The translations under genes were made by a program, and so were the position numbers. A stretch of DNA of 63,071 nucleotides, counting the filler. It is 4 parts of 4 records of this genome, joined end to end, with 100 filler letters (N's around TTAATTAATTAA, not from the genome) between each part and the next. Parts side by side here need not be neighbours in the genome. Positions count along the whole stretch, not along the records: positions 24,334 to 46,435 come from SRR20825006_993; 3 more parts are not named here. The stretch is one strand, 5' to 3'. Of the stretch, positions 1 to 63,071 are shown piece by piece (positions within the stretch are counted from its first letter, which is position 1; each line of letters opens with the position of its first letter). The notes beneath the pieces were generated by a model. It was not told where the DNA came from. It did no database searches and was given only the letters and a program-made list of their open reading frames with translations.

Positions 1-465
1 CATTCCTCCAGGAAATGCATAATTTTCTAATACTACTTGGTGAATAATACCTGCACCTGGTTTCCAGAAGCCAATACCATATTTTTTAGATACAGATTCA
101 AGAAAATCAAAAACCTCATTACTTGTTTCGTTAGCTCGTTTTAAATCTGCTTTAGCTCCTTGCTTTGCCTGTATAAGGTGGTCACAATGTACTGTAGTAG
201 GCACTGCAACATTAGGTTTTCCAGCTTGCATGAATTGCAAAAGCGCCATTTGCGCTGTAGCATCTTGACAAGCTATACGGTCTGGTGCAAAGTCTACATA
301 ATCTTTAGATCTAGTAAATGCTTGAGTTGCATTACCGTCCCAAAGGTGACTATAAAGTATTTTTTCTGAAAGTGTTAAGGGCTTACCAACAACCTCACGT
401 GCTTTATCTACACGTTCCGTCATTTGGTCATAGACCTTTTTTATCATGTCAATATCGAATGCCAT
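1..465 (-). CDS. Aconitate hydratase (mitochondrial-like Bacteroidota type), N-terminal part; runs off the window edge
   Basis: Not in the ORF track; read manually from ATG at 465: [15 protein letters not shown]...[15 protein letters not shown]...[32 protein letters not shown] and PLTLSEKIL are aconitase motifs. Confidence 0.93.
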
Positions 466-710
466 AGTGTGAGTGTGTTTATTTTTTGAAGTCTTGCGAA
501 AATACGGAAATACAAAGACATTTAAAAGTTTAATGCCAGTATTGCAATTTATCTAATTTTCATAAAGACTTATTATGAAATTACAGATTTATTATAACCT
601 AACTTAAGGATGTATTGAATATTTGACATATTATTAAGGTCTTCAGAATTTTACCCTAATTCTTTATATATCATTAAAGTATAGATAAAGAATAACAAAC
701 AGTTAGTTTC

Positions 711-1664
711 CTAAAATAAGTCTTTTATAATCTGCTCTATAGATATGCCTTCTGCTTCTGCCTTGTAGTTTCTTATCATTCTATGCCTAAGAATACCTGT
801 TGCAACTGCTTGTACGTCTTCAATATCTGGAGAATATTTCCCTCTAGTGGCTGCGTGTGTCTTTGCAGCTAAAATTAAGTTTTGGGAAGCTCTTGGTCCT
901 GCACCCCAATCTACAAACTCTTTTACAAGATTAGAGGCTTCTGAAGATTTAGGACGTGTTTTTCCAACAATTTTAACTGCATACTCTATAACATTATCAG
1001 CTACAGGTATGCGCCGTATTAGCTGTTGAAAATCTATAATTTCTTGTGCCGTAAATAAAGGGTTAACTGTTGCTTTATGGTCTCCAGTAGTTGCCTTTAC
1101 AACATCTACCTCTTCCTGAAAACTTGGGTAATCTAAATTTATAGAGAACATGAAACGGTCTAACTGTGCTTCTGGTAAAGGGTAAGTACCTTCTTGCTCA
1201 ATCGGGTTTTGAGTTGCCAATACAAAATAAGGTAAGCTTAAAGGGTAATTGGTTCCTGCAACTGTTACAGAACGCTCTTGCATTGCTTCCAAAAGTGCTG
1301 CTTGTGTTTTAGGAGGCGTTCTGTTAATTTCATCTGCAAGTATGATATTAGAGAATACTGGTCCTTTTAAAAACTTAAATTCTCTGTTTTTATCTAAAAT
1401 TTCAGATCCTAAAATATCACTTGGCATAAGGTCTGGCGTAAACTGAATACGCTTAAAATCTAAACCAAGGGCTTGAGAAATGGTATTTACCATTAACGTT
1501 TTAGCTAAACCTGGAACACCAACAAGAAGCGCGTGCCCTCCAGAAAATATAGAAATTAATATTTCCTCGATGACTTGTTCTTGCCCAACAATAACTTTTG
1601 CTATTTCTTTTTTTAGTTGGGTATGTTTTTCAACGAGGTGTTTAACAGCTGAAACGTCTGACAT
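711..1664 (-). CDS. MoxR-family AAA+ ATPase
   Basis: GVPGLAKT Walker A, RIQFTPDLMPSD, LADEINRTPPKTQ, ATQNPIEQEGTYPLPEAQLDRF. Confidence 0.95.
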   Translation of the reverse strand: MSDVSAVKHLVEKHTQLKKEIAKVIVGQEQVIEEILISIFSGGHALLVGVPGLAKTLMVNTISQALGLDFKRIQFTPDLMPSDILGSEILDKNREFKFLKGPVFSNIILADEINRTPPKTQAALLEAMQERSVTVAGTNYPLSLPYFVLATQNPIEQEGTYPLPEAQLDRFMFSINLDYPSFQEEVDVVKATTGDHKATVNPLFTAQEIIDFQQLIRRIPVADNVIEYAVKIVGKTRPKSSEASNLVKEFVDWGAGPRASQNLILAAKTHAATRGKYSPDIEDVQAVATGILRHRMIRNYKAEAEGISIEQIIKDLF

Positions 1665-1667
1665 ATT

Positions 1668-3158
1668 TTAATTTTGTTTTAACCAGTCACTAGCAAAATC
1701 ACAATTTCTGTAATCGCCATTTATTTTAATGTAAGTATCGTCAATTTTTTCTTCTTGCCAAGCTTCAATGGCCTTTAATTGTTTTTCCTTAAGTGCTAGT
1801 TCTTTAATTTTCAAGTAATCTTGCGCATAATCTGCAATGTGCTCTTCATACCTATCTGTAACTGTCATTATCTTAAATTTCTTACGACCTACTCTATCTT
1901 CTTCAGTTAAAATAGGAGAAATTTCATTTTCATCAAGATTAACCACTTGGTTGTAAATTGTAGGATCAATCTTTGTAAGTTCAAATCTTGTATCTCCAGT
2001 TGCAGGATTAATTAACTGTCCGCCATCTTGCTTTGTCTCTTCTTCTGTTGAGAATTGAACTGCAGCATCTTCAAAAGTAATAGTTCCTTTATTAATTTCA
2101 GTTTTTAAACTGTCTATTTGTTTTCTGGCAGCGTTTATACTTTCTGGTGTTGTATCTGGTACTAAAAGTACTTGTCTTACATCTACAGTTTGTCCTCTTA
2201 TCTTATCGACCATAAGGATATGAAAACCAAATTCTGTTTCGAAAGGCTCACTAATTTCACCTTCTTGTAAACTAAAAGCAGCATCTTTAAATTCTTTTAC
2301 AAATGGGTCTTTACGTGTTAAAGAGTATTGACCACCATTAGCTCTAGATCCTGTATCTTGTGAATACAATACCGCTTTGGTAGCAAAACTTGCTCCATTA
2401 TCTAATACATCTCTACGCATTTCATTTAGACGATCTATAACGCGTTGGCGTTCTGCTTGTGGTATTTCTGGCTGAATTATAATTTGAGCGATTTCAATTT
2501 CGTCTCCAAACAAGGGCCTGTCTTCTTTAGGGATACCGTTAAAGTATTCTCTTACTTCTTCAGGTGTAATCTCAATACCATCTACAATTGAGCGTTGCAT
2601 TTCTCCAGCTAACTTATTTTGCTTGTTAATCTCAAAAAGCTCTGCTCTAAATTCGCCTTCATTATCTTTTTGATAAAAATTAAGAACCTTTTCCATTGTT
2701 CCTAATTGACGTTTCATATAATCTATTTGCTGATCTACGTAAGCATTTACCTCAGCATCATTTACCATAATACTATCTATTACGGCGTGGTGTGCATAAA
2801 GCTTATCTTCCAGAAGTTTCCCTGTTAAATTGCAGCGTGTTATATCCTGAACAGAAATACCTTGACTTTTTAGCTCTATATATGCCTTATCTATATCACT
2901 ATCTAAAACTACGTACTCTCCAACTACTGCAGCTACACCATCTACCTTAAATTTCTTGAAGGGCTTTTTTACAGTGTCTTGAACTGCGGCTGTTTCTGTA
3001 ACAGCTGTGCTAGATTCTGTAACTATAACTTGCTTAGTCTGTACCGCTGTACTATCTGATGTTGTTTCCTGAGCAGTTAGTGATACTGTAGCGCCTATTA
3101 GTGCTGCCACAGTTAAATATTTAGTTGAAAATCTCAAATTCATTATTTTTAATTGCAT
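1668..3158 (-). CDS. SurA-like periplasmic peptidyl-prolyl isomerase/chaperone
   Basis: Signal peptide, VDGVAAVVG SurA N-domain start, parvulin motifs (FATKAVLYSQD, SEPFETEFGFHIL). Confidence 0.88.
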   Translation of the reverse strand: MQLKIMNLRFSTKYLTVAALIGATVSLTAQETTSDSTAVQTKQVIVTESSTAVTETAAVQDTVKKPFKKFKVDGVAAVVGEYVVLDSDIDKAYIELKSQGISVQDITRCNLTGKLLEDKLYAHHAVIDSIMVNDAEVNAYVDQQIDYMKRQLGTMEKVLNFYQKDNEGEFRAELFEINKQNKLAGEMQRSIVDGIEITPEEVREYFNGIPKEDRPLFGDEIEIAQIIIQPEIPQAERQRVIDRLNEMRRDVLDNGASFATKAVLYSQDTGSRANGGQYSLTRKDPFVKEFKDAAFSLQEGEISEPFETEFGFHILMVDKIRGQTVDVRQVLLVPDTTPESINAARKQIDSLKTEINKGTITFEDAAVQFSTEEETKQDGGQLINPATGDTRFELTKIDPTIYNQVVNLDENEISPILTEEDRVGRKKFKIMTVTDRYEEHIADYAQDYLKIKELALKEKQLKAIEAWQEEKIDDTYIKINGDYRNCDFASDWLKQN

Positions 3159-3996
3159 CCTTCGTTATATCTGTTCTTAAGTTTTTTATCAATTCTTGTT
3201 TCCTCTTGTTAAGTATAATCTGCTCAACCGTTGGTTTTATATAAGATAGTGGTGCTTGTTCTCCACGTTCTTTAATATCCTTAATATATATTAAATAGAC
3301 GCCAAGAGAATCTTTAAGTTGCACATATCTATCTGCAGTGTTTAATTGCCATGGTTGCGCTTCTTTTAACACTGGCAAATCTTCTAAAAGTTGTCTGGAT
3401 TCTCTCCAAATTGAATCATTAAGGTTGTATTGAGGAAACTCCACAACACTATTCATTAAAGATTGTTTGTCTTCACTATTAAATCTTGCTATTTCTCGCT
3501 TTATTTGATTTATAGATGATGAACCATCTGGCAGCCTTACATATCTTAGTTTATATAATGTTTCATTTAGACTAAAAGCTGTACTGTTAGCCTCAAAATA
3601 TTCTTTAACTTGATTTTCTGTAATAACAGAATCTATTTTCTTTACCACCATTGCATCTGTATAAGCCTTGGTGTAAAGTTGATTCTTATAATCATCTACC
3701 AACTTATCAAATTTTTTCTGGCGCTCTAAATTCAAATTAAGTTTTGCTCTGTCTATTAAAAGCTGCTGAGTTGCCCAACGGTCTATATAATTATTTACAA
3801 TTACTGTGCTATCTTCTTTAGATGTTGTTGCGGTTGTTAGATTAGAAATGTCTTCTCTATACAAAAAGCTTTTGTTTACACGCGCCACGACTTCACGCTC
3901 ATCTTCAGGGCCAAAGTCAAAATTAAAATAATCACAACTTTGCAGTAAAAATACACCGCAAAAAATAGCTAGTATGTAATTTAATTTAGTCTTCAA
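3121..3996 (-). CDS. Foldase/PPIase-like lipoprotein (SurA/PrsA-like N-domain)
   Basis: Lipobox LQSC, VVARVN motif, ITENQVKEYFE helix, position between two PPIase genes; TTG start. Confidence 0.7.
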   Translation of the reverse strand: MKTKLNYILAIFCGVFLLQSCDYFNFDFGPEDEREVVARVNKSFLYREDISNLTTATTSKEDSTVIVNNYIDRWATQQLLIDRAKLNLNLERQKKFDKLVDDYKNQLYTKAYTDAMVVKKIDSVITENQVKEYFEANSTAFSLNETLYKLRYVRLPDGSSSINQIKREIARFNSEDKQSLMNSVVEFPQYNLNDSIWRESRQLLEDLPVLKEAQPWQLNTADRYVQLKDSLGVYLIYIKDIKERGEQAPLSYIKPTVEQIILNKRKQELIKNLRTDITKDAIKNNEFEIFN

Positions 3997-5944
3997 GCTT
4001 TGTTTTTATAAGGTTTACTGTATCATCATTAATATTTACAGAATATTTTGTTCTTAATGCCGCAATCCAGTTTTTCTCTAAATAATCTTGATAGTCACTT
4101 ACAATAGTTCCTTTAGCTTCTTTAAAAGTTTTAGGACCAGCAGGTAACACATCTTTAATGTTTACTACAGTGTAATAATTGTCTTCTTCATACACTTTAG
4201 AAATACCTTGCTTAATTTTTAATTTTTTAGGCAATACCTCATCTTCTACATTAAACGTACCATTAGAAAATAAGGTGGTCATAGATTCATCACTATTAAT
4301 TTGTGATTTAACATCAACTTCAGAAACACCATTCTTCATTAAATTTCTAACTTTTTTGGCGTCTGCTTTATTATTAACCTTAGCCATAGTAACGTTTACG
4401 CGTTTATCCCAAAGGTAATTTTGTTTATTAGTCTCGTAATAAGTTTTTAATCCTAAAGTGTCTTTTTTTGCTTTATTCCAAATGTTCATTTCCATAAGAT
4501 CGAACAACAAAAGACCATCTCTATATTCTGAAACAATATTAGAGAACTCTTTATCTTCCTGTTCCAAATGATCACGGTGATAGGCCAACACCTTACCATC
4601 TACATATTCTTTTAACCAATTGTTTATAGCAGTATTTTTATCGCCACTTAAGCCTTTATTTACCTGTTTATTATAAATGAATTTCGCAAAATCTCTATAC
4701 TTAAATACAGAATCTCTTAATTTAAATAATGGTTGATCTAATGTGCTGTTATCTGAAATAGCCCAATTTCCATCTTTTACGTCTTTAGTGACATAAGTGC
4801 TGAAGAAAGACTTAGCTTCAGAAAAATCACCAATAGAATAATGATCTTTTAAGCTAGCAACCAAAGCATCACTAATTAAGTTTGCCCTAGAGTCTTTAGT
4901 TACTTTTTTCTCTAATTCTCCACGCATCTCGTTAAAACTAGGAATAGGAAACCTATCAATAAGTTTTATAATATGCCAGCCGTATTGAGTTTCAAACGGC
5001 TCTGTAACTTGCCCTGCTTTTGTTAATGAAAATGCTTTTTTCTCAAAAACTTCAGAATTTAGCTTTCCACTACCAAATCTATCTAATTTTCCTTCTCGCC
5101 TAGCTGAATTCCTATCATCACTAAATTGTTTAGCAAGCACACCAAAGTCTTCTCCTTGCTTTATTTTTAAATACAATTCTTCAATCCTGTCTTTTGGATT
5201 AAAAACGGTGTCTTTAGGTTTTGGCGATACCATTATATGGGCAACTTCAACTTCACCTGCAGATGCTCTTCTATCATTAACTTTTAAAATATGATAGCCA
5301 AATCTTGTTCTAAAAGGTTCAGACACATCTCCAACTGGAACTGTATACGCTTGATCTTCAAAGGCGTAAACCATCTTAAGAGCAGTAAACCATCCTAATT
5401 CACCTCCATTTTTCTTAGCAGAAGGATCTTCAGAATAAGTTTTTGCTAAAGTTTCAAAAGACCTACCATTTACAGCTTTCTCTCTAATATCTTTAATCTT
5501 AGAATATGCTTTTAATGTATCTTCTGGCGTAGCATTTTGATCTACTCTTATTAATATATGACTGGCGTTAACTTCATTTACAGTACGATCATATGCTTCT
5601 TGAACTAATGCTTCTGTAACATTATTATCTGTTAAGAAGTTACGTGCCAACTGGTTTCTGTATGTTTTAAACTCTCGCTGAAACTTAAGTGTAGTATCTA
5701 ATCCTTGCTCATAGGCTTCACGTAGTTTTAACCTATAATCTATAAAAAGCTTTAAATATTCATCGACATCCTTTTGAGACTCATCTTGAACTAAGTCTAA
5801 ATTTTTTTGATAAACCCTAACAAAATCAGATGCGTAAACTGGCTCACCATCTAAAGTCATTATTATCTGTTTATCTAATTCTTGCGCAATTGTGTTGCCC
5901 GCAATAAGTAAGCAAAACACAAATAAGAACCGATATAATTTCAT
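3986..5944 (-). CDS. Peptidyl-prolyl cis-trans isomerase with two parvulin (PpiC) domains
   Basis: Two parvulin domains: ASHILI...FETLAKTYSEDP..GGELG..RFGYHILK and VAHIMV...FGVLAKQFSDD...YGWHIIK; signal peptide. Confidence 0.92.
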   Translation of the reverse strand: MKLYRFLFVFCLLIAGNTIAQELDKQIIMTLDGEPVYASDFVRVYQKNLDLVQDESQKDVDEYLKLFIDYRLKLREAYEQGLDTTLKFQREFKTYRNQLARNFLTDNNVTEALVQEAYDRTVNEVNASHILIRVDQNATPEDTLKAYSKIKDIREKAVNGRSFETLAKTYSEDPSAKKNGGELGWFTALKMVYAFEDQAYTVPVGDVSEPFRTRFGYHILKVNDRRASAGEVEVAHIMVSPKPKDTVFNPKDRIEELYLKIKQGEDFGVLAKQFSDDRNSARREGKLDRFGSGKLNSEVFEKKAFSLTKAGQVTEPFETQYGWHIIKLIDRFPIPSFNEMRGELEKKVTKDSRANLISDALVASLKDHYSIGDFSEAKSFFSTYVTKDVKDGNWAISDNSTLDQPLFKLRDSVFKYRDFAKFIYNKQVNKGLSGDKNTAINNWLKEYVDGKVLAYHRDHLEQEDKEFSNIVSEYRDGLLLFDLMEMNIWNKAKKDTLGLKTYYETNKQNYLWDKRVNVTMAKVNNKADAKKVRNLMKNGVSEVDVKSQINSDESMTTLFSNGTFNVEDEVLPKKLKIKQGISKVYEEDNYYTVVNIKDVLPAGPKTFKEAKGTIVSDYQDYLEKNWIAALRTKYSVNINDDTVNLIKTKLED

Positions 5945-5973
5945 AAATGCGTGTTTAATTTAAGCAATGTCCG

Positions 5974-5981
5974 CAAAAATA
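5974..5981 (-). promoter_or_regulatory. Bacteroidota -7 promoter element for the PPIase-MoxR operon
   Basis: TATTTTTG on the minus strand matches TAnnTTTG, about 30 nt upstream of the ATG at 5944. Confidence 0.6.
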
Positions 5982-6096
5982 ATAAACTCAAGCGGTTTTC
6001 AACTCTTTTGTTATAACGAAATTACACTCCATAACGTATATGGTTGCTCTAATCATTATTCTACATTATATTAGTGCATACTAAACTAAAAACTAC

Positions 6097-6549
6097 ATGA
6101 AATATAGCTCTCAAATAATTATAGAATTGCCACGAGAAAAAACCATCTCAATTTTTGATAATGCTGAGAACATGAAGCATTGGCAAAGAGGACTTATACA
6201 CTACAAACAGCTTAGTGGTGATTTTGGTGCAGAAGGCGCCAAAATGCAACTAGACTATAAAATGGGAAAACGGGAACTTACAATGATTGAAACTATTATT
6301 AAAAACGATCTTCCTGATTTGCTCATTACATCTTATGACACCAAAGGCGTTTATAATATTCAAACAAATCGTTTTGAAATTACTTCTAACGGGCATACTA
6401 AGTGGACATCTGAATCTGAGTTCCGTTTTAACAACTTAATGATGAAAATTATGGGGTTTCTTATGCCTGGCGCATTTAAAAAACAATCTTTAAAATATAT
6501 GAAAGATTTTAAAGCCTTTGCAGAAGACAATAAAAGTGTATTAGATTAA
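6097..6549 (+). CDS. SRPBCC (START/polyketide cyclase-like) family protein
   Basis: 150 aa, IIIELPREK..FDN..NMKHWQ N-terminus and C-terminal helix FKAFAE typical of SRPBCC proteins. Confidence 0.75.
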   Translation: MKYSSQIIIELPREKTISIFDNAENMKHWQRGLIHYKQLSGDFGAEGAKMQLDYKMGKRELTMIETIIKNDLPDLLITSYDTKGVYNIQTNRFEITSNGHTKWTSESEFRFNNLMMKIMGFLMPGAFKKQSLKYMKDFKAFAEDNKSVLD

Positions 6550-6630
6550 TTTTGTTTGCTAAAACTAAACTTTGTTAGCGGCATATTATTTGAAACACTT
6601 TAAACGTTAACAAAACAAACATAAATTACC

Positions 6631-7323
6631 ATGAAAAAATTGTTAGTCTTAATTACGTTTCTATCTAGCATATCACTTTTTTCTCAAAATACTATAAACC
6701 AATTTGACAGTAATGGAAAACGTCATGGGTTATGGAAAAAAACGTACGAAGGATATGATCAATTAAGATATCAAGGTACTTTTGAGCACGGAAAAGAAGT
6801 TGGTGAGTTTATGTTTTACAAGCCAAAATATGGAAAACAGCCTTCTGCTATCAAAACATATTCAAAAGATACAGACCTTGTCTTGGTATCCTATTTTACA
6901 AAAAAGGGAAAACTTATAAGTAAAGGGCAATTAAAAGATAGGCTAAGGACTGGTAAATGGGAGTATTATCACAATAACACAGACGCTATTATGATGATAG
7001 AACATTATAAAGACGATAAGCTTCACGGGAAAAAAACTGCATATTTCGATAACGGAAATATTACAGAGGAATACAATTATATTAACGGTAATAAAGAAGG
7101 AGACTACAAACTTTACTCACTTAATGGTGTTTTGCTACAACACCTTAATTACAAAAATGATGAGCTACACGGCGCGGCACTATTTTATAACGGTAAAGGT
7201 GAAGTAACAAAAAAAGGTCAATATAAAAATGGCAGAAAAGACGGTTACTGGCAATATTATGACCAAGGAAATTTAACTGAAGAAATTTTCTTTCCTATTA
7301 ACACCTCTAGAAAGAAAGGTTAG
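6631..7323 (+). CDS. Exported MORN-variant repeat protein (YwqK-like)
   Basis: Signal peptide; repeated G-x-W/Y-x-x-Y-x-x-NG units (HGLWKK, TGKWEYY, HGKKTAY, DGYWQYY). Confidence 0.8.
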   Translation: MKKLLVLITFLSSISLFSQNTINQFDSNGKRHGLWKKTYEGYDQLRYQGTFEHGKEVGEFMFYKPKYGKQPSAIKTYSKDTDLVLVSYFTKKGKLISKGQLKDRLRTGKWEYYHNNTDAIMMIEHYKDDKLHGKKTAYFDNGNITEEYNYINGNKEGDYKLYSLNGVLLQHLNYKNDELHGAALFYNGKGEVTKKGQYKNGRKDGYWQYYDQGNLTEEIFFPINTSRKKG

Positions 7324-7347
7324 ATCACAATTTTCGACTCTATTTTG

Positions 7348-7355
7348 TAATTTTG
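7348..7355 (+). promoter_or_regulatory. Bacteroidota -7 promoter element upstream of mnmA
   Basis: TAATTTTG matches TAnnTTTG. Confidence 0.55.
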
Positions 7356-7416
7356 CAAACTAAATTTAGAAAGTCATTTGCGCTTTGCAAATTGCTCTAA
7401 ATTATTACAACTTAAT

Positions 7417-8607
7417 ATGAAACGTGTAGTAGTAGGACTTAGTGGTGGTGTAGACAGTAGTGTTTCTGCATATTTACTTAAAGAACAAGGTTATGAGGTT
7501 ATTGGCTTGTTTATGAAAAACTGGCATGATGATACTGTAACCATAAGTGATGAGTGCCCTTGGCTGGATGACAGTAATGATGCTATGCTTGTAGCCGAAA
7601 AATTAGGCATACCATTTCAAACTGTAGATTTAAGCGAAGAGTACAAAGAACGTATAGTTGACTATATGTTTAATGAATACAAAAACGGACGCACCCCAAA
7701 TCCAGATGTGCTTTGTAATCGTGAAATTAAGTTTGATGTTTTTATGAAGATTGCAATGTCTTTAGGAGCAGACTATGTAGCCACAGGACATTATTGCAGA
7801 AAAAGCAGTATAGAAAAGGATGGTGAAACCATTTACCAATTATTATCTGGAAAAGATAATAATAAAGACCAATCTTACTTTTTATGTCAACTTTCTCAAG
7901 AGCAATTATCTAAAACATTATTTCCAATTGGTGAGTTGCAAAAGAGTGAAGTAAGAAAAATTGCAGCTGAGCAAGATTTAGTTACCGCAGACAAAAAAGA
8001 CTCTCAAGGTCTTTGTTTTATAGGAAAAGTAAGGCTTCCAGATTTCTTGCAACAACAATTAAAACCTAAGGAAGGAGATATCGTAGAGATTGACACAACT
8101 TTAGACCAATACGCAAAAGACACTAAAGAAGACTTTAATACAACTGAAGAAGAGTTGGCTTACCTGTCTAAAAAGTTTACATATAATTTTGAAGATGGTA
8201 AAATAGTTGGCAAACACCAAGGTGCACATTATTTTACAAAAGGACAACGTAAAGGTTTAGGTGTAGGCGGCACTCCAGAACCATTGTTTGTAATTGATAC
8301 TGATGTAGAAGAAAACATTATATACACAGGCCAAGGAAAACAGCATCCAGGTTTATATAGGCGAGGCCTTTTTGTTAGCCCTCATGAAATACACTGGATT
8401 CGTGAAGATTTAAAACTTGATACAGGTGACACTATGAATGTTATGGCACGTATCAGATATCGTCAAACTTTAGAAAAAGCAACATTACACCAAACCGAAC
8501 ACGGCTTATATGTAATTTTCGACAACCCTCAATCTGCCATTGCAGAAGGACAATTTGTAGCTTGGTATCATGACGAAGAACTTATTGGTAGCGGTGTAAT
8601 ATCTTAA
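7417..8607 (+). CDS. mnmA: tRNA 2-thiouridine(34) synthase MnmA
   Basis: [47 protein letters not shown]; start placed at MKRVVVG (7417) rather than TTG 7378. Confidence 0.97.
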
Positions 8608-8616
8608 AATATATTT

Positions 8617-9561
8617 ATGACAACTAACAGAATAACAGAGCTTTTCAACATTAAATACCCTATTATTCAAGGTGGCATGATATGGGCAAGCGGCTGGAAA
8701 CTAGCTAGTGCTGTTAGTAATGCGGGTGGACTTGGCCTTATTGGCTCAGGTTCTATGTATCCAGAAGTATTAAGAGAGCACATTCAAAAATGTAAGAAAG
8801 CAACAGACAAGCCTTTTGGAGTTAACATTCCTCTACTTTATCCTAATATGGAGGAAATTGTTCAAATTATTATAGATGAAGGTGTAAAGATTGTTTTTTC
8901 ATCTGCTGGAAATCCAAAAACATGGACTTCTCATTTGCAGTCTCACGGTATAACTGTTGTTCACGTGGTTAGTAGCGTAAAGTTTGCTTTAAAAGCTCAA
9001 GAAGCTGGCGTAAATGCCGTAGTAGCAGAAGGTTTTGAAGCAGGCGGACATAATGGTAGAGAAGAGACAACTACTTTAGCATTAATACCAATGGTAAAAG
9101 AACAATTAGACATCCCATTAATTGCTGCTGGTGGTATTGCAAACGGAAAAAGTATGCTCTCAGTTATGATATTAGGAGCAGATGGCGTACAAGTTGGAAG
9201 TCGATTTGTAGCTACACCCGAAGCATCTTCCCATCAAAACTTTAAAGATTTAGTTGTGAAAGCAAAAGAAGGCGACACACAATTAACGCTTAAGGAACTT
9301 GCACCTGTAAGAATGCTGAAAAATAAATTCTTCAACCAAGTTATAGAGCTTTATAGCAAAAACCCTTCTAAAGAAGATTTAATTGAATTATTAGGCAGAG
9401 CTAGAGCTAAAAAAGGAATGTTTGAAGGTGATCTAGATGATGGCGAACTAGAAATTGGACAAATTTCAGGGCTAATTCACGATATAAAACCTGCAGGGAA
9501 AATTGTTGAAGACATGGTTTCAGAATTTAAAGCCGCTAAAGAAAAGTTACCTACTTTTTAG
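8617..9561 (+). CDS. Nitronate monooxygenase / FabK-like FMN oxidoreductase
   Basis: YPIIQGGM, AEGFEAGGHNG, IAAGGI, GADGVQVGSRF. Confidence 0.88.
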   Translation: MTTNRITELFNIKYPIIQGGMIWASGWKLASAVSNAGGLGLIGSGSMYPEVLREHIQKCKKATDKPFGVNIPLLYPNMEEIVQIIIDEGVKIVFSSAGNPKTWTSHLQSHGITVVHVVSSVKFALKAQEAGVNAVVAEGFEAGGHNGREETTTLALIPMVKEQLDIPLIAAGGIANGKSMLSVMILGADGVQVGSRFVATPEASSHQNFKDLVVKAKEGDTQLTLKELAPVRMLKNKFFNQVIELYSKNPSKEDLIELLGRARAKKGMFEGDLDDGELEIGQISGLIHDIKPAGKIVEDMVSEFKAAKEKLPTF

Positions 9562-10096
9562 CGTACTCTTTTAATTTATCCAGCTCTTTTGCAATATGTG
9601 CCTGCCATTTCATTTCAGCTTTTGAATTCATGCTATGGGCGCTTTCTAAATCAAATTCACCTTGCATCTTAACACGCTCAAGCTCTATATCATTATAAAG
9701 CTTTTGTAAATCTTTTCTAATATTCCTACCTGGCTTATAAGCCTGCATAGCTTTTCTTAGCTTACGGGCGTGAATTTCGCTTATATCAAAATGTGCTTGC
9801 TCGTGCTTTAAAAGCTTATCTGTCTTATGATCTGGATGCACCCAAGATCCATTAGGATAAAATGTACTATATACTTCGTATTGCAAATCTACTTCCCCAT
9901 TTGTAGTTTTATAAGACCACGTATATGAAAAGCCAGAATTTGTATTAGCATGAAATTCTGAGTCGTAAACTGGAGCGCCTTTAAAATCACTCCAAGTTAA
10001 TACCGGATGATCATCATAGGATATTTTTTGTTGGGTATACCCAAGTGACACCATACCCAAAAGTAAAAAGACCGCTAAAGTTTTAAAATTACCCAT
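9551..10096 (-). CDS. DUF922-like secreted protein, putative Zn protease
   Basis: LTWSDFKG motif, HExxH (HEQAH) followed by FDISE; start placed at MGNFK (10096); the ORF extends to 10120. Confidence 0.75.
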   Translation of the reverse strand: MGNFKTLAVFLLLGMVSLGYTQQKISYDDHPVLTWSDFKGAPVYDSEFHANTNSGFSYTWSYKTTNGEVDLQYEVYSTFYPNGSWVHPDHKTDKLLKHEQAHFDISEIHARKLRKAMQAYKPGRNIRKDLQKLYNDIELERVKMQGEFDLESAHSMNSKAEMKWQAHIAKELDKLKEYAKK

Positions 10097-10490
10097 ATAC
10101 AAATGATATGTTTTTTTCAATATCTGGATGCAAACTAAAGTGTACTGGGCACGTATTTGCTGTATGCTCTAAAATGCTTTTAGTTTTTTCGTCGTAAGAT
10201 TTAGGCAGTTTAATAACCATATCTATCTTAGAAATCCTTCTAGGATTACTAGCCATAGTCTTCACAACTTCTGCAGTAGCATTAATCATATCTACATTAA
10301 GTTGATCTGCTTTAATTCCCATAACGGTAAGCATACAACTCGCAAGTGCTGTAACTACAGTATCGGTTGGAGAAAACGCTTCACCTTTACCATTATTATC
10401 TGTAGGTGCATCTGTTATAAACGTGTTACCGCTTTTAATATGCTCACAAGTAGTTCTTAAGTTACCATTATAGGTTATCTTACTAGTCAT
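10089..10490 (-). CDS. OsmC family protein
   Basis: TDAP..NNGKGEAFSPTD..ALASC and CPVH, the two conserved Cys. Confidence 0.9.
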   Translation of the reverse strand: MTSKITYNGNLRTTCEHIKSGNTFITDAPTDNNGKGEAFSPTDTVVTALASCMLTVMGIKADQLNVDMINATAEVVKTMASNPRRISKIDMVIKLPKSYDEKTKSILEHTANTCPVHFSLHPDIEKNISFVYG

Positions 10491-12445
10491 TATTCTACAG
10501 GTTTTAGGGTAAGGTTTTCTCCATATTGCATAATATAGATCCCGTTATTCATATAGCCACTTATACCGTTTTCAACATAACTAAATTTGTTTTCAATGTA
10601 CTCTGTAGCTATATTATTTTCTAACGATTCAATGTAAGTGTCTGAATTTGCCAACCTCAACAACGTATCATACATAATATCATAACCACGCACTGCATAC
10701 TTGTTAGGAGCAATGCCGTATTTAGCATTATAATCTATTATGAATTTGGCTTTATTCTCATAATCAAATTCTTTATCTACTGAAGGAAAAGTAAATTTAA
10801 GATTACTTAAATGATCGTTTGAAACATCTTCACTATCAAACGCAGATGTTTTCTCCAAAGCAAATAGTTGTATGTTATGTTTAGAACGGTAAGCGTTTAA
10901 ATACGATAAAAGATTACTTAATAATGCAACATCTTCTGTAGCTACAATAAACCAATTGTCTTTCCCACTTACCAATTGCTTGCTTACATCATTTTGATAC
11001 ACAAAATTGTCTTCTTGCTTTTTTAAAGTTGAAGCAGTTGGAAATTTAGATGTTATAAGAGATTTAATAGATGATGCATTATCATCTGCCAAAATAACTA
11101 TGTTTTGGTCTGTATGCATAGCTTCAAGGTAACTAAGCATAACCTCGTGTAACATATCATCTGTAGGGCGAGATTGTATAAGGTTTTCTCTTCCGTTAGC
11201 TTTTCTGCTCGACAATGGTGAAATTACCGGAATGTCTTTTCTGTTAAGTAATGCAGAAGCTTCCTCAACCGTACTATTTAAAAGCGGTCCTACAACTACA
11301 TCTACATCGTTAAAGTTATTATCATTTATAATAGCTCTTACTTTAGATGTGCTTTGTTCTGTATCAAAAACTCTTAGGGTCGTACTCAATCCTTTTTGTT
11401 TTCCTTCTTCCAATGCAACTAAGGCACCACTATAAAAATCTAATGAAATACGCATAACACGATCTCTCTTAATGCGCTCTTCTGTATTTGAAAGCGAATC
11501 GTTTGTAATCTTATGACTATTAAATGGTAATAATAATGCTACAGTTTTAGCATCGTAGTTTCTAATAGACGCTTCTAGGTTAACAATCTCATCATTGCCA
11601 AATGCAATACTAGTATTCTTCTTAGGAATTTTTATAATCATTCCTACTTTTAGTCCTTCTTCTAATTTAGGGTTTAGCGCAATTAATGAGTCTTCAGAAA
11701 TATTGAAACGTTGCTCTAACCTAAAGAAGTTTTCTTTCGGTTTAACTTCATAAAATGTAAATCGTTCATCTGTAATTACAGTGCTTTCGGTAGAAGCTTC
11801 GCCTTTTACATTTAATACTTGTCCTGGTTGTATAGGTTCTTCCATATCAGGATTCATAGCTTCTAACTCGGCTATGGTCATCCCATATTTTCTAGAGATC
11901 CCGTATTTCCCTTCTTTAGCTTGAACGGTATGGGTTGTTTTCCCAGAAGGCGTTCTTACAATTTTAACAACAGGTTCTTCTTTAATTATAAACCTAGGAT
12001 CTTCAACAGTTTGAGTATCTGAAATAACAACATTTGGATACACAGGTATTCTTATTTTGTCCTTTCGTTTTAATTGCTCGGCATACAACCATTTATTATA
12101 CCTCTTAATCTCATCTACAGTAACATTATACTCTTTAGATAAACTGTATAAGGTTTCCTTACGCTTTACTTTATGTGTTTTAAAGGTTTTTGGCGTGCGG
12201 TCTTGCGAGTTTGCCGAATTGTTTTGAGCAGAAGTGCTTTTAGGGATCACTAAAACAGCACCTTTTCTTAATCCATTTTTAGCATCTGGATTAAACCTAT
12301 ATATTTCTTGAATTGTAGTATTAAAACGCTTAGCCAAACTAGTGGCAGTATCGTCTTGTTTAACTGTATATGTCAAAAATTCTTGTGCATTCGCTTGTAA
12401 ATTGAATGCTAAAAAGAAGATTAGACTGGCTAGGATTGTTTTCAT
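10490..12445 (-). CDS. Multi-LysM peptidoglycan-binding protein with C-terminal type-1 periplasmic-binding fold
   Basis: Four LysM-like units (YTVKQDDT, HKVKRKETLYSLS, HTVQAKEGKYGIS, YEVKPKENFF), then VALLLPF...DVVVGPL. Confidence 0.88.
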   Translation of the reverse strand: MKTILASLIFFLAFNLQANAQEFLTYTVKQDDTATSLAKRFNTTIQEIYRFNPDAKNGLRKGAVLVIPKSTSAQNNSANSQDRTPKTFKTHKVKRKETLYSLSKEYNVTVDEIKRYNKWLYAEQLKRKDKIRIPVYPNVVISDTQTVEDPRFIIKEEPVVKIVRTPSGKTTHTVQAKEGKYGISRKYGMTIAELEAMNPDMEEPIQPGQVLNVKGEASTESTVITDERFTFYEVKPKENFFRLEQRFNISEDSLIALNPKLEEGLKVGMIIKIPKKNTSIAFGNDEIVNLEASIRNYDAKTVALLLPFNSHKITNDSLSNTEERIKRDRVMRISLDFYSGALVALEEGKQKGLSTTLRVFDTEQSTSKVRAIINDNNFNDVDVVVGPLLNSTVEEASALLNRKDIPVISPLSSRKANGRENLIQSRPTDDMLHEVMLSYLEAMHTDQNIVILADDNASSIKSLITSKFPTASTLKKQEDNFVYQNDVSKQLVSGKDNWFIVATEDVALLSNLLSYLNAYRSKHNIQLFALEKTSAFDSEDVSNDHLSNLKFTFPSVDKEFDYENKAKFIIDYNAKYGIAPNKYAVRGYDIMYDTLLRLANSDTYIESLENNIATEYIENKFSYVENGISGYMNNGIYIMQYGENLTLKPVE

Positions 12446-12454
12446 ATTATAATT

Positions 12455-13984
12455 TTATTCCCACTCAATTGTGGCTGGCGGCTTAGAACTAATGTCATAC
12501 ACTACTCTATTAACGCCTTTTACACGATTTATTATCGTATTTGATGTCTTTTGCAGAAACTCATAAGGTAAATTGCACCAATCTGCAGTCATACCATCTG
12601 TAGACTCTACAGCTCTTAGAGCAACAACTTGCTCATAAGTACGCTCATCTCCCATAACACCTACAGATTGTACAGGTAATAATATTGCACCTGCTTGCCA
12701 TACTTTATCGTATAGCTCCCATTCTCTAAGTCCGTTTATAAAGATGGCATCTACTTCTTGTAAGATACGTACTTTTTCTGCAGTAATGTCTCCCAAGATT
12801 CTAATTGCTAAACCAGGTCCAGGAAAAGGATGTCTTCCTAATAATTTAGGAGAAATACCCATTTCTTTACCAACACGTCTTACTTCATCTTTAAAAAGCA
12901 TACGTAATGGTTCCACAATTTTAAGTTTCATGAAATCTGGCAAACCTCCAACATTATGGTGAGATTTTATTGTTGCAGAAGGTCCGTTTACAGAGATGCT
13001 TTCTATAACATCTGGATAAATGGTACCTTGAGCTAAAAATTTCACATCTTCAATATCGTGAGCTTCATCATCAAATACTTCAATGAACACGCGACCTATT
13101 TCTTTACGTTTTTCTTCTGGATCGCTTTTTCCTTCTAAGGCTTTCAAGAAACGTGCCGAAGCATCAACACCTTTAACATTTAGACCCATATCTTTATATT
13201 GATCTAACACATCAACAAATTCGTTTTTGCGTAGCAACCCATTGTTTACAAAAATACAATACAGGTTTTTCCCAATAGCTTTATGCAATAACACTGCTGC
13301 TACTGTTGAGTCTACGCCACCGCTTAAACCAAGAACAACTTTATCTTCCCCTATTTTTTCATTTAACTCATTAACTGTTAAATCTACAAAAGCGCCTGGT
13401 GTCCAAGATTGCTCAACGCCAGCTATATGAACTAAGAAGTTTTCTAAAAGCTGCTTACCATCTGTAGAGTGGTAAACTTCTGGGTGAAACTGTATACAGT
13501 ATGTTTCTTCTCCATCTATTCTGTAAGCTGCATTTAGAACATCTGCTGTACTTGCTAGCCTCACAGCATTATCTGGTAATTCTTTAATAGTATCACTATG
13601 ACTCATCCATACTTGTGAGTTTTCTGTAATACTTGCAAAAAGAGCTTCTTTATCTTTAATTACAGACAGATTAGCACGACCGTATTCTCTAACATTAGAC
13701 GCTTCTACCTTGCCTCCAAAAAAGTGAGCTAAATACTGCGCACCATAACAAACACCTAATAATGGAAGTTTCCCTTTTATATTAGATAGGTCTGGTTGCG
13801 GAGCATCTTCACCTCTTACAGAAAAAGGGCTACCCGATAAAATGACAGCTTTAAAGGTTGATAAATCTTCTGGAACTTTATGGAATGGATGAATTTCGCA
13901 ATAAATGTTTAATTCTCTTACACGACGAGCAATTAACTGCGTGTATTGCGATCCAAAATCGAGGATAAGTACGTTGTTTTGCAT
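12455..13984 (-). CDS. guaA: GMP synthase (glutamine-hydrolysing)
   Basis: [56 protein letters not shown] at 13984. Confidence 0.98.
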
Positions 13985-13987
13985 AGG

Positions 13988-13995
13988 CAAAAGTA
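13988..13995 (-). promoter_or_regulatory. Bacteroidota -7 element abutting the guaA start codon
   Basis: TACTTTTG on the minus strand, 3 nt before the ATG at 13984. Confidence 0.6.
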
Positions 13996-14179
13996 ACCCA
14001 AATTAAATTTTTCAGAAAAGATTTTCTAAACAGATTTTTTGAGTTACTATTGATTCTTTTTCAAATTTTAATAAACAATTTTTGAAGTGATAATTTTTAA
14101 AATCTACACTGTGAAACTTTAAGTTTAGGAAATGCAGATTAGCGCTTACATAACTAGATTTATTTGTAATATAAATTCT

Positions 14180-14187
14180 TACATTTG
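14180..14187 (+). promoter_or_regulatory. Bacteroidota -7 element upstream of the GT22-like gene
   Basis: TACATTTG matches TAnnTTTG, 38 nt before the proposed CTG start. Confidence 0.55.
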
Positions 14188-14225
14188 AATTCCCCTAAAT
14201 TAACTTAATTAAGATCTAAATTACC

Positions 14226-15731
14226 CTGAAACCTACTTCATTTCATAAGATTTGTATTGTTTTTGCCCTTATATTCTATGCAGCAGTTGCCTGGTTTGCA
14301 AGCGGCTATTATCATGCAGATGAACATTTTCAAATTATTGAATTTGCTGGAATAAAAACAGGCGCCAATACCCCAAACGATCTCTCTTTTGAATATCGCG
14401 AAGGCATAAGACCTACCTTACAGCCTACAATTGCATATCTCATTTTAGAATTTCAGGAAGTATTTACAAGTAACCCATATATTAAAGCGTTTTTACTAAG
14501 ATTACTTACTGCTATAATTGGACTCCTGGCAATTAGGCTTTTTATTAATGCCACCTTATTTTTAATTGAAGAGCGTTTACGGAACGTTTATATCATAAGC
14601 TCATATTTTATCTGGTTTATGCCTTTGGTATTTACACGATTTTCTTCTGAAGCTTGGTCTGCCATCTTCATAATTTTTGCAACTACAACGCTAATCAACT
14701 CTAAATTACCTAATCCTCGACAAATATTTGGTATCGGTTTGCTTTTAGGAACCGCCTTTCTATTTAGGTACCAATCTGCATTTATAAGTATTGGGTTAAT
14801 AGCCTGGCTACTTTACAATAAGCGTTTAAACTTAAAAGGGTTTTTACAAATGTCTTCTGCTATTTTAATAATAGCTCTAATTGGAATCTTGATAGACACT
14901 TGGTTTTATGATAAATGGATTATAACCGCCTGGAATTATTTCAACTTTAATATTATTGAAGATGGCGCTTCTACATTTGGCACCAAGCCATTTCTTTGGT
15001 ATCCGTATGCAATTATTAAATACACCTTCTTACCTATTGGCATTTTAATAGGCTTATCTTTTTTATACTTGCTTCTAGAACGAAGAAAATCTATTTTTCT
15101 ATTTATTTTTCTTCCAATGTTTGTGGTGCATTGTCTTATACCACATAAAGAAGTTAGATTTTTGTTTCCATTAGCATTTATAGTGACTCCTATTGTATTC
15201 TTATTTATACAATATGTCTTTAAATCGACTAGAGATATATTTCCAAATAAATTTGCAATACCTACACTGGCTATTATTTCTATCATATGTATAACCTTAG
15301 CTAACAGTATTGGTTTAGTTGCGTTGGTTAGCAAAACTGCAGGAGCAAGATCTATTCACACAGGAAAGTATATTTATGATAATTTTAAAGGTGATGCTAT
15401 AACGCTGTACCAAACACAATTTGCTGCACCTTACGCTCCTTTTGGGGTACCTCTAAATTTTTATAAAGTTGAAAATTTGACTACCAAGACAATAATAACT
15501 CCTTGTGACATTACTTTAAAAGACATTAATCCTAACAATATTAATTTAGTGACATTTGCCTTTAAAGATAAATTAGACACTACCTGTCTTTCAGAAAACA
15601 CAACGTTAGAGTTTACAAAGCTCACCCAAAGTTGGCCAGATTGGCTTGTAACGTTAAATGAATTTTATACTGCCTACGAAACACCAGAGCAAACGTATTT
15701 ATATAAGGTAGACTTAAAGCGTCAAGATTGA
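14226..15731 (+). CDS. PIG-B/Alg9-like (GT22, GT-C fold) integral membrane mannosyltransferase; probable CTG start, 501 aa
   Basis: Frame is open from 14220 to the stop at 15731. The 131 codons before the ORF-track ATG encode a TM helix, YYHADEHFQ and FEYREGIRP. The C-terminal part has HKEVRFLFP, the PIG-B/Alg9 HKExRF motif. Confidence 0.82.
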   Translation: MKPTSFHKICIVFALIFYAAVAWFASGYYHADEHFQIIEFAGIKTGANTPNDLSFEYREGIRPTLQPTIAYLILEFQEVFTSNPYIKAFLLRLLTAIIGLLAIRLFINATLFLIEERLRNVYIISSYFIWFMPLVFTRFSSEAWSAIFIIFATTTLINSKLPNPRQIFGIGLLLGTAFLFRYQSAFISIGLIAWLLYNKRLNLKGFLQMSSAILIIALIGILIDTWFYDKWIITAWNYFNFNIIEDGASTFGTKPFLWYPYAIIKYTFLPIGILIGLSFLYLLLERRKSIFLFIFLPMFVVHCLIPHKEVRFLFPLAFIVTPIVFLFIQYVFKSTRDIFPNKFAIPTLAIISIICITLANSIGLVALVSKTAGARSIHTGKYIYDNFKGDAITLYQTQFAAPYAPFGVPLNFYKVENLTTKTIITPCDITLKDINPNNINLVTFAFKDKLDTTCLSENTTLEFTKLTQSWPDWLVTLNEFYTAYETPEQTYLYKVDLKRQD

Positions 15732-17327
15732 AAACTCATGACTAAGAGGATCTAAATTTTCTTTTAATTCATTAATTAATTGGTCTCCATACTCTAAGTA
15801 AAACTCTGAGAAATTTATTGTGCGTTCTTGAAGGCTTTTTAAAGGGAAGAGCTCATTTTGAAGTGCTACCAACCTACTCACCTCATCTTTTAACTTTAAA
15901 CGCTGAGCTTTTAACAGTCGCTGCTCTAAATGATCTAAGCCTTTTAATTGTTTTACTTCTTGTGCTTTTACTGCTCCTAAAAATGTAGCATCAGTTTTTT
16001 CAGCTAAAGCATACATAGCTTCAAACTGGTCTTTAAGGTGTGCTTTCTGCGTAGAGAAATCTATATTTATATTAGAAATCTGCCTAACTTTTCTATTTAT
16101 AAGTTCGTGCTGTTTTAAGAACAGCTCTTCATTACTCACTCTAAGCTTTTGCTGTTTCTCGTATTGTTTATCTGTTCGTAGCAACACAGAATTTCTTAAT
16201 AGCAAAATAGGAAAAGGAACTTCAACTTTATCAAAATAGGTTTTAAGCTCAAACCAATAAGCTAACTCTCCGCCACCACCTATATAACAAATGTTTGGCA
16301 AAATAGTTTCCTGATATAGCGGTCGCATTATAACATTTGGGCTAAATCTTTCTGGATGCTCCGATACTTCTTCAAAAAGCTCTTGTTCTGTATTCCAAAT
16401 CTTATCACTATCAACAACACCAAACGTACCATCTACATTTACGATACGCTCTCTAGAAGTTTCGGTTAAATAAAATAAATTTATTTCTCTAGCAGAGACC
16501 TGAACTGGATAGTTTGCACTTTCTAAGTGCTTAGATGTGTTAGTTACAGCTTTATAAGATGTTTGATGCTGTAATTCATCTAAAACTGTAGGCACAAATA
16601 GTTGCTTTAACTTAGGATGATCTGCATCTAAAATTACCAACCCGTACTTAGCAAACAGCTCGTTAGTTAAATACCTCGTAGCTTCAGCTAGTGTATTGTG
16701 GTTTAAGTAGGTGTCTTCAAATAATTTTACAAGATATTCTGCTTGATGACCTACACCTAATTCTGCTTTAAGAAGTTTTAAAACATCTTCTAAGCCTTCA
16801 GTAGTAAATCTTCCGACAGCTCCATTTGCATTATCTGAATAACGTTCTGGACTCCACTTAAACTTTTTACCATGTAATGTAAAGTGATTAATTTCTTCAA
16901 AATCATGATCTTCTGTTGCCATCCAAAATACAGGAACAACATTTATATCCTTATAATTTTCTGAAAGCTTTTCAGAAAGGTTTATAGTAGATATAATCTT
17001 ATATAAAAAATACAAAGGCCCAGAAAACAAGTTGAGTTGATGACCAGTTGTTATGGTTACAGTAGTATCTTCGGCCAACAATTGTATGGCTTGTTGTGTT
17101 TCAGAAGATGTTTCAATATTTTGGTATTGTTCCTTAAGTACTTCTACCAAAATACGCCTATGTGTCTTGGGAAATTGTTTGTTACGTTCTTTTGCATGAG
17201 TTAAGAATGCAGCATCACTAGGAAAACTTCTATAAAACGAAGCTAGTTTTCCCTCTTGTTTCAAGTAGTCACAAACGAGATTTGAAAAATAGCCAGTATC
17301 TTCAAATGGTATACAATCAATAGGCAT
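15714..17327 (-). CDS. bshC: Bacillithiol biosynthesis cysteine-adding enzyme BshC
   Basis: TTGHQLNLF.GPLY..YK, VPVFWMATEDHDFEEI, FSPNVIMRPLYQE, YIGGGGELAYW, LQER. Confidence 0.95.
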   Translation of the reverse strand: MPIDCIPFEDTGYFSNLVCDYLKQEGKLASFYRSFPSDAAFLTHAKERNKQFPKTHRRILVEVLKEQYQNIETSSETQQAIQLLAEDTTVTITTGHQLNLFSGPLYFLYKIISTINLSEKLSENYKDINVVPVFWMATEDHDFEEINHFTLHGKKFKWSPERYSDNANGAVGRFTTEGLEDVLKLLKAELGVGHQAEYLVKLFEDTYLNHNTLAEATRYLTNELFAKYGLVILDADHPKLKQLFVPTVLDELQHQTSYKAVTNTSKHLESANYPVQVSAREINLFYLTETSRERIVNVDGTFGVVDSDKIWNTEQELFEEVSEHPERFSPNVIMRPLYQETILPNICYIGGGGELAYWFELKTYFDKVEVPFPILLLRNSVLLRTDKQYEKQQKLRVSNEELFLKQHELINRKVRQISNINIDFSTQKAHLKDQFEAMYALAEKTDATFLGAVKAQEVKQLKGLDHLEQRLLKAQRLKLKDEVSRLVALQNELFPLKSLQERTINFSEFYLEYGDQLINELKENLDPLSHEFSILTL

Positions 17328-17429
17328 ATAAGGAATTTATTCTGTGTAAAGTTAGCGATTTTTAGAAGGAAACAGCCTAGATAATGCTAAGCTGTGTATC
17401 TTTAAACTTTTAATATTTGTTCTTATATA

Positions 17430-19901
17430 ATGAAACAACTTACACTTCTTTTCGCTTTTTTATGTTCAATCACTATTTCGGCGCAATTAGAATCGCCCGA
17501 AGCTTTTTTAGGCTATGAAATTGGACAACAGTTTACACGGCACGCAGACGTGGTTAACTATTTTGAACACGTTGCACAGTTTTCACCGATGGTTTCCTTC
17601 TCTACCTATGGAAAAACCAATGAGCGCAGACCTTTAACCTATGCAATTGTGACATCAGAAAACAACCTTAGCAATATTGAAGCTATTAGGGCAAACCATT
17701 TAAAAAACACAGGTATACTTTCTGGAGACAGCACTACAGACAAAGCTATTGTTTGGTTAAGTTATAATGTACACGGTAATGAAGCATCGTCTACAGAAGC
17801 TGCAATGGCCACACTCTACAAACTTATTACTGAAAAACAAGATTGGCTTGAAAATACAATTGTTATTATAGATCCTTGTGTAAATCCTGATGGTAGAGAT
17901 CGTTATGCCAATTGGTACAACCAGGTAAAAGCAACACCTTACAACATTGCGCAAGATGCTACAGAACACCATGAACCTTGGCCTGGCGGAAGACCTAATC
18001 ATTATTTATTCGATTTGAATAGAGATTGGGCTTGGGCTACTCAAATTGAAACACAAGAACGTTTAAAAGTTTATAACCAATGGCTGCCTCACGTACATGT
18101 AGATTTTCATGAGCAAGGCATTAACGACCCATATTATTTTGCACCAGCTGCAGAGCCTTTTCATGAAGAGATCACAGATTTTCAAAGAGATTTTCAGACC
18201 AAAATAGGTAAAAATCACGCAAAATATTTTGATGAAAATGGGTGGTTATTTTTTACAAAAGAACGTTTTGATTTATTGTACCCAAGTTATGGTGACACCT
18301 ACCCAACATTTATGGGAGCTATAGGTATGACTTATGAGCAAGCTGGTCACGGTCGTGCTGGTCTTGGTATTAATACAGATGAAGGCAATGTTTTAACACT
18401 AAAAGATAGAGTTGCACACCATACCACAACTGGTTTATCTACAATTGAAGTAGCTTCTAATAACGCCGCTGAATTAAATGCCGAGTTTAATGCATTCTTT
18501 AACAATGCAACTAACAATGCATCTTATGTTTTAAATGGTTCTCAGGATAAAATTGATGCTGTTACTAACTTGTTAGACAAACATGAGATAGTGTACAATT
18601 TTGGTAATTCTGGAAATGTTTCTGGTTATAACTACAATACTCAGAAAAATGGAAGTATGAAGATGACAACTAGTTCATTAATTATAAGCGCCAATCAACC
18701 AAAAGGTAAAATGGTTACAACGCTATTTGAGCCACAAACCAAAATAGCAGACTCTCTTACTTATGATATTACAGCTTGGAGTATACCTTACGCTTATGGT
18801 TTAGATGCTGTTGCTACCACAAAATCTGTTTCAGGAAATACATCTCGACAACGTTCTGATATAAGTAATAATCCTATGACTTCATCTGCAGGATATATTT
18901 CTAAATGGGACAGCATGAAAGATGCCCGTTTTTTATCTGAATTACTTAAGGCAGGAATAAATGTGAGATTTTCAGAAAAAGCTTTTACTAATGCTAATAC
19001 AGATTTTGAGAAGGGCAGTTTAATTATAACACGAAGCGATAATACATCCTTAGAAAATTTTGACACTTTAGTTACAACAATTGCAAACACACAGCAAAGA
19101 CAGCTTAATCCTGTAACTAGCAGTTTTGCTAATAATGGTCCAGATTTTGGCTCTCCACATATTAAAAGAATAAACAAACAGAAGATTGCAGTACTAACTG
19201 GAGATTATACCTCGTCACTAAGTTATGGTGAACTTTGGCACTTTTTTGAAACTCAATTACACTATCCCATAACCAGCATTAACACAAATAACTTTTCTGG
19301 AATACATATAGGAGATTATGATGTACTTATAATCCCAGATGGATATTACGGAAGTTATTTCGATGAATCTAAATTAGGTACATTAAAGGAATTTGTAAAA
19401 AATGGCGGAAAAATAATTGCACTTGCAAACGCTTTACAAATATTTAGTGATAATGACAGTTTTAGTTTGAAACAAAAAACTCAAGAACAAGAAGACACTG
19501 ATAATAAGCTATTACCTTATAATATGAGAGAACGCCAAAGCACTAATGATTTTATTATTGGCAGTATTTTTAAAACAACTTTAGACACTAATCATCCACT
19601 AGCATTTGGATACAAAAACACGTACAATAGTTTAAAGCTAAGCGCAGATGCTTATCAATTTCTTGATAGTGGTTATAATGTAGGATACATAAATGGTACT
19701 GCTCAAAACATTTCAGGATTTGCAGGAAAAAATGCTTTAAAAAACCAAGATAACACTATGATCTTTGGAGAAGAAAGATTAGGTAAGGGAAGTATAATTT
19801 ATATGGTAGACAATCCTATGTTTAGGAGCTTTTGGGAAAACGGTAAACTTCTTCTCGTAAATGCAATTTTCTATGTGAACAACTCTAAAGTTAGAATTTA
19901 G
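17430..19901 (+). CDS. Secreted M14-family zinc carboxypeptidase
   Basis: HGNE, NPDGRDR, NHYLFDLNRDW, VDFHEQ zinc-ligand motifs; signal peptide; C-terminal GATase-like domain. Confidence 0.9.
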   Translation: MKQLTLLFAFLCSITISAQLESPEAFLGYEIGQQFTRHADVVNYFEHVAQFSPMVSFSTYGKTNERRPLTYAIVTSENNLSNIEAIRANHLKNTGILSGDSTTDKAIVWLSYNVHGNEASSTEAAMATLYKLITEKQDWLENTIVIIDPCVNPDGRDRYANWYNQVKATPYNIAQDATEHHEPWPGGRPNHYLFDLNRDWAWATQIETQERLKVYNQWLPHVHVDFHEQGINDPYYFAPAAEPFHEEITDFQRDFQTKIGKNHAKYFDENGWLFFTKERFDLLYPSYGDTYPTFMGAIGMTYEQAGHGRAGLGINTDEGNVLTLKDRVAHHTTTGLSTIEVASNNAAELNAEFNAFFNNATNNASYVLNGSQDKIDAVTNLLDKHEIVYNFGNSGNVSGYNYNTQKNGSMKMTTSSLIISANQPKGKMVTTLFEPQTKIADSLTYDITAWSIPYAYGLDAVATTKSVSGNTSRQRSDISNNPMTSSAGYISKWDSMKDARFLSELLKAGINVRFSEKAFTNANTDFEKGSLIITRSDNTSLENFDTLVTTIANTQQRQLNPVTSSFANNGPDFGSPHIKRINKQKIAVLTGDYTSSLSYGELWHFFETQLHYPITSINTNNFSGIHIGDYDVLIIPDGYYGSYFDESKLGTLKEFVKNGGKIIALANALQIFSDNDSFSLKQKTQEQEDTDNKLLPYNMRERQSTNDFIIGSIFKTTLDTNHPLAFGYKNTYNSLKLSADAYQFLDSGYNVGYINGTAQNISGFAGKNALKNQDNTMIFGEERLGKGSIIYMVDNPMFRSFWENGKLLLVNAIFYVNNSKVRI

Positions 19902-19981
19902 AACACTATAAACATTAAACAAATGTTAAAATTAATTGATCTGAAAAATTAACATTAACATAAAATAACAAAGAGACAACT

Positions 19982-20011
19982 AAGACCTTATTTTTATAAG
20001 GTCTTTTTTTT
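19982..20011 (+). terminator. Intrinsic terminator after the M14 peptidase
   Basis: AAGACCTTAT-TTTT-ATAAGGTCTT hairpin followed by T6. Confidence 0.85.
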
Positions 20012-20385
20012 ATATAAATAAATATTTATCAAGGCTCTATCATTGTTTACTCTAAATTTAAAATTAAAATTAATTTGGCGTTTGTAATCTTTTTCTTACT
20101 AATAATTTTTAGTCAAACGCAATGAAAATAAATGGAGAAATCATCTAAATTACTTTTTAAGACTTCATTAACATATTCATCACACCGTTTGTCACTTAAT
20201 CTTTATTTGGGACATATGAGCTTATTGAGTTACGAATTTTATTAAAATTTGGTTTTATTTAAGATAAATATTCACTTAAATAAAGAATAGCTTAACATAT
20301 TGTGATTTATTATCCAATTAACTTTACGTTATAATTGGTACTTATATTTAGTATTGTTTAAACACAAATAAATCCCTCTTCTGCT

Positions 20386-23300
20386 ATGAAAACACCTCTA
20401 CTCTATTCATGTAAAAAATTTTCAGCACTACTAAGTTTCGCATTCATATTTATGTTTCTAAATATGTTTCAAAACTTAAATGCACAAACACAAGTTTATG
20501 CAGACGCTGTTGTTTCACAAAATAATGTATTAAACTCTAATAACGCCATAGCCGAAAACGGCTCTTTTGCAACATTAAACTCAAGCGGTGGCCTACTAGC
20601 TGGTGGCGGTGCATATACAGGTGAAATTGAATTAGAATTTTCAAGCACCATTCCCGCTAATACAACAACCTTTGTAAGAATAGATTTTGATAATGACCTC
20701 CTAAATGTATTATTAGGTGGAGCGTTGGGAGATTTACTTGCAGACACTGTAGGGACTATTGCTTTAGGTGATCATTTCTTTAATGTTGAAGCACGAGACA
20801 ATGCCACCACAGTACTTAGTGCAAGCTCCGCTACAGGTGCGACAGATAGATTTAGAGTGGTTGTAGACCGAAATGGATATTTTTACATTGCCATTACTCC
20901 AGATGCAGATTACAACAGAGTTTATATTGAAGATGCAACAAGTACCTTATTATTAGGACAAGAAAATAGTATGAATGTGCACCACGCATTTTTCTATAAT
21001 GAACTTGGCAATAACGTAACACCTCTTTATTCAGATTTCGACGAAAGTGGTTTAGGATTAGATGTTGCCGATCTAGCAGATTCTGGTGTGGTAAACCCTC
21101 AATTTGCTATAGATAATAATAATAGCAGTTTTTCCGAAATCAGCTTAGGTACAGTGTCTTTAGGTGCTGGTATACAACAAAACATATATTTTGCAAGAGA
21201 ATATTCAAATACAGATGAGTTTTCAATAACACTTAAATCTGAACCTGCACTGGTAGCAGTTGGCATTCAAAACAATGTTGAAATAACAGCATTAAATGAT
21301 GGCGCAGAAGTGTTCTCCACGACGTTAGGAGATGTATTAAATATAGATTTACTTGGACTTTTTGAAAATGGTGAAATTGTAACAGTACCATTTGCTCCAA
21401 ATATTAATTTTGATGCTGTATCAATAAGCCTGTCTTCACTACAACCAGTTGGTGCTACTCAATCTATAAATATTTATGGTATATCAATCGCAGGTGAATT
21501 GTTGCCTGGCGAAGTTGATAATAGAGTTTTTGCAGACACAGTTAGTAATGAAAATAATGCAACTAATTCTGGAAGTGCCGTAGGAGACAATGGCAACTTC
21601 GCCGTACTTGAATCTTTTGGTGGTATAGCTGTAGGCATTGGAAGTTATACTGGTGACATTGAGTTGCAGTATCCAGAAGTTGTCCCAGCTAATACAACAT
21701 CATATATTAGAATAGATTTTGATGACGATGTATTAAACTCCTTACTTGGTGGTAGTTTGGGAGATCTGCTTGCAGATATAGTAGGAACTATTGCTCTAGG
21801 TGATCATTTCTTTAATGTTGAAGCCAGAAATAATACCACGACTGTACTTTCTGAAAGCTCTTCAGACTTATCAACAGATAGGTTTAGAGTCGTTGTAGAT
21901 GAGTTCGGCTTTTTCTACATTGCTATTACACCAGATTCAGATTATGATAGGGTTTATATAGAGGACGTTACAAATGCACTATTATTAGGTGAAACAAATA
22001 CAATGAATGTTCATCATGCATTCTATTATTCTTCTACTACACCTTGTGCTACAAATAACTTACTTACAGATTTTGATGATAGTGGCATTGGCTTAGACTT
22101 ATTAGAACTACAAAACTCTGGTGTTACTAATCCTCAGTTTGCTATAGATGAAAATGACAGTAATTTTTCTCAGTTAAGCTTAGGTGTGGTATCTGTAGGT
22201 GCAGGTATTCAACAAAACATATATTTTTCTAAAGACTATTCACCACAAAGTGAAATCTCAGTAAGGTTAAAAACAGACCCTTCTCTTTTAACTGTAGGCC
22301 TTTTAAACAATGTTGTTATTAGCGCATTAGATGATGGCACAGAAGTATTCTCTACAACTCTTTCAAGCGGTTTAGATGTAGACCTTTTAGGTCTTTTAAG
22401 TGATGGTGAAATTGTTGATGTTACATTTGCTCCAAACTTAACCTTTGATACAGTTACCGTAAGCCTTACTAGCTTAGAAGTAGTTACTGTAGCTCAAAGC
22501 CTAGATTTATATGGTGTATCTATTATAGATACTTCTATACCAGATGCAGATGCAGAGCAAACCTTCTGTTTGTTAGATGATCCTACCGTTGCAGATCTAG
22601 AAGTAAATTCTGGTCAAAACATAATTTGGTATGATGCTCCTGTTGGCGGAACAGCATACAGCACAACAGACCCATTAATAGATGGTGAAGTTTACTATGC
22701 TTCTCAAACAATTGATGGTTGTGAAAGTACTCTAAGAGCAGATGTTACTGTTACAGTAAACGATACTGCTACACCAACAACTACAGAATCTAATCAGGAA
22801 TTTTGTATTCAAGACAACCCTACTGTAGCAGATTTACAGGTTAATGAGACTGGTGTAACTTGGTATGATATGGCAACTGGAGGCACGGCATTTAATCCTA
22901 CAGATGCTTTAATAGATGGACAGTCTTATTTTGGAGCATTAACTGTTGATGGTTGTGACAGTACTACACGATTAGAAGTTATTGTAACAATAGCTAACAC
23001 GCCACCACCAACAACTACAGAACCTAATCAAGAATTCTGTATTCAGGACAACCCTACTATTGCAGATATTCAGGTTAATGAAACTGGTGTTATTTGGTAT
23101 GACATGGCAACTGGAGGAACAGCGTATGATTCAACAGATGCATTGACTAATGGACAAACGTATTACGCATCTCAAACTTTAAATAATTGCGAGAGTGCAT
23201 CAAGATTAGCAGTAGTTGTTACAATTTTTGAAACTCCTACTCCTACCACAGATAACACTGAACAAGAATTCTGTTCTCAAGACGTTCCTACTATAGCAGA

Positions 23301-24233
23301 CCTAATGGTTAACGAAGCAGACGTAACTTGGTACGATATGGCTACTGGTGGTACAGCTTATGATCCAACAGACGAGTTGGTTAATGGGCAATCTTATTTC
23401 GCCTCTATCTTAGCAGATAATTGCGAAAGTGCGACAAGGTTAGAAGTTGTGGCTACAATAAATACTACGCCACCACCAACTACAGATGATATTGCTCAAG
23501 AGTTCTGTATTCAAGATAACCCAACGGTATCAGACATAGATGTTAACGAGCCTGGAATCGTTTGGTATGATATGGAAACTGGAGGTACAGCATTGCCTGT
23601 TGATGAGCCTTTAGTTGATGGTGTAACTTACTATGCTTCACAAACTATAAATAATTGCGATAGCACATCTAGATTAGCTGTACAGGTTGAAGTTATCGAA
23701 ACTCCTACGCCAACTACAGATAGTACCGATCAAGAATTCTGTATTCAAGATAATGCCACGATTGCAGATTTACAGGTAAATGAATCTAATGTAACTTGGT
23801 TTGACATGGCAACTGGAGGAACAGCATACGATCCTACAGATGGTTTAGTAGATGGCCAATCTTATTACGCTTCAATAGTAGCAGATAATTGCGAAAGTGC
23901 TTCAAGGTTAGAAGTTTCAGTTTCAATCTTTGAAACTCAAACACCTACAACTAATGAAGCAATTCAAGAGTTTTGCAGTCAAGACAATCCAACGATTGCA
24001 GACCTACAAGTAAACGAGCCAAATATTACTTGGTATGATATGGCTACTGGCGGAACTGCCTATAATGCTACAGATGCATTGGTTGATGGACAAACATATT
24101 TTGCATCACAACTAAGTAATAATTGCGAAAGCGCAACACGTCTAGAAGTTACTGCAACTATTTACAGCACACCACCACCAACTACAACAGATAGTACACA
24201 GGATTTCTGTACTCAAGACAGTCCAACGGTTGG
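20386..24233 (+). CDS. Large secreted/surface repeat protein (adhesin-like, probable T9SS cargo); truncated at contig end
   Basis: Signal peptide, two ~344-aa N-terminal duplicated modules, then tandem 78-aa Ig-like repeats (WYD..TGG motif) of the kind found in Bacteroidota CHU/T9SS proteins; the C-terminus is missing, so no CTD is seen. Confidence 0.82.
20494..22527 (+). repeat. Two tandem ~1032-nt (344-aa) intragenic modules
   Basis: VYADAVVSQNN at 20494 vs VFADTVSNENN at 21526; shared IPANTT..RIDFD..LLGG.LGDLLAD.VGTIALGDHFFNVEAR, DRFRVVVD, NPQFAID, GAGIQQNIYF. Confidence 0.9.
22540..24233 (+). repeat. Tandem 234-nt (78-aa) Ig-like repeats, 7 complete plus 1 partial
   Basis: xFC motif at 22561, 22798, 23032, 23266, 23500, 23734, 23968, 24202 (first interval 237 nt, the rest 234 nt). 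Confidence 0.92.
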
Positions 24234-24333
24234 NNNNNNNNNNNNNNNNNNNNNNNNNNNNNNNNNNNNNNNNNNNNTTAATTAATTAANNNNNNNNNNN
24301 NNNNNNNNNNNNNNNNNNNNNNNNNNNNNNNNN
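24234..24333. other. Artificial contig spacer
   Basis: 44 N + TTAATTAATTAA (stops in all six frames) + 44 N. Confidence 0.98.
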
Positions 24334-24386
24334 TCGGCATCTTTTTTGTTATTAAGATATAGATTCATCAATTTAAATTAATCAAC

Positions 24387-24695
24387 ATGAAAAACCGAAA
24401 TTATAAATTATTAGGGAAAAGTGTTCTTATGGATGCTATAGGTATGGCTACAATGGCTATACCTGTTGTAGGGCCGTTTGTAGATATCTTATGGGCGCCG
24501 ATTGCAGCTAAGAAAATGACAGAAATGTTTCCTGGCAGAAAAGGGAAAATTGCATCTGTAATTATTTTTCTTGAAGAAATTTTACCGTTTACAGATGTTA
24601 TTCCAACATTTACATTAATGTGGTTATATACCTATGTTTGGAGTACTTCTAAAGAAGTAGTACATGAACCAATTGAGGTGGAGATAGTTTCATAA
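24387..24695 (+). CDS. Small hypothetical membrane protein
   Basis: 102 aa with hydrophobic D..G....IP..G...D..WAP and EE.LPFTD.IPTFT segments; followed by a terminator. Confidence 0.7.
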   Translation: MKNRNYKLLGKSVLMDAIGMATMAIPVVGPFVDILWAPIAAKKMTEMFPGRKGKIASVIIFLEEILPFTDVIPTFTLMWLYTYVWSTSKEVVHEPIEVEIVS

Positions 24696-24716
24696 AATCA
24701 TTTGCAATCAATATAT

Positions 24717-24745
24717 AACCTCAAGAATTTTCTTGAGGTTTTTTT
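24717..24745 (+). terminator. Intrinsic terminator
   Basis: AACCTCAAGA-ATTT-TCTTGAGGTT followed by T5. Confidence 0.85.
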
Positions 24746-24749
24746 ATGC

Positions 24750-24781
24750 AAAAAAAGAGCGGCTAACCACAACCGCTCTTT
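24750..24781 (-). terminator. Intrinsic terminator of the TonB receptor-lipoprotein operon
   Basis: AAAGAGCGG/CCGCTCTTT stem with an A-run on the plus strand (U-tail on the minus strand). Confidence 0.8.
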
Positions 24782-24815
24782 CAAATTCAAATCAATACGA
24801 ATTAAAGCGTATTAA

Positions 24816-25382
24816 TTATTCAACAATCACGTTGAATGTCTGTGTAACATCTGTTTCACCACCAGCATTAGTAATGTCGCCTTCTGCAACACCACTAGCA
24901 TCTTTGCTCGGTTCGTGACGCAATGTTACTGTAAAAGTTCCGTTTGAAGCTTCACCGGTTATTAAGCTAAAGTTAATTCCTACAGGATTTCCATCTGCAT
25001 CTGCATCTGCATAATCTGTAGTAACATTTAAGCTAGTAGATGCTTGATAAAAAAACTGGTGCTCATCTGCCTCTTCTGCAACCTCTTCGGTAATATCTTC
25101 TGCAGGAGATTCTGTTTCGTTAAGTAATGTAACTGTTCCCGTATAGGTAGTGTTAGCCAATAGGTTTACATCATCTATCACAGGAGCATTTGGTCCATCA
25201 CCATCTAAATCTGTAGCAGTAAATGTTACTGTTGGGTTACCTTCAGAAGTTAAAGAAATTGTAGTTGTAGTAATTAATTCTTCTTCATTCACTATTTCTG
25301 GAACACTATCATCATCACTTGAACAAGAGAAAATAAATAATGATGCAAGGGCTAAAGTTGATAATTGTTTTAAGGTGTTCAT
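24816..25382 (-). CDS. Acidic surface lipoprotein, partner of the TonB receptor
   Basis: Lipobox IFSC followed by SSDDD (acidic export-signal-like); EEELITT, EADEHQFFY and LRHEP motifs. Confidence 0.8.
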   Translation of the reverse strand: MNTLKQLSTLALASLFIFSCSSDDDSVPEIVNEEELITTTTISLTSEGNPTVTFTATDLDGDGPNAPVIDDVNLLANTTYTGTVTLLNETESPAEDITEEVAEEADEHQFFYQASTSLNVTTDYADADADGNPVGINFSLITGEASNGTFTVTLRHEPSKDASGVAEGDITNAGGETDVTQTFNVIVE

Positions 25383-25482
25383 TGTTTGCTTTTTTAGTGT
25401 GTAGTGGTTGAGCCTATCGAAACCACTTTGATATTAATTTATGTATGATGATTTCGAATGGCTCAATCATCGTTAGTTATTG

Positions 25483-27882
25483 TTAGTAATTTAATTTTAG
25501 TCTTAGAGTTACGTTTCTTCCTAAATCATCTGCATAATAACGTAGTCTATTTAAGTAGTCACGATACTCTGTATTAAAAATATTTGAGACATCAAGTCCA
25601 ACATTTAAAGTGCTTTTATTAAACACAGAAAAGTCTATACTGCTTGTAAAACCTAGTAAATGATAAGCATCTGGTGGTGTGCTTAAATCAACTACTTCAG
25701 TAGTTTCGGTCTCTGGAATAAAAACTTCAAAATTGTTATTTGGAAATTCATTTTGTCTAAAAACATATTGGCTTGTAATACCTAATCTTAGGTTATTTAA
25801 TTTTTCATTTTTAAACGTTAAACTATTTGTTGTGTTAACTGGCGGCATATTTATTAACGCACGATCTAAAGAGGTATCTTTTCCTTTAACGATACTAAGC
25901 TGGTGGTTTGTGCTAAAATTTTTAGTAAGCTGTAACCTGGCATCAACATCTACTCCTAATAATCTTGCTTGAGTTTGCCTGTATTCCCAAACCTGAAAAT
26001 TACCTCGTATGGTTTGCTCTATACCAGTTGGTTCAATTAAGATAAAATCTGAAATGAAGTTAGCAAATGGACTTACAGAAAATGAAATATGCTTAGTGTC
26101 GTGCTCTAACGTGACACTAAATTTATTAGCTCTTTCTGAATTAAAACTTAAGTCGCCAATTTCTATTCGAGATGCTGAATGGTGTAAACCTTCACTAAAT
26201 AATTCTGAAGGATTTGGAGATCTTGAAGCTAATGAATAGTTACCAAGAAGCTTATATGTATTATTTAATGCTAAACTAAAGCCAGCAGTTGCAGAAACAT
26301 TATGATAATCAAAATTCGGATTTGTAAGGATCTGATTTTCATTTCTATCTATTTCAAACTCTGGATAGGTTACATCATAACCGCGCTCTTCCCATCTAGA
26401 TAGCCTATAAAATTTAAAAGCATCTATATTTTGAAAGTCATAACGTAAGCCAGACTCTACAGTTAACGTAGGAGATAGGTTATACGTTAGTGCAGCATAA
26501 GCTCCTAAATCGTAACGTTCATAATCTGGTATTAACCGTCTAACTCCAGTTGATGGATCTGCAAAATTATCTTGATACCCAAATGAGAAACCTGTCTTAA
26601 TTTCATAATCTATTTTAGCATCATAAACCAAATCTGCATTAAAGTGATGTGTTGCTAACTCTAAATCTACACTTGGTCTATTATCTTCACTATCTCTTCT
26701 AACATCGAATTCTAAACGATTGTTTAATTGAAAATCATATTGCGCAGATATCTTTCCGAAATTTTCAAACCTTTTAAACAGCTTCAGTTTTGCTAAATGA
26801 TGATTCACATCTTGCCTTGGTTCTATTATATCATAAGTAAAATCATCTATAATGAACGGTCTGTCACTATTTATAGCACGTACTTGATCTTCTGCACCAC
26901 CAAGGTGAGAAGCCCTTAGTATTCCTACTTCATTATCAAAATAGGAGTAATATGCATCAAAACCCCAAGAAAACTTATTAAGACCAAATCCTAAAGAGAA
27001 ATCTTTTTCATCTTGACCTGTATTACTTAAAATATAATCTGGCGTTTCAAAATCTCCAAAGCGTTTATACGTTCCTTGAACTCTAGTATACCAACCAGAT
27101 TTAAATGTCTTAGTGAGGTTAGAAGTAAGTGTGCCGCCACGACCATTTGTAGATCCTGTAACTATAGTTTTTCCATAGATAGTATCTTTTAAAGGTGCTT
27201 TTTCTGGTTCTACAATTACAATGCCGCCAACTGCGCCACCACCATATTGTAATGCATTGGCTCCTTTTATTACAGCAACTTTACCAGCAGCATTTAAATC
27301 TACATTTGGTGCGTGTTCTGCTCCCCATTCTTGGTCTTCCATTTTAGTGCCATTATTATAAATAAGGACACGACTGCTATGTAAACCTTGTATAACAGGT
27401 TTAGCTACAGTATTTCCTGTATTTAAGGTAGATACGCCACTTATAGATTTTAATGCATCGCCTAAAGAACCGCTTGTTTTTGCATCTAAAATTTCAGAAT
27501 CTAAAACCTGTTCTTGTGCAGACAATACGTTTTTCTTGAATACAGCACCTTTAATGGTAACTTCACCAAGTTCTTCTAAATGATGTTCTAGCTTAATATC
27601 TAAAGTTGTATTACCAGAAACAGTTACTGGTACTGCTTTGGTATCACATTCAGGATGTGAAACTTGCAATGTGTAACTGCCATCACATAACCCTTTTATA
27701 GTATAGTTACCATCAAAGTCTGATAATACAGCCTTCTCTAAGCCAGCTACAATAAGTGTAGCGCCAACTAAAGGTGAGTTATCGTGAAAATCTACAATAG
27801 TTCCTTGCAATGTATACTCACATTCTTGCGCATTTACAAAAAGTGTACATATACAAGCACATACCCATAGGTATTTTTGCAT
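25483..27882 (-). CDS. TonB-dependent receptor, probably for a metal
   Basis: N-terminal carboxypeptidase-regulatory-like domain, plug with DQEWGAEHAP, VIKGANALQYG, GLHHSA loop, C-terminal GRNVTLRLKLNY. Confidence 0.9.
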   Translation of the reverse strand: MQKYLWVCACICTLFVNAQECEYTLQGTIVDFHDNSPLVGATLIVAGLEKAVLSDFDGNYTIKGLCDGSYTLQVSHPECDTKAVPVTVSGNTTLDIKLEHHLEELGEVTIKGAVFKKNVLSAQEQVLDSEILDAKTSGSLGDALKSISGVSTLNTGNTVAKPVIQGLHSSRVLIYNNGTKMEDQEWGAEHAPNVDLNAAGKVAVIKGANALQYGGGAVGGIVIVEPEKAPLKDTIYGKTIVTGSTNGRGGTLTSNLTKTFKSGWYTRVQGTYKRFGDFETPDYILSNTGQDEKDFSLGFGLNKFSWGFDAYYSYFDNEVGILRASHLGGAEDQVRAINSDRPFIIDDFTYDIIEPRQDVNHHLAKLKLFKRFENFGKISAQYDFQLNNRLEFDVRRDSEDNRPSVDLELATHHFNADLVYDAKIDYEIKTGFSFGYQDNFADPSTGVRRLIPDYERYDLGAYAALTYNLSPTLTVESGLRYDFQNIDAFKFYRLSRWEERGYDVTYPEFEIDRNENQILTNPNFDYHNVSATAGFSLALNNTYKLLGNYSLASRSPNPSELFSEGLHHSASRIEIGDLSFNSERANKFSVTLEHDTKHISFSVSPFANFISDFILIEPTGIEQTIRGNFQVWEYRQTQARLLGVDVDARLQLTKNFSTNHQLSIVKGKDTSLDRALINMPPVNTTNSLTFKNEKLNNLRLGITSQYVFRQNEFPNNNFEVFIPETETTEVVDLSTPPDAYHLLGFTSSIDFSVFNKSTLNVGLDVSNIFNTEYRDYLNRLRYYADDLGRNVTLRLKLNY

Positions 27883-27908
27883 GTCGTGAAAATTTTAAAA
27901 TTGAAAAC

Positions 27909-27937
27909 TATCCTGTTGCATATACAAGCAAAGGATA
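27909..27937 (-). promoter_or_regulatory. Attenuator/terminator-like hairpin between the leader ORF and the TonB receptor
   Basis: mRNA TATCCT-TTGC-(8 nt)-GCAA-C-AGGATA followed by GTTTTCAATTTT. Confidence 0.45.
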
Positions 27938-27950
27938 TTAAGAATGGAAA

Positions 27951-28271
27951 TTATGATAAAGAAGGTGGTCCTCTAAGTGAGACCGATATAGAAGATGTTA
28001 AGACCACACCTTCATTAATCTTGAAATTTTGGGTTTGTGGTAATAAAAACGACCAAATTTCATAATTAGGGACATTAAAAACAACAACAGGATTTAACTG
28101 AAATTTATAAAAACTACAGTCTAAATGTTTCTCGTGAAAATGAGTATCGCTAGGGTTGTCACAAAGCTTATGTTCATGTTGCTCTAATGCATGACCAAAT
28201 GAAACCCCTAAAGGAAATAGGAGTACAGCGGTAGCTAAAATTGCAATATGTTTAAAAAACTTTGTTTTCAA
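27951..28271 (-). CDS. His/Cys-rich leader protein with C-terminal RGPP (candidate ribosome-arrest peptide)
   Basis: Hydrophobic N-terminus, GHALEQHEHKLCDNPSDTHFHEKHLDC, ends SLRGPPSLS*; 68 nt upstream of the TonB receptor. Confidence 0.75.
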   Translation of the reverse strand: MKTKFFKHIAILATAVLLFPLGVSFGHALEQHEHKLCDNPSDTHFHEKHLDCSFYKFQLNPVVVFNVPNYEIWSFLLPQTQNFKINEGVVLTSSISVSLRGPPSLS

Positions 28272-28280
28272 TATCTTAAA

Positions 28281-28583
28281 TTAATCTAAAAACTTAGCAA
28301 AGCCCAATCGTTTAAGCATTTTCTTCTCGAAAGCCCAAAAGAATTGAAACTGGCCAAATATCCAGCCGAAAATAATCAAAAGCACTTGATAAACAGGGAA
28401 AATTAACAAAATCCTAACAGGCCAATAAATCCAACCGTTTGTGTTACCTTGAGTTATTCCTAAAAACTCTACTATTGGACCAGCAATTTTTGCAGATGTA
28501 GATCCTGTAATGCCAAACACTATAAAAATTACCACTACTTGCCAGTTAGAAGAAATTCCCCAACGTTCTTTAAGCTTTTTCAT
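28281..28583 (-). CDS. Conserved small membrane protein (DUF6787-like)
   Basis: MKKLKERWGI..WQ...IFIVFGITG...PVYQVLL..FGWIFGQF.FFW.FEKKML pattern. Confidence 0.75.
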   Translation of the reverse strand: MKKLKERWGISSNWQVVVIFIVFGITGSTSAKIAGPIVEFLGITQGNTNGWIYWPVRILLIFPVYQVLLIIFGWIFGQFQFFWAFEKKMLKRLGFAKFLD

Positions 28584-28600
28584 TCGGCAAAATTACAAAT

Positions 28601-29017
28601 TTACCTTAGTTTCTGATTGTAAGTTTCTTCAAAAAATTCAAAGTAATTAAATAAAAGGTAATTTACTTCATAACCATAGTCTATACCAGGTTGGTAATTT
28701 ATTTGTTGTTCATATAAATTAGTCCTATTGTAACGTGAGTCTAAAACACGTCTGTTATATTCCTGAACAGAAAAGAGGTTTCTATTTTCTAAAACCTTTT
28801 GTATGTAATAACCACGAGGTGGTTGTGTTGCAAGCCAATTTTGAAAACCTGGCTCGATAATTATAATTTCATATTCTAAACTATCATTAGCAATGCGTAC
28901 AGTATCTAGAGACTTAGTTTTAGATTCTTTATAGGTATGAGCTGCATCTGTAGTGTTAGTAGTTGCACAAGCTATTATTAACCATGCAAGAAGTAATGTT
29001 GGTATTATCTTTTTCAT
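28601..29017 (-). CDS. Lipoprotein (DUF6146-like)
   Basis: Lipobox IIAC; DTVRIANDSLEYEIIIIEPGF and DYGYEVNY.LFNYF motifs. Confidence 0.75.
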   Translation of the reverse strand: MKKIIPTLLLAWLIIACATTNTTDAAHTYKESKTKSLDTVRIANDSLEYEIIIIEPGFQNWLATQPPRGYYIQKVLENRNLFSVQEYNRRVLDSRYNRTNLYEQQINYQPGIDYGYEVNYLLFNYFEFFEETYNQKLR

Positions 29018-29057
29018 AACTAAAAAGATACAAAAACGATTCCAATTTTATATAAAC

Positions 29058-29089
29058 AAAAAATCAGTTGCCTTAAGACAACTGGTTTT
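29058..29089 (-). terminator. Intrinsic terminator after the DUF937 gene
   Basis: AAAATCAGTTG/CAACTGGTTTT imperfect stem with an A-run on the plus strand. Confidence 0.6.
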
Positions 29090-29107
29090 CTTTATATGGT
29101 AGTAAAA

Positions 29108-29740
29108 TTATTTTCCAAATAAGCCACCAAGCATACCGCCAAGGCCTCCTTTTTTCTTATTACCACCAAGGACCATTCCTGCAACATCATCAATAACACT
29201 ACCATCACCATCTGCGTCTAATAGCGTTTCAATTAACGATTGATCATTTGTACTTTGCGATCCTAAAACAGAACCTAATAAATCTCCAAGGCCGTTTTGA
29301 CTTACATTGTCTTTACGCTTTTGGCTTCCTAATATTCCCATAATTATCGGTGCAGCCATTTTTATGATTTGGCTTACACTACCAGCATCTACACCACTTG
29401 TTTTACTAATGGTTTGCTCTACACGTTCTTGCTTGCCACCTAGAACATGACCTAAAATACCACCGCCATCACTCATTAAATCATCTAGACCACCGCCACT
29501 TAATAAACCACCTAAGTTATCTAATAAAGAGCCATCGTGTTTATTATTTTCTAAAGCACTATTAAGACTTGCAGCACCTTCTGGAGTTGCAGCATTCCTT
29601 TTCATAGCTCCTAAAATAAGAGGCATAGCCGAGCTTAATACAGAAGCTGTACGCTCTGGGCTAGTATTGGTTTTTTCACTAGCACTACTAATAAGTTGTT
29701 TGCCAATGTCTGTATTTAATAAATCTAAAATCGAAGCCAT
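29108..29740 (-). CDS. DUF937-like Gly-rich protein
   Basis: HDGSLLD, GILGHVLG, LDADGDGSVIDD, GLGGMLGGLFG. Confidence 0.82.
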   Translation of the reverse strand: MASILDLLNTDIGKQLISSASEKTNTSPERTASVLSSAMPLILGAMKRNAATPEGAASLNSALENNKHDGSLLDNLGGLLSGGGLDDLMSDGGGILGHVLGGKQERVEQTISKTSGVDAGSVSQIIKMAAPIIMGILGSQKRKDNVSQNGLGDLLGSVLGSQSTNDQSLIETLLDADGDGSVIDDVAGMVLGGNKKKGGLGGMLGGLFGK

Positions 29741-29815
29741 AATAAAGAATTAGTTGAAATGTTAAAAATTTTAAGAATTGAAAGTTAGTCAATTAATTTA
29801 AAAATCAGAAAATAA

Positions 29816-29881
29816 ATTCATCACAAAATATTGCCTTTCGTCACATGTATATGATCTTGTATAGCTATATTAATATCTTTA
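29816..29881 (+). promoter_or_regulatory. Direct repeat plus -7-like element upstream of the sensor kinase (putative LytTR site)
   Basis: ATTCATCACA (29816-29825) and TTTCGTCACA (29836-29845), period 20 nt; TATCTTTA at 29874-29881. Confidence 0.5.
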
Positions 29882-29887
29882 TAAGGT

Positions 29888-31897
29888 TTGAAACATATGA
29901 AATTTAGCCCCATTTATATTATCTTATTACTATTCCTTTCGCAAATGTCTGCGCAAGAGAATGATAAGGAGTTAAACAATTTATTTAATGCTGTAACAAC
30001 TATTGAAGTTACACCAAACGCATTACAGAATTATTTTTATAAAATCACAGATAATTACTTGCTCACAGAACACAGAGAATCTTTTACAGGTTTTTTTAAT
30101 TATGTAGAATCAGATTTAAAATTAATGAACTCTACAGTGTTTAAGGATCACTACTATCTTTTTAAGGCAAGATCTTATAGGCTCTCTAATGAATTTGGTA
30201 AAACTTTTTCTAGTCTAAATAATATAAGTGATAAGTTATCAGGCTTTTCAAAAAAGGACAGTGTTAACTATTTTGTTATGTACCACCTTGCTACCACAGA
30301 GCTTGGCCTGTTTAAACAAAGTATTACCTATGCCCAGATTATTAACTCTATAGATGATATACCATCTACAAGGGAGCCAGGTATGGCACCAGATATATAT
30401 TTTTTAGTGTCAAGTGATTTATCTTACAACAAACTAGGTGACTATAAAAACGCTATTCGCATAGCAAAATCTAAGTTCGAAAAGTTTAAGGAGCTATATC
30501 CTAAAGATTATTACTTTCTATTTAATAGAGCTAATAATATAGGTGTTTACTATAATAATTATAACAAGCCAGATAGTGCATTAGTTTATTTTAATAAAGC
30601 AATGTCTTATTTGGATTATGAGGGTTTTAATGGTTCTAAGAGTACAGATAAATATAGATCCTTTATTCAAGGAAATGTAGCGCAGTCTTATATGTTAATG
30701 GAGCATTATAAAGAAGCAATCCCATTATTAGAGGACGATATAGAAAAATCTCTTGACTATTTTCCCTACAATGCTTTAATAAGCTCTGTATTGTTAGCAG
30801 AAAGTCATGTTAAACTTAATAATGTAGCAAAAGCCGAACGTGTATTGTCTAGGTTTGATAGTATTTCTAATGCTACAGAACGGTTACAAAACCCAGAGTT
30901 TAGAGACAAACTATTTGCCATCAAAGCAAAAATTGCAGAACAAAAAGGAAACCATGTAAAAGCCATTGAAATCTTAAACGCTCAAATAAAGTTTAGAGAT
31001 TCTTACAAAGCTGCAGAAAAAATTGAAGAAGCAATCTCTTTGCAATCTGCTTTTGAGCTAGAAAAAAAAGAAGCAGAGTTATTAGCCTCTAAAGTTAAAG
31101 CTAAGGAAATGGAAATTACTCTAAATAAGCGTAATTACAGTATTATTGGTGGTTTGTTATTAATTATAGCATTAGCAGGTTTGCTAATATGGTATCGCTT
31201 AAATAGTCTTAAGCAAAAAGCTCAAAATAAAGAATTTAAATTGCTAACTGAAACTATTGCAGAAAAGAATAAGGTAATTAATATAGCACTACAGGAAAAG
31301 GATACGCTTTTAAAGGAAATACACCATCGTGTAAAAAATAACTTGCAAGTGGTTTCAAGTCTTTTAAGTTTACAGAGTAACAATATTAGTAGTACCGTTG
31401 TAAGAGAGGCTTTACTAGATGGGCAAGCAAGAGTTAGATCTATGGCGTTGGTACACCAAAGGTTATATGAAACAGATAATTATAAGGATATTGTTTTTAA
31501 TGACTACATAGGCCAACTTGTGCAAAATTTAATAGCAACTTATAGAGTAGATAATAAAGTAGAATACACTATTAACTCTAAAGAAATAGTAGATATAGAT
31601 ATAGCTGTGCCTCTTGGTTTAATAATTAATGAGATAGTCACAAATACTTTAAAGTATAGTAAAAAAGATGTGCTAAGGTTGTCTATAAATTTTAACGAAA
31701 AGAACCCAAATCATTATAAATTAGTAATTTCAGATAATGCTTTAGGATTTAATCTTGAGGAAGTGAAAAAACGAAAGACCTTAGGTCTTAAATTAATAGA
31801 AATATTGGTGAAACAGTTAGAAGGAAATCTTGATATAGATACTTCAACTAAATCACCAACAACATATACAATTGAGTTTCCAAAAACTGACAAATGA
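29888..31897 (+). CDS. Sensor histidine kinase with periplasmic TPR-like region and HisKA_2 domain
   Basis: Signal peptide, TPR-like helices (NNIGVYY, GNVAQSY), TM helix, EIHHRVKNNLQ, PLGLIINEIVTN..KY, LGLKLI; ATG alternative at 29897. Confidence 0.92.
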   Translation: MKHMKFSPIYIILLLFLSQMSAQENDKELNNLFNAVTTIEVTPNALQNYFYKITDNYLLTEHRESFTGFFNYVESDLKLMNSTVFKDHYYLFKARSYRLSNEFGKTFSSLNNISDKLSGFSKKDSVNYFVMYHLATTELGLFKQSITYAQIINSIDDIPSTREPGMAPDIYFLVSSDLSYNKLGDYKNAIRIAKSKFEKFKELYPKDYYFLFNRANNIGVYYNNYNKPDSALVYFNKAMSYLDYEGFNGSKSTDKYRSFIQGNVAQSYMLMEHYKEAIPLLEDDIEKSLDYFPYNALISSVLLAESHVKLNNVAKAERVLSRFDSISNATERLQNPEFRDKLFAIKAKIAEQKGNHVKAIEILNAQIKFRDSYKAAEKIEEAISLQSAFELEKKEAELLASKVKAKEMEITLNKRNYSIIGGLLLIIALAGLLIWYRLNSLKQKAQNKEFKLLTETIAEKNKVINIALQEKDTLLKEIHHRVKNNLQVVSSLLSLQSNNISSTVVREALLDGQARVRSMALVHQRLYETDNYKDIVFNDYIGQLVQNLIATYRVDNKVEYTINSKEIVDIDIAVPLGLIINEIVTNTLKYSKKDVLRLSINFNEKNPNHYKLVISDNALGFNLEEVKKRKTLGLKLIEILVKQLEGNLDIDTSTKSPTTYTIEFPKTDK

Positions 31898-32616
31898 AAA
31901 AAAACATTCTCATAGTAGAAGATGAGCTTTTAATTGCTGAAGATATTAAGTACAATTTAGAGCGTTTAAATTATAACGTATCAGGTATTGCCATAAGAGC
32001 TTCAGAAGCACTTACAATACTTGAAAACAATAGTGTAGATTTAGCTTTGCTGGATATTAATATTAAAGGAGAATTAGATGGCATAGAGTTAGGAAGAAAG
32101 ATTAGATCTCTTTATCCAATGCCAATTGTGTACCTAACATCTAACTCAGACAAACGCACTGTGGAACGTGCTGTTGAAACAGAGCCATCTGGCTATGTGG
32201 TTAAACCTTATAACAAAACAGATCTTTTTACAACACTTACGTTAGCTCTTCATAACTCAGATAAAAACGAGAAGCCACAAGAAAAACAATCTACACAAGG
32301 TAAAGGTAAGTCTGTGTTTTTTAAAGTAGAAGGTACTTATACAAAAGTATTGTTTGATAATATATTATTTTTTAGAACCGCAGGAAATTACATTGAGATT
32401 CATAAAATTGGAGGAGTAGACTTGGTAAGGATGACAGTTAAGGAATTGTTTGAACATGTAGCTTCAGGAAATTTCTTGAGAGTACATAAATCCTATATTT
32501 TAAATAGGGATAAAATAACTGGATTTAATGGTAAAGAGGTTTTTATAGGAGATAGGAAGTTTCCTATGGGTGGCGTTTATAAAGATGAAGTCTTTCAAGT
32601 GTTAGATGTAAACTAA
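31894..32616 (+). CDS. LytTR-family response regulator
   Basis: ILIVEDE, LLDI, YLTS, VKP receiver motifs; FLRVHKSYILN LytTR motif; 4-nt overlap with the kinase. Confidence 0.95.
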   Translation: MKKNILIVEDELLIAEDIKYNLERLNYNVSGIAIRASEALTILENNSVDLALLDINIKGELDGIELGRKIRSLYPMPIVYLTSNSDKRTVERAVETEPSGYVVKPYNKTDLFTTLTLALHNSDKNEKPQEKQSTQGKGKSVFFKVEGTYTKVLFDNILFFRTAGNYIEIHKIGGVDLVRMTVKELFEHVASGNFLRVHKSYILNRDKITGFNGKEVFIGDRKFPMGGVYKDEVFQVLDVN

Positions 32617-32617
32617 A

Positions 32618-32684
32618 TTTTGTCACAAATAACTTAGGTTTTGTCACATCAGTCTACATGCAATTCAAGTAATTAATATATTTG
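32618..32684 (+). promoter_or_regulatory. Perfect 10-bp direct repeat (period 21) plus consensus -7 promoter element
   Basis: TTTTGTCACA at 32618-32627 and 32639-32648; TATATTTG at 32677-32684. Confidence 0.7.
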
Positions 32685-32687
32685 AGA

Positions 32688-32767
32688 TATCCATAGATAA
32701 TTGGGGTTTATATGGGTGTTTTATACTAAAAAAGGAGTGATTTGTTAATAATCACTCCTTTACTTTT
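32688..32767 (+). ncRNA. Candidate ~80-nt small RNA (hairpin with TTGGGG loop plus terminator)
   Basis: Promoter upstream, no plausible ORF, stem ATATCCATA/TATGGGTGT whose G-U pairs form only on the plus strand, then a terminator hairpin. Confidence 0.5.
32728..32767. terminator. Bidirectional intrinsic terminator (serA on minus; regulator/sRNA on plus)
   Basis: AAAGGAGTGATT-TGTTAAT-AATCACTCCTTT, 12-bp stem flanked by an A-run and a T-rich run. Confidence 0.85.
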
Positions 32768-32782
32768 AATATATCTTGTTAA

Positions 32783-33739
32783 TTATGCAGGTTGTAGTAT
32801 ATCTGCAATCTGCTCTGCTAACTCAACACCAATTCTGTCTTGCGCTTCTAGAGTAGCTGCGCCAATATGAGGACTTAATGAAAGTTTCTCATTCATTAAT
32901 AACTGTATCTCTGGCTTAGGCTCTTTTTCAAAAACATCTAAAGCTGCAAAAGATACTTTTCCATCATTTAGAGCATCAACCAATGCTACTTCATCTAATA
33001 CACCACCACGTGCAGCATTAATAATACCAACACCATCTTTCATTTTTGAAATTTCTTCTTTACCAATAACATAATCCTTTTGAGCAGGAACGTGTAAGGT
33101 TATAAAATCTGAATGCTGTATTAAATCTGAAACTGGTTCTGTTTTAATAGGAATCTTTATGGTTTGGTGATTGTAAAATTCTAATTCTATTTCTGCTTCA
33201 CCTACATAGTTATCACTTGCTACTACTTTCATACCAATACCTAAGGCAATCTTTGCTACCTCACGACCAATACGACCAAAACCAATAATACCTATGGTTT
33301 TACCTCTTAGTTCTCTTCCTTTAGCATAAGATTTTTTTAAAGCCTTAAAGTTTGTATCGCCTTCTAGTGGCATAGCTCTATTAGAGTCGTACAAGTATCT
33401 AACGCCACCATATAGGTGAGCAAATACGAGCTCTGCAACGCTACTGGATGATGCTGCAGGTGTATTAATAACGTGCAAGCCTTTTTCTTTTGCATAGCTA
33501 ACATCTATATTATCCATACCAACACCGCCACGACCTATTATTTTTAAGCTAGGGCACGCATCGATTAATTCTTTTCTTACAGTTGTGGCACTTCTTACCA
33601 ATAGTACAGAAATGTCATTTTTATTTATATAGTCTTTAAGTTGATCTTGAGCTACGTTAGTAGTTATAACTTCAAAACCAGCTTTTTCCATAGCGTCTAC
33701 ACCACTTTGAGAAACACCATCATTTGCTAAAATTTTCAT
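32783..33739 (-). CDS. serA: D-3-phosphoglycerate dehydrogenase (short form without ACT domain)
   Basis: [45 protein letters not shown]; adjacent to serC. Confidence 0.88.
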
Positions 33740-33777
33740 ATCTATTTTTTAAAATCTAATTTAATAATAAGGATTAG

Positions 33778-34845
33778 TTAAGCTTTACGTTCTAGATCAC
33801 TCATAACTTCAACCAAAGTACTAACACTATCTTTTGCCATTGCATTGTACATAGATGCCCTGTAGCCTCCAACACTTCTATGACCATTAAGACCATTAAT
33901 ACCAGCTTCAGCTAACATAGCATTAAAAGTTTCAGTTAGATCGCCATTTACTAAGCTAAAGGTTGCATTCATGGTACTGCGATCTTCCTTCTCTGCAAAG
34001 CCTTTAAATAAAGGGTTTATATCTATTTCAGAATAAATAAGCTTAGCTTTCTTTTCATTTTGTTCTTGTATTTTATCTATACCACCTAGATTTTTAAGCC
34101 ATCTTAACGTAAGCATAGAGACATACACAGGAAAAACAGCAGGTGTATTAAACATACTAGATTTACCAATATGTACTGTATAATCCATCATAGAAGGAAT
34201 TTCTCTGTTTACTTTTCCTAATATATCTTCTTTTACTATAACTAAAGTCGTTCCTGCAGGACCCATATTTTTTTGAGCACCAGCATAAATCAGGTCAAAT
34301 TTTGAAAAATCTAATTGACGTGAAAAAATATCTGAACTCATATCACAAACCAAAGGAACATCTACATCTGGAAAACTCTTCATTTGAGTACCAAAGATTG
34401 TGTTGTTACTCGTACAGTGAAAATAATCTACATCTTTAGGAACTGTATACCCTTTTGGTATGTAATTAAAGTTTTGGTCTTTAGAGGATGCTACTTCTAA
34501 AACTTCTCCAAATAACTTAGCCTCTTTAATAGCCTTGCTACTCCAAGTTCCTGTATTTAAATAAGCAGCTTTATTTTGTAATAGGTTATAGGCAGTCATT
34601 AAAAACTGTGTGCTAGCACCTCCTTGCAAAAACAATGCTTTGTAGCCTTTTCCTTCTAAACCCAATAATTCTAAAGCAAGGTTTCTTGCTTCTTCCATAA
34701 CATCAACAAAATCTTTGCTTCTGTGAGATATTTCTAAAATTGAAAGTCCACTATTATTAAAGTCTAATATAGCTTGTGAAGATTCTTGAAATACTTCTTG
34801 TGGAAGAATACAAGGTCCAGCACTAAAATTATGTTTCTTTTTCAT
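33778..34845 (-). CDS. serC: Phosphoserine aminotransferase
   Basis: HNFSAGP, EISHRS, FLQGGAS, CDMSSD, YAGAQKNMGPAG, GHRSVGGYRASMYNA. Confidence 0.97.
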   Translation of the reverse strand: MKKKHNFSAGPCILPQEVFQESSQAILDFNNSGLSILEISHRSKDFVDVMEEARNLALELLGLEGKGYKALFLQGGASTQFLMTAYNLLQNKAAYLNTGTWSSKAIKEAKLFGEVLEVASSKDQNFNYIPKGYTVPKDVDYFHCTSNNTIFGTQMKSFPDVDVPLVCDMSSDIFSRQLDFSKFDLIYAGAQKNMGPAGTTLVIVKEDILGKVNREIPSMMDYTVHIGKSSMFNTPAVFPVYVSMLTLRWLKNLGGIDKIQEQNEKKAKLIYSEIDINPLFKGFAEKEDRSTMNATFSLVNGDLTETFNAMLAEAGINGLNGHRSVGGYRASMYNAMAKDSVSTLVEVMSDLERKA

Positions 34846-34916
34846 GATGTTGTTTAAATTATATATACAAATATCTTAAATATCGAGTTGAAAGGTTATA
34901 ATTTAAGTATGAAATA

Positions 34917-35960
34917 CTAATTAACTTTCAACAAGAATTCAACAGTATCTATATTATCTGCATAATCCCATAATTTGGGATGTTGGGTTTCTCCAAAATA
35001 AATATGATGCGGTTGTAAGTTGTTAGAAACTACGCATTGTAAATTATCCTTTTCTTCAGCTAAGATTTCTTCTAATTCTTCAAGATTTTTATAACTATCT
35101 TGAAAAAGAACACCTATTGGTGAGCTAAACCCTTTGTCATCTTTTAGTAACACAAAATTATTGTCTAACATATTAGCACCGCTCATAAGGTATACGGCTT
35201 TGTTGTAGTCGTAATTATTTGCGTATTTGTTGTCATTTATAACCTCAGACCAATTCATTATATTTTCAAAGAAAGTATTAAAGTTATAACCTTCAGGCAC
35301 AAGAAGTTTAGATACATTTCTGCAGCCTAAACCATAATATCTAAAAATATCGTTAGCTAATAGTTGTATTTGTTCTGGAGATTCTTCGCCTGTAAGAATA
35401 GCTACAGAGTGTCTGTTCTTTCTAATTATACTTGGAACATTCTTAAAATAGTAATTAAAGTATCTGGACGTATTATTGCTACCAGTAGCAATAACTGCAT
35501 CAAAACCTTTTAATTGATCTTTAGCTGTCTTAATTCTCTCATTATACTTACTATTAATAGCTTTTAGTTTCTCTAATAATAATGGTAATAAACGCTGATC
35601 GTTAGATGAGTACTTAATTAACACATTATGTCCTGTTACCAAAACAGAAAGCACGTCATGAAAACCAACTAAGGGTACATTTCCTGCAAGTATTAAACCT
35701 ATAGTTTTGGGTGCCTTAGTATTAATATCATAATTCTTTAGCCAAGCAGATAAATTGTCTTCTGTTAATGCTAACTGCCATTGTTGTAAAGAAAACCTAA
35801 CATTGTTTTTAGTAAACCAGCCATTGTAATGTACAGCGGCTTCAATTTCTGTTGCTAATCTTTGGGAAAACTCGTCGTCTTTAGTGTTTGAGTCATTAAA
35901 AAACTGCTCAAGAAATTTTCCTAATTCCGAAAATGCTTCAATATGTTCGTTAAGGGTCAT
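34917..35960 (-). CDS. Acyl-CoA reductase (LuxC-like, ALDH fold)
   Basis: LAGNVPLVGFHD, VIATGSNNTSRYF, GLGCRNVSK, LWDYADNIDT; start placed at MTLNEH (35960). Confidence 0.85.
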   Translation of the reverse strand: MTLNEHIEAFSELGKFLEQFFNDSNTKDDEFSQRLATEIEAAVHYNGWFTKNNVRFSLQQWQLALTEDNLSAWLKNYDINTKAPKTIGLILAGNVPLVGFHDVLSVLVTGHNVLIKYSSNDQRLLPLLLEKLKAINSKYNERIKTAKDQLKGFDAVIATGSNNTSRYFNYYFKNVPSIIRKNRHSVAILTGEESPEQIQLLANDIFRYYGLGCRNVSKLLVPEGYNFNTFFENIMNWSEVINDNKYANNYDYNKAVYLMSGANMLDNNFVLLKDDKGFSSPIGVLFQDSYKNLEELEEILAEEKDNLQCVVSNNLQPHHIYFGETQHPKLWDYADNIDTVEFLLKVN

Positions 35961-35989
35961 AAACCTAATTGGTATTTTTTGGTATTGTC

Positions 35990-35997
35990 TACCTTTG
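35990..35997 (+). promoter_or_regulatory. Bacteroidota -7 element for the ferredoxin gene
   Basis: TACCTTTG matches TAnnTTTG. Confidence 0.6.
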
Positions 35998-36034
35998 GCG
36001 TTACTTTTGTACAAAATTAAGATAAATAAGAGCT

Positions 36035-36385
36035 ATGGCTATCATTATAACAGACGAATGTATTAATTGTGGAGCTTGTGAGCCAGAATGTCCTAACACT
36101 GCTATTTACGAAGGCGCAGATGATTGGCGTTATGCAGATGGTACAGATTTAGAAGGTAACGTGGTGTTGCCAAATGGTAAAGAGGTAGATGCTAATGAAG
36201 CACAAGAACCAATAAGTGATGAGATTTATTATATAATACCAGATAAGTGTACAGAGTGTAAAGGGTTTCACGAAGAACCCCAATGCGCAGCAGTATGTCC
36301 GGTAGATTGTTGTGTACCAGATGACGATCATGTAGAATCTGATGAGGTCCTTCTAGCAAAGCAAGCATTTATGCATAAGGACTAA
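36035..36385 (+). CDS. 2x[4Fe-4S] ferredoxin (YfhL-like)
   Basis: [12 protein letters not shown] and [18 protein letters not shown]. Confidence 0.95.
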
Positions 36386-36410
36386 ATTTTACAATTTTAT
36401 AACACTTAGT

Positions 36411-36451
36411 AAACGCCAATTAAAATTATTAATTGGCGTTTGTTTTTTTTT
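36411..36451 (+). terminator. Intrinsic terminator after the ferredoxin gene
   Basis: AAACGCCAATTAA/TTAATTGGCGTTT stem followed by G and T9. Confidence 0.88.
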
Positions 36452-36473
36452 GTAGTTATCTCAAAATCAAAAA

Positions 36474-36493
36474 AATACCCAGTATTGGGTATT
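36474..36493. promoter_or_regulatory. Palindromic operator-like site
   Basis: AATACCCA-GTAT-TGGGTATT perfect inverted repeat upstream of the 36602 gene. Confidence 0.55.
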
Positions 36494-36601
36494 CTTTCTA
36501 TAACACATATTTCATAAATTTATAGTATAAAAATAGTAAAGCTCTGTAGTTGTGGTTGTACTGCAGACACTTTATTAATTCTCTAACAAATACTCTATAT
36601 T

Positions 36602-37060
36602 ATGAAACGAATGTTACTCACCTTTTTGTTGCCCTGCATTTGTGTTGTCTTATTTATTGCTACTGTAAATTTAGATACTAAAGTAAATGCTAATGTACTG
36701 CCAGATGATTATACCAGCTTAGTTACAATTAATAATTGGGGAAGTTGGCAAAGCACAAGTTGCTATAAAGGATTAGATTTTAGGGTTAAACTTAGAGGAA
36801 AAAATTATGACGGCTCAAAACATATTTGGGGCGTACAATTTAGAAATAGATATAATGATGTTATTCACTTTAGCTATGAAGTTTATAACAGAGAACCAAA
36901 TAATGCAAGAACAACACATAGAACAGACCTAAAGCCTGGTGCATTAAGTAGTGGTGTAAGTGATTTCTATATGGAAAACTCAAACTCAATCTACGTATTT
37001 GTAGATAGTGTAAGATTTATAAAAGACGGTTTACAACCTTATTATGAATGTGATAAATAA
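36602..37060 (+). CDS. Hypothetical secreted protein
   Basis: N-terminal signal/TM segment; beta-rich body with WGSWQSTSCYKGLDFRVK and WGVQFRNRY; own terminator. Confidence 0.75.
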   Translation: MKRMLLTFLLPCICVVLFIATVNLDTKVNANVLPDDYTSLVTINNWGSWQSTSCYKGLDFRVKLRGKNYDGSKHIWGVQFRNRYNDVIHFSYEVYNREPNNARTTHRTDLKPGALSSGVSDFYMENSNSIYVFVDSVRFIKDGLQPYYECDK

Positions 37061-37092
37061 TTAATTAGCTCACCTCTTAAAGCTAACTTTCT

Positions 37093-37133
37093 AAAACACC
37101 TAATGTTTCGTATTGCATTAGGTGTTTTTTTTT
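37093..37133 (+). terminator. Intrinsic terminator
   Basis: AAAACACCTAATG/CATTAGGTGTTTT stem followed by a T-run. Confidence 0.88.
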
Positions 37134-37198
37134 AAGCTAATTAGTATAATAAGTTTTGGTTGCGATTTTACATATATTAGCTCTCTTTTATATTAAAT

Positions 37199-40129
37199 AT
37201 GCGCAACCTACTACTTTTACCTTTAACACTTTTACTATTTTCTTGTACCAAAACTGTAACTGTAAATAAAGCTGTTAAAGATCAGCCTTTAATTAGCTAT
37301 GTAAATCCATTTATCGGAACTGGTGGTCACGGTCATACTTATCCAGGTGCCGTTGCTCCTTTTGGAATGATGCAGTTAAGCCCAGACACACGTCTTGAAG
37401 GTTGGGATGGCTGTAGCGGTTACCACTATAGTGATACACATATTTATGGATTTTCACACACGCATTTAAGTGGTACTGGTGTGAGTGATTATGCAGATGT
37501 TTTATTAATGCCAACCAATACAACTACATTTAATAATGGCGCAGATGGAGAAAAAGGATACCGCTCAACTTTTTCACATGAAGATGAAAATGCATCACCA
37601 GGATTTTATGAAGTATTGCTTAAAGATACAGACATTAAAGTTTCACTAACAGTTTCGCGTAGAAGCGGAATGCATAAGTATGAATTTCCTTCAGCTGAAA
37701 ATCAAATTGTAATTTTAGATTTAGAGCACAGAGATAAGCTAAATGATGTAAAGCTTAATATATTATCAGGTACAGAAATTTCGGGTTATAGGTTTTCAAA
37801 AGCTTGGGCAACAAATCAGAAGTTGTTTTTTAATATCCAATTTTCAAAACCCTTTAAAGTAGAAGATACATTAATGTCTTCAACCTTTAAAACTTCAACC
37901 AAAGCAGCATTAAAATTTCATAATCCTAAAAACGAACCTATTTATGTGAAAGTAGGAATAAGTGCTGTTGATGAACAAGGTGCAAAATTAAATCTTGAAA
38001 AAGAAATAGGAACAAAGACTTTTAATGAAGTGAAATCTGAAATTGAAAAGCTTTGGGAAAAGCAACTAGAGAAAATTACAATTGAAGATCGTGTTGAAGA
38101 TAAAAAAGTGATTTTTTACACATCATTATACCATAGTATGTTGGCGCCACACTTACATCAAGATGTGGATATGCGTTACAGAGGAATGAATGATAGCATT
38201 TATAAAGCTGAAGATTTTGAGCAATATACTGTCTTTTCACTTTGGGATACTTACAGAGCTGCACATCCTCTTTATACTCTTATTGAGCAAGATAGAACTA
38301 ATGATTTTATAAAAGGATTTATAAAGAAACATGAGCATGGCGGTATATTGCCAATATGGGATTTGAGTAATAATTATACTGGTTGCATGATTGGTTATCA
38401 TGCAATACCAGTAATAGCAGATGCATACTTAAAAGGAATTAAAGATTATGATGTTGAAAAAGCTTTTCAGGCAATGACTTTTGCTGCATCTCGAGATCAT
38501 TTAGGGTTAGATGCTTATAAGAAAAACAATTACATTCCTGTTGAAGCTGAAGGAAGCTCTGTGTCTAAAACTCTTGAGTATGCGTATGACGATTGGGCTA
38601 TTGCACAAATGGCTCAAGCTTTAGGAAAATCTGAAGATTATAAAACCTATATACAAAGGGCGCAATTTTATAAGAATGTATTTAATCCAGACACTAAATT
38701 TATGCAAGGCCGTTTTAGAAATACTTGGCCATCTAATTTTGATCCCTATGAGGTTAACTTTAACTATACAGAAGCCAACTCTTGGCAATATAGTTTTTAT
38801 GTGCCCCAAGATATTTCAGGATTTACAACTCTGCTAGGAGGAAAAAAAGCTTTGGAGCAACAATTAGACAAACTGTTTAGTGCTAGTCAAGAAACATCTG
38901 GTGCAGAACAGGCAGATATAACGGGTTTAATAGGGCAATATGCACATGGTAATGAACCAAGCCATCATATGGCGTATCTCTATAATTTTGTAAATACACC
39001 TTACAAAACACAGGAGCGTGTTCATCAAATCCTAACAGAACAATATAGCAATGCACCAGATGGCATTTCAGGGAATGAAGATTGTGGCCAAATGGGAGCT
39101 TGGTATGTATTTAGTGCCTTAGGTTTTTATCCTGTAACACCTGCATCAAATACCTATATAATCGGGACGCCTCACGCAGAAAAAGCAACACTAAACCTAG
39201 AAAACGGTAATAAATTTACAGTGATTGCAGAATCACTTTCAGAAGAAAATATTTATATACAGAGCGCAACCTTAAACGGAAAGCAACTTAATAACTCATA
39301 CCTAGATCATAATACTATAATGAATGGTGGTAACTTAGTATTTAAAATGACAAACGCACCATCGCAATGGGGTACAACAACTAATTCTGCACCAGTTACA
39401 GAAATTAAAGACCACTTAATTGTACAGTCACCTTATATTACAACTGGAAATTTAGCATTTAAAGATTCAACAAGAATTGCATTAGGAGTAGCAGATAAAG
39501 ATGTTTCTATAAAGTATAGAATAAATACTTCAGAAATTTTTAAAACCTACAAGACTCCATTCTATATTTCAGAAACAGCAAATTTGGAAATATATGGTAG
39601 CAAGGATGGCAAAGAAAGTCCTAAGCTAATTTCAGAATTCAGAAAAATAGATCAAAACTTAAAGCTCACGCTAAGCACAACCTATCCAGAGCGCTACAGT
39701 GGTGGCGGAAACCTTGCGTTGATTGATGGTGTAACAGGAACTACAAATTTTCAAACAGGATTATGGCAAGGTTATCAAAACCAAGATTTAATAGCAACGC
39801 TCGATTTTGGTAAGCAGAAAGAAATCAATACAATAACTACAGGCTTTTTACAAGACCAGCGTTCTTGGATATTTTATCCTACACAGGTAACTTACCTAAG
39901 TTCACAAGATGGTAAAACCTTTAAAGAAATTTTTACAAAAAAGATTTCCGTTAAAGAAAATGAACAAGTTGAAAAGCTAAAGGTTAACTTTAAGACAACT
40001 AATCCAACATCATTTAGATACTTAAAAGTAGTCGCTAAAACATTAGGTGAATTACCAGAGTGGCATTTAGGCGCAGAACATCAAGGCACCAGTTGGATAT
40101 TTGCCGATGAGATTTTAATAAATGAATAA
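37199..40129 (+). CDS. GH92 alpha-mannosidase (lipoprotein) with C-terminal accessory discoidin-like domain
   Basis: Lipobox LFSC; VNPFIGTGGHGHTYPGA..PFGMMQLSPDT, FSHTHLSGTG, FSLWDTYRA, YAHGNEPSHH, GNEDCGQMGAWY. Confidence 0.95.
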   Translation: MRNLLLLPLTLLLFSCTKTVTVNKAVKDQPLISYVNPFIGTGGHGHTYPGAVAPFGMMQLSPDTRLEGWDGCSGYHYSDTHIYGFSHTHLSGTGVSDYADVLLMPTNTTTFNNGADGEKGYRSTFSHEDENASPGFYEVLLKDTDIKVSLTVSRRSGMHKYEFPSAENQIVILDLEHRDKLNDVKLNILSGTEISGYRFSKAWATNQKLFFNIQFSKPFKVEDTLMSSTFKTSTKAALKFHNPKNEPIYVKVGISAVDEQGAKLNLEKEIGTKTFNEVKSEIEKLWEKQLEKITIEDRVEDKKVIFYTSLYHSMLAPHLHQDVDMRYRGMNDSIYKAEDFEQYTVFSLWDTYRAAHPLYTLIEQDRTNDFIKGFIKKHEHGGILPIWDLSNNYTGCMIGYHAIPVIADAYLKGIKDYDVEKAFQAMTFAASRDHLGLDAYKKNNYIPVEAEGSSVSKTLEYAYDDWAIAQMAQALGKSEDYKTYIQRAQFYKNVFNPDTKFMQGRFRNTWPSNFDPYEVNFNYTEANSWQYSFYVPQDISGFTTLLGGKKALEQQLDKLFSASQETSGAEQADITGLIGQYAHGNEPSHHMAYLYNFVNTPYKTQERVHQILTEQYSNAPDGISGNEDCGQMGAWYVFSALGFYPVTPASNTYIIGTPHAEKATLNLENGNKFTVIAESLSEENIYIQSATLNGKQLNNSYLDHNTIMNGGNLVFKMTNAPSQWGTTTNSAPVTEIKDHLIVQSPYITTGNLAFKDSTRIALGVADKDVSIKYRINTSEIFKTYKTPFYISETANLEIYGSKDGKESPKLISEFRKIDQNLKLTLSTTYPERYSGGGNLALIDGVTGTTNFQTGLWQGYQNQDLIATLDFGKQKEINTITTGFLQDQRSWIFYPTQVTYLSSQDGKTFKEIFTKKISVKENEQVEKLKVNFKTTNPTSFRYLKVVAKTLGELPEWHLGAEHQGTSWIFADEILINE

Positions 40130-41133
40130 TGAAAAGAAGACAATTTATACAACAATCTGCTTTAGGAACAGTAGGACTTGCAGTTGCAGGTGCAGCAATA
40201 TCTTGTGATGAACAAAATTTGAATAAAGAAATGAGTATACCCCAAAAAGAAACATTAAAAAAATCTGGACCAATTGCTATTTGCACTTGGGGATTTGTTG
40301 ATGCAAATAAAACTGCAGGTCAATTCTTAGATGCTGGAAAACCTGCTTTAGATGCTGTTATTGCTGGCGTACAAGTAGAGGAAGATGATATTAAAAACAC
40401 AACTGTAGGAAAAGGTGGTGCGCCAGACAGATATGGCGAAGTAACTCTAGATGCTTGCGTAATGAATCCAGATGGAGATTGTGGTGCTGTGGTATATGTT
40501 AAAGATTATGCGCACGTAGCACAATTAGCACGTATTGTAATGGAGGAAACACCACACGTGATGTTAGCTGGAGAAGGCGCAGAAGAATTGGCAGAGCGTT
40601 ATGGGTTTAAAAAAGACACCTTGTTAACAGAGCAGTCTGAAAAAGCGTATAAAGAATGGCTTAAAAGCCCAAAATATAAACCAATTATTAATATTGAAAA
40701 TCACGACACGATAGGACTGTTGGCTATTGATAAATTTGGAGACATTGCAGGTGCGTGCACAACTAGTGGATTAAGCTACAAAATGAAAGGTAGAGTAGGA
40801 GATAGTGCCATTATTGGAAGCGGACTTTTCTTAGATAATGAAATAGGAGGTGCAGTAGCCACAGGAATGGGAGAGGAAATAATGAAAACAGTTGGTAGCT
40901 TTTTAATAGTAGAGCTTATGAGGCAAGGTAAAACACCTCAAGAAGCTTGTGATGAAGCCGTAAAACGTGTTATTGAAAGAAATCCGAATTATAAAAACTT
41001 TCAGGTAGCTTATATTGCTTTAGATAAACAAGGAAATACTGGTGGCGCCTGTATTCATAAAGGCTTTACTTACGAGAAGTATGAAAATGAAGAAAATACT
41101 AGAGTACAACCTTCACATATTTTAAACGATTAA
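40129..41133 (+). CDS. N(4)-(beta-N-acetylglucosaminyl)-L-asparaginase (glycosylasparaginase, Ntn hydrolase)
   Basis: Tat signal KRRQFIQ; NHD/TIG autocleavage site; TTSG, GRVGDS, ATGMGE. Confidence 0.9.
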   Translation: MKRRQFIQQSALGTVGLAVAGAAISCDEQNLNKEMSIPQKETLKKSGPIAICTWGFVDANKTAGQFLDAGKPALDAVIAGVQVEEDDIKNTTVGKGGAPDRYGEVTLDACVMNPDGDCGAVVYVKDYAHVAQLARIVMEETPHVMLAGEGAEELAERYGFKKDTLLTEQSEKAYKEWLKSPKYKPIINIENHDTIGLLAIDKFGDIAGACTTSGLSYKMKGRVGDSAIIGSGLFLDNEIGGAVATGMGEEIMKTVGSFLIVELMRQGKTPQEACDEAVKRVIERNPNYKNFQVAYIALDKQGNTGGACIHKGFTYEKYENEENTRVQPSHILND

Positions 41134-41139
41134 TTTAAG

Positions 41140-42462
41140 ATGAGCAATAACGCAGGAAGCAAAAGAGCATTTGCAATAATTACAACTCTCTTTTTTTTAT
41201 GGGGCTTTATCACTGTCCTTGTAGATTCATTAATACCAAGACTAAAAGATGTTTTTGAGTTATCTTACTTTCAGGCTGGCTTGGTACAATTTGCATTTTT
41301 TCTTGCGTACTTCATATTCTCAATTCCAGCAGGATCTATACTTGCAAGGATAGGATACAAAAAAGGAATAATTCTTGGCTTACTAACTATGGCATTTGGA
41401 TGCTTGCTCTTTTATCCTGCATCTGAGTATCGCATATTTAATGTGTTTTTACTTGGGTACTTTATTTTAGCAGCAGGTATAACTGTACTTCAAGTTGCTG
41501 CAAACCCTTATGTAAGTTTATTGGGTAGTGAGCAAGGTGCTTCCAGCAGGCTTAATTTGGCTCAAGCTTTTAATTCTTTAGGAACTACAATTGCGCCAAT
41601 AATTGGTGCACTTTTTTTATTGAGTGAGACTGTAAAAACATCAACAGAGATTAATGCCCTTAGTTTTCAGGAAAAAGTAAATTATTTAACTGCAGAGGCA
41701 GCTACTGTACAGACACCGTTCCTAACTATTGCTGCTATTATTGGAGTGTTAGCTGTGGTTTTTATGATTGTGAAACTACCAACAATTATGGAGAAAAGTC
41801 CAAAAGGTGGTTATTCTAAGCTGTTTAAAAACAAGCTTGCATTAATGGGTGTTCTAGGCATATTTTTATACGTAGGAGCAGAAGTTGCTATAGGAAGTTA
41901 TTTGGTAAACTACTTTCAAAGTATGAGGTTAACACCTATAATATTAGAAAATGAAACTATGATGGCAATTGCTAATACCATTACCAATGTATTTAACAAA
42001 GACCTTTCTGTTTCAGACTCTAAATCATTATTAGGGATATTTGTGATTTTTTATTGGGGTGGCGCAATGATAGGTAGGTTTATTGGTGCATATTTAACCA
42101 AATTAATTACGCCAGGTAAGGTGTTAGGTGTGTTTTCTTTTCTTGCCATACTTATGATTTTTACATCTATGAATACGTTAGGACTACTTTCAATGTGGAC
42201 AATATTATCTGTAGGATTATTCAATTCAATAATGTTCCCGACAATTTTCACATTAACCTTAGATGGATTAGGAGATTTAAAGCCTCAGGCGTCAGGATTA
42301 CTTTGTACCGCAATAGTTGGTGGTGCTATAATTCCGCCTTTATACGGCTTCTTAACAGATCAATTTCATTTTAAATTAGCACTTCTCCTTATTGTATTGT
42401 GCTATGCTTATATTCTTTACTTTGGCTGGATAAAAAGTAAAGTCTCTGTAAGAATAGTGTGA
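41140..42462 (+). CDS. FucP/GluP-family MFS sugar transporter
   Basis: LFFLWGF, LQVAANPYV, RLNLAQAFNSLGT, YVGAEV, NSIMFPTIF, AIVGGA. Confidence 0.93.
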   Translation: MSNNAGSKRAFAIITTLFFLWGFITVLVDSLIPRLKDVFELSYFQAGLVQFAFFLAYFIFSIPAGSILARIGYKKGIILGLLTMAFGCLLFYPASEYRIFNVFLLGYFILAAGITVLQVAANPYVSLLGSEQGASSRLNLAQAFNSLGTTIAPIIGALFLLSETVKTSTEINALSFQEKVNYLTAEAATVQTPFLTIAAIIGVLAVVFMIVKLPTIMEKSPKGGYSKLFKNKLALMGVLGIFLYVGAEVAIGSYLVNYFQSMRLTPIILENETMMAIANTITNVFNKDLSVSDSKSLLGIFVIFYWGGAMIGRFIGAYLTKLITPGKVLGVFSFLAILMIFTSMNTLGLLSMWTILSVGLFNSIMFPTIFTLTLDGLGDLKPQASGLLCTAIVGGAIIPPLYGFLTDQFHFKLALLLIVLCYAYILYFGWIKSKVSVRIV

Positions 42463-42555
42463 AATTGTTAAAATAAGTTAAAACAATTGCACTTCGTAGA
42501 TAATATATGTTTTTCAACTATATTCACTTTCTCAAAAAGCTAAAATCTTTATTAA

Positions 42556-43275
42556 GTGAATATAAATTACGCTCTAATAGTCTCTATTTTTCTTTCGATT
42601 GGTTCGCTTTCTGCCCAAAATTCTTCAACAAGAACCAAAGCATTACAACAACACGATCAACTTTTAGGTCAACAAAATATTAACCTGCTTGAAGGTGTTA
42701 ATTTTGAAGATGAATATAGAAGTAATGCAAATGAACATAGGTACTTTAAAGAATTACAATACCAGTTGGGAGAAGTATCCTATAACAACCAATCCTATCA
42801 AGATGTTTACCTAAGGTATGATTTAATAGAAGATGTGTTATTGGTTAACACAAAAGATAATCTTTCTTATTTTGACCTTAAGCTTATACCTTCTAAGGTT
42901 ACAGAATTTAAAATTCACAACACCTCATTTGTTAAGCTACCTGTTATAAATGATGGCAATTCGTTTTATGAAGTTGCCTATCTCGGTAATCACTATAATT
43001 TTTATGTAGACCTAAGAAAAACACCTAAATCTGTATTAGGAAACAGTTCTTTAGTAAGTTATAAATTTATTGAAGGATTTACCTTCTTATTAAACTACAA
43101 TAATGAGTTTATTGAAGTTTCTAACCATCGTGATTTTATAAAACTATTTCCAGACTTAGAAAAGCAGATTAAAGACTATAATAAAGCCAACAAATCTTTA
43201 AGAAAATCTGATGAAAAGGCATACCTAGTAAACCTAGCTAGGTTTATAGACAAAAGACTCACTACAATTAATTAG
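42556..43275 (+). CDS. Hypothetical secreted protein upstream of a TonB receptor
   Basis: Signal peptide, G.V.Y....Y..V.LRYDL..D motif; GTG start; 14 nt before the receptor gene. Confidence 0.7.
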   Translation: MNINYALIVSIFLSIGSLSAQNSSTRTKALQQHDQLLGQQNINLLEGVNFEDEYRSNANEHRYFKELQYQLGEVSYNNQSYQDVYLRYDLIEDVLLVNTKDNLSYFDLKLIPSKVTEFKIHNTSFVKLPVINDGNSFYEVAYLGNHYNFYVDLRKTPKSVLGNSSLVSYKFIEGFTFLLNYNNEFIEVSNHRDFIKLFPDLEKQIKDYNKANKSLRKSDEKAYLVNLARFIDKRLTTIN

Positions 43276-43289
43276 CAGACCACTACTTT

Positions 43290-46043
43290 ATGAATCAGTT
43301 TTTACGAAAACTTATAGTGTTTTTAGTAATATTATTTGCTGTTAACCTACAAGCTCAAGACAAAAAAGAAATAACCTTTACCGCTGTAAACGAGCCAATT
43401 TTAGACATTCTGTCTGAAATTGAAGCACAGTTTAATGTTCAGTTTTATGTAATTGAAGATTGGATAAAAGACCAAAAGACAAGTGTTGTAAAAGACACAT
43501 ATACTTTAGAGGCATTACTTAAAGAGGTTTTAGATGATACACCTTTAAATTTTTACAAATACTCAGAAGATAAAGTTGTTTTGATAAAAAACAACTCTAT
43601 AGTAAGTGAACTGCCTAAAGGCTTTGTTGTAGATAGTTTAAAGCGAAACAACACACAAGCAAATCCCATTTTTGCTGAAGAGTTTAACCAAGACATTACA
43701 GATGGAAATGTTATTACAATTGGAAAAAGATCTTCTGCTAGAGTTGGTAGTGAGTATGAGCTAACAGGTTATATAAGAGACTCTAAAACAAACGCAGGTA
43801 TAGATAATTTGGTTATTTCTGCTAATGATAAATCTATTTATACTACTACAGATGCTAACGGATTTTATACCTTAAGGTTACCAGCAGGTCAACATAGGGT
43901 AGAAACTTCAGGATTAGGATATGGTTTAGAGTCTAAAACAATAGTACTGTATGGTAGTGGTTCTTTAAATTTTAATTTAGTTGAAGATGCTCAGCTTTTA
44001 AAAGAAGTTATTATTGAGTCTAATAAAAGTGAAAATATTAGAGAAGCAACCGTTGGTATTTCCAGAATTAACTTAAAGGAAATAAAAACTATTCCATTAG
44101 TATTGGGAGAAAGAGACGTACTTAAAGTAGCAGTAACATTACCAGGAATACAAAAAGCAGGTGAAGGCTCTATAGGTTACAATGTTCGTGGAGGTAGAGC
44201 AGATCAAAACTTAATTTTATTAGATGATGCTGTTATTTATTCACCATCTCACTTTTTAGGATTTTTCTCAGGAATTAACCCGTTTACAACAGGATCTGTA
44301 GATATTTATAAGGGAAACATTCCAGCAGAGTTTGGAGGTCGTTTGTCTTCTGTTTTCGATATTGAAACAAAAGCTGGTAATAAAGAAAAGATTTCTGGAG
44401 AAGGATCAATTGGTCCAGTAACAGGTAACTTAACATTAGAGGTGCCTGTTGTAAAAGATAGATCGTCTATACTTGTAGGAGGTAGAGCAACCTATTCTGG
44501 CTGGATATTAAGATCACTTTCTGAAGAATCTTTAAAAGATAGTGAAGCTTCATTTTACGATGGTATCATTAATTATAATGATAAGATTAACGACAAGCAC
44601 CAAGTAAAAGCATCTGTATATTATAGTGATGATAAATTTAGTATTACATCAGATTCTTTATATAGGTATAATAATGCATTAGCTTCAGTAAACTATACAC
44701 ATCAATGGAATGATAAGAAGAAAGGCGAATTAATTCTTTCTCACAGTAACTATCAATTCGAAATAGATTTTGATGCCAATAGTGATAAAGACTTCTTGTT
44801 TGATTATACCATAAATGAATCTCAGTTAAAATATAACCTTAACCATAAAATAGATCCTAAGCATACCTTATTATATGGTGGTGCTGCAAAATACTATAAT
44901 ATAGATCCAGGTAATATTGAAGGTAAAGGAGAAAGCTCGACAATTCAGCCTTTATCCATACAAAGTGAACGGGCTGTGGAGTCTGCTATCTTTTTATCTG
45001 ATGAGTATGAGGTTAATAAGAAGCTTCAGTTAAATTTAGGATTACGTTATTCTCACTATGCAAACCTAGGTCCATCTGTACAACGTGAATACCAAGATGG
45101 AGCGCCTAAAAATGAAAGTACAGTAGTAAGTGAAAACACATATGATGATAATGAAGTTGTAGAAACTTATGGTGGTTTAGAATACCGCTTTTCTGGACGT
45201 TATTTCCTTACGCCAGAGCTATCTTTAAAAGCTGGTTATAATAGGACATTGCAATACATACACTTGCTGTCTAGCAACACCACAATATCTCCTACAGATA
45301 CTTACAAGCTTTCAGACTTAAATATAAAGCCTCAAAAAGCCTCTCAATTTTCTTTAGGAGTTTTTAGAAACTTTGATGATCAGGACTTGGAAGTAAGTTT
45401 AGAAGGTTATTACAAATCTTTAGATGATATCTTAGATTATAAAACCGGCGCTAACCTTACATTAAATGAAAATATAGAAACAGAACTTTTGCAAGGTGAA
45501 GGTCAAGCTTATGGGGTTGAGTTCTTATTGAAAAAGAAAAAAGGTAATTTAAACGGGTATTTTGGGTATACTTATTCTAGAACCTTCATAAAATTAGATA
45601 GTGAAAATCCAGATGAGCGTGTAAATAATGGAGAGTATTTTCCAGCAAACTATGATAAGCCACACGATTTTTCTCTAGTTGCAAACTATAAAATAACACA
45701 GCGTTACAGTGTTTCATTTAATGCATCTTACCAAACAGGACGACCAATTACATATCCTGTAGGAAAATTTGAATTTGCAGGAGAAGAGCAAGTCGTGTAC
45801 AGTGATAGAAATGACTTTAGAATACCAGATTATTTTAGACTAGATATAGGATTTAATATAGAAGGTAATCATAAGAAAATGAAATTAGCTCACAGTTTCT
45901 GGAACATATCTATATACAATGTATTGGGTAGAAACAATCCATATTCTGTGTACTTTGTAAACGATAATAAGGAAATTAAAGCGTACCAAACATCTATTTT
46001 CTCTGTGCCAGTACCTACAATTACTTACAACTTTAAATTTTAA
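43290..46043 (+). CDS. TonB-dependent receptor with N-terminal extension and carboxypeptidase-regulatory-like domain
   Basis: LGERDVLK...LPG, NVRGGRADQNLILLD, PAEFGGRLSSV, RIPDYFRLD, C-terminal PTITYNFKF. Confidence 0.92.
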   Translation: MNQFLRKLIVFLVILFAVNLQAQDKKEITFTAVNEPILDILSEIEAQFNVQFYVIEDWIKDQKTSVVKDTYTLEALLKEVLDDTPLNFYKYSEDKVVLIKNNSIVSELPKGFVVDSLKRNNTQANPIFAEEFNQDITDGNVITIGKRSSARVGSEYELTGYIRDSKTNAGIDNLVISANDKSIYTTTDANGFYTLRLPAGQHRVETSGLGYGLESKTIVLYGSGSLNFNLVEDAQLLKEVIIESNKSENIREATVGISRINLKEIKTIPLVLGERDVLKVAVTLPGIQKAGEGSIGYNVRGGRADQNLILLDDAVIYSPSHFLGFFSGINPFTTGSVDIYKGNIPAEFGGRLSSVFDIETKAGNKEKISGEGSIGPVTGNLTLEVPVVKDRSSILVGGRATYSGWILRSLSEESLKDSEASFYDGIINYNDKINDKHQVKASVYYSDDKFSITSDSLYRYNNALASVNYTHQWNDKKKGELILSHSNYQFEIDFDANSDKDFLFDYTINESQLKYNLNHKIDPKHTLLYGGAAKYYNIDPGNIEGKGESSTIQPLSIQSERAVESAIFLSDEYEVNKKLQLNLGLRYSHYANLGPSVQREYQDGAPKNESTVVSENTYDDNEVVETYGGLEYRFSGRYFLTPELSLKAGYNRTLQYIHLLSSNTTISPTDTYKLSDLNIKPQKASQFSLGVFRNFDDQDLEVSLEGYYKSLDDILDYKTGANLTLNENIETELLQGEGQAYGVEFLLKKKKGNLNGYFGYTYSRTFIKLDSENPDERVNNGEYFPANYDKPHDFSLVANYKITQRYSVSFNASYQTGRPITYPVGKFEFAGEEQVVYSDRNDFRIPDYFRLDIGFNIEGNHKKMKLAHSFWNISIYNVLGRNNPYSVYFVNDNKEIKAYQTSIFSVPVPTITYNFKF

Positions 46044-46084
46044 GGATGTTTTTAAAACAAAGCATACCAGGAAAAATATATCTT

Positions 46085-46435
46085 ATGAAATTAAAAGAAA
46101 CATATACTAATTCACTTAAGCTAATTGCAGTTTTGGGAATACTTTTCTTAGGAATTAGTTGCCAAGATGAAATCCCATTAGAAACCTTCGACTTTGAAAC
46201 GTTGTTAGTGGTTGAAGCCACCTTAACCGATGTAGATGAGATACAACAAATAAAACTCTCTCAAACAGTTGAGCTTAACTCTCAAGAATCTGCATATGTA
46301 GATAATGCGAGTGTTGTTGTAACAGCATCTAATGGTCAAAGTTATTCATATACATATGATGTAGATGGTGTTTACGTCTCTACAGAAGCTTATGCAGCAC
46401 AGCAAGATTTAACCTATACATTAACAATAAATGTA
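46085..46435 (+). CDS. DUF4249-like lipoprotein, truncated at contig end
   Basis: Lipobox GISC, LLVVEATLTD..IKLS, YTLTI; follows the TonB receptor; alternative ATG at 46046. Confidence 0.75.
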
Positions 46436-46535
46436 NNNNNNNNNNNNNNNNNNNNNNNNNNNNNNNNNNNNNNNNNNNNTTAATTAATTAANNNNNNNNN
46501 NNNNNNNNNNNNNNNNNNNNNNNNNNNNNNNNNNN
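46436..46535. other. Artificial contig spacer
   Basis: 44 N + TTAATTAATTAA + 44 N; abrupt change in GC content and gene content across it. Confidence 0.98.
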
Positions 46536-46536
46536 G

Positions 46537-46716
46537 TTTATGCATCTGGGCTTTCATATCTACGATGTGGGGTTCCAGAGCCCGAATGTGGAAGCCGCAC
46601 GACCACTGGTTTACGCCACTGCGTTCCTGCTGGTCCTGATTATTATTGTGTTGAACCTGGCAGCGATTGGTATTCGTAATCGTCTGCGCGAAACCTATAA
46701 AGCAACTGAGAGTTAA
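46537..46716 (+). CDS. pstA: Phosphate ABC transporter permease PstA, C-terminal fragment
   Basis: Not in the ORF track; read manually: FMHLGFHIYDVGFQSPNVEAARPLVYATAFLLVLIIIVLNLAAIGIRNRLRETYKATES*, 3 nt before pstB. Confidence 0.9.
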   Translation, partial: FMHLGFHIYDVGFQSPNVEAARPLVYATAFLLVLIIIVLNLAAIGIRNRLRETYKATES

Positions 46717-46719
46717 CCC

Positions 46720-47562
46720 ATGCAAGCAGTCAACGAGCAAAAAAACGTGGCCCGTGGCATTGATATCGAATCCATGCAGCGGGGACCACGCGTCAACCTG
46801 GCAGATGAAACCACCTGTCTGGAAGTGAAAGACTTCAATCTTTTCTACGGCAACAAACAGGCGCTGCATGGCATCAATATGCAGATCCCGAAAAACCGTG
46901 TCACGGCCTTTATCGGCCCCAGTGGTTGTGGTAAATCGACACTGCTGCGCTGTTTCAACCGGATGAATGACCTGATTGATTCGGTCAAAATGGAAGGACA
47001 GCTGATCCTTGATGAGATGGAAATCAACTCACCGTCCGTCAACGTCGCCGATCTGCGGCGTCAGGTGGGGATGGTGTTTCAGAAGCCAAATCCCTTTCCC
47101 AAGTCGATTTATGAAAATGTGGCTTATGGTCTGCGTCTGCAGGGTGTGAATGATCGCGCCACACTGGATAAAGTGGTGGAACAGTCACTGAAAGGGGCTG
47201 CCCTGTGGGATGAGGTCAAGGATCGACTGCATGAGTCAGCCATGGGTATGTCCGGCGGTCAGCAGCAGCGTCTGGTGATTGCCCGTGCCATTGCGATTGA
47301 ACCGGAGGTCTTGTTGCTGGACGAACCGGCTTCGGCGCTGGATCCCTTGTCAACGCTGAAAATCGAAGAACTGATCTATGCGCTCAAGGAAAAATACACC
47401 ATCGTGATCGTTACCCACAATATGCAGCAGGCAGCGCGGGTATCGGATTACACCGCCTTTCTCTATATGGGCGAATTGATCGAGTTCGGCGCGACTGATG
47501 AGTTGTTTACCAACCCGTCCAAGAAACAGACAGAAGACTATATTACCGGTCGTTACGGTTAA
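46720..47562 (+). CDS. pstB: Phosphate ABC transporter ATPase
   Basis: [50 protein letters not shown]. Confidence 0.97.
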
Positions 47563-47580
47563 TGCCGGTACCAAGGAGAC

Positions 47581-48309
47581 ATGAAGATGGTAAGCAATAA
47601 TTCCCAACATATTTCTCAGCAGTTCGAAAATGAACTACAGGAAATCCGTTCCCGTGTGCTGGCGATGGGTGGACTGGTGGAGCAGCAGGTAGCCAATGCC
47701 ATGGAGGCTTTGATAACGGCGGATCCTGAAATGGCACGTGAAGTCATCAGTTTTGATGAACAGGTGAATGGGATGGAGATCGCCATTGATGAGGAATGCA
47801 TCCAGATCATCGCCCTGCGTCAGCCTACTGCCAGTGATTTAAGACTGGTGACCGGTATCGAGAAAACCATTACTGATCTGGAACGCATCGGTGATGAATC
47901 GGTCCGCATTGCGCGGATGGCGATCAACCTGTCGGAAAAGGATCGACCTAAACATAATTACCGTGAACTGCAAAGTCTCGGCAACCATGTTCGCGGCATG
48001 CTGCGCGATGCGCTCGATGCTTTTGCCCGCTTTGATGTGGAAATGGCACTGCGTGTGGCCAAGGAGGATCGCGAAGTCGATGCCGAATATGAAGGTATTC
48101 TGCGTCAGTTGATGACTTACATGATGGAAGACACCCGCCAGGTTAGCCGCGTGGTCGATATGATGTGGTCAGCGCGTTCTTTGGAGCGGATCGGTGATCA
48201 TGCGCACAACGTCTGTGAGCATATCATTTATCTGGTCGAGGGTAAGGACGTTCGTCACCTCAGTATCGAAAAGGCGGAAAAAGTCGTGAAAGGGGAGCCC
48301 ATCGACTGA
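47581..48309 (+). CDS. phoU: Phosphate signalling protein PhoU
   Basis: IALRQPTASDLR, DLERIGD, RSLERIGDHA.N.CE, GKDVRH. Confidence 0.97.
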   Translation: MKMVSNNSQHISQQFENELQEIRSRVLAMGGLVEQQVANAMEALITADPEMAREVISFDEQVNGMEIAIDEECIQIIALRQPTASDLRLVTGIEKTITDLERIGDESVRIARMAINLSEKDRPKHNYRELQSLGNHVRGMLRDALDAFARFDVEMALRVAKEDREVDAEYEGILRQLMTYMMEDTRQVSRVVDMMWSARSLERIGDHAHNVCEHIIYLVEGKDVRHLSIEKAEKVVKGEPID

Positions 48310-48339
48310 TGAGCCCACCTTGATTCTCTCTGCTTGTCT

Positions 48340-48370
48340 AGCCCGTATTATCTGATACGGGCTTTTTTTT
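48340..48370 (+). terminator. Intrinsic terminator after phoU
   Basis: AGCCCGTAT/ATACGGGCT stem followed by T7. Confidence 0.88.
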
Positions 48371-48419
48371 GCCGGGTGATTGTTTAACGCTACGGTGCTG
48401 GGGCAGAATAAGCAGAACC

Positions 48420-49940
48420 ATGACAGACGAATCCACACCTCAGCCGACTTCTCACGACGTACTCGCCGCTATCGATCTCGGCTCTAACAGCTTTCATATG
48501 ATTATTGCGCGCCTGCGTGATGGTCACTTTCAGGTTGTCGATCGTTTGCGCGAAATGGTGCAACTGCGTGCCGGCCTGGATAATGATAATTACCTGTCGC
48601 TGGAAGCCCAGGAGCGGGCGCTGGCCTGCCTCGAACGTTTCGGTGAACGCATCCGTCATTTACCCTTCGGTGATGTGCGGGTGGTCGGTACCAACACGCT
48701 TCGCATTGCGCACAATTCCCGCCGCTTTCTACGTCAGGCACGACTGGCGCTGGGTCACCCGATTGAAATCGTCACCGGTGAAGAGGAAGCCCGGCTGATT
48801 TATCTGGGCGTCGCCCATGCACTGGCGTTTGATAACAGTCGCCGGCTGGTGATGGATATCGGTGGTGGCAGCACCGAGTTTATTATCGGCGAAGGCTTTC
48901 AGGGACGGATGCGCGAAAGTCTGGAAATGGGCTGTGTCAGTTTTTCCCAGAAATATTTTGCTGACGGTCTGACACCGGCCAGTTCTATGCAGCGGGCGAT
49001 GCTGGCCGCAGCCAGACAAATCCGCACCATCCAGCGGCCTTATCGCCAGGCAGGCTGGAGTGAAGCCATCGGTGCTTCGGGTACCATCCGCTGCGTTGCC
49101 AATATCTGCAAAGAACAGGGCTGGGCTGATGATGGCGTCATCACCAATGAAGCACTGCAGAAAATGGTGCAGCATCTGATTGATGCCGGCAGTGTCGATG
49201 CTGCCGGTCTGCAGGGCCTGAGTGAAGAGCGCAGTAAGGTGATTACCGGCGGTCTGTGTATTCTGGCCGCGGCCTTTGACCGGCTGGGCATAGAAAAAAT
49301 GACCGTCTCCGATGGCGCACTGCGGGAAGGTTTGCTCTATGACCTGCTGGGCCGGATTCAGCATGATGATGAACGTGACCGTACCGTGGACGCACTGGCC
49401 CGACGCTATGATATCGATGAAGCGCATGCTGAACGCGTCAGCGTGATGGCAACTCAGCTGTTTGAGCAGGTGGCACGAGACTGGAAGCTAGACTACGATG
49501 AACTGCTGCACCGGCTGCAGTGGGCGTCCAAGTTGCATGAAGTGGGGCTGGCGATATCACATCACCAGTTTCATAAGCACTCCGCCTATCTGGTCGGGCA
49601 TTCGGATCTGCCCGGGTTTTCACGGGAAGAGCAGCAGGTGTTGTCAGTGATGGTCCGCGGCCAGCGACGTTCTTTCCCTAAGAAACATATCAAAAAATTG
49701 CCGGATGAATTACAGCTCAGTACCGAGCGGCTGACCGTATTGCTTAGGTTGGCGATGGTATTCAACCGTGGTCGTAGCGAACGCGCCGATACCTATCTGA
49801 AATTACGGATAGAAGGCAAAAAGCTGCTGCTCACGCTACCGCAGGACTGGCTCAAGGAGCATCCGTTGACCGAAGCCGATCTGGATCATGAGGCGGAGCA
49901 CCTGAAGAAAATTGATCTTAAACTGGTGGTAATCGCCTAG
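48420..49940 (+). CDS. ppx: Exopolyphosphatase (Ppx/GppA family)
   Basis: AAIDLGSNSFHM, GEEEARLIYLG, DIGGGSTE, GALREG, LHEVG HD-like domain; start placed at MTDES (48420). Confidence 0.93.
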   Translation: MTDESTPQPTSHDVLAAIDLGSNSFHMIIARLRDGHFQVVDRLREMVQLRAGLDNDNYLSLEAQERALACLERFGERIRHLPFGDVRVVGTNTLRIAHNSRRFLRQARLALGHPIEIVTGEEEARLIYLGVAHALAFDNSRRLVMDIGGGSTEFIIGEGFQGRMRESLEMGCVSFSQKYFADGLTPASSMQRAMLAAARQIRTIQRPYRQAGWSEAIGASGTIRCVANICKEQGWADDGVITNEALQKMVQHLIDAGSVDAAGLQGLSEERSKVITGGLCILAAAFDRLGIEKMTVSDGALREGLLYDLLGRIQHDDERDRTVDALARRYDIDEAHAERVSVMATQLFEQVARDWKLDYDELLHRLQWASKLHEVGLAISHHQFHKHSAYLVGHSDLPGFSREEQQVLSVMVRGQRRSFPKKHIKKLPDELQLSTERLTVLLRLAMVFNRGRSERADTYLKLRIEGKKLLLTLPQDWLKEHPLTEADLDHEAEHLKKIDLKLVVIA

Positions 49941-49991
49941 CCAGAACTCCGCCACTGTTCAGCAGTCACACTGGCATAGTGGAGGCTTACC

Positions 49992-50558
49992 ATGAAGTAC
50001 TTGATTCTGACCCTGTTTTTGCTGCTGGGACACGCTGTCCAGGCGCAGACCACGGCCATTGAAATACGCCACAGCAACGGTGACTTATTGACTATTCAGC
50101 GTCTTGCTGATGGTGAGGTGTGGGGCTCTTTGTTTCTCAGTGACCGGATGACGGCCAGTTTTGCCAGTCATGAGCTGATTGTGCTGCAGGTTGACGCCCA
50201 TCAACCCATCAAACTGGAGCAAGGCTTCCGCTCCTGCGGTGCACCGGCCCCCAAGCCACAGCAGGTGGTGTATCAGTTTGAACAGTCAGAATCGGAATGG
50301 GCGCTGAGTGGCAGCGAGGCGACCCGGCCTGATGTGCTGAAACTGCTGGGCTGGGATCGCGATCAATACCAGACTTTACACGCCGATCGTCGTCCTGAAG
50401 TGGTCGATTTCCCCCTCGACCCGGGGGAAAGCCTGAGTCAGCAGTTGCCCAGCGCTGGTCAGATCAGTTTCCGTTATGTCACTGATACCGGTGAGCTGCG
50501 CGAGTCAGTATTTCAACTCGCGCCGCACCAGCATATTCTTGAAGCACTAGTGCCCTGA
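49992..50558 (+). CDS. Hypothetical secreted protein
   Basis: GGAGG RBS, signal peptide ending AVQA; no family recognised. Confidence 0.7.
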   Translation: MKYLILTLFLLLGHAVQAQTTAIEIRHSNGDLLTIQRLADGEVWGSLFLSDRMTASFASHELIVLQVDAHQPIKLEQGFRSCGAPAPKPQQVVYQFEQSESEWALSGSEATRPDVLKLLGWDRDQYQTLHADRRPEVVDFPLDPGESLSQQLPSAGQISFRYVTDTGELRESVFQLAPHQHILEALVP

Positions 50559-52571
50559 TTACCAGTTCAGATTGAGGCCGACATAGACACTGCGGCCCAG
50601 TCCCGGTAAGCGTTCACCCACCGCAATATCCTCATTACCACTGACCCGGTTATAGCCGCCAAGATGATTGCGGTATTTGCGATCCAGCAGGTTATTGATA
50701 CCGCCCTGCACCTGCAGTGACTGACTGAGCTGATATTCACCGGTCAGGTTGTAAATGGCATAGCCCGAGGTTTTTTCTTCTTCGTTCACTGAAGAAACCT
50801 GGTTCTGCTGAGCGACAGTGACAGCTTCAATACCGACCCGCCAGTCAGGATCGATATAGCTCAGCTGAGTCCGTGCGGTCAGCGGTGCGATGCGGTACAG
50901 ATTGTCATTAGTATCACGACGTTTGCCACGCACGTAACTGACGGTGCCATCGAGCTGCCAGTGATCGGTCAATGCCCACAGCCAGTTGGCATCAAAACCA
51001 TAAAGTTTTGCGTCGACATTACTAAACACTAATGAGTCCATAGGCCCTCCGGCAACACCCTGAATGTAATCATTCACATGGTGATAGAACACGCGCGGTG
51101 AAAAGGCAAACCGGGAGCTGTGCCAGTCCAGGCCGACTTCAAACTGATAGGCGGTTTCCGGATCGAGATTAATATCACCGATGTAGTTTTTGCCATCAGC
51201 CAGGCCGGAAGTCGCCTGCAAGGGTAACCACAAATAACGCTCCTGATAGCTTGGTGCCCGTTCTTTACGGGCAAATCCCAGCTCCAGGTCGAGAGACGGG
51301 TTCAGGCTGCGGGTAACGGTCATGGCGACATCCGCCAGGGTGTCATCCTGACTGCGATCGCTGCTGTTGAAATTACTTGCGAGTGTCGCTGGCATACCAC
51401 CCATGTTGGTGCCAACGTCACCGGCATCCATTTTGACATGGGTCAGTCGCAGACCGGACTGCATCTGCCAGTCCTCGCTGATGGCACCCGTCCACTCAGC
51501 AAAGGCGCTCAGGCGGTCGCGTTCAACCTCATTGAAGTTACGGACAAAAAACATGGCATTAGTGGGATCAGAAATATCGGCATTATGTTCAGCGCTGTCA
51601 GCAGCAAAGCCGAACTGCCAGCCAGCCTGGCGATAGCCAAGTTCAATGCCTTTTGCCAGCACATCGGTATCGTTCTGGCGGAACATCATATTGCGCGGCC
51701 GCAGACTGAAATTGTCCATCCGGTGATAGACATCCTGGTAGTTAAGCCGTGCGGTGATTTCGCCGCCATTAGTGAGCTGTTGGCGGATACCACTGCTAAA
51801 GGTTTCGCCGCGAATGGCCATAATATCCATTGGCAGGGCGGGGGTGCCGGTTTCACCGGTATTGAGATGATTGAGGTCGAAATCCAGCTCGGTGTTGCCA
51901 TGGCGAAAGCCGTAGGCCAGTCCCAGTGTGTCGCGCTCAGCCTCGGTAGGGGTAATATCGCCACCATCAAATGCCTGATCATGGGCGCGGTCGATACTGC
52001 CTGACAGCTGCAGACGATGATTCTGATTAGCCAGACTGCTGATAGCCCCCAGTGAGCGGGTATCACCATTCGTCGCGTAGAGGCTATTCAGACTGCCATG
52101 CAGTTCGATTTCTTCGCTATTACCGTATTCAGCTTGTTTTGATTCGGCTTTGACCGTGCCGCCAATGGTTTCGATGCCACTACTGACCGGCGCAATCCCG
52201 CGATAAACCGAAATGTTGTCAACCAGCGTGGCGGGCAGATAACCCAGCGGGCTGTCCATGCGGTTGGGGCCGGCTGCGCTCAGTGACATCCCATCCACCA
52301 AAACATTGACCCTGTCGGCATACATGCCCCGATACTGGACAAGACTGGTCAGCGGTCCGTTTTGATTGATATTGGCGCCCGGCAGCTTTTTGAATAATTC
52401 GCCACTATCGGCTGCGCTCAGATTGCTTTGCGGCAGGGCGTAGGGCACACGTTCACCGGCGCTGGTGGTGACCGACATATCCGGTAATGCCACATGTTCG
52501 GCATTGGCGACAGCCGGTAGCAGGGCGGTGCTGATCAACAGGCTCAGGGGTAAAATTTTACTGACTAACAT
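50559..52571 (-). CDS. TonB-dependent receptor, OprC/NosA-like
   Basis: Signal peptide from MLVSKIL (52571), plug GPNRMDSP, HRMDNF, Met-rich loops, C-terminal GRSVYVGLNLNW. Confidence 0.85.
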   Translation of the reverse strand: MLVSKILPLSLLISTALLPAVANAEHVALPDMSVTTSAGERVPYALPQSNLSAADSGELFKKLPGANINQNGPLTSLVQYRGMYADRVNVLVDGMSLSAAGPNRMDSPLGYLPATLVDNISVYRGIAPVSSGIETIGGTVKAESKQAEYGNSEEIELHGSLNSLYATNGDTRSLGAISSLANQNHRLQLSGSIDRAHDQAFDGGDITPTEAERDTLGLAYGFRHGNTELDFDLNHLNTGETGTPALPMDIMAIRGETFSSGIRQQLTNGGEITARLNYQDVYHRMDNFSLRPRNMMFRQNDTDVLAKGIELGYRQAGWQFGFAADSAEHNADISDPTNAMFFVRNFNEVERDRLSAFAEWTGAISEDWQMQSGLRLTHVKMDAGDVGTNMGGMPATLASNFNSSDRSQDDTLADVAMTVTRSLNPSLDLELGFARKERAPSYQERYLWLPLQATSGLADGKNYIGDINLDPETAYQFEVGLDWHSSRFAFSPRVFYHHVNDYIQGVAGGPMDSLVFSNVDAKLYGFDANWLWALTDHWQLDGTVSYVRGKRRDTNDNLYRIAPLTARTQLSYIDPDWRVGIEAVTVAQQNQVSSVNEEEKTSGYAIYNLTGEYQLSQSLQVQGGINNLLDRKYRNHLGGYNRVSGNEDIAVGERLPGLGRSVYVGLNLNW

Positions 52572-52645
52572 GAGTCTCTCCGTTTTTGTTTCGGCACATG
52601 TTATGAAGAATAGGCTGACAAAATCTGCGGGATTTGCGGATAGGG

Positions 52646-52661
52646 TGTGTGATATCACACA
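52646..52661. promoter_or_regulatory. Perfect 16-bp palindrome in a divergent promoter region
   Basis: TGTGTGATATCACACA (TGT-N10-ACA). Confidence 0.6.
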
Positions 52662-52719
52662 ATCACGCTTTTTTTGTGCGTGTTAATCTTGCCCATATTT
52701 GTTTGAAGCCGGATTCACG

Positions 52720-53487
52720 ATGGACGCCATTATCAGTTCCTATATCACCGCTTTTCTGCTGGGACTTTTCAGCACGGTTCACTGTATTGCTATGTGCGGA
52801 TCGGTGATTGGTGCCCTGACTTTGAGCCTGCCGGCCGAGGTCCGTGAGAGCCAGCGCCGCATGTTGCCGTTTGTGTTCAACTACAACATCGGGCGTATTC
52901 TCAGTTATGGGCTTGCCGGTGTCATGGTCGGCTTACTCAGCTCCCCGCTGACTCAGCTGAATGCGCATTGGGTTTTACGCATACTGTCCGTGCTGGTGAT
53001 GATTTCAATGGGCCTGTATCTCGCCGGCTGGTTTCCCAAGTTCGCCCGCGCCGAAAAAATCGGTGCGCCGGTCTGGCGTCTGCTGCAGCCGATAGGCCAG
53101 AAACTGCTGCCGGTGCGTTCATTTTCACAGGCCTTTCTGCTGGGCATGGTCTGGGGTTGGTTGCCTTGCGGGCTGGTTTACGCGGCACTGGCGGTGGCCG
53201 CCACTGCCGGGGATCCGGTCAAAGGCGGTCTGGTGATGCTGGCCTTCGGGGCCGGCACCTTGCCGGCCGTGATGGGCGCCGGTTTGTTTACCGGCATGCT
53301 GGCTTCCCTGGCCCGGTCCAAACAATTGCGGCAAGTGGCCGGCATCTTGATTATTTTGATGGCATTGGCGACATTGTTCTGGCCGCTGGAAGCGGCGCAT
53401 CAGCATGATTCGTCAGCCACGGCGCATGCGCATCATTCAGCTTCGAATAATCATGCGCCAGTCAGTGAACGGGCAAAGGATGAATAA
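52720..53487 (+). CDS. DsbD_2 / TauE-SafE-like membrane protein with His-rich tail
   Basis: HCIAMCG, YNIGRILSY, GWLPCGLVY, FGAGTLP; tail AHQHDSSATAHAHHSASNNH; start placed at MDAII. Confidence 0.88.
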   Translation: MDAIISSYITAFLLGLFSTVHCIAMCGSVIGALTLSLPAEVRESQRRMLPFVFNYNIGRILSYGLAGVMVGLLSSPLTQLNAHWVLRILSVLVMISMGLYLAGWFPKFARAEKIGAPVWRLLQPIGQKLLPVRSFSQAFLLGMVWGWLPCGLVYAALAVAATAGDPVKGGLVMLAFGAGTLPAVMGAGLFTGMLASLARSKQLRQVAGILIILMALATLFWPLEAAHQHDSSATAHAHHSASNNHAPVSERAKDE

Positions 53488-53490
53488 AGC

Positions 53491-54432
53491 ATGAACCAGA
53501 TCAGGCTCCCGCAGATATTGGGACAGTCCCCGGATATCACCCACATCCTGCGGACTTTGCCGATGATTGCCCTGAGTGATGCCAGCGTGTTGATTAGTGG
53601 TGAGACTGGCACCGGTAAGGAACTGATTGCACTCACCCTGCATGAGCAAAGTCGTCGTCGTGACCAGAATCTGGTCACCATTAATTGCGCGGCGCTGCCG
53701 ACAGAAGAAGTCGAAATTGATTTGTTCGGCCGCTGCGATGCCGAAGGCCAGGTCACTTTTCGTGGCCGCCTGCTCGCAGCGGAAGGCTCAACCGTGTTTC
53801 TTGATGAAGTGGATGCATTGCCACTGGCAGTGCAGGCCAAAGTGCTGCGTTTTCTGGAAGCCGGCGAATGCCAGTTGCAGGGCAGTCATCGTCTTCATGT
53901 CGCAGATGTCCGGATTGTGGCGGCGACCAGTGCCGATTTGCCGGCCGAAGTGAAAGCCGGCCGCTTCCGTGCTGATCTCTATTACCGTCTGCAGGTGGTG
54001 CCGATTGATCTGCCGCCACTGCGGGCCCGGGCGGAAGATATCGCTTTATTGCTTAAACATTATCTGCGCGAGTTCGCCGGCAATAACGGTCCGGTACGAC
54101 TGAGCCGTGAGGCAGAGCAATGCCTGCAAAGCTACACCTGGCCCGGCAATATCCGCGAACTGGAAAACTTTTGCCAGCGTTTGACCCTGCTCAATGCCGG
54201 GCAGTTAATCCAGCTGGAGCAACTGCCGCCGGAAATGCGGGGAGAGCTTGCCGCGCCGGCACAGCAGTTCAAACTGCCCCCTAGTGGTATTGATCTGGCC
54301 CAGGTAGAGCTGGATCTGATAGAGCAGGCGCTGGAGATGGCAGCAGGTAACCGCTCCAAGGCGGCACGCTTGTTAGGCATCAGTCGCGATACGCTGCTCT
54401 ACCGGATGCAGAAATATAATCTCTCATCCTGA
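53491..54432 (+). CDS. Sigma54-interaction-type AAA+ regulator with Fis HTH, lacking GAFTGA and an N-terminal sensor domain
   Basis: GETGTGKE, FLDEV, FRADLYYRL, WPGNIRELEN, GNRSKAARLLGISRDTL. Confidence 0.9.
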   Translation: MNQIRLPQILGQSPDITHILRTLPMIALSDASVLISGETGTGKELIALTLHEQSRRRDQNLVTINCAALPTEEVEIDLFGRCDAEGQVTFRGRLLAAEGSTVFLDEVDALPLAVQAKVLRFLEAGECQLQGSHRLHVADVRIVAATSADLPAEVKAGRFRADLYYRLQVVPIDLPPLRARAEDIALLLKHYLREFAGNNGPVRLSREAEQCLQSYTWPGNIRELENFCQRLTLLNAGQLIQLEQLPPEMRGELAAPAQQFKLPPSGIDLAQVELDLIEQALEMAAGNRSKAARLLGISRDTLLYRMQKYNLSS

Positions 54433-54496
54433 TGCTTGTTTGCTGGCAGGGCTAATGCCAAAATCGTCCTAAATCAGAGCTTATTGAGGAAGTCGC

Positions 54497-55348
54497 GTGA
54501 AACAGTATCTGGCGCTGTGCCAACGGATTATTGATGAAGGTGAATGGGTAGAAAACAAGCGCACCGGGAAACGCTGCCTGACGGTTATCAACGCCGATCT
54601 GGAATACGATGTTGCCAATAATCAGTTTCCCCTGATCACCACCCGCAAAAGCTACTGGAAAGCAGCGATTGCCGAGATTCTGGGTTATTTACGTGGTTAT
54701 GATAATGCGGCGGATTTTCGTGCTATCGGCTGTCGTACCTGGGATGCCAATGCCAATGATAATCCTGACTGGCTCAATAATCCTCACCGTAAAGGGGAGG
54801 ATGATATGGGGCGGGTTTACGGTGTGCAGGGCCGCCGCTGGCAGAAGCCGGATGGCACAACGCTGGATCAGCTGAAAAAAATCGCCGACCATTTGAAGCA
54901 GGGCATTGATGATCGTGGCGAGATTCTGACTTTCTATAACCCCGGCGAATTCGAGCTGGGCTGTCTGCGCCCCTGTATGCATACCCATACCTTTTCGGTG
55001 CTGGGCGATGTTTTGTATCTGACTTCTTATCAGCGTTCCTGTGATGTCCCTTTGGGGCTCAACTTCAATCAGGTGCAGGTGTTCTTTCTGCTCAAAATCA
55101 TGGCGCAGATCAGTGGCCTGAAACCGGGGCGAGCCTATCACAAGATTGTGAATGCCCATATCTACGAAGATCAGCTGGAACTGATGTGCGATGTGCAGCT
55201 CAAACGCGATCCTTTCCCTTCACCCAAACTGCACATCAACCCGGACATCAAAACGCTGGAGGATCTGGAAAGCTGGGTAACACTGGCTGACTTCGAAGTC
55301 GAGGGTTATCAATACCATCCGCCGATAGCCTATCCTTTCTCTGTCTGA
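54497..55348 (+). CDS. thyA: Thymidylate synthase
   Basis: [49 protein letters not shown] and GTG start. Confidence 0.96.
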
Positions 55349-55381
55349 TCAGCTGAAACTTCAAAAGCAAAGGAGTGAATA

Positions 55382-55807
55382 ATGTCACGTCCGCTTTATA
55401 TCGTCTGGCAGGAGTCATTTACGCAGGGCGAACCCATCATTGATGAACAGCATCATGGGGTTCTGTCTACCATCAATACGCTGCACTACTTTATCCAGCA
55501 GGGTTATGAACTGAGAGAGTTATTACCCACCATTAAGATTTTGATAAGTTTTTTAGTGTTTCATTACAAAACAGAGGAAGGCATCCTGCGCTCAACGGAA
55601 TATCCGGACATTGAGTCTTACGATAGCGAAATGAACAGGGTTATAGACGAGTTTAAAGCGGTTTGTGAAAAGGCGAGGACAGAAAAGAGCCCAGAGCTGG
55701 TGCTTGCTTATCTGAAGAACTGGTGGCACAAGCACTTAAAATCTCATCAGGACATTACGCCGTTTTTACATAATTGGAGTGGAGAATATTGCCGTGTTGA
55801 TAAATAG
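55382..55807 (+). CDS. Hemerythrin-like protein (degenerate)
   Basis: W...F..G...IDEQH, HYKTEE, WWHKH; AAGGAG RBS. Confidence 0.75.
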   Translation: MSRPLYIVWQESFTQGEPIIDEQHHGVLSTINTLHYFIQQGYELRELLPTIKILISFLVFHYKTEEGILRSTEYPDIESYDSEMNRVIDEFKAVCEKARTEKSPELVLAYLKNWWHKHLKSHQDITPFLHNWSGEYCRVDK

Positions 55808-55822
55808 ATACTGGAATTTTCA

Positions 55823-56566
55823 ATGACAAACGAACAGGAAACACTCATTTCGCACCGGGTCTGGGATCGCAGTATCCGATGGTTTCACTGGATTAATGTA
55901 CTGACAGTTCTGACTTTAATAGCGATTGGTCTGGTGATTATGAACAGTAAAGCACTGGGAATCACTGATCAGGGCAAGATCCTGCTCAAAACCTGGCATG
56001 TTTATGTGGGCTATGTGTTTGTACTGAATCTTGCCTGGCGTATTGTGTGGGGATTTATTGGCAATCGATACAGCCGCTGGCGGGCTGTTCTGCCTATCGG
56101 CGCAGACTACAGACGGCAACGCCGTGCCTTTGTAGACGGGATTAAAACTGGCAAACCGGCCGGATTTATGGGGCATAATCCGCTGGGCCGCTGGATGGTG
56201 ACTGTGCTGCTGATCATGCTGACAGTCCAGGCCGTGACCGGACTGGTACTGGCGGGTACCGACGTATATAAACCACCGTTCGGCGCTTACTTCAAATCCT
56301 GGGTGGCAGAGAGTCCGGCGACAGAAGCACAGGTCCAGCCTTATTCCGATGTTGGTGTTAATGAGGCGGCTTATAAGGAGATGCGGGATTTCCGTTCACC
56401 ATTTAAAGAAGTGCACGAGTACAGTTTCTTTGTGCTGGCTGGCCTGATTATCCTGCATCTGCTTGGCGTCATCATTGCTGAATGTCGTGAACGTAACGGG
56501 CTCATTTCGGCGATGTTCACCGGCCGTAAGGTGTTCAAGGATAAACCGCTGGATCAGGACGACTAA
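55823..56566 (+). CDS. Cytochrome b/b6-domain (Ni-hydrogenase b-type-like) membrane protein
   Basis: VWD..IRWFHW, WHVYVG, WRIVWGFIG, GHNPLG, EVHE, LHLLGV, ISAMFTG. Confidence 0.88.
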   Translation: MTNEQETLISHRVWDRSIRWFHWINVLTVLTLIAIGLVIMNSKALGITDQGKILLKTWHVYVGYVFVLNLAWRIVWGFIGNRYSRWRAVLPIGADYRRQRRAFVDGIKTGKPAGFMGHNPLGRWMVTVLLIMLTVQAVTGLVLAGTDVYKPPFGAYFKSWVAESPATEAQVQPYSDVGVNEAAYKEMRDFRSPFKEVHEYSFFVLAGLIILHLLGVIIAECRERNGLISAMFTGRKVFKDKPLDQDD

Positions 56567-57241
56567 TTAGAGCTGTCCCTGCTGGGCCAGTGAGGTCGTG
56601 TCCGCGTCGCCGACGATAATGTGATCCAGTACGCGGATATCGACCAGTTGTAATGCCGACTGAATCCGTTTGGTTATCTGTATATCGGCCTGACTGGGTT
56701 CGGCCACACCGGATGGATGATTATGGGCCAGAATCACCGCCGCCGCATTGTGATGCAAAGCCTGTTTGACCACTTCCCTTGGATAGACGCTGGCACCGTC
56801 AATGGTGCCGCGGAATAACTCCTCAAAGTGCAGCAGCCGGTGCTGGTTATCAAGATAGAGGCAGGCAAACACTTCAAACGGGTAGGGTCGCAGACGCTGT
56901 TTTAAATATCGCTGGGTGGTCTCACAGTCGTTAAAGGCATCGCCGCGGATCAGCGTTGATTCCAGATGGCGGCGGCCCATTTCCAGCACTGCCTGCAGTT
57001 GTACAAATTTTGCTTCGCCGAGACCATGACCCCGACAGAACGTCAGTTGATCGGCTTCCAGTAATGCCCGCAGACTGCCGAACTGTGACAGTAGTTGTCT
57101 GGCCAGATCGACAGCGGATAAACCGCTGACGCCGGTGCGCAGAAAGATCGCCAGTAGCTCCGCATCCGACAGACTGCTCGCGCCGGTTTTCAGCAGCTTC
57201 TCACGGGGGCGATCATCGGCAGGCCAATCCTTGATTGCCAT
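56567..57241 (-). CDS. radC: RadC/JAB-domain protein (full-length chromosomal type)
   Basis: [48 protein letters not shown]. Confidence 0.95.
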
Positions 57242-57366
57242 GATTCACTTCCTTGTCATTCAACTGCTTAACACTATATTTGCTGTTGTTAGTAAAAACA
57301 AACACTTGTCTATACTAAACAGCTGAAAAATAGTATCCTGTGCGCCCTTTGACTGTAAGCGATTTT

Positions 57367-57546
57367 ATGGCTGGCAAACTTTACATCCGAACCTTTGGCT
57401 GTCAGATGAACGAGTATGACTCGAACAAGATGGCGGAGGTGCTCGCGGAGTCGCATCAACTGGAACCGACCGACATCGCCGAAGAGGCTGATGTGTTGCT
57501 GCTCAACACCTGTTCGATCCGCGAAAAAGCGCAGGAAAAAGTGTTC
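57367..57546 (+). CDS. miaB: tRNA methylthiotransferase MiaB, N-terminal fragment
   Basis: [16 protein letters not shown]...[16 protein letters not shown]; truncated at the spacer. Confidence 0.93.
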
Positions 57547-57646
57547 NNNNNNNNNNNNNNNNNNNNNNNNNNNNNNNNNNNNNNNNNNNNTTAATTAATT
57601 AANNNNNNNNNNNNNNNNNNNNNNNNNNNNNNNNNNNNNNNNNNNN
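57547..57646. other. Artificial contig spacer
   Basis: 44 N + TTAATTAATTAA + 44 N. Confidence 0.98.
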
Positions 57647-57780
57647 CTTCGTCCCGAGGCTTCGGGATCAGAATGATGGTTGTTGTTTAATTTATTGAAA
57701 CCATCATGATTTCTACAACGACGACCCTATACTTTCTTACGAGAGATTATAGGGGTATACCTGACTCTATTGCTACCAAG

Positions 57781-59115
57781 CTACTCTTGGGTGCTGCTTG
57801 GTAATTTTTTGGTGGCTTTTGCACCCAGTTCTTTGAGCATTTCTGCTTGACGAACTAGATTTCCAGAACCTTCAGTAAGGCGAGTTCGGGCTTCGTCGTA
57901 GCTTTGCTGAGTTTGCTTAATTCGATCCCCAATTTTATCCAAGCTTTCCACAAATAGAACAAACTTATCGTACAGAGCGCCGCCTCGTTGTGCAATTTCT
58001 AACGCATTTTTACTCTGATACTCCTGTTTCCAGACGCTATCGATAGTCGCTAAAGTTGCCAATAATGTAGAAGGACTTACGATTACGATGTTGCGATCAA
58101 AGGCTTCGTAATACAAATTAGCATCATTTTGAAGAGCCACACCAAAAGCAGATTCTATCGGAATAAAGAGAAGCACAAAATCAGGACTTCTATCACCGTG
58201 AATTTGATGGTATTTCTTTTCACTCAAACCTTTTACATGAGCTCTAACTGAACTAATGTGTTGTTTCAACGCAGTTGCTCTTTCTATGTCATCTTCGGAA
58301 GAGGCATAGCGTTCGTAGGCCGTTAATGTAACTTTAGAATCCACAATCAAGAATTTTTCGTCGGGGAGATGCACAACCACATCAGGCTGTAGGCGTCTTC
58401 CCTCTTCATTGGTTGCAGATACTTGAACTTCATACTCTCTGCCTTTTGTGAGCCCTGATTTCTCCAGAATCCGTTCTAGAATAACTTCGCCCCAATTACC
58501 TTGAGCTTTGCTATCTCCTTTAAGCGCTCGCGTTAAATTCTTCGCATCTTCACTCATCTTTTGGTTTAGCTCACCCATCTGGCGGATTTGCTCTTTTAGC
58601 GTAGCACGTTGGCGATTTTCTTCATTGTAGGTCTCCTCTACTTTTTTCTTAAACTCTTCCAACTTCAACCCAAGTGGATTCAAAAGCTGATCTAAACTTT
58701 CTCTGTTTTGTTTGGTGAACTTTGCTGATTTCTCATCCAAAATCTTATTCGCCAAATTCTCAAATTGATTTTTTAGCTGTTCATGCATTCCGGCAAGCTC
58801 ATCTTTTTGCTCAGCCAGCTTTTGTTGGAGTGAAGAATATTCAGCTTTTAAGCCAGCGAGATTTCTATCCAAATCGGCCGACTTCTCTCGCTCTTCTTTT
58901 AGTTCTAACTCTTTCTCCCTTTGTGCAGCTTCTAACTTTGCTTCACTTTCTTTAGCTAGCTGTTGAAATTTACTTTCTGTTTCATTGACCTGAGCGTCCA
59001 AATTTGTGTTCCGTTCTTCCAATCTAGAAAGTTCAGATTTGGATTTAAAGTGCGCAATAAAGAAACCTGCGACCGCGCCAATAATTAGAGAAATAAGAAT
59101 GAAAATGTATTCCAT
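57781..59115 (-). CDS. rmuC: DNA recombination protein RmuC
   Basis: N-terminal TM helix, coiled coil, GNWGEVILERILE, PDVVV, IVDSK, PDFVLLFIPIE, SPSTLLATL. Confidence 0.95.
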   Translation of the reverse strand: MEYIFILISLIIGAVAGFFIAHFKSKSELSRLEERNTNLDAQVNETESKFQQLAKESEAKLEAAQREKELELKEEREKSADLDRNLAGLKAEYSSLQQKLAEQKDELAGMHEQLKNQFENLANKILDEKSAKFTKQNRESLDQLLNPLGLKLEEFKKKVEETYNEENRQRATLKEQIRQMGELNQKMSEDAKNLTRALKGDSKAQGNWGEVILERILEKSGLTKGREYEVQVSATNEEGRRLQPDVVVHLPDEKFLIVDSKVTLTAYERYASSEDDIERATALKQHISSVRAHVKGLSEKKYHQIHGDRSPDFVLLFIPIESAFGVALQNDANLYYEAFDRNIVIVSPSTLLATLATIDSVWKQEYQSKNALEIAQRGGALYDKFVLFVESLDKIGDRIKQTQQSYDEARTRLTEGSGNLVRQAEMLKELGAKATKKLPSSTQE

Positions 59116-59350
59116 AGTGTGATTAAATACGGTTGAAACTCGATAAAGTGGAGACTATTCTTTTGATTTTAATTCCTAAAACCATGTAAGAAGCTGAACT
59201 CAAGTATATAGAAATTATTAACCTCTTTCTGTAGGAGATTTGGGGAGTTAAATAAAAGTATTGGATAGTTGTTAATTGGGATTTAGGAATCTACCCCTAC
59301 TCTGTTTCTCACCTTGAAAGAGTCAATTATACAGAGGTGGTTAATGGGTG

Positions 59351-59398
59351 ATTATTTGTTCTGCCACCGAACCTAAGATTCAGGGCGGAACAAATAAT
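59351..59398. other. Long intergenic hairpin downstream of the dehydrogenase gene
   Basis: ATTATTTGTTCTGCC / GGCGGAACAAATAAT, 15-bp stem with one G-T pair. Confidence 0.55.
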
Positions 59399-59423
59399 AT
59401 CGATAAAAAATATTGGTAAGAAC

Positions 59424-60278
59424 TTACTTATAAGAGTAAAACCCTTCGCCCGTTTTGTTGCCAAGCTTACCGGCATCAACCATTTTTACAAGTAATGGAG
59501 ATGGGCGATATTTAGGATCTTTAAACCCTTCGTATAGTACGTTTAAAATATCTAGGCACACATCCAATCCAATAAAATCAGCTAAACGAAGTGGCCCCAT
59601 TGGATGCGCCATTCCTAACATCATCACTTCATCTACATTTCCAGGAGTTGCAACGCCTTCCGATACACAGAAAATTGCTTCGTTAATCATCGGCATTAGC
59701 ACTCTGTTACTCACAAAACCAGGGAAGTCATTCACTGGAACTGGAACTTTGTTTAGTCGTTTGGATGTCTCTTCAACAATTTGGTAAGCACTGTCGCTAG
59801 TTTCTAAGCCACGTACAATTTCAACCAATTTCATTAATGGCACTGGATTGAAAAAGTGCATTCCAATAAAGCTCTCCGGACGTTTAGTGAGCGAGGCCAA
59901 CTTAGTTATAGAAATTGAAGATGTGTTAGAGCCTAAAATAGCGTGTGCCGGAGCATTTGCATCCACAGCGGTCCAAACGGCTTTCTTTATTTCGATATTT
60001 TCAGGAACAGCTTCTATTACCAAATCTGCGTCTTTAACTCCTGAAGCGATATCTAAATGTAGTGTGATGTTTAACAGTGTAGCCGTCTTCTTTGCCTCGT
60101 CAATCTTCTCTTTGGCAAGCATACGATCCAAATTCTTAGTAATGGTTGCTAGGGCTCGGTCTCCAAATTCCTGTTTTGTTTCAATGAGATTTACTTCAAA
60201 ATCATTCATGGCAAAAACATGGGCAATACCATTTCCCATAGTTCCACCACCAATAACCGCTACTTTTTTAATAGACAT
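59424..60278 (-). CDS. hbd: 3-hydroxybutyryl-CoA dehydrogenase
   Basis: GGGTMGNGIA, EAVPE, SNTSSISIT, GMHFFNP, PGFVSNR, HPMGPL.LAD.IGLD, GKLG.KTGEGFY. Confidence 0.92.
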   Translation of the reverse strand: MSIKKVAVIGGGTMGNGIAHVFAMNDFEVNLIETKQEFGDRALATITKNLDRMLAKEKIDEAKKTATLLNITLHLDIASGVKDADLVIEAVPENIEIKKAVWTAVDANAPAHAILGSNTSSISITKLASLTKRPESFIGMHFFNPVPLMKLVEIVRGLETSDSAYQIVEETSKRLNKVPVPVNDFPGFVSNRVLMPMINEAIFCVSEGVATPGNVDEVMMLGMAHPMGPLRLADFIGLDVCLDILNVLYEGFKDPKYRPSPLLVKMVDAGKLGNKTGEGFYSYK

Positions 60279-60509
60279 TACACTGTATTTATAAAGATTG
60301 AAATTCTTCGTTAATATAAAAAAATTGGAAGCGCTTTTTAACGCTAAATAACACTATCAGATGATTTCTAAGATTGTTATTTTTAGTTTAAAAATACTAG
60401 TTATTCATTCCACAAACTGAAAAATTTGGTTTAAAAATTCTGCCATCAATTTGTCTTTCAGTTTCTACTTTATTCCTTTAGCTTTAGCCTCCATTTAGGT
60501 TCTTAATAC

Positions 60510-62960
60510 ATGAAAACATTTTCCAAGCTATTACTCTTTTTCTTAATCCTTTTTATCGGTTTTGTAGGTCTCGCTTTTTACTGGACATTCTACAAACCCC
60601 TGCCTAATTACGAGTCTAACATTGCACTACAACAGCTACAGCAGCCCGTTGATATACATTGGGATGAATTTGGTGTGCCTCATATTTACTCCAACAATCA
60701 AGCTGACCTCTATTTTGCGTTAGGCTATGTGCATGCTCAAGACCGACTTTGGCAAATGACGCTCTCTCAAATTGCAGCAGAAGGTCGTTTTGCTGAATTT
60801 TTTGGAGAAGATTTGATTGAACTTGATAAATATCAGCGTACACTTGGTTTTTGGAAAATAGCTCAGCGTTTAGAAAAGGAAGCTTTGAACAATGAAGAGC
60901 GTGATATATTGCAATCCTATTCAGATGGTGTGAACTCTTTTATTGATGAAAATTCCAATAAATTACCTATTGAATTTGCTCTTACTGGAATTGAACCTAT
61001 ACGCTGGAATCCAACTCGTTCGCTCGCTATTGTTCGTTTAATGGCTTGGGATTTAAATTTAAGCTGGTGGACAGAACTTACGTATAGTTATCTAAAAGCT
61101 AATCTGCCTGCCGAAAAGTTTGAAGAGTTAGCGCTCAGAGTTCCAGAAGATTCCCCCACTACTTTAGATGATAATGAGTCTATCAAATTAACAGCTTCAA
61201 TGTTTCCAATGTTGGAACAAGAGTTGAGCCGTAGAAAGCTAATGCAAAGTGAGGGAACACATGTAGGAAGTAATGCTTGGGTCGTTGATGCTTCCAAAAC
61301 AACTACAGGATATCCACTTCTAGCTGGCGATCCTCATCTCGGTTTAGATATGCCTGGAAAATGGTACGAAGTCCATTTAAACCTCGATGGAAGGAACGTT
61401 TCAGGGGCAACACTTGCTGGAGTTCCTGGTATTGTTTTGGGCCAAAATGATGAGATGGCTTGGTCGTTCACTAATATTATGGCCGACGACACTGACTTCT
61501 TCTTAGAAAAAATTGATCCTGAAGACCGCGGGCGTTATGTAACAGATTCGCTCCAAATGGGCAGTGTTGCTTACCAACCATTTATGAAAAGTAGGGAAAT
61601 CATAAAGGTTAAAGACAAAGACGATGAGGTATTAGAAATCCGCTACACTAAACATGGTCCGGTAATCTCAGATATTTATCCCAATGTAAAACTAGCAGAT
61701 GAACAAGTAATTACCATGCGTTGGACTGGGCAGGATGTCACCAACGAATTTAGAGCTTTGTATCAGATAAATTGGGCAGAAAATTTCCAAGATTTTAAAG
61801 ACGCACTTCCCAATTTTGGCGTACCTGGGCAGAATTTCATGTATGCTGATATTGAAGGAAACATAGCTATGTTTTCGACAGGACATCTTCCCATCCGTTC
61901 TGGCAATAAAATTTTAGTAAGGAAAGGTTGGGATCCATCTCAAGATTGGCAAGGTTATATTCCAAATGAGGAAATGCCGCATGTGATAAATCCAGATAAA
62001 GGTTGGATTGCTAACGCGAATAATAAACTCACCACGGATAACTATAAATATTATATCGCCTCGTTTTGGGAGCCGCCATCCAGGATTGAGAGAATTAGTG
62101 AGTTTCTAAACCAGCACGACAAGCTAACACCAGAACTTTTTGCGGAACTTCAAAACGATTCATATTCCAAGTTTGCTGAAAAAGTGGTTCCTATTGTGCT
62201 CGATGTGATTGCCTCTCAACAGATTTACAACTTTGATGATGCGGTTTCATACCTAGCAAACTGGGATTTTAAGTATGAAAAAAATGCTACCGCAGCTTCT
62301 ATTTTTGACGTTTTTATACTGAAGCTTACTGAGAACACTTTACACGACGAGTTTGGTGACGAGGTCTACCAAAACTTTATTCATCATGAAAATATTCCTA
62401 TCCGCACAATCACAGAGCTACTTCAAGATAGCAGTGCTTTTTTCGATAATGTGGAAACTCCTGAAGTTGAAACTAAAGCCGACATCGTTCTAAAAAGCAT
62501 GCAAGATGCGCTGTTATTTTTAAGTGACTCATTAGGCCAAGAACCACCCGAATGGCGATGGGAGCAACTTCATACTATCACTTTTGAACCACCACTCTTT
62601 GCACAGGCAGCACAAGATTCTAACGCATCAAAAAGCTTAAAGCTCATTGTAAATAACTTATTAAGTACTGGCCCATTTCCCGTTGTTGGGCATGGGATGT
62701 CGGTTAATAACGGCCAATACAGTTGGGAGAAACCGTATAACATGGTGCTAGGTGCCTCCATCCGTAGGATTGTAGACCTTTCGGATTTAAGTAGTACGCA
62801 ATCTGTTATCCCAACAGGGCAATCTGCGAGTCCTCTCTCCGATCACTTCGGCGATCAAACAGAACTCTGGTTAAATGGACAGTATCGTACTTTTTATCAA
62901 GACAGTGCTTTTTTCAATAACACAAAAATGAAAAGCATGAAGTTAGTGCCGAAGGAATAG
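60510..62960 (+). CDS. Penicillin acylase / AHL-acylase family Ntn hydrolase (peptidase S45)
   Basis: N-terminal TM/signal, GVPHIY, GYVHAQDRLWQM, G/SNAWVV nucleophile, LAGDPHL, HGPVIS, ANANN. Confidence 0.93.
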   Translation: MKTFSKLLLFFLILFIGFVGLAFYWTFYKPLPNYESNIALQQLQQPVDIHWDEFGVPHIYSNNQADLYFALGYVHAQDRLWQMTLSQIAAEGRFAEFFGEDLIELDKYQRTLGFWKIAQRLEKEALNNEERDILQSYSDGVNSFIDENSNKLPIEFALTGIEPIRWNPTRSLAIVRLMAWDLNLSWWTELTYSYLKANLPAEKFEELALRVPEDSPTTLDDNESIKLTASMFPMLEQELSRRKLMQSEGTHVGSNAWVVDASKTTTGYPLLAGDPHLGLDMPGKWYEVHLNLDGRNVSGATLAGVPGIVLGQNDEMAWSFTNIMADDTDFFLEKIDPEDRGRYVTDSLQMGSVAYQPFMKSREIIKVKDKDDEVLEIRYTKHGPVISDIYPNVKLADEQVITMRWTGQDVTNEFRALYQINWAENFQDFKDALPNFGVPGQNFMYADIEGNIAMFSTGHLPIRSGNKILVRKGWDPSQDWQGYIPNEEMPHVINPDKGWIANANNKLTTDNYKYYIASFWEPPSRIERISEFLNQHDKLTPELFAELQNDSYSKFAEKVVPIVLDVIASQQIYNFDDAVSYLANWDFKYEKNATAASIFDVFILKLTENTLHDEFGDEVYQNFIHHENIPIRTITELLQDSSAFFDNVETPEVETKADIVLKSMQDALLFLSDSLGQEPPEWRWEQLHTITFEPPLFAQAAQDSNASKSLKLIVNNLLSTGPFPVVGHGMSVNNGQYSWEKPYNMVLGASIRRIVDLSDLSSTQSVIPTGQSASPLSDHFGDQTELWLNGQYRTFYQDSAFFNNTKMKSMKLVPKE

Positions 62961-63071
62961 AATCATCTTTGATTGTTTATTGAGGTACTACCCAATAATA
63001 ATTTTTACTCCTAGTCTAAACTCAGCTATCACCTGCAATAACTATCCGTACCGTTACATTATTTCAGTGTT

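Follow-up and report, generated by a model that had tools for sequence, protein, structure and literature searches.

We consider it fairly probable, on the basis of sequence comparisons, that a short gene located directly in front of a TonB-dependent receptor gene encodes a cis-acting, metal-responsive translation-arrest peptide, a divergent member of the CutF/CruR (DUF2946-like) group that would tune expression of the receptor that follows it. The leader family to which this gene belongs looks like a flavobacterial branch of a metal-responsive leader class that has already been described. The gene was analyzed within a stretch of DNA of 63,071 nt, the whole of which is referred to here as the window. 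An earlier note on this DNA had reported an open reading frame (ORF) of 106 amino acids with six His and two Cys residues and an RGPP motif three codons before the stop, lying 68 nt upstream of a TonB receptor, and each of these particulars was confirmed. The features considered are the following:

27951-28271, minus strand: leader ORF, 106 amino acids, with a TTG start and a TAA stop at 27951-27953
28185..28268, minus strand: N-terminal hydrophobic helix of the leader, residues 2-29, from the AlphaFold2 model and an invariant Pro20
28107..28193, minus strand: candidate His/Cys sensor cluster, residues 27-55, from conservation among homologues
27975..28115, minus strand: linker, or 'ruler', residues 53-99, of fixed length and weakly conserved sequence
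27963-27974, minus strand: RGPP motif, R100-G101-P102-P103, matching a reported arrest motif
27951..27962, minus strand: tail S-L-S and stop codon, with three residues after PP
27883..27950, minus strand: spacer of 68 nt between the leader stop and the receptor ATG, with a hairpin at 27909-27937 and a C>G skew
25483-27882, minus strand: TonB-dependent receptor, 799 amino acids, the presumed regulated gene, from Pfam domains
24816..25382, minus strand: lipoprotein, 188 amino acids, located after the receptor, with an acidic stretch behind the lipobox Cys
28281-28583, minus strand: DUF6787 gene, from Pfam
28601-29017, minus strand: DUF6146 gene, from Pfam

The leader ORF contains no internal Met, and its N-terminal end is positively charged and Lys-rich. 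The earlier note had suspected a signal- or TM-like N-terminus, and this is borne out by the AlphaFold2 model, in which residues 2-29 form a confident helix (mean pLDDT of 91 for residues 1-10, 97 for residues 11-20 and 84 for residues 21-30) that fits a predicted signal anchor or signal peptide. The candidate sensor residues are H27, H32, H34, C37, H44, H46, D51, C52 and position 55, which is Tyr here, with all 6 His and 2 Cys residues falling between residues 26 and 52. No folded sensor domain was modelled in the leader, the pLDDT of the cluster being 50-55, and beyond residue 55 the model shows no secondary structure, with moderate confidence (pLDDT 76-83) for residues 61-90.

The leader belongs to a large and uncurated family, for which 296 clusters of homologues were found at E ≤ 0.001. 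For the leader and 81 homologues, no Pfam or NCBIfam model reached its threshold and only noise was returned; an NCBIfam family of small Bacteroidota motif proteins was considered as a candidate and dropped, as the NCBIfam scans gave no match. A six-row alignment used as the query retrieved related loci, and the single leader protein used in this way found no relative.

Conservation of RGPP, on which the earlier note had let its proposal stand or fall, is high. Of 153 homologues, 144 have an RGPP (118) or RAPP (26) motif no more than 12 residues from the C-terminus, and the same ending is found in 20/20 loci of relatives and in 30/30 loci sampled across the phylum. The tail that follows PP is 2-5 residues long in 138 of 146 homologues and exactly three residues long in 79 of these 146. 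Within the window (63 kb), the open frames with 100 or more codons (22,908 residues) contain R[AG]PP once, namely in the leader ORF, and as no other long frame of the window contains the motif while the homologues retain it, its presence in the leader is more than chance. Moreover, all six Arg, all four Gly and all four Pro codons occur in the motif across 97 loci, and selection thus acts on RGPP/RAPP at the peptide level, since every synonymous codon is in use.

The second conserved element is the cluster. The earlier note had also called for a check of the His and Cys positions, and these proved invariant or nearly so: P20, H27, C37, H44, H46 and C52 are invariant across the leader family, and H32 and H34 are at least 90% conserved. 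The earlier proposal that the His cluster replaces CxxC did not hold, as the first Cys is retained and the His cluster occurs together with CxxC in relatives. Likewise, the CSFY that was said to stand in place of CxxC is indeed present as C52-S-F-Y55, yet C52 is invariant, and 21 of 151 family members have Cys at position 55, which makes a true CxxC. The third element is the distance between cluster and motif. From C52 to the motif Arg, 47 residues are found in 126 of 141 homologues and 46-48 residues in 140 of 141, and the commonest residue in the linker columns mostly has a frequency below 0.4. In Flavobacterium paralogues with a CxVC sequence, 44-46 residues separate the second Cys from the motif.

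The gene that follows the leader encodes a receptor with CarboxypepD_reg (CarbopepD_reg_2), Plug and TonB_dep_Rec_b-barrel domains, as assigned by Pfam, while every match of the 799-residue protein to NCBIfam was sub-threshold. Among solved structures, the receptor comes closest to ZnuD (7.5e-15), OprC (1.9e-13) and haem receptors, the cargo being Zn for ZnuD and Cu for OprC. The association of leader and receptor extends well past the window. A large ORF on the same strand begins within 400 nt after the leader in 72 of the 78 named loci that have a leader, a receptor homologue comes next in 15/15 loci and in 24/30 loci, even where the upstream genes differ, and a TonB-dependent receptor follows the leader in nearly all loci examined. 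The lipoprotein encoded after the receptor co-occurs with the receptor type of about 800 residues in 8 named loci and in locus L019, and its invariant residues include E107-H108 and H156-E157-P158. It is likely to be a surface partner of this receptor type. AlphaFold2 modelled the lipoprotein as a beta-sandwich (pLDDT 66), for which Foldseek returned no PDB structure at E ≤ 0.001, only generic beta-sandwiches, and a sequence search against the PDB returned nothing. An Atlas search yielded automatic names only, and the lipoprotein searches gave no clue to the cargo.

Upstream of the leader, synteny is lineage-specific. The DUF6146-DUF6787 pair adjoins the leader only in marine Flavobacteriaceae and was not detected upstream in loci L028-L050, 23 loci that are more distant. 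The leader of the window starts 9 nt past the DUF6787 stop, and in marine relatives this distance is also a few bases, such that the leader may not head an operon, unlike cruR. Contigs from marine RNA libraries (metatranscriptomes) cover the whole gene row, and both a single transcript and DNA carry-over are possible explanations of this. In a different arrangement, some Flavobacterium paralogues of the leader are followed by an ABC ATPase and a receptor-like ORF, with a gene order reminiscent of the Zur-regulated znuK-znuGHI cluster of Caulobacter.

The spacer between the leader and the receptor has a median length of 59.5 nt in 72 named loci (range 21-129 nt), is 33-77 nt long in 19 relatives, counting from the leader stop to the receptor start, and has a C content of 0.14 and a G content of 0.07. 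The C/G ratio is 1.9 in spacers, 1.4 in leader ORFs and 0.92 in the first 600 nt of the receptor. In the window, an A/U-rich stretch precedes the receptor ATG, and the spacer hairpin, with a z-score of -1.57, is not significant by itself. A hairpin with a stem of at least 6 bp is found in 44 of 72 spacers, as compared to 32% of shuffles, a figure to be read with the relatedness of these loci in mind. Several spacers of 21-41 nt show no structure. No output element is shared by all loci, and the spacers have no prominent element of the Shine-Dalgarno type. An intrinsic terminator was rejected as a general mechanism, given that a U-run is absent after most hairpins and that the window fold is not significant. 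A conserved CTGAA/TTCAG inverted repeat was considered as a DNA operator, but in other loci the two halves still pair although their bases differ, and an RNA hairpin is thus the more likely of the two.

How the leader relates to DUF2946 (PF11162, with a cut-off of 23.7 bits) has to be considered at the level of weak similarities. The window leader has no PF11162 match at E ≤ 1, PF11162 is not among the 25 matched families (of 47) that were listed for 81 family members, and 23 relatives, of the Flavobacterium type and others, score 16 bits at best against PF11162, which is below the cut-off. A genome scan found PF11162 above the cut-off in 0 of 21 relatives and in 4 of 401 in the phylum. Several Flavobacterium relatives are labelled 'DUF2946 domain-containing' by UniRef, yet score below the PF11162 cut-off here. 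The sub-threshold matches are nonetheless in register all the way between the Cys motif and the RAPP end. When the family was compared by hhalign to 11 Bacteroidota proteins, a match with 94.6% probability (E 6.5e-8, 56 columns) was obtained, part of which reflects shared short motifs; as the 11 proteins had been chosen by their marginal PF11162 scores (~19-24 bits, two at the cut-off), this link is indirect. With regard to the sequence marks of the group, the window leader has C52-S-F-Y55 rather than CxxC or CxxxC, whereas the spacing of about 45 residues from Cys to the Pro motif is present, with 47 residues after C52 or, equivalently, 44 after position 55. The fixed spacing, the CxxC-bearing relatives and the profile-profile match together tie the family to the DUF2946-like proteins CruR and CutF, and the leader family is thus probably a distant homologue of DUF2946/CutF-like proteins and not a mere analogue. 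The earlier description of a 'Bacteroidota analogue' of CruR was therefore right about the likeness and probably too cautious about kinship.

CruR (Bp2923) of Bordetella pertussis is a DUF2946 upstream ORF (uORF) in front of the TonB-dependent transporter BfrG, in which 45 residues separate CxxC from a RAPP motif located three residues from the C-terminus (PMC9426467). CruR requires both RAPP and CxxC, remains functional with the spacing altered by 1-2 residues but not by +5, and acts via Rho (PMC9426467). The analogy drawn in the earlier note can accordingly be put in numbers, with 47 residues from the Cys motif to Arg here and 45 after CxxC in CruR. From what is described in that paper, the two systems share a fixed distance from sensor to motif, a TonB-dependent receptor as the next gene and a C>G-skewed 3' region. 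They differ in that the window leader has CxxY and five conserved His residues, as well as RGPP instead of RAPP, and in that the spacer is 68 nt long here (family median about 60 nt), as compared to 162 nt for cruR. Furthermore, the window leader is found in an AT-rich Bacteroidota host directly behind another gene, while cruR heads its operon, and is undetected by PF11162, unlike CruR. Taxon terms do not occur in the supplements of PMC9426467.

CutF of Rhodobacter capsulatus has a Sec-type N-terminus and, at its C-terminus, a Pro-rich stalling motif that is preceded by a metal motif at a distance of about 45 residues (PMC9973294 / 10.1101/2022.11.11.516240; 10.1101/2025.02.05.636593). It controls the next gene, a copper-detoxifying oxidase, in cis; Cu lengthens stalling and melts a stem-loop that covers the Shine-Dalgarno site, and the 45-residue spacing has been proposed to put the motif in the periplasmic vestibule of SecY (PMC9973294; 10.1101/2025.02.05.636593). 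A survey of CutF-like proteins described Cys, His or mixed motif clusters and TonB-like neighbours, with Bacteroidota accounting for 19% of 5,334 proteins (PMC9973294 / 10.1101/2022.11.11.516240; 10.1101/2025.02.05.636593). As far as these accounts go, the window leader resembles CutF-like proteins in its export N-terminus, in the spacing of about 45 residues to a Pro motif and in the presumed cis control of the next gene, but its presumed target is an uptake receptor, many spacers have no stem-loop and none has a Shine-Dalgarno element that stands out. CzcI, a type of small periplasmic protein encoded upstream of czcCBA, shows weak NCBIfam similarity (E 0.011-0.015, far below the threshold) to 2 of 81 family members and to 1 of 8 Flavobacterium-type members. 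It has been counted among CutF-like proteins although it has no C-terminal Pro motif (PMC9973294; 10.1101/2025.02.05.636593), and it differs from the leader family both in this respect and in preceding an efflux pump.

RAPP and RGPP are robust arrest motifs that are enriched in small exported proteins encoded upstream of TonB receptors (5450 RAPP versus 722 AAPP cases), TonB-dependent receptors being the largest enriched downstream class, in Gram-negative bacteria generally (PMC12992588, EMBO J 2025). Like such leaders, the protein studied here has a conserved motif near the stop, an N-terminal signal and a same-strand gene downstream. With ApdA, ApdP and ApcA it shares a C-terminal RGPP/RAPP, small size, a localisation signal and a position upstream of a regulated gene; those peptides, as reported, monitor protein export and precede sec/yidC, while the window leader precedes a TonB-dependent receptor. 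The novelty that the earlier note assumed is thus smaller, as RAPP/RGPP uORFs in front of TonB receptors and CutF-like proteins in Bacteroidota have already been published. The catalogue in PMC12992588 does not describe a His/Cys family, a 47-residue linker or a flavobacterial context ('flavobacter' occurs 0 times and 'bacteroid' twice in the main text).

Taken as an arrest peptide, the leader may work in the following way. The N-terminal hydrophobic helix would direct the nascent chain to the membrane, and the ribosome would stall when R-G-P occupies its P site and the codon for the second Pro its A site. The 47-residue linker would then keep the His5/Cys2 cluster at a distance of about 50 residues from the peptidyl-transferase centre, placing it just past the exit tunnel or in the vestibule of the translocon. 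Whether metal occupies the cluster would alter the force, from pulling or folding, that acts on the chain and thereby the duration of the stall, from which receptor expression would follow. In the version that we favour, which is modelled on CruR, arrest would be the default and the receptor would be on, with the stalled ribosome shielding the C-rich, G-poor 3' end and the spacer from Rho or mRNA decay; metal sufficiency would release the ribosome and turn the uptake receptor off. Since CruR and CutF respond to Cu in opposite ways (PMC9426467; PMC9973294), the direction of regulation given here is a guess. Cu and Zn are the leading candidates for the sensed metal, with Ni and Co being possible. 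It is also conceivable, if tentative, that the family is mainly a histidine sensor (five His, two Cys) for a metal other than copper, with an output route that has not been described. Zn would then be the likeliest metal, ZnuD being the nearest solved relative of the receptor. Such an output might involve either exposure of a conserved A/U-rich box found 10-15 nt before the receptor start codon or protection of the C-rich, G-poor spacer of only ~60 nt.

Much of the same evidence has to be weighed against readings in which no metal-dependent arrest takes place. A mature, membrane-anchored periplasmic metal-binding protein, working alongside the receptor as its chaperone or relay and using RGPP in a structural or interaction role, is unlikely. 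Such a protein would account for the conserved His/Cys cluster, the confident N-terminal anchor, the tight association with a metal-type receptor and the moderate confidence of residues 61-90. A folded partner, however, would hardly be expected to have a linker whose length is fixed while its sequence drifts, and the model has no secondary structure past residue 55. The motif lies 2-5 residues from the stop in nearly all homologues, proteomes strongly avoid RAPP/RGPP outside arrest peptides (PMC12992588), and the CruR and CutF proteins are reported to be hardly detectable (PMC9426467; PMC9973294), all of which speak against a mature protein. Arrest could, in turn, serve as an export monitor of the SecM/VemP/ApdA kind, which would report Sec/YidC capacity and couple receptor synthesis to secretion, given that an N-terminal export signal is combined with a C-terminal RGPP as in Sec-linked RAPP peptides (PMC12992588). 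We find this quite improbable, as the downstream gene is a TonB-dependent receptor, and not sec/yidC, in the window and in the relatives examined, and as the two invariant Cys residues and the five His residues, invariant or nearly so, would be left without a role.

The two invariant Cys residues, 14 residues apart, could instead form a periplasmic C37-C52 disulfide that, rather than a metal, supplies the force releasing arrest, and RAPP/RGPP uORFs do precede DsbA and thioredoxin genes (PMC12992588). The conservation of five His residues and a receptor of the metal type downstream are better accounted for by metal binding, and the CxxC relatives resemble the copper-sensing CruR, such that we give very little credence to a redox sensor. 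A small His/Cys-rich peptide gene beside a TonB-dependent receptor would also be expected of a precursor of a ribosomally made metallophore that is taken up by the adjoining receptor, but the conserved neighbourhood contains no genes for modifying enzymes, the protein has an N-terminal membrane helix and 106 residues with a fixed linker, and the C-terminal arrest motif would go unexplained; this origin is barely credible. A metal-responsive arrest peptide is thus the reading that we retain.

Outer-membrane metal uptake and its regulation are poorly understood in marine Flavobacteriaceae, and the leader family singles out a group of TonB-dependent receptors that probably import metals. As the family is missing from Pfam and NCBIfam, a new model would better annotate hundreds of 'hypothetical proteins'. 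The leader offers a compact and mutable switch, in which motif, ruler and sensor are contained within 106 codons, and the 47-residue ruler, held in common with the proteobacterial CruR/CutF at negligible identity, supports a geometric rule for nascent-chain sensors. Bacteroidota initiate translation largely without Shine-Dalgarno pairing, such that the output mechanism may be a different one, and control of the next gene by a stalled ribosome here could reveal an output unlike those of SecM, CutF and CruR.

The earlier note had described an ORF with a cluster of 6 His and 2 Cys, an RGPP motif near its end and a 68-nt gap to a TonB-dependent receptor gene, and ORF calls and a domain scan found each of these elements to be correct. 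The genes concerned are listed below.

Features of the leader locus in the window
27951–28271, minus strand: leader ORF, 106 codons, TTG start, no internal Met
27963–27974, minus strand: RGPP, near the leader C-terminus
25483–27882, minus strand: receptor ORF, 799 aa, beginning at 27882, 68 bases past the leader; CarboxypepD_reg, Plug and TonB beta-barrel domains
24816–25382, minus strand: lipoprotein, 188 aa, after the receptor
directly upstream of the leader, with a 9-nt gap: genes for DUF6787 and DUF6146 proteins (family assignments)

From N- to C-terminus, the leader presents a Lys-rich end, a hydrophobic stretch, the His/Cys cluster, 47 residues without obvious character, and then L-R-G-P-P, S-L-S and the TAA stop. 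Elsewhere in the window, a 1299-aa secreted repeat protein (20386–24285, plus strand) continues into paired N runs of 44 bases; N runs lie at 24234–24333, 46436–46535 and 57547–57646, with two further such pairs besides the one at the repeat protein.

A HMMER search of 1.84 billion representative proteins yielded 296 clusters at E<=0.001, and the 153 family proteins retained from it were used for counting C-terminal motifs. Conservation of RGPP among homologues, which the earlier note had set as a test, was borne out: 144 of the 153 end in RGPP (118) or RAPP (26), at most 12 residues from the C-terminus, while 2 carry RRPP or RSPP and the remaining 7 are truncated, extended or carry KGPP. In an 81-member alignment, no variation is seen at P20, H27, C37, H44, H46, C52, R100, P102 or P103, and conservation is 90% or higher at H32 and H34. 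It should be noted that the RxPP columns of this alignment are invariant partly through row selection, the unfiltered count being that of the 153 proteins. Pro20 (codon 28212–28214), within the N-terminal hydrophobic helix, is invariant family-wide (99–100%); such a residue in a helix is odd for a simple signal anchor, and the arrest model gives no explanation for it. Every synonymous codon for Arg (six), Gly (four) and Pro (four) is found at the motif across 97 loci, so the constraint lies on the encoded residues rather than on any RNA or DNA element. Within the long open frames of the window (22,908 residues), the leader ORF holds the sole R[AG]PP. By these comparisons, the leader is a real conserved gene, with selection on its motif acting at the level of the peptide.

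The linker between C52 and the Arg of the motif is weakly conserved, the commonest residue mostly falling below 0.4 per column. Its length is 47 residues in 126 and 46–48 in 140 of the 141 proteins that fit the full motif pattern (the 12 of 153 that do not fit were excluded), and the tail after PP spans 2–5 residues in 138/146. Flavobacterium paralogues with a CxVC motif have 44–46 residues past the second Cys, in the same register. For Bordetella CruR, 45 residues from CxxC to RAPP are reported (PMC9426467), and the spacing given for CutF is 45 too, where the authors propose that the motif then sits in the periplasmic vestibule of SecY; the rulers of these systems and of the leader family (47 after C52) match. 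A fixed length with a drifting sequence is what co-translational geometry between a sensor and an arrest site predicts, and is hard to explain as part of an ordinary folded protein.

Neither the leader nor its 81 relatives gave a Pfam or NCBIfam match at threshold. The PF11162 (DUF2946) model gave no match in the genomes of 21 relatives and exceeded its cut-off in only 4 of 401 Bacteroidota genomes; by formal Pfam membership, the leader family lies outside PF11162. Position 55 is Cys in 21/151 members, creating CxxC, and the Flavobacterium paralogues carry the His cluster and CxVC together. Sub-threshold PF11162 matches (13–16 bits) were obtained for 5 of 23 scanned relatives, with alignments that start at the Cys motif and reach the final profile position, or that cover the N-terminal two-thirds of the profile, and several of these relatives carry the UniRef label DUF2946. 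When the family profile was aligned by hhalign to 11 Bacteroidota proteins chosen by their marginal PF11162 scores, a probability of 94.6% was obtained (E 6.5e-8, 56 columns), although the connection is an indirect one and depends in part on short motifs that both sides have in common. We therefore grade homology to DUF2946/CutF-like proteins as probable, given the ruler, the CxxC relatives, the sub-threshold PF11162 matches and the hhalign result.

Used as a single-protein query against 37 same-family genomes, the leader had matches in 26 at E<0.001 and in 32 at E<=10, and 20/20 loci from relatives' genomes contained an ORF with R[GA]PP at its end. Among 15 strict-pattern loci, the order DUF6146-DUF6787-leader-receptor was found in 14 and leader-lipoprotein-receptor in one. 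Our set of 80 named marine Flavobacteriaceae loci (L051–L130, including Gelidibacter, Mariniflexile, Winogradskyella, Bizionia and Algibacter) contains the leader ORF in 78 cases, 72 of which are followed within 400 nt by a same-strand ORF of 500 codons or more. The receptor in these loci comes in two types, of ~735–757 and ~798–819 aa, the latter followed by a lipoprotein of the 188-aa type, as in the window. The three-gene row abutting the leader upstream (28281–29740, minus strand) encodes a Gly-rich protein of 210 aa, the lipoprotein-like DUF6146 protein and the small membrane protein DUF6787, and is present in nearly all of the 80 loci.

Across the phylum, the family profile matched 25/301 genomes: 19/23 in the window's family, a few in other families, and 0/63 and 0/49 in two large families. 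A receptor homologue lies downstream of the leader in 24 of 30 phylum-wide loci; of the other six, examined by eye, three have an ABC ATPase followed by an apparent receptor N-terminus and two have lipoproteins next. In the more distant loci (L028–L050), no DUF6146/DUF6787 pair was detected ahead of the leader. As the receptor persists while this pair goes, the lasting association is that of leader and receptor, and the upstream synteny is, on this gene-order comparison, lineage-specific. Flavobacterium genomes (L032–L039, L046–L048) hold one to four paralogues of the CxVC subtype each, some with an ABC ATPase next and then a receptor-like ORF, a gene order recalling the Zur-regulated znuK-znuGHI cluster of Caulobacter (PMC4176598). 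At locus L043, a divergent, very His-rich leader ending SLRGPP adjoins divergently oriented genes, which by eye resemble those for an NRAMP-type metal transporter and for a regulator of the Fur family.

NCBIfam matches of the receptor (haem, ZnuD, haemoglobin/transferrin and copper receptor models) all fell far below cut-off. Among solved structures, ZnuD (Zn; 7.5e-15), OprC (Cu; 1.9e-13) and haem receptors come closest to it, which places it, by similarity, among metal and haem importers with no single cargo singled out. The lipoprotein has invariant E-H and H-E-P motifs, and its lipobox Cys is followed directly by an acidic stretch. The predicted model, a generic beta-sandwich, has no informative structural match; the protein could serve as a partner that is exposed at the surface and binds cargo. 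It also carries a D-x-D-G-x-G stretch and accompanies only the ~800-aa receptor type. Its public name, 'type 1 periplasmic binding fold superfamily', gets no support from the beta-sandwich model.

In 14 marine metatranscriptome runs, 55–63% of sampled words of the 4.3-kb stretch were found, and in two of four runs examined, single contigs of 6.1 and 6.4 kb span the lipoprotein gene into the DUF6146 gene, with ~2.5% differences and indels only at intergenic positions 27893, 28275 and 28280. This shows that a close relative of the locus is present in RNA libraries; it is not proof of a single transcript, and DNA carry-over may contribute.

The concept of such RAPP/RGPP leaders is already published. 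CruR was described in mBio in 2022 (PMC9426467), and an mBio 2023 paper on CutF (PMC9973294) surveys 5,334 CutF-like proteins, 19% from Bacteroidota, with clusters of Cys, His or mixed motifs and with TonB-like genes as second commonest neighbours. The proteome-wide catalogue in EMBO J 2025 (PMC12992588) describes RGPP and RAPP as robust arrest motifs, unrelieved by EF-P, which proteomes avoid and which are enriched C-terminally in small exported proteins; genes downstream of these include TonB-dependent receptors, the largest class found downstream of RAPP uORFs (5450 cases). Among the papers found, survey supplementary lists aside, none describes the flavobacterial leader family, its 5-His/2-Cys pattern or the 47-residue ruler. 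Anatomy, conservation and linkage to the receptor are shown by the comparisons presented here, and the family is well supported in silico.

In CruR, as its report states, RAPP is required to keep bfrG on, and copper sensed via CxxC relieves arrest, upon which Rho terminates (PMC9426467). In CutF, copper is described as making the stall last longer, and a stem-loop that covers the ribosome-binding site of the following gene melts. We favour the CruR logic because the target is an importer, the motif belongs to the strong RGPP/RAPP type, and the leader 3' part and the spacers are C-rich and G-poor. The C/G ratio is 1.4 in leader ORFs, 1.9 in spacers and 0.92 in the receptor's first 600 nt; cruR holds a C>G region too, according to its authors (PMC9426467), similar to the leader 3' part and the spacers. 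Against this logic count the shortness of the spacers (median 59.5 nt, range 21–129 nt), the lack of any structure universal among 72 spacers, and the window's hairpin (27909–27937), with a fold z-score of only -1.57. A hairpin with a stem of at least 6 bp within 45 nt past the stop occurs in 44/72 spacers vs 32% of mononucleotide shuffles, the loci being related and not independent. Hairpin arms in many spacers of the named loci are often CTGAA/TTCAG, and elsewhere pairing is kept with different bases.

No Shine-Dalgarno-type element stands out in the listed spacers. An A/U-rich box, T[TA]AA[TC]T[AT]A (TTAAATTAA-like), is present in 52 of the 72, mostly 10–15 nt before the receptor ATG, compared with 17% of shuffles and with the region upstream of 3 of 44 other long window ORFs. 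Since Bacteroidota initiate translation largely without Shine-Dalgarno pairing, the box might lie in the receptor's initiation region; as speculation, it might be an initiation element exposed or protected by the stalled ribosome. In several loci, base-pairing is possible between TAATAAT at the leader's stop codon and an ATTATTA immediately ahead of the box.

The sign of regulation is a guess by analogy, as the two studied relatives, CruR and CutF, differ in it. In the mechanism that we propose, the ribosome would stall at P102/P103, placing the His/Cys cluster ~50 residues back from the stall site; metal bound there would alter the force on the chain and with it the duration of the stall, which would set receptor synthesis. 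With the favoured CruR logic, arrest would be the default and keep the receptor on, and metal would release the ribosome and may thereby turn the receptor off.

Follow-up and report, generated by a model that had tools for sequence, protein, structure and literature searches.

Does the short spacer behind the regulator gene of a flavobacterial two-component system encode a small RNA that is made under the control of that regulator? In marine Flavobacteriaceae, two-component systems that combine a TPR kinase with a LytTR regulator are very common. The source organism here is a marine flavobacterium, and the candidate promoter and RNA lie immediately 3′ of a two-component regulator gene. ORF and domain searches of the window (the whole stretch of DNA that was analyzed, 63,071 nucleotides) identified a sensor histidine kinase gene with TPR, HisKA_2, and HATPase_c domains (29888 to 31897, plus strand). 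Its true start is likely the ATG at 29897, which is followed by a signal-peptide-like N terminus. The kinase ORF overlaps that of a 240-amino-acid response regulator (31894 to 32616, plus strand) with Response_reg (72.6 bits) and LytTR (46.3 bits) domains and a TAA stop codon at 32614 to 32616. Convergent with this operon, and outside the unit under study, are a D-2-hydroxyacid dehydrogenase gene (32783 to 33739, minus strand, with its stop at 32783) and, next after it, a class-V aminotransferase gene (33778 to 34845, minus strand). On balance, the sequence comparisons described below lead us to favor a promoter dependent on the LytTR regulator that would make an ORF-less RNA of ~79 nt, likely a base-pairing one.

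The first-pass annotation of the spacer had described a perfect direct repeat beginning 1 nt past the LytTR gene stop codon, and this repeat is as described. Two identical boxes, TTTTGTCACA, occupy 32618 to 32627 and 32639 to 32648 on the plus strand with a period of 21 nt, and their 9-mer cores, TTTGTCACA (32619 to 32627 and 32640 to 32648), are separated by N12 and have no mismatches. Exactly 28 nt past the second box is the consensus Bacteroidota sigma-A −7 box TATATTTG (32677 to 32684, plus strand), which had also been pointed out; no −33 TTG element is visible at this promoter. Because the −7 box of Flavobacterium psychrophilum occupies −12 to −5 (PMC9723704), transcription would start at about 32689. 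The boxes would then lie at about −70 to −62 and −49 to −41 relative to the predicted start.

We compared this layout with the surroundings of related regulators. Our first set consisted of the surroundings of the regulator's best homologues in other genera (34 to 39% identity), 29 loci in all. Twenty-four of these loci contain, 3′ of the regulator gene, a total of 48 box pairs of the form TTCACAACA-N12-TWCACAACA, with one to four pairs per locus. All 48 were on the regulator's strand and none was on the opposite strand. A strict TAnnTTTG box was present at an offset of exactly 28 nt in 22 of the 48 pairs, and the relaxed form TAnnTT[TA][GA] was present there in 35, while other offsets accounted for at most two pairs each. 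TAnnTTTG occurs in the window at a background of only 4.7e-4 per position, so the exact offset of 28 is a strong independent test. The window arrangement of TTTGTCACA, N12, TTTGTCACA, N28, and TATATTTG thus has the same spacing as the relatives' promoters (9-mer, N12, 9-mer, N28, −7 box), whereas the half-sites themselves, TTTGTCACA in the window and TTCACAACA in the relatives, differ at 4 of 9 positions. A second set of 29 loci, centered on the kinase and searched with no motif assumed, contained the same box type in 23 loci, of which 12 come from genomes outside the first set by comparison of the locus lists.

The relatives' promoters also resemble that of the window in what follows them. 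Among 36 promoters, 24 drive units of 72 to 111 nt that end with a GC hairpin and a T-run, and these units contain no conserved ORF on either strand. Like the window unit, they adjoin LytTR regulator and TPR kinase genes, have no ORF, end at a strong terminator, and are of similar size. The ORF-less, terminated unit of ~80 nt behind a promoter, as first proposed for the window, is therefore an architecture that recurs beside related regulators. At least 6 of the other 12 promoters lead into an ORF with a signal-peptide-like start, which is the TPR kinase gene, located 3′ of the regulator gene in those loci. The gene order there is regulator, RNA or RNAs, and kinase, as opposed to kinase, regulator, and RNA in the window. 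One locus (L135) has the gene order of the window, with the kinase gene followed by the regulator gene, and has box-type promoters with the N28 spacing on both sides of the gene pair, upstream of the kinase gene and 11 nt past the regulator stop codon. The latter precedes a 240-nt unit with no ATG frame of at least 20 codons on the transcribed strand and with a strong terminator. In its sequence layout, this locus is an architectural twin of ours.

The RNAs themselves are less alike. Those of the relatives have a common conserved core, CCCAAAUCUUAUCAUUUUCAUAUAGUGUUC, and the window RNA is without it. We built a covariance model from 19 of the relatives' RNAs, comprising the conserved single-stranded core and the terminator; searching the whole window with it at E values up to 10 returned nine weak matches, none of them at 32689 to 32767. 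An Rfam search of 16 related loci matched no family, and a search of five genomes for long antisense targets of the core matched only the RNA genes themselves.

We then asked where else the regulator might bind. A motif-agnostic scan of both strands of the whole window, for a 9-mer repeated with at least 8 of 9 matches at a period of 20 to 22 nt and located 27 to 29 nt before a −7-like box, found three sites. One is inside a 409-amino-acid ORF, and the other two flank the kinase-regulator operon and have a common TCACA core. The site upstream of the operon is a candidate kinase promoter (29817 to 29881, plus strand), consisting of TTCATCACA (29817 to 29825), N11, TTCGTCACA (29837 to 29845), N28, and TATCTTTA (29874 to 29881). 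Its predicted start, at about 29886, is 11 nt before the ATG at 29897. This box pair upstream of the kinase gene suggests autoregulation. Together with the geometry found in the relatives, it supports the original assignment of the spacer promoter to the LytTR type.

In the nearest genome, G001, which is the only genome of its genus, the pattern TYRTCACA-N12/13-TYRTCACA had three matches, compared with none for a reversed control. The pattern was written after we had seen the sites, so this count is not independent of them. The matches are the kinase promoter, the site at the 3′ end of the regulator gene, which is the only perfect box pair in that genome, and a site ~92 nt upstream of a gene for a 293-amino-acid secreted protein. 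Since a −7 box at N28 is lacking from the third site, we treat it as a candidate only. The N-terminal domain of the 293-amino-acid protein is 46% identical (E, 2e-20) to the product of a gene behind homologous Flavobacterium kinase-regulator pairs, and the protein has only seven matches in G001. The small RNA had been put forward as the one output of this system; with three matches, including those at the kinase promoter and the secreted-protein gene, that view is too narrow. No promoter of this geometry was found within 1.5 kb of the other six LytTR genes of G001. Relaxing the box-pair search of G001 to as many as three mismatches was uninformative, with 6 matches for the window's box versus 7 for its reversed control and 17 matches for the relatives' box versus 29 for the control.

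Taken together, these comparisons indicate that the regulator-dependent promoter predicted at 32618 to 32684 is very probably real. What it would transcribe is a non-coding RNA of ~79 nt (32689 to 32767, plus strand), its start being placed by the −7 box and its end by the T-run past the terminator. This length falls within the 72- to 111-nt range of the 24 analogous units. The terminator was called on both strands at 32731 to 32761, with a 12-pair stem. Its plus-strand tail, ACUUUUAAU, has an interrupted U-tract, and that of the minus strand, UUUUUUAG, has a perfect one. The convergent dehydrogenase gene has this terminator in common with the kinase-regulator operon and the candidate RNA. We found no terminator between the regulator stop codon and the box promoter; the RNA would therefore be identical in sequence, 3′ terminus included, to the last part of the operon mRNA. 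The plus strand contains no ORF of at least 30 amino acids from 32617 to 32741. The longest frames, read by eye, are a 15-codon frame that starts with TTG at 32701 and ends within the terminator loop and a 5-codon ATG frame from 32713, which is 24 nt past the predicted start. The early description of ~80 nt followed by a strong terminator, with no plausible ORF, was accurate, and a discrete terminated RNA of ~79 nt is likely from the sequence.

The RNA had further been predicted to fold into a hairpin that presents a G-rich loop. The minimum-energy fold of 32685 to 32770 does reproduce the described pairing, with 32686 to 32695 pairing with 32711 to 32720 around a 15-nt loop, and the minus strand forms only five pairs at this position. 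The loop, GAUAAUUGGGGUUUA (32696 to 32710, plus strand), holds AAUUGGGG and is our proposed pairing region. As a structure, however, the 5′ hairpin taken singly is not significant compared with shuffled sequences. Folding of 32685 to 32728 gave a ΔG of −8.9 (z score, −1.59), which 16 of 200 shuffles equaled or bettered, and folding from the predicted start at 32689 gave a ΔG of −5.2 (z score, +0.21), with 111 of 200 shuffles as good. The whole stretch folds at −24.7 kcal/mol with a z score of −4.2, which is owed to the terminator. In keeping with the initial impression that this is no described RNA family, Rfam returned seven matches to the candidate RNA, all far below threshold, the best being Plastid-psbA-1 at 22.2 bits versus a threshold of 54.3 (E, 1.6). 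The suggested genome-wide check for paralogous copies was run on G001 and found no second copy. We put a regulatory role for the candidate RNA at slightly below an even prospect.

The first alternative to consider is that the promoter is real but the protein gene that it regulated has been lost or left behind, and that the short RNA is a functionless by-product. Seven Flavobacterium-type loci and one further locus (L127) have a secreted-protein gene directly 3′ of the regulator gene, together with period-21 repeats. The surroundings also point to rearrangement. Aminotransferase, dehydrogenase, and DUF937 genes are together on one strand in 6 of 14 relatives' loci, with the dehydrogenase and DUF937 genes adjacent, and in the window these two genes have the kinase-regulator cassette between them, facing the other way. 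Because a kinase or regulator gene occupies this position in none of the 14 relatives' loci, the cassette is an insertion. Most of the relatives' dehydrogenase genes that we read have their own hairpin and T-run soon past the stop codon (by eye), which is where the terminator is placed in the window. From this and from the perfect U-tract on the minus strand, the terminator at 32731 to 32761 is probably the ancestral one of the dehydrogenase gene. The RNA would then be made up of ~42 nt from the cassette and a terminator borrowed from its neighbor, as a truncated transcription unit would look, and the short unit could be an accident of the insertion. The 5-codon ATG frame could be the start of a truncated gene, and the RNA body has no significant structure. 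What argues against a relic is the state of the promoter. Its boxes are perfect and identical, its −7 box is a consensus one, its spacing is exact, and it is the genome's best site for the pattern, none of which is expected of decay. Moreover, such promoters are in fact followed by short non-coding units in the larger group of relatives, and a member of the family of the "missing" secreted-protein gene is present elsewhere in the genome, where it has a box pair of its own. We consider loss of the regulated gene unlikely.

The asymmetry of the terminator raises a second alternative, in which transcripts from the box promoter leak through it as regulated antisense into the dehydrogenase/aminotransferase operon, which resembles a serine pathway, and lower its expression by interference or as antisense RNA. 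The dehydrogenase gene is convergent and its stop codon is only 22 nt from the hairpin, and the interrupted tail ACUUUUAAU is on the strand that would have to be read through. However, the 12-pair stem, in a stretch that folds as stably as this one does, was called as a terminator on the plus strand as well; it is the sole terminator available to the kinase-regulator operon; and the analogous units of the relatives end at strong terminators. Regulated read-through is thus quite improbable.

The spacer might also be nothing but the untranslated 3′ end of the regulator mRNA with the common terminator, in which case the repeat and TATATTTG would have no function. Judged singly, the 10-nt direct repeat is indeed at chance level. 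Exact repeats of at least 10 nt with a period of 11 to 40 nt occur five times in the window outside the N runs, one other of them with a period of 21, and TTTGTCACA was matched twice or more in 21 of 100 shuffles. In AT-rich DNA, motifs of the sigma-70 and −7-like types occur often. Generic repeat enrichment did not discriminate either: any 9-mer repeated with at least 8 of 9 matches at a period of 20 to 22 nt, no more than 150 nt past the regulator stop codon, was present in 13 of 48 loci, versus 22 of 48 for a control stretch inside the regulator gene. After this generic test failed, only tests of motif plus geometry were used as evidence. On these, the combination of boxes, −7 box, and 28-nt spacing is far beyond chance. 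The exact N28 geometry is common to 35 of the 48 box pairs of the relatives, the sole other intergenic site in the 63 kb adjoins the cognate kinase gene and has the same core, and the box pattern has its three genomic matches against none for the control. Coincidence would therefore be a very poor explanation. Poorest of all is a micropeptide encoded by the 15-codon TTG frame or the 5-codon ATG frame: Gram-positive LytTR systems often control small peptides, but no ATG frame here exceeds five codons, the 15-codon frame begins with TTG and runs into the terminator loop, and neither strand of the relatives' units holds a conserved frame.

Returning to a base-pairing RNA, we searched G001 with 32675 to 32740 for candidate partners. 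Besides the locus itself there were ten short matches, two of which are antisense to start regions. The 13 nt at 32697 to 32709, which are nearly exactly the hairpin loop, are perfectly complementary to −12 to +2 of a gene for a lipocalin-like lipoprotein (150 amino acids, Lipocalin_4). The −7 box of that gene predicts a 13-nt leader, and the complementarity covers this leader and the AUG. Likewise, 32689 to 32702 (14 nt) is perfectly complementary to −8 to +6 of clpP. Shuffled RNA compared with 108 start regions gave an expectation of 0.26 matches per 2,800 genes and a probability of ~0.03 for two or more, a value that is post hoc. The lipoprotein gene and clpP are accordingly leads only. Ranking of duplex energies against 55 start regions of the window placed the kinase 3rd and the regulator 53rd; the ranking was dominated by loop-rich duplexes and was uninformative.

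Conservation could be followed only over short distances. The best homologue of the regulator has 39 to 41% identity, and searches of 201 family genomes, GTDB contigs, and metagenome contigs returned no regulator that exceeds 41%. No orthologous locus was found in the 201 family genomes, the genus (one genome), or GTDB contigs, and metagenome contigs gave only the same sequence. Between the window and G001, the stretch from 31760 to 32887, which covers the regulator gene and the spacer, has no difference, compared with differences at 4.35% of positions in the kinase gene and 4.4% in DUF937. The kinase promoter at 29817 to 29881 is also free of differences within the site. The zero-difference stretch indicates recent shared ancestry rather than selection on the RNA. 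G001 and four metatranscriptome contig sets carry the boxes, the −7 box, and the RNA body without any change. The sole intergenic variant in those contig sets, a C to T change at 32654, falls in the spacer that follows box 2 and precedes the −7 box. With ~3 variants expected over the 166 nt, finding one is not significant (P, ~0.17). The metatranscriptome contigs run unbroken over the regulator gene, the spacer, and the dehydrogenase gene; as assembled contigs, they cannot show a start or a discrete RNA.

The regulator binding, transcription start, RNA, and targets that we infer would fit together as follows. The phosphorylated regulator would bind the two TTTGTCACA boxes 21 nt apart, probably as a dimer, and would recruit or help sigma-A RNA polymerase at the TATATTTG −7 box. 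Transcription would start near 32689 and stop at the common bidirectional terminator, giving the ORF-less RNA of ~79 nt. The weaker box pair at 29817 to 29845 would most likely let the regulator switch on its own kinase-regulator operon too, and the secreted-protein gene elsewhere in the genome is a further possible target of activation. The resulting circuit would resemble agr, with an autoregulated operon promoter and a small-RNA promoter. The most likely mode of action of the RNA would be base-pairing with translation-initiation regions, by way of its 5′ end and its G-rich loop, and the lipocalin-like lipoprotein mRNA and clpP are its candidate partners. To our knowledge, Bacteroidota is a phylum without Hfq and without Shine-Dalgarno-based initiation.

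A wider reading can be offered only tentatively, and as a whole it is rather doubtful. The TPR-kinase/LytTR systems of Flavobacteriaceae may form a class of agr-like circuits whose main outputs are short non-coding RNAs. In the present system there would be three promoters, for the kinase operon, the small RNA, and the secreted protein; the G-rich loop would cover the 13-nt leader and AUG of the lipocalin-like lipoprotein mRNA, and the 5′ end would cover the clpP start. If this were true, a surface signal would be linked to the control of the envelope and of proteolysis.

A full-text literature search on Flavobacteria and Bacteroidota found no LytTR binding sites or LytTR-controlled RNAs, and no paper was found that gives the binding site or output of LytTR/TPR-kinase systems. 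Nor were the relatives' RNA units with TTCACAACA promoters found in print. We know of no regulator-RNA pair of this kind described in the phylum. What the present analysis offers is a promoter grammar of two 9-mers 21 nt apart, 28 nt before a −7 box, and a compact regulon, predicted to comprise three sites in one genome. It also predicts that short non-coding RNAs are a regular output of TPR-kinase/LytTR systems. The wider value would lie in this grammar and in a regulator-RNA architecture that recurs in the family. Confirmation would establish regulator-controlled small RNAs in Bacteroidota and would open the function of an abundant sensor family to experiment.

Among known systems, AgrA of Staphylococcus aureus has paired direct repeats before its own operon and before the promoter of a regulatory RNA, plus direct psm targets (PMC4227749). 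The likeness of our locus to agr P2 and P3, the latter of which drives RNAIII, lies in a LytTR regulator with paired repeats before both an operon and an RNA, those of the window being predicted sites. AgrA-type promoters carry direct repeats of ~9 bp with 12 to 13 bp between them, placed at a set distance from a core promoter, and the TTTGTCACA boxes with N12 and the −7 box agree with this layout. A third likeness is between the direct psm targets and the candidate site at the secreted-protein gene of G001. The differences are equally clear. The window belongs to another phylum, and its polymerase uses a −7 box. The proximal agr repeat is centered near −60, compared with boxes at −70 to −62 and −49 to −41 here. 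The agr promoters are divergent neighbors, whereas those of the window flank the operon. The sensor of the window is a TPR/HisKA_2 kinase and, unlike in agr, no peptide-signal genes were seen. Finally, the RNA predicted in the window is ~79 nt long, has no coding part, and has no sequence relation to RNAIII.

Two other kinds of system bear comparison. VirR/VirS of Clostridium perfringens uses LytTR-family direct-repeat boxes before a few genes, regulatory RNA genes (VR-RNA) among them; it differs from ours in its Firmicute sigma-70 promoter, its boxes, and its RNAs. Small RNAs of the DapZ and MicL type are derived from 3′ ends, with their own internal promoter and a common terminator, and are enterobacterial and Hfq dependent. 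The window promoter is like theirs in that it lies just past the stop codon of the upstream operon with no terminator between. It differs in that this promoter would be controlled by the product of the very operon that it follows.

The cassette of a TPR kinase gene and a LytTR regulator gene sits between the genes for a D-2-hydroxyacid dehydrogenase and a DUF937 protein (29741-32782). It looks like a lineage-specific insertion, because in 6 of the 14 relatives' loci the two flanking genes lie next to each other in the same orientation. When the window was compared with G001, the nearest genome, 87 of 2,001 positions differed in the kinase gene, with a dense patch at 31000-31375, versus none over 1.1 kb at 31760-32887 (regulator gene, spacer and 3′ end of the dehydrogenase gene). 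This mosaic divergence suggests recombination or, alternatively, diversifying change in the sensor part of the kinase.

In the control stretch within regulator genes, 10 of 48 loci had a perfect 9-mer repeat with a period of 20 to 22 nt, versus 3 of 48 in downstream DNA. These internal repeats lie about 200 to 350 nt into the regulator genes of L030, L031, L033, L036, L042, L044, L052, L053, L072, and L075. A third site in the window with a repeat, a 28-nt spacer (N28), and a −7-like box (AAGAAGACT/AAGAAGAGT; 8126-8190) falls inside a 409-aa ORF, and its promoter-like geometry is probably due to chance. The window is interrupted by short runs of masked N letters, which occur as three pairs at about 24234-24333, 46436-46535, and 57547-57646, where the records were joined with filler.

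Genes of a secreted-protein family stand behind homologous kinase-regulator pairs in Flavobacterium loci and in locus L127. Five of the seven matches to this family in G001 are clustered on contig 1 at about 148.8 to 157.3 kb (L112/L020). The N-terminal domain of the family is “QVGINT...LDI...KGILIPR,” and one gene of the cluster carries a TTGTCACA-N13-TCGTCACA pair ~92 nt before its ATG.

A twin of the window locus in its architecture is L135 (minus strand; about 393-700 and 3560-3660), in which the kinase gene precedes the regulator gene. TTATCCC-type box pairs at N28 are found both before its kinase gene, where the predicted transcript is near-leaderless, and directly 3′ of its regulator gene. 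The latter promoter is followed by a 240-nt unit whose transcribed strand has no ATG frame of at least 20 codons.

Across many Flavobacteriaceae genera (L027-L054 and L123-L150), one to four tandem TTCACAACA-type promoters lie 3′ of the LytTR regulator gene (e.g., L035:2553-2701 and L033:2284-2733). In these loci, a UbiA-family gene often precedes the regulator gene, and the last promoter is predicted to drive a TPR kinase gene. The predicted products are ORF-less RNAs of 72 to 111 nt that matched no Rfam family. They share the core CCCAAAUCUUAUCAUUUUCAUAUAGUGUUC, the complement of which resembles a start region (AUGAAAAUGAUAAGAUUUGGG).
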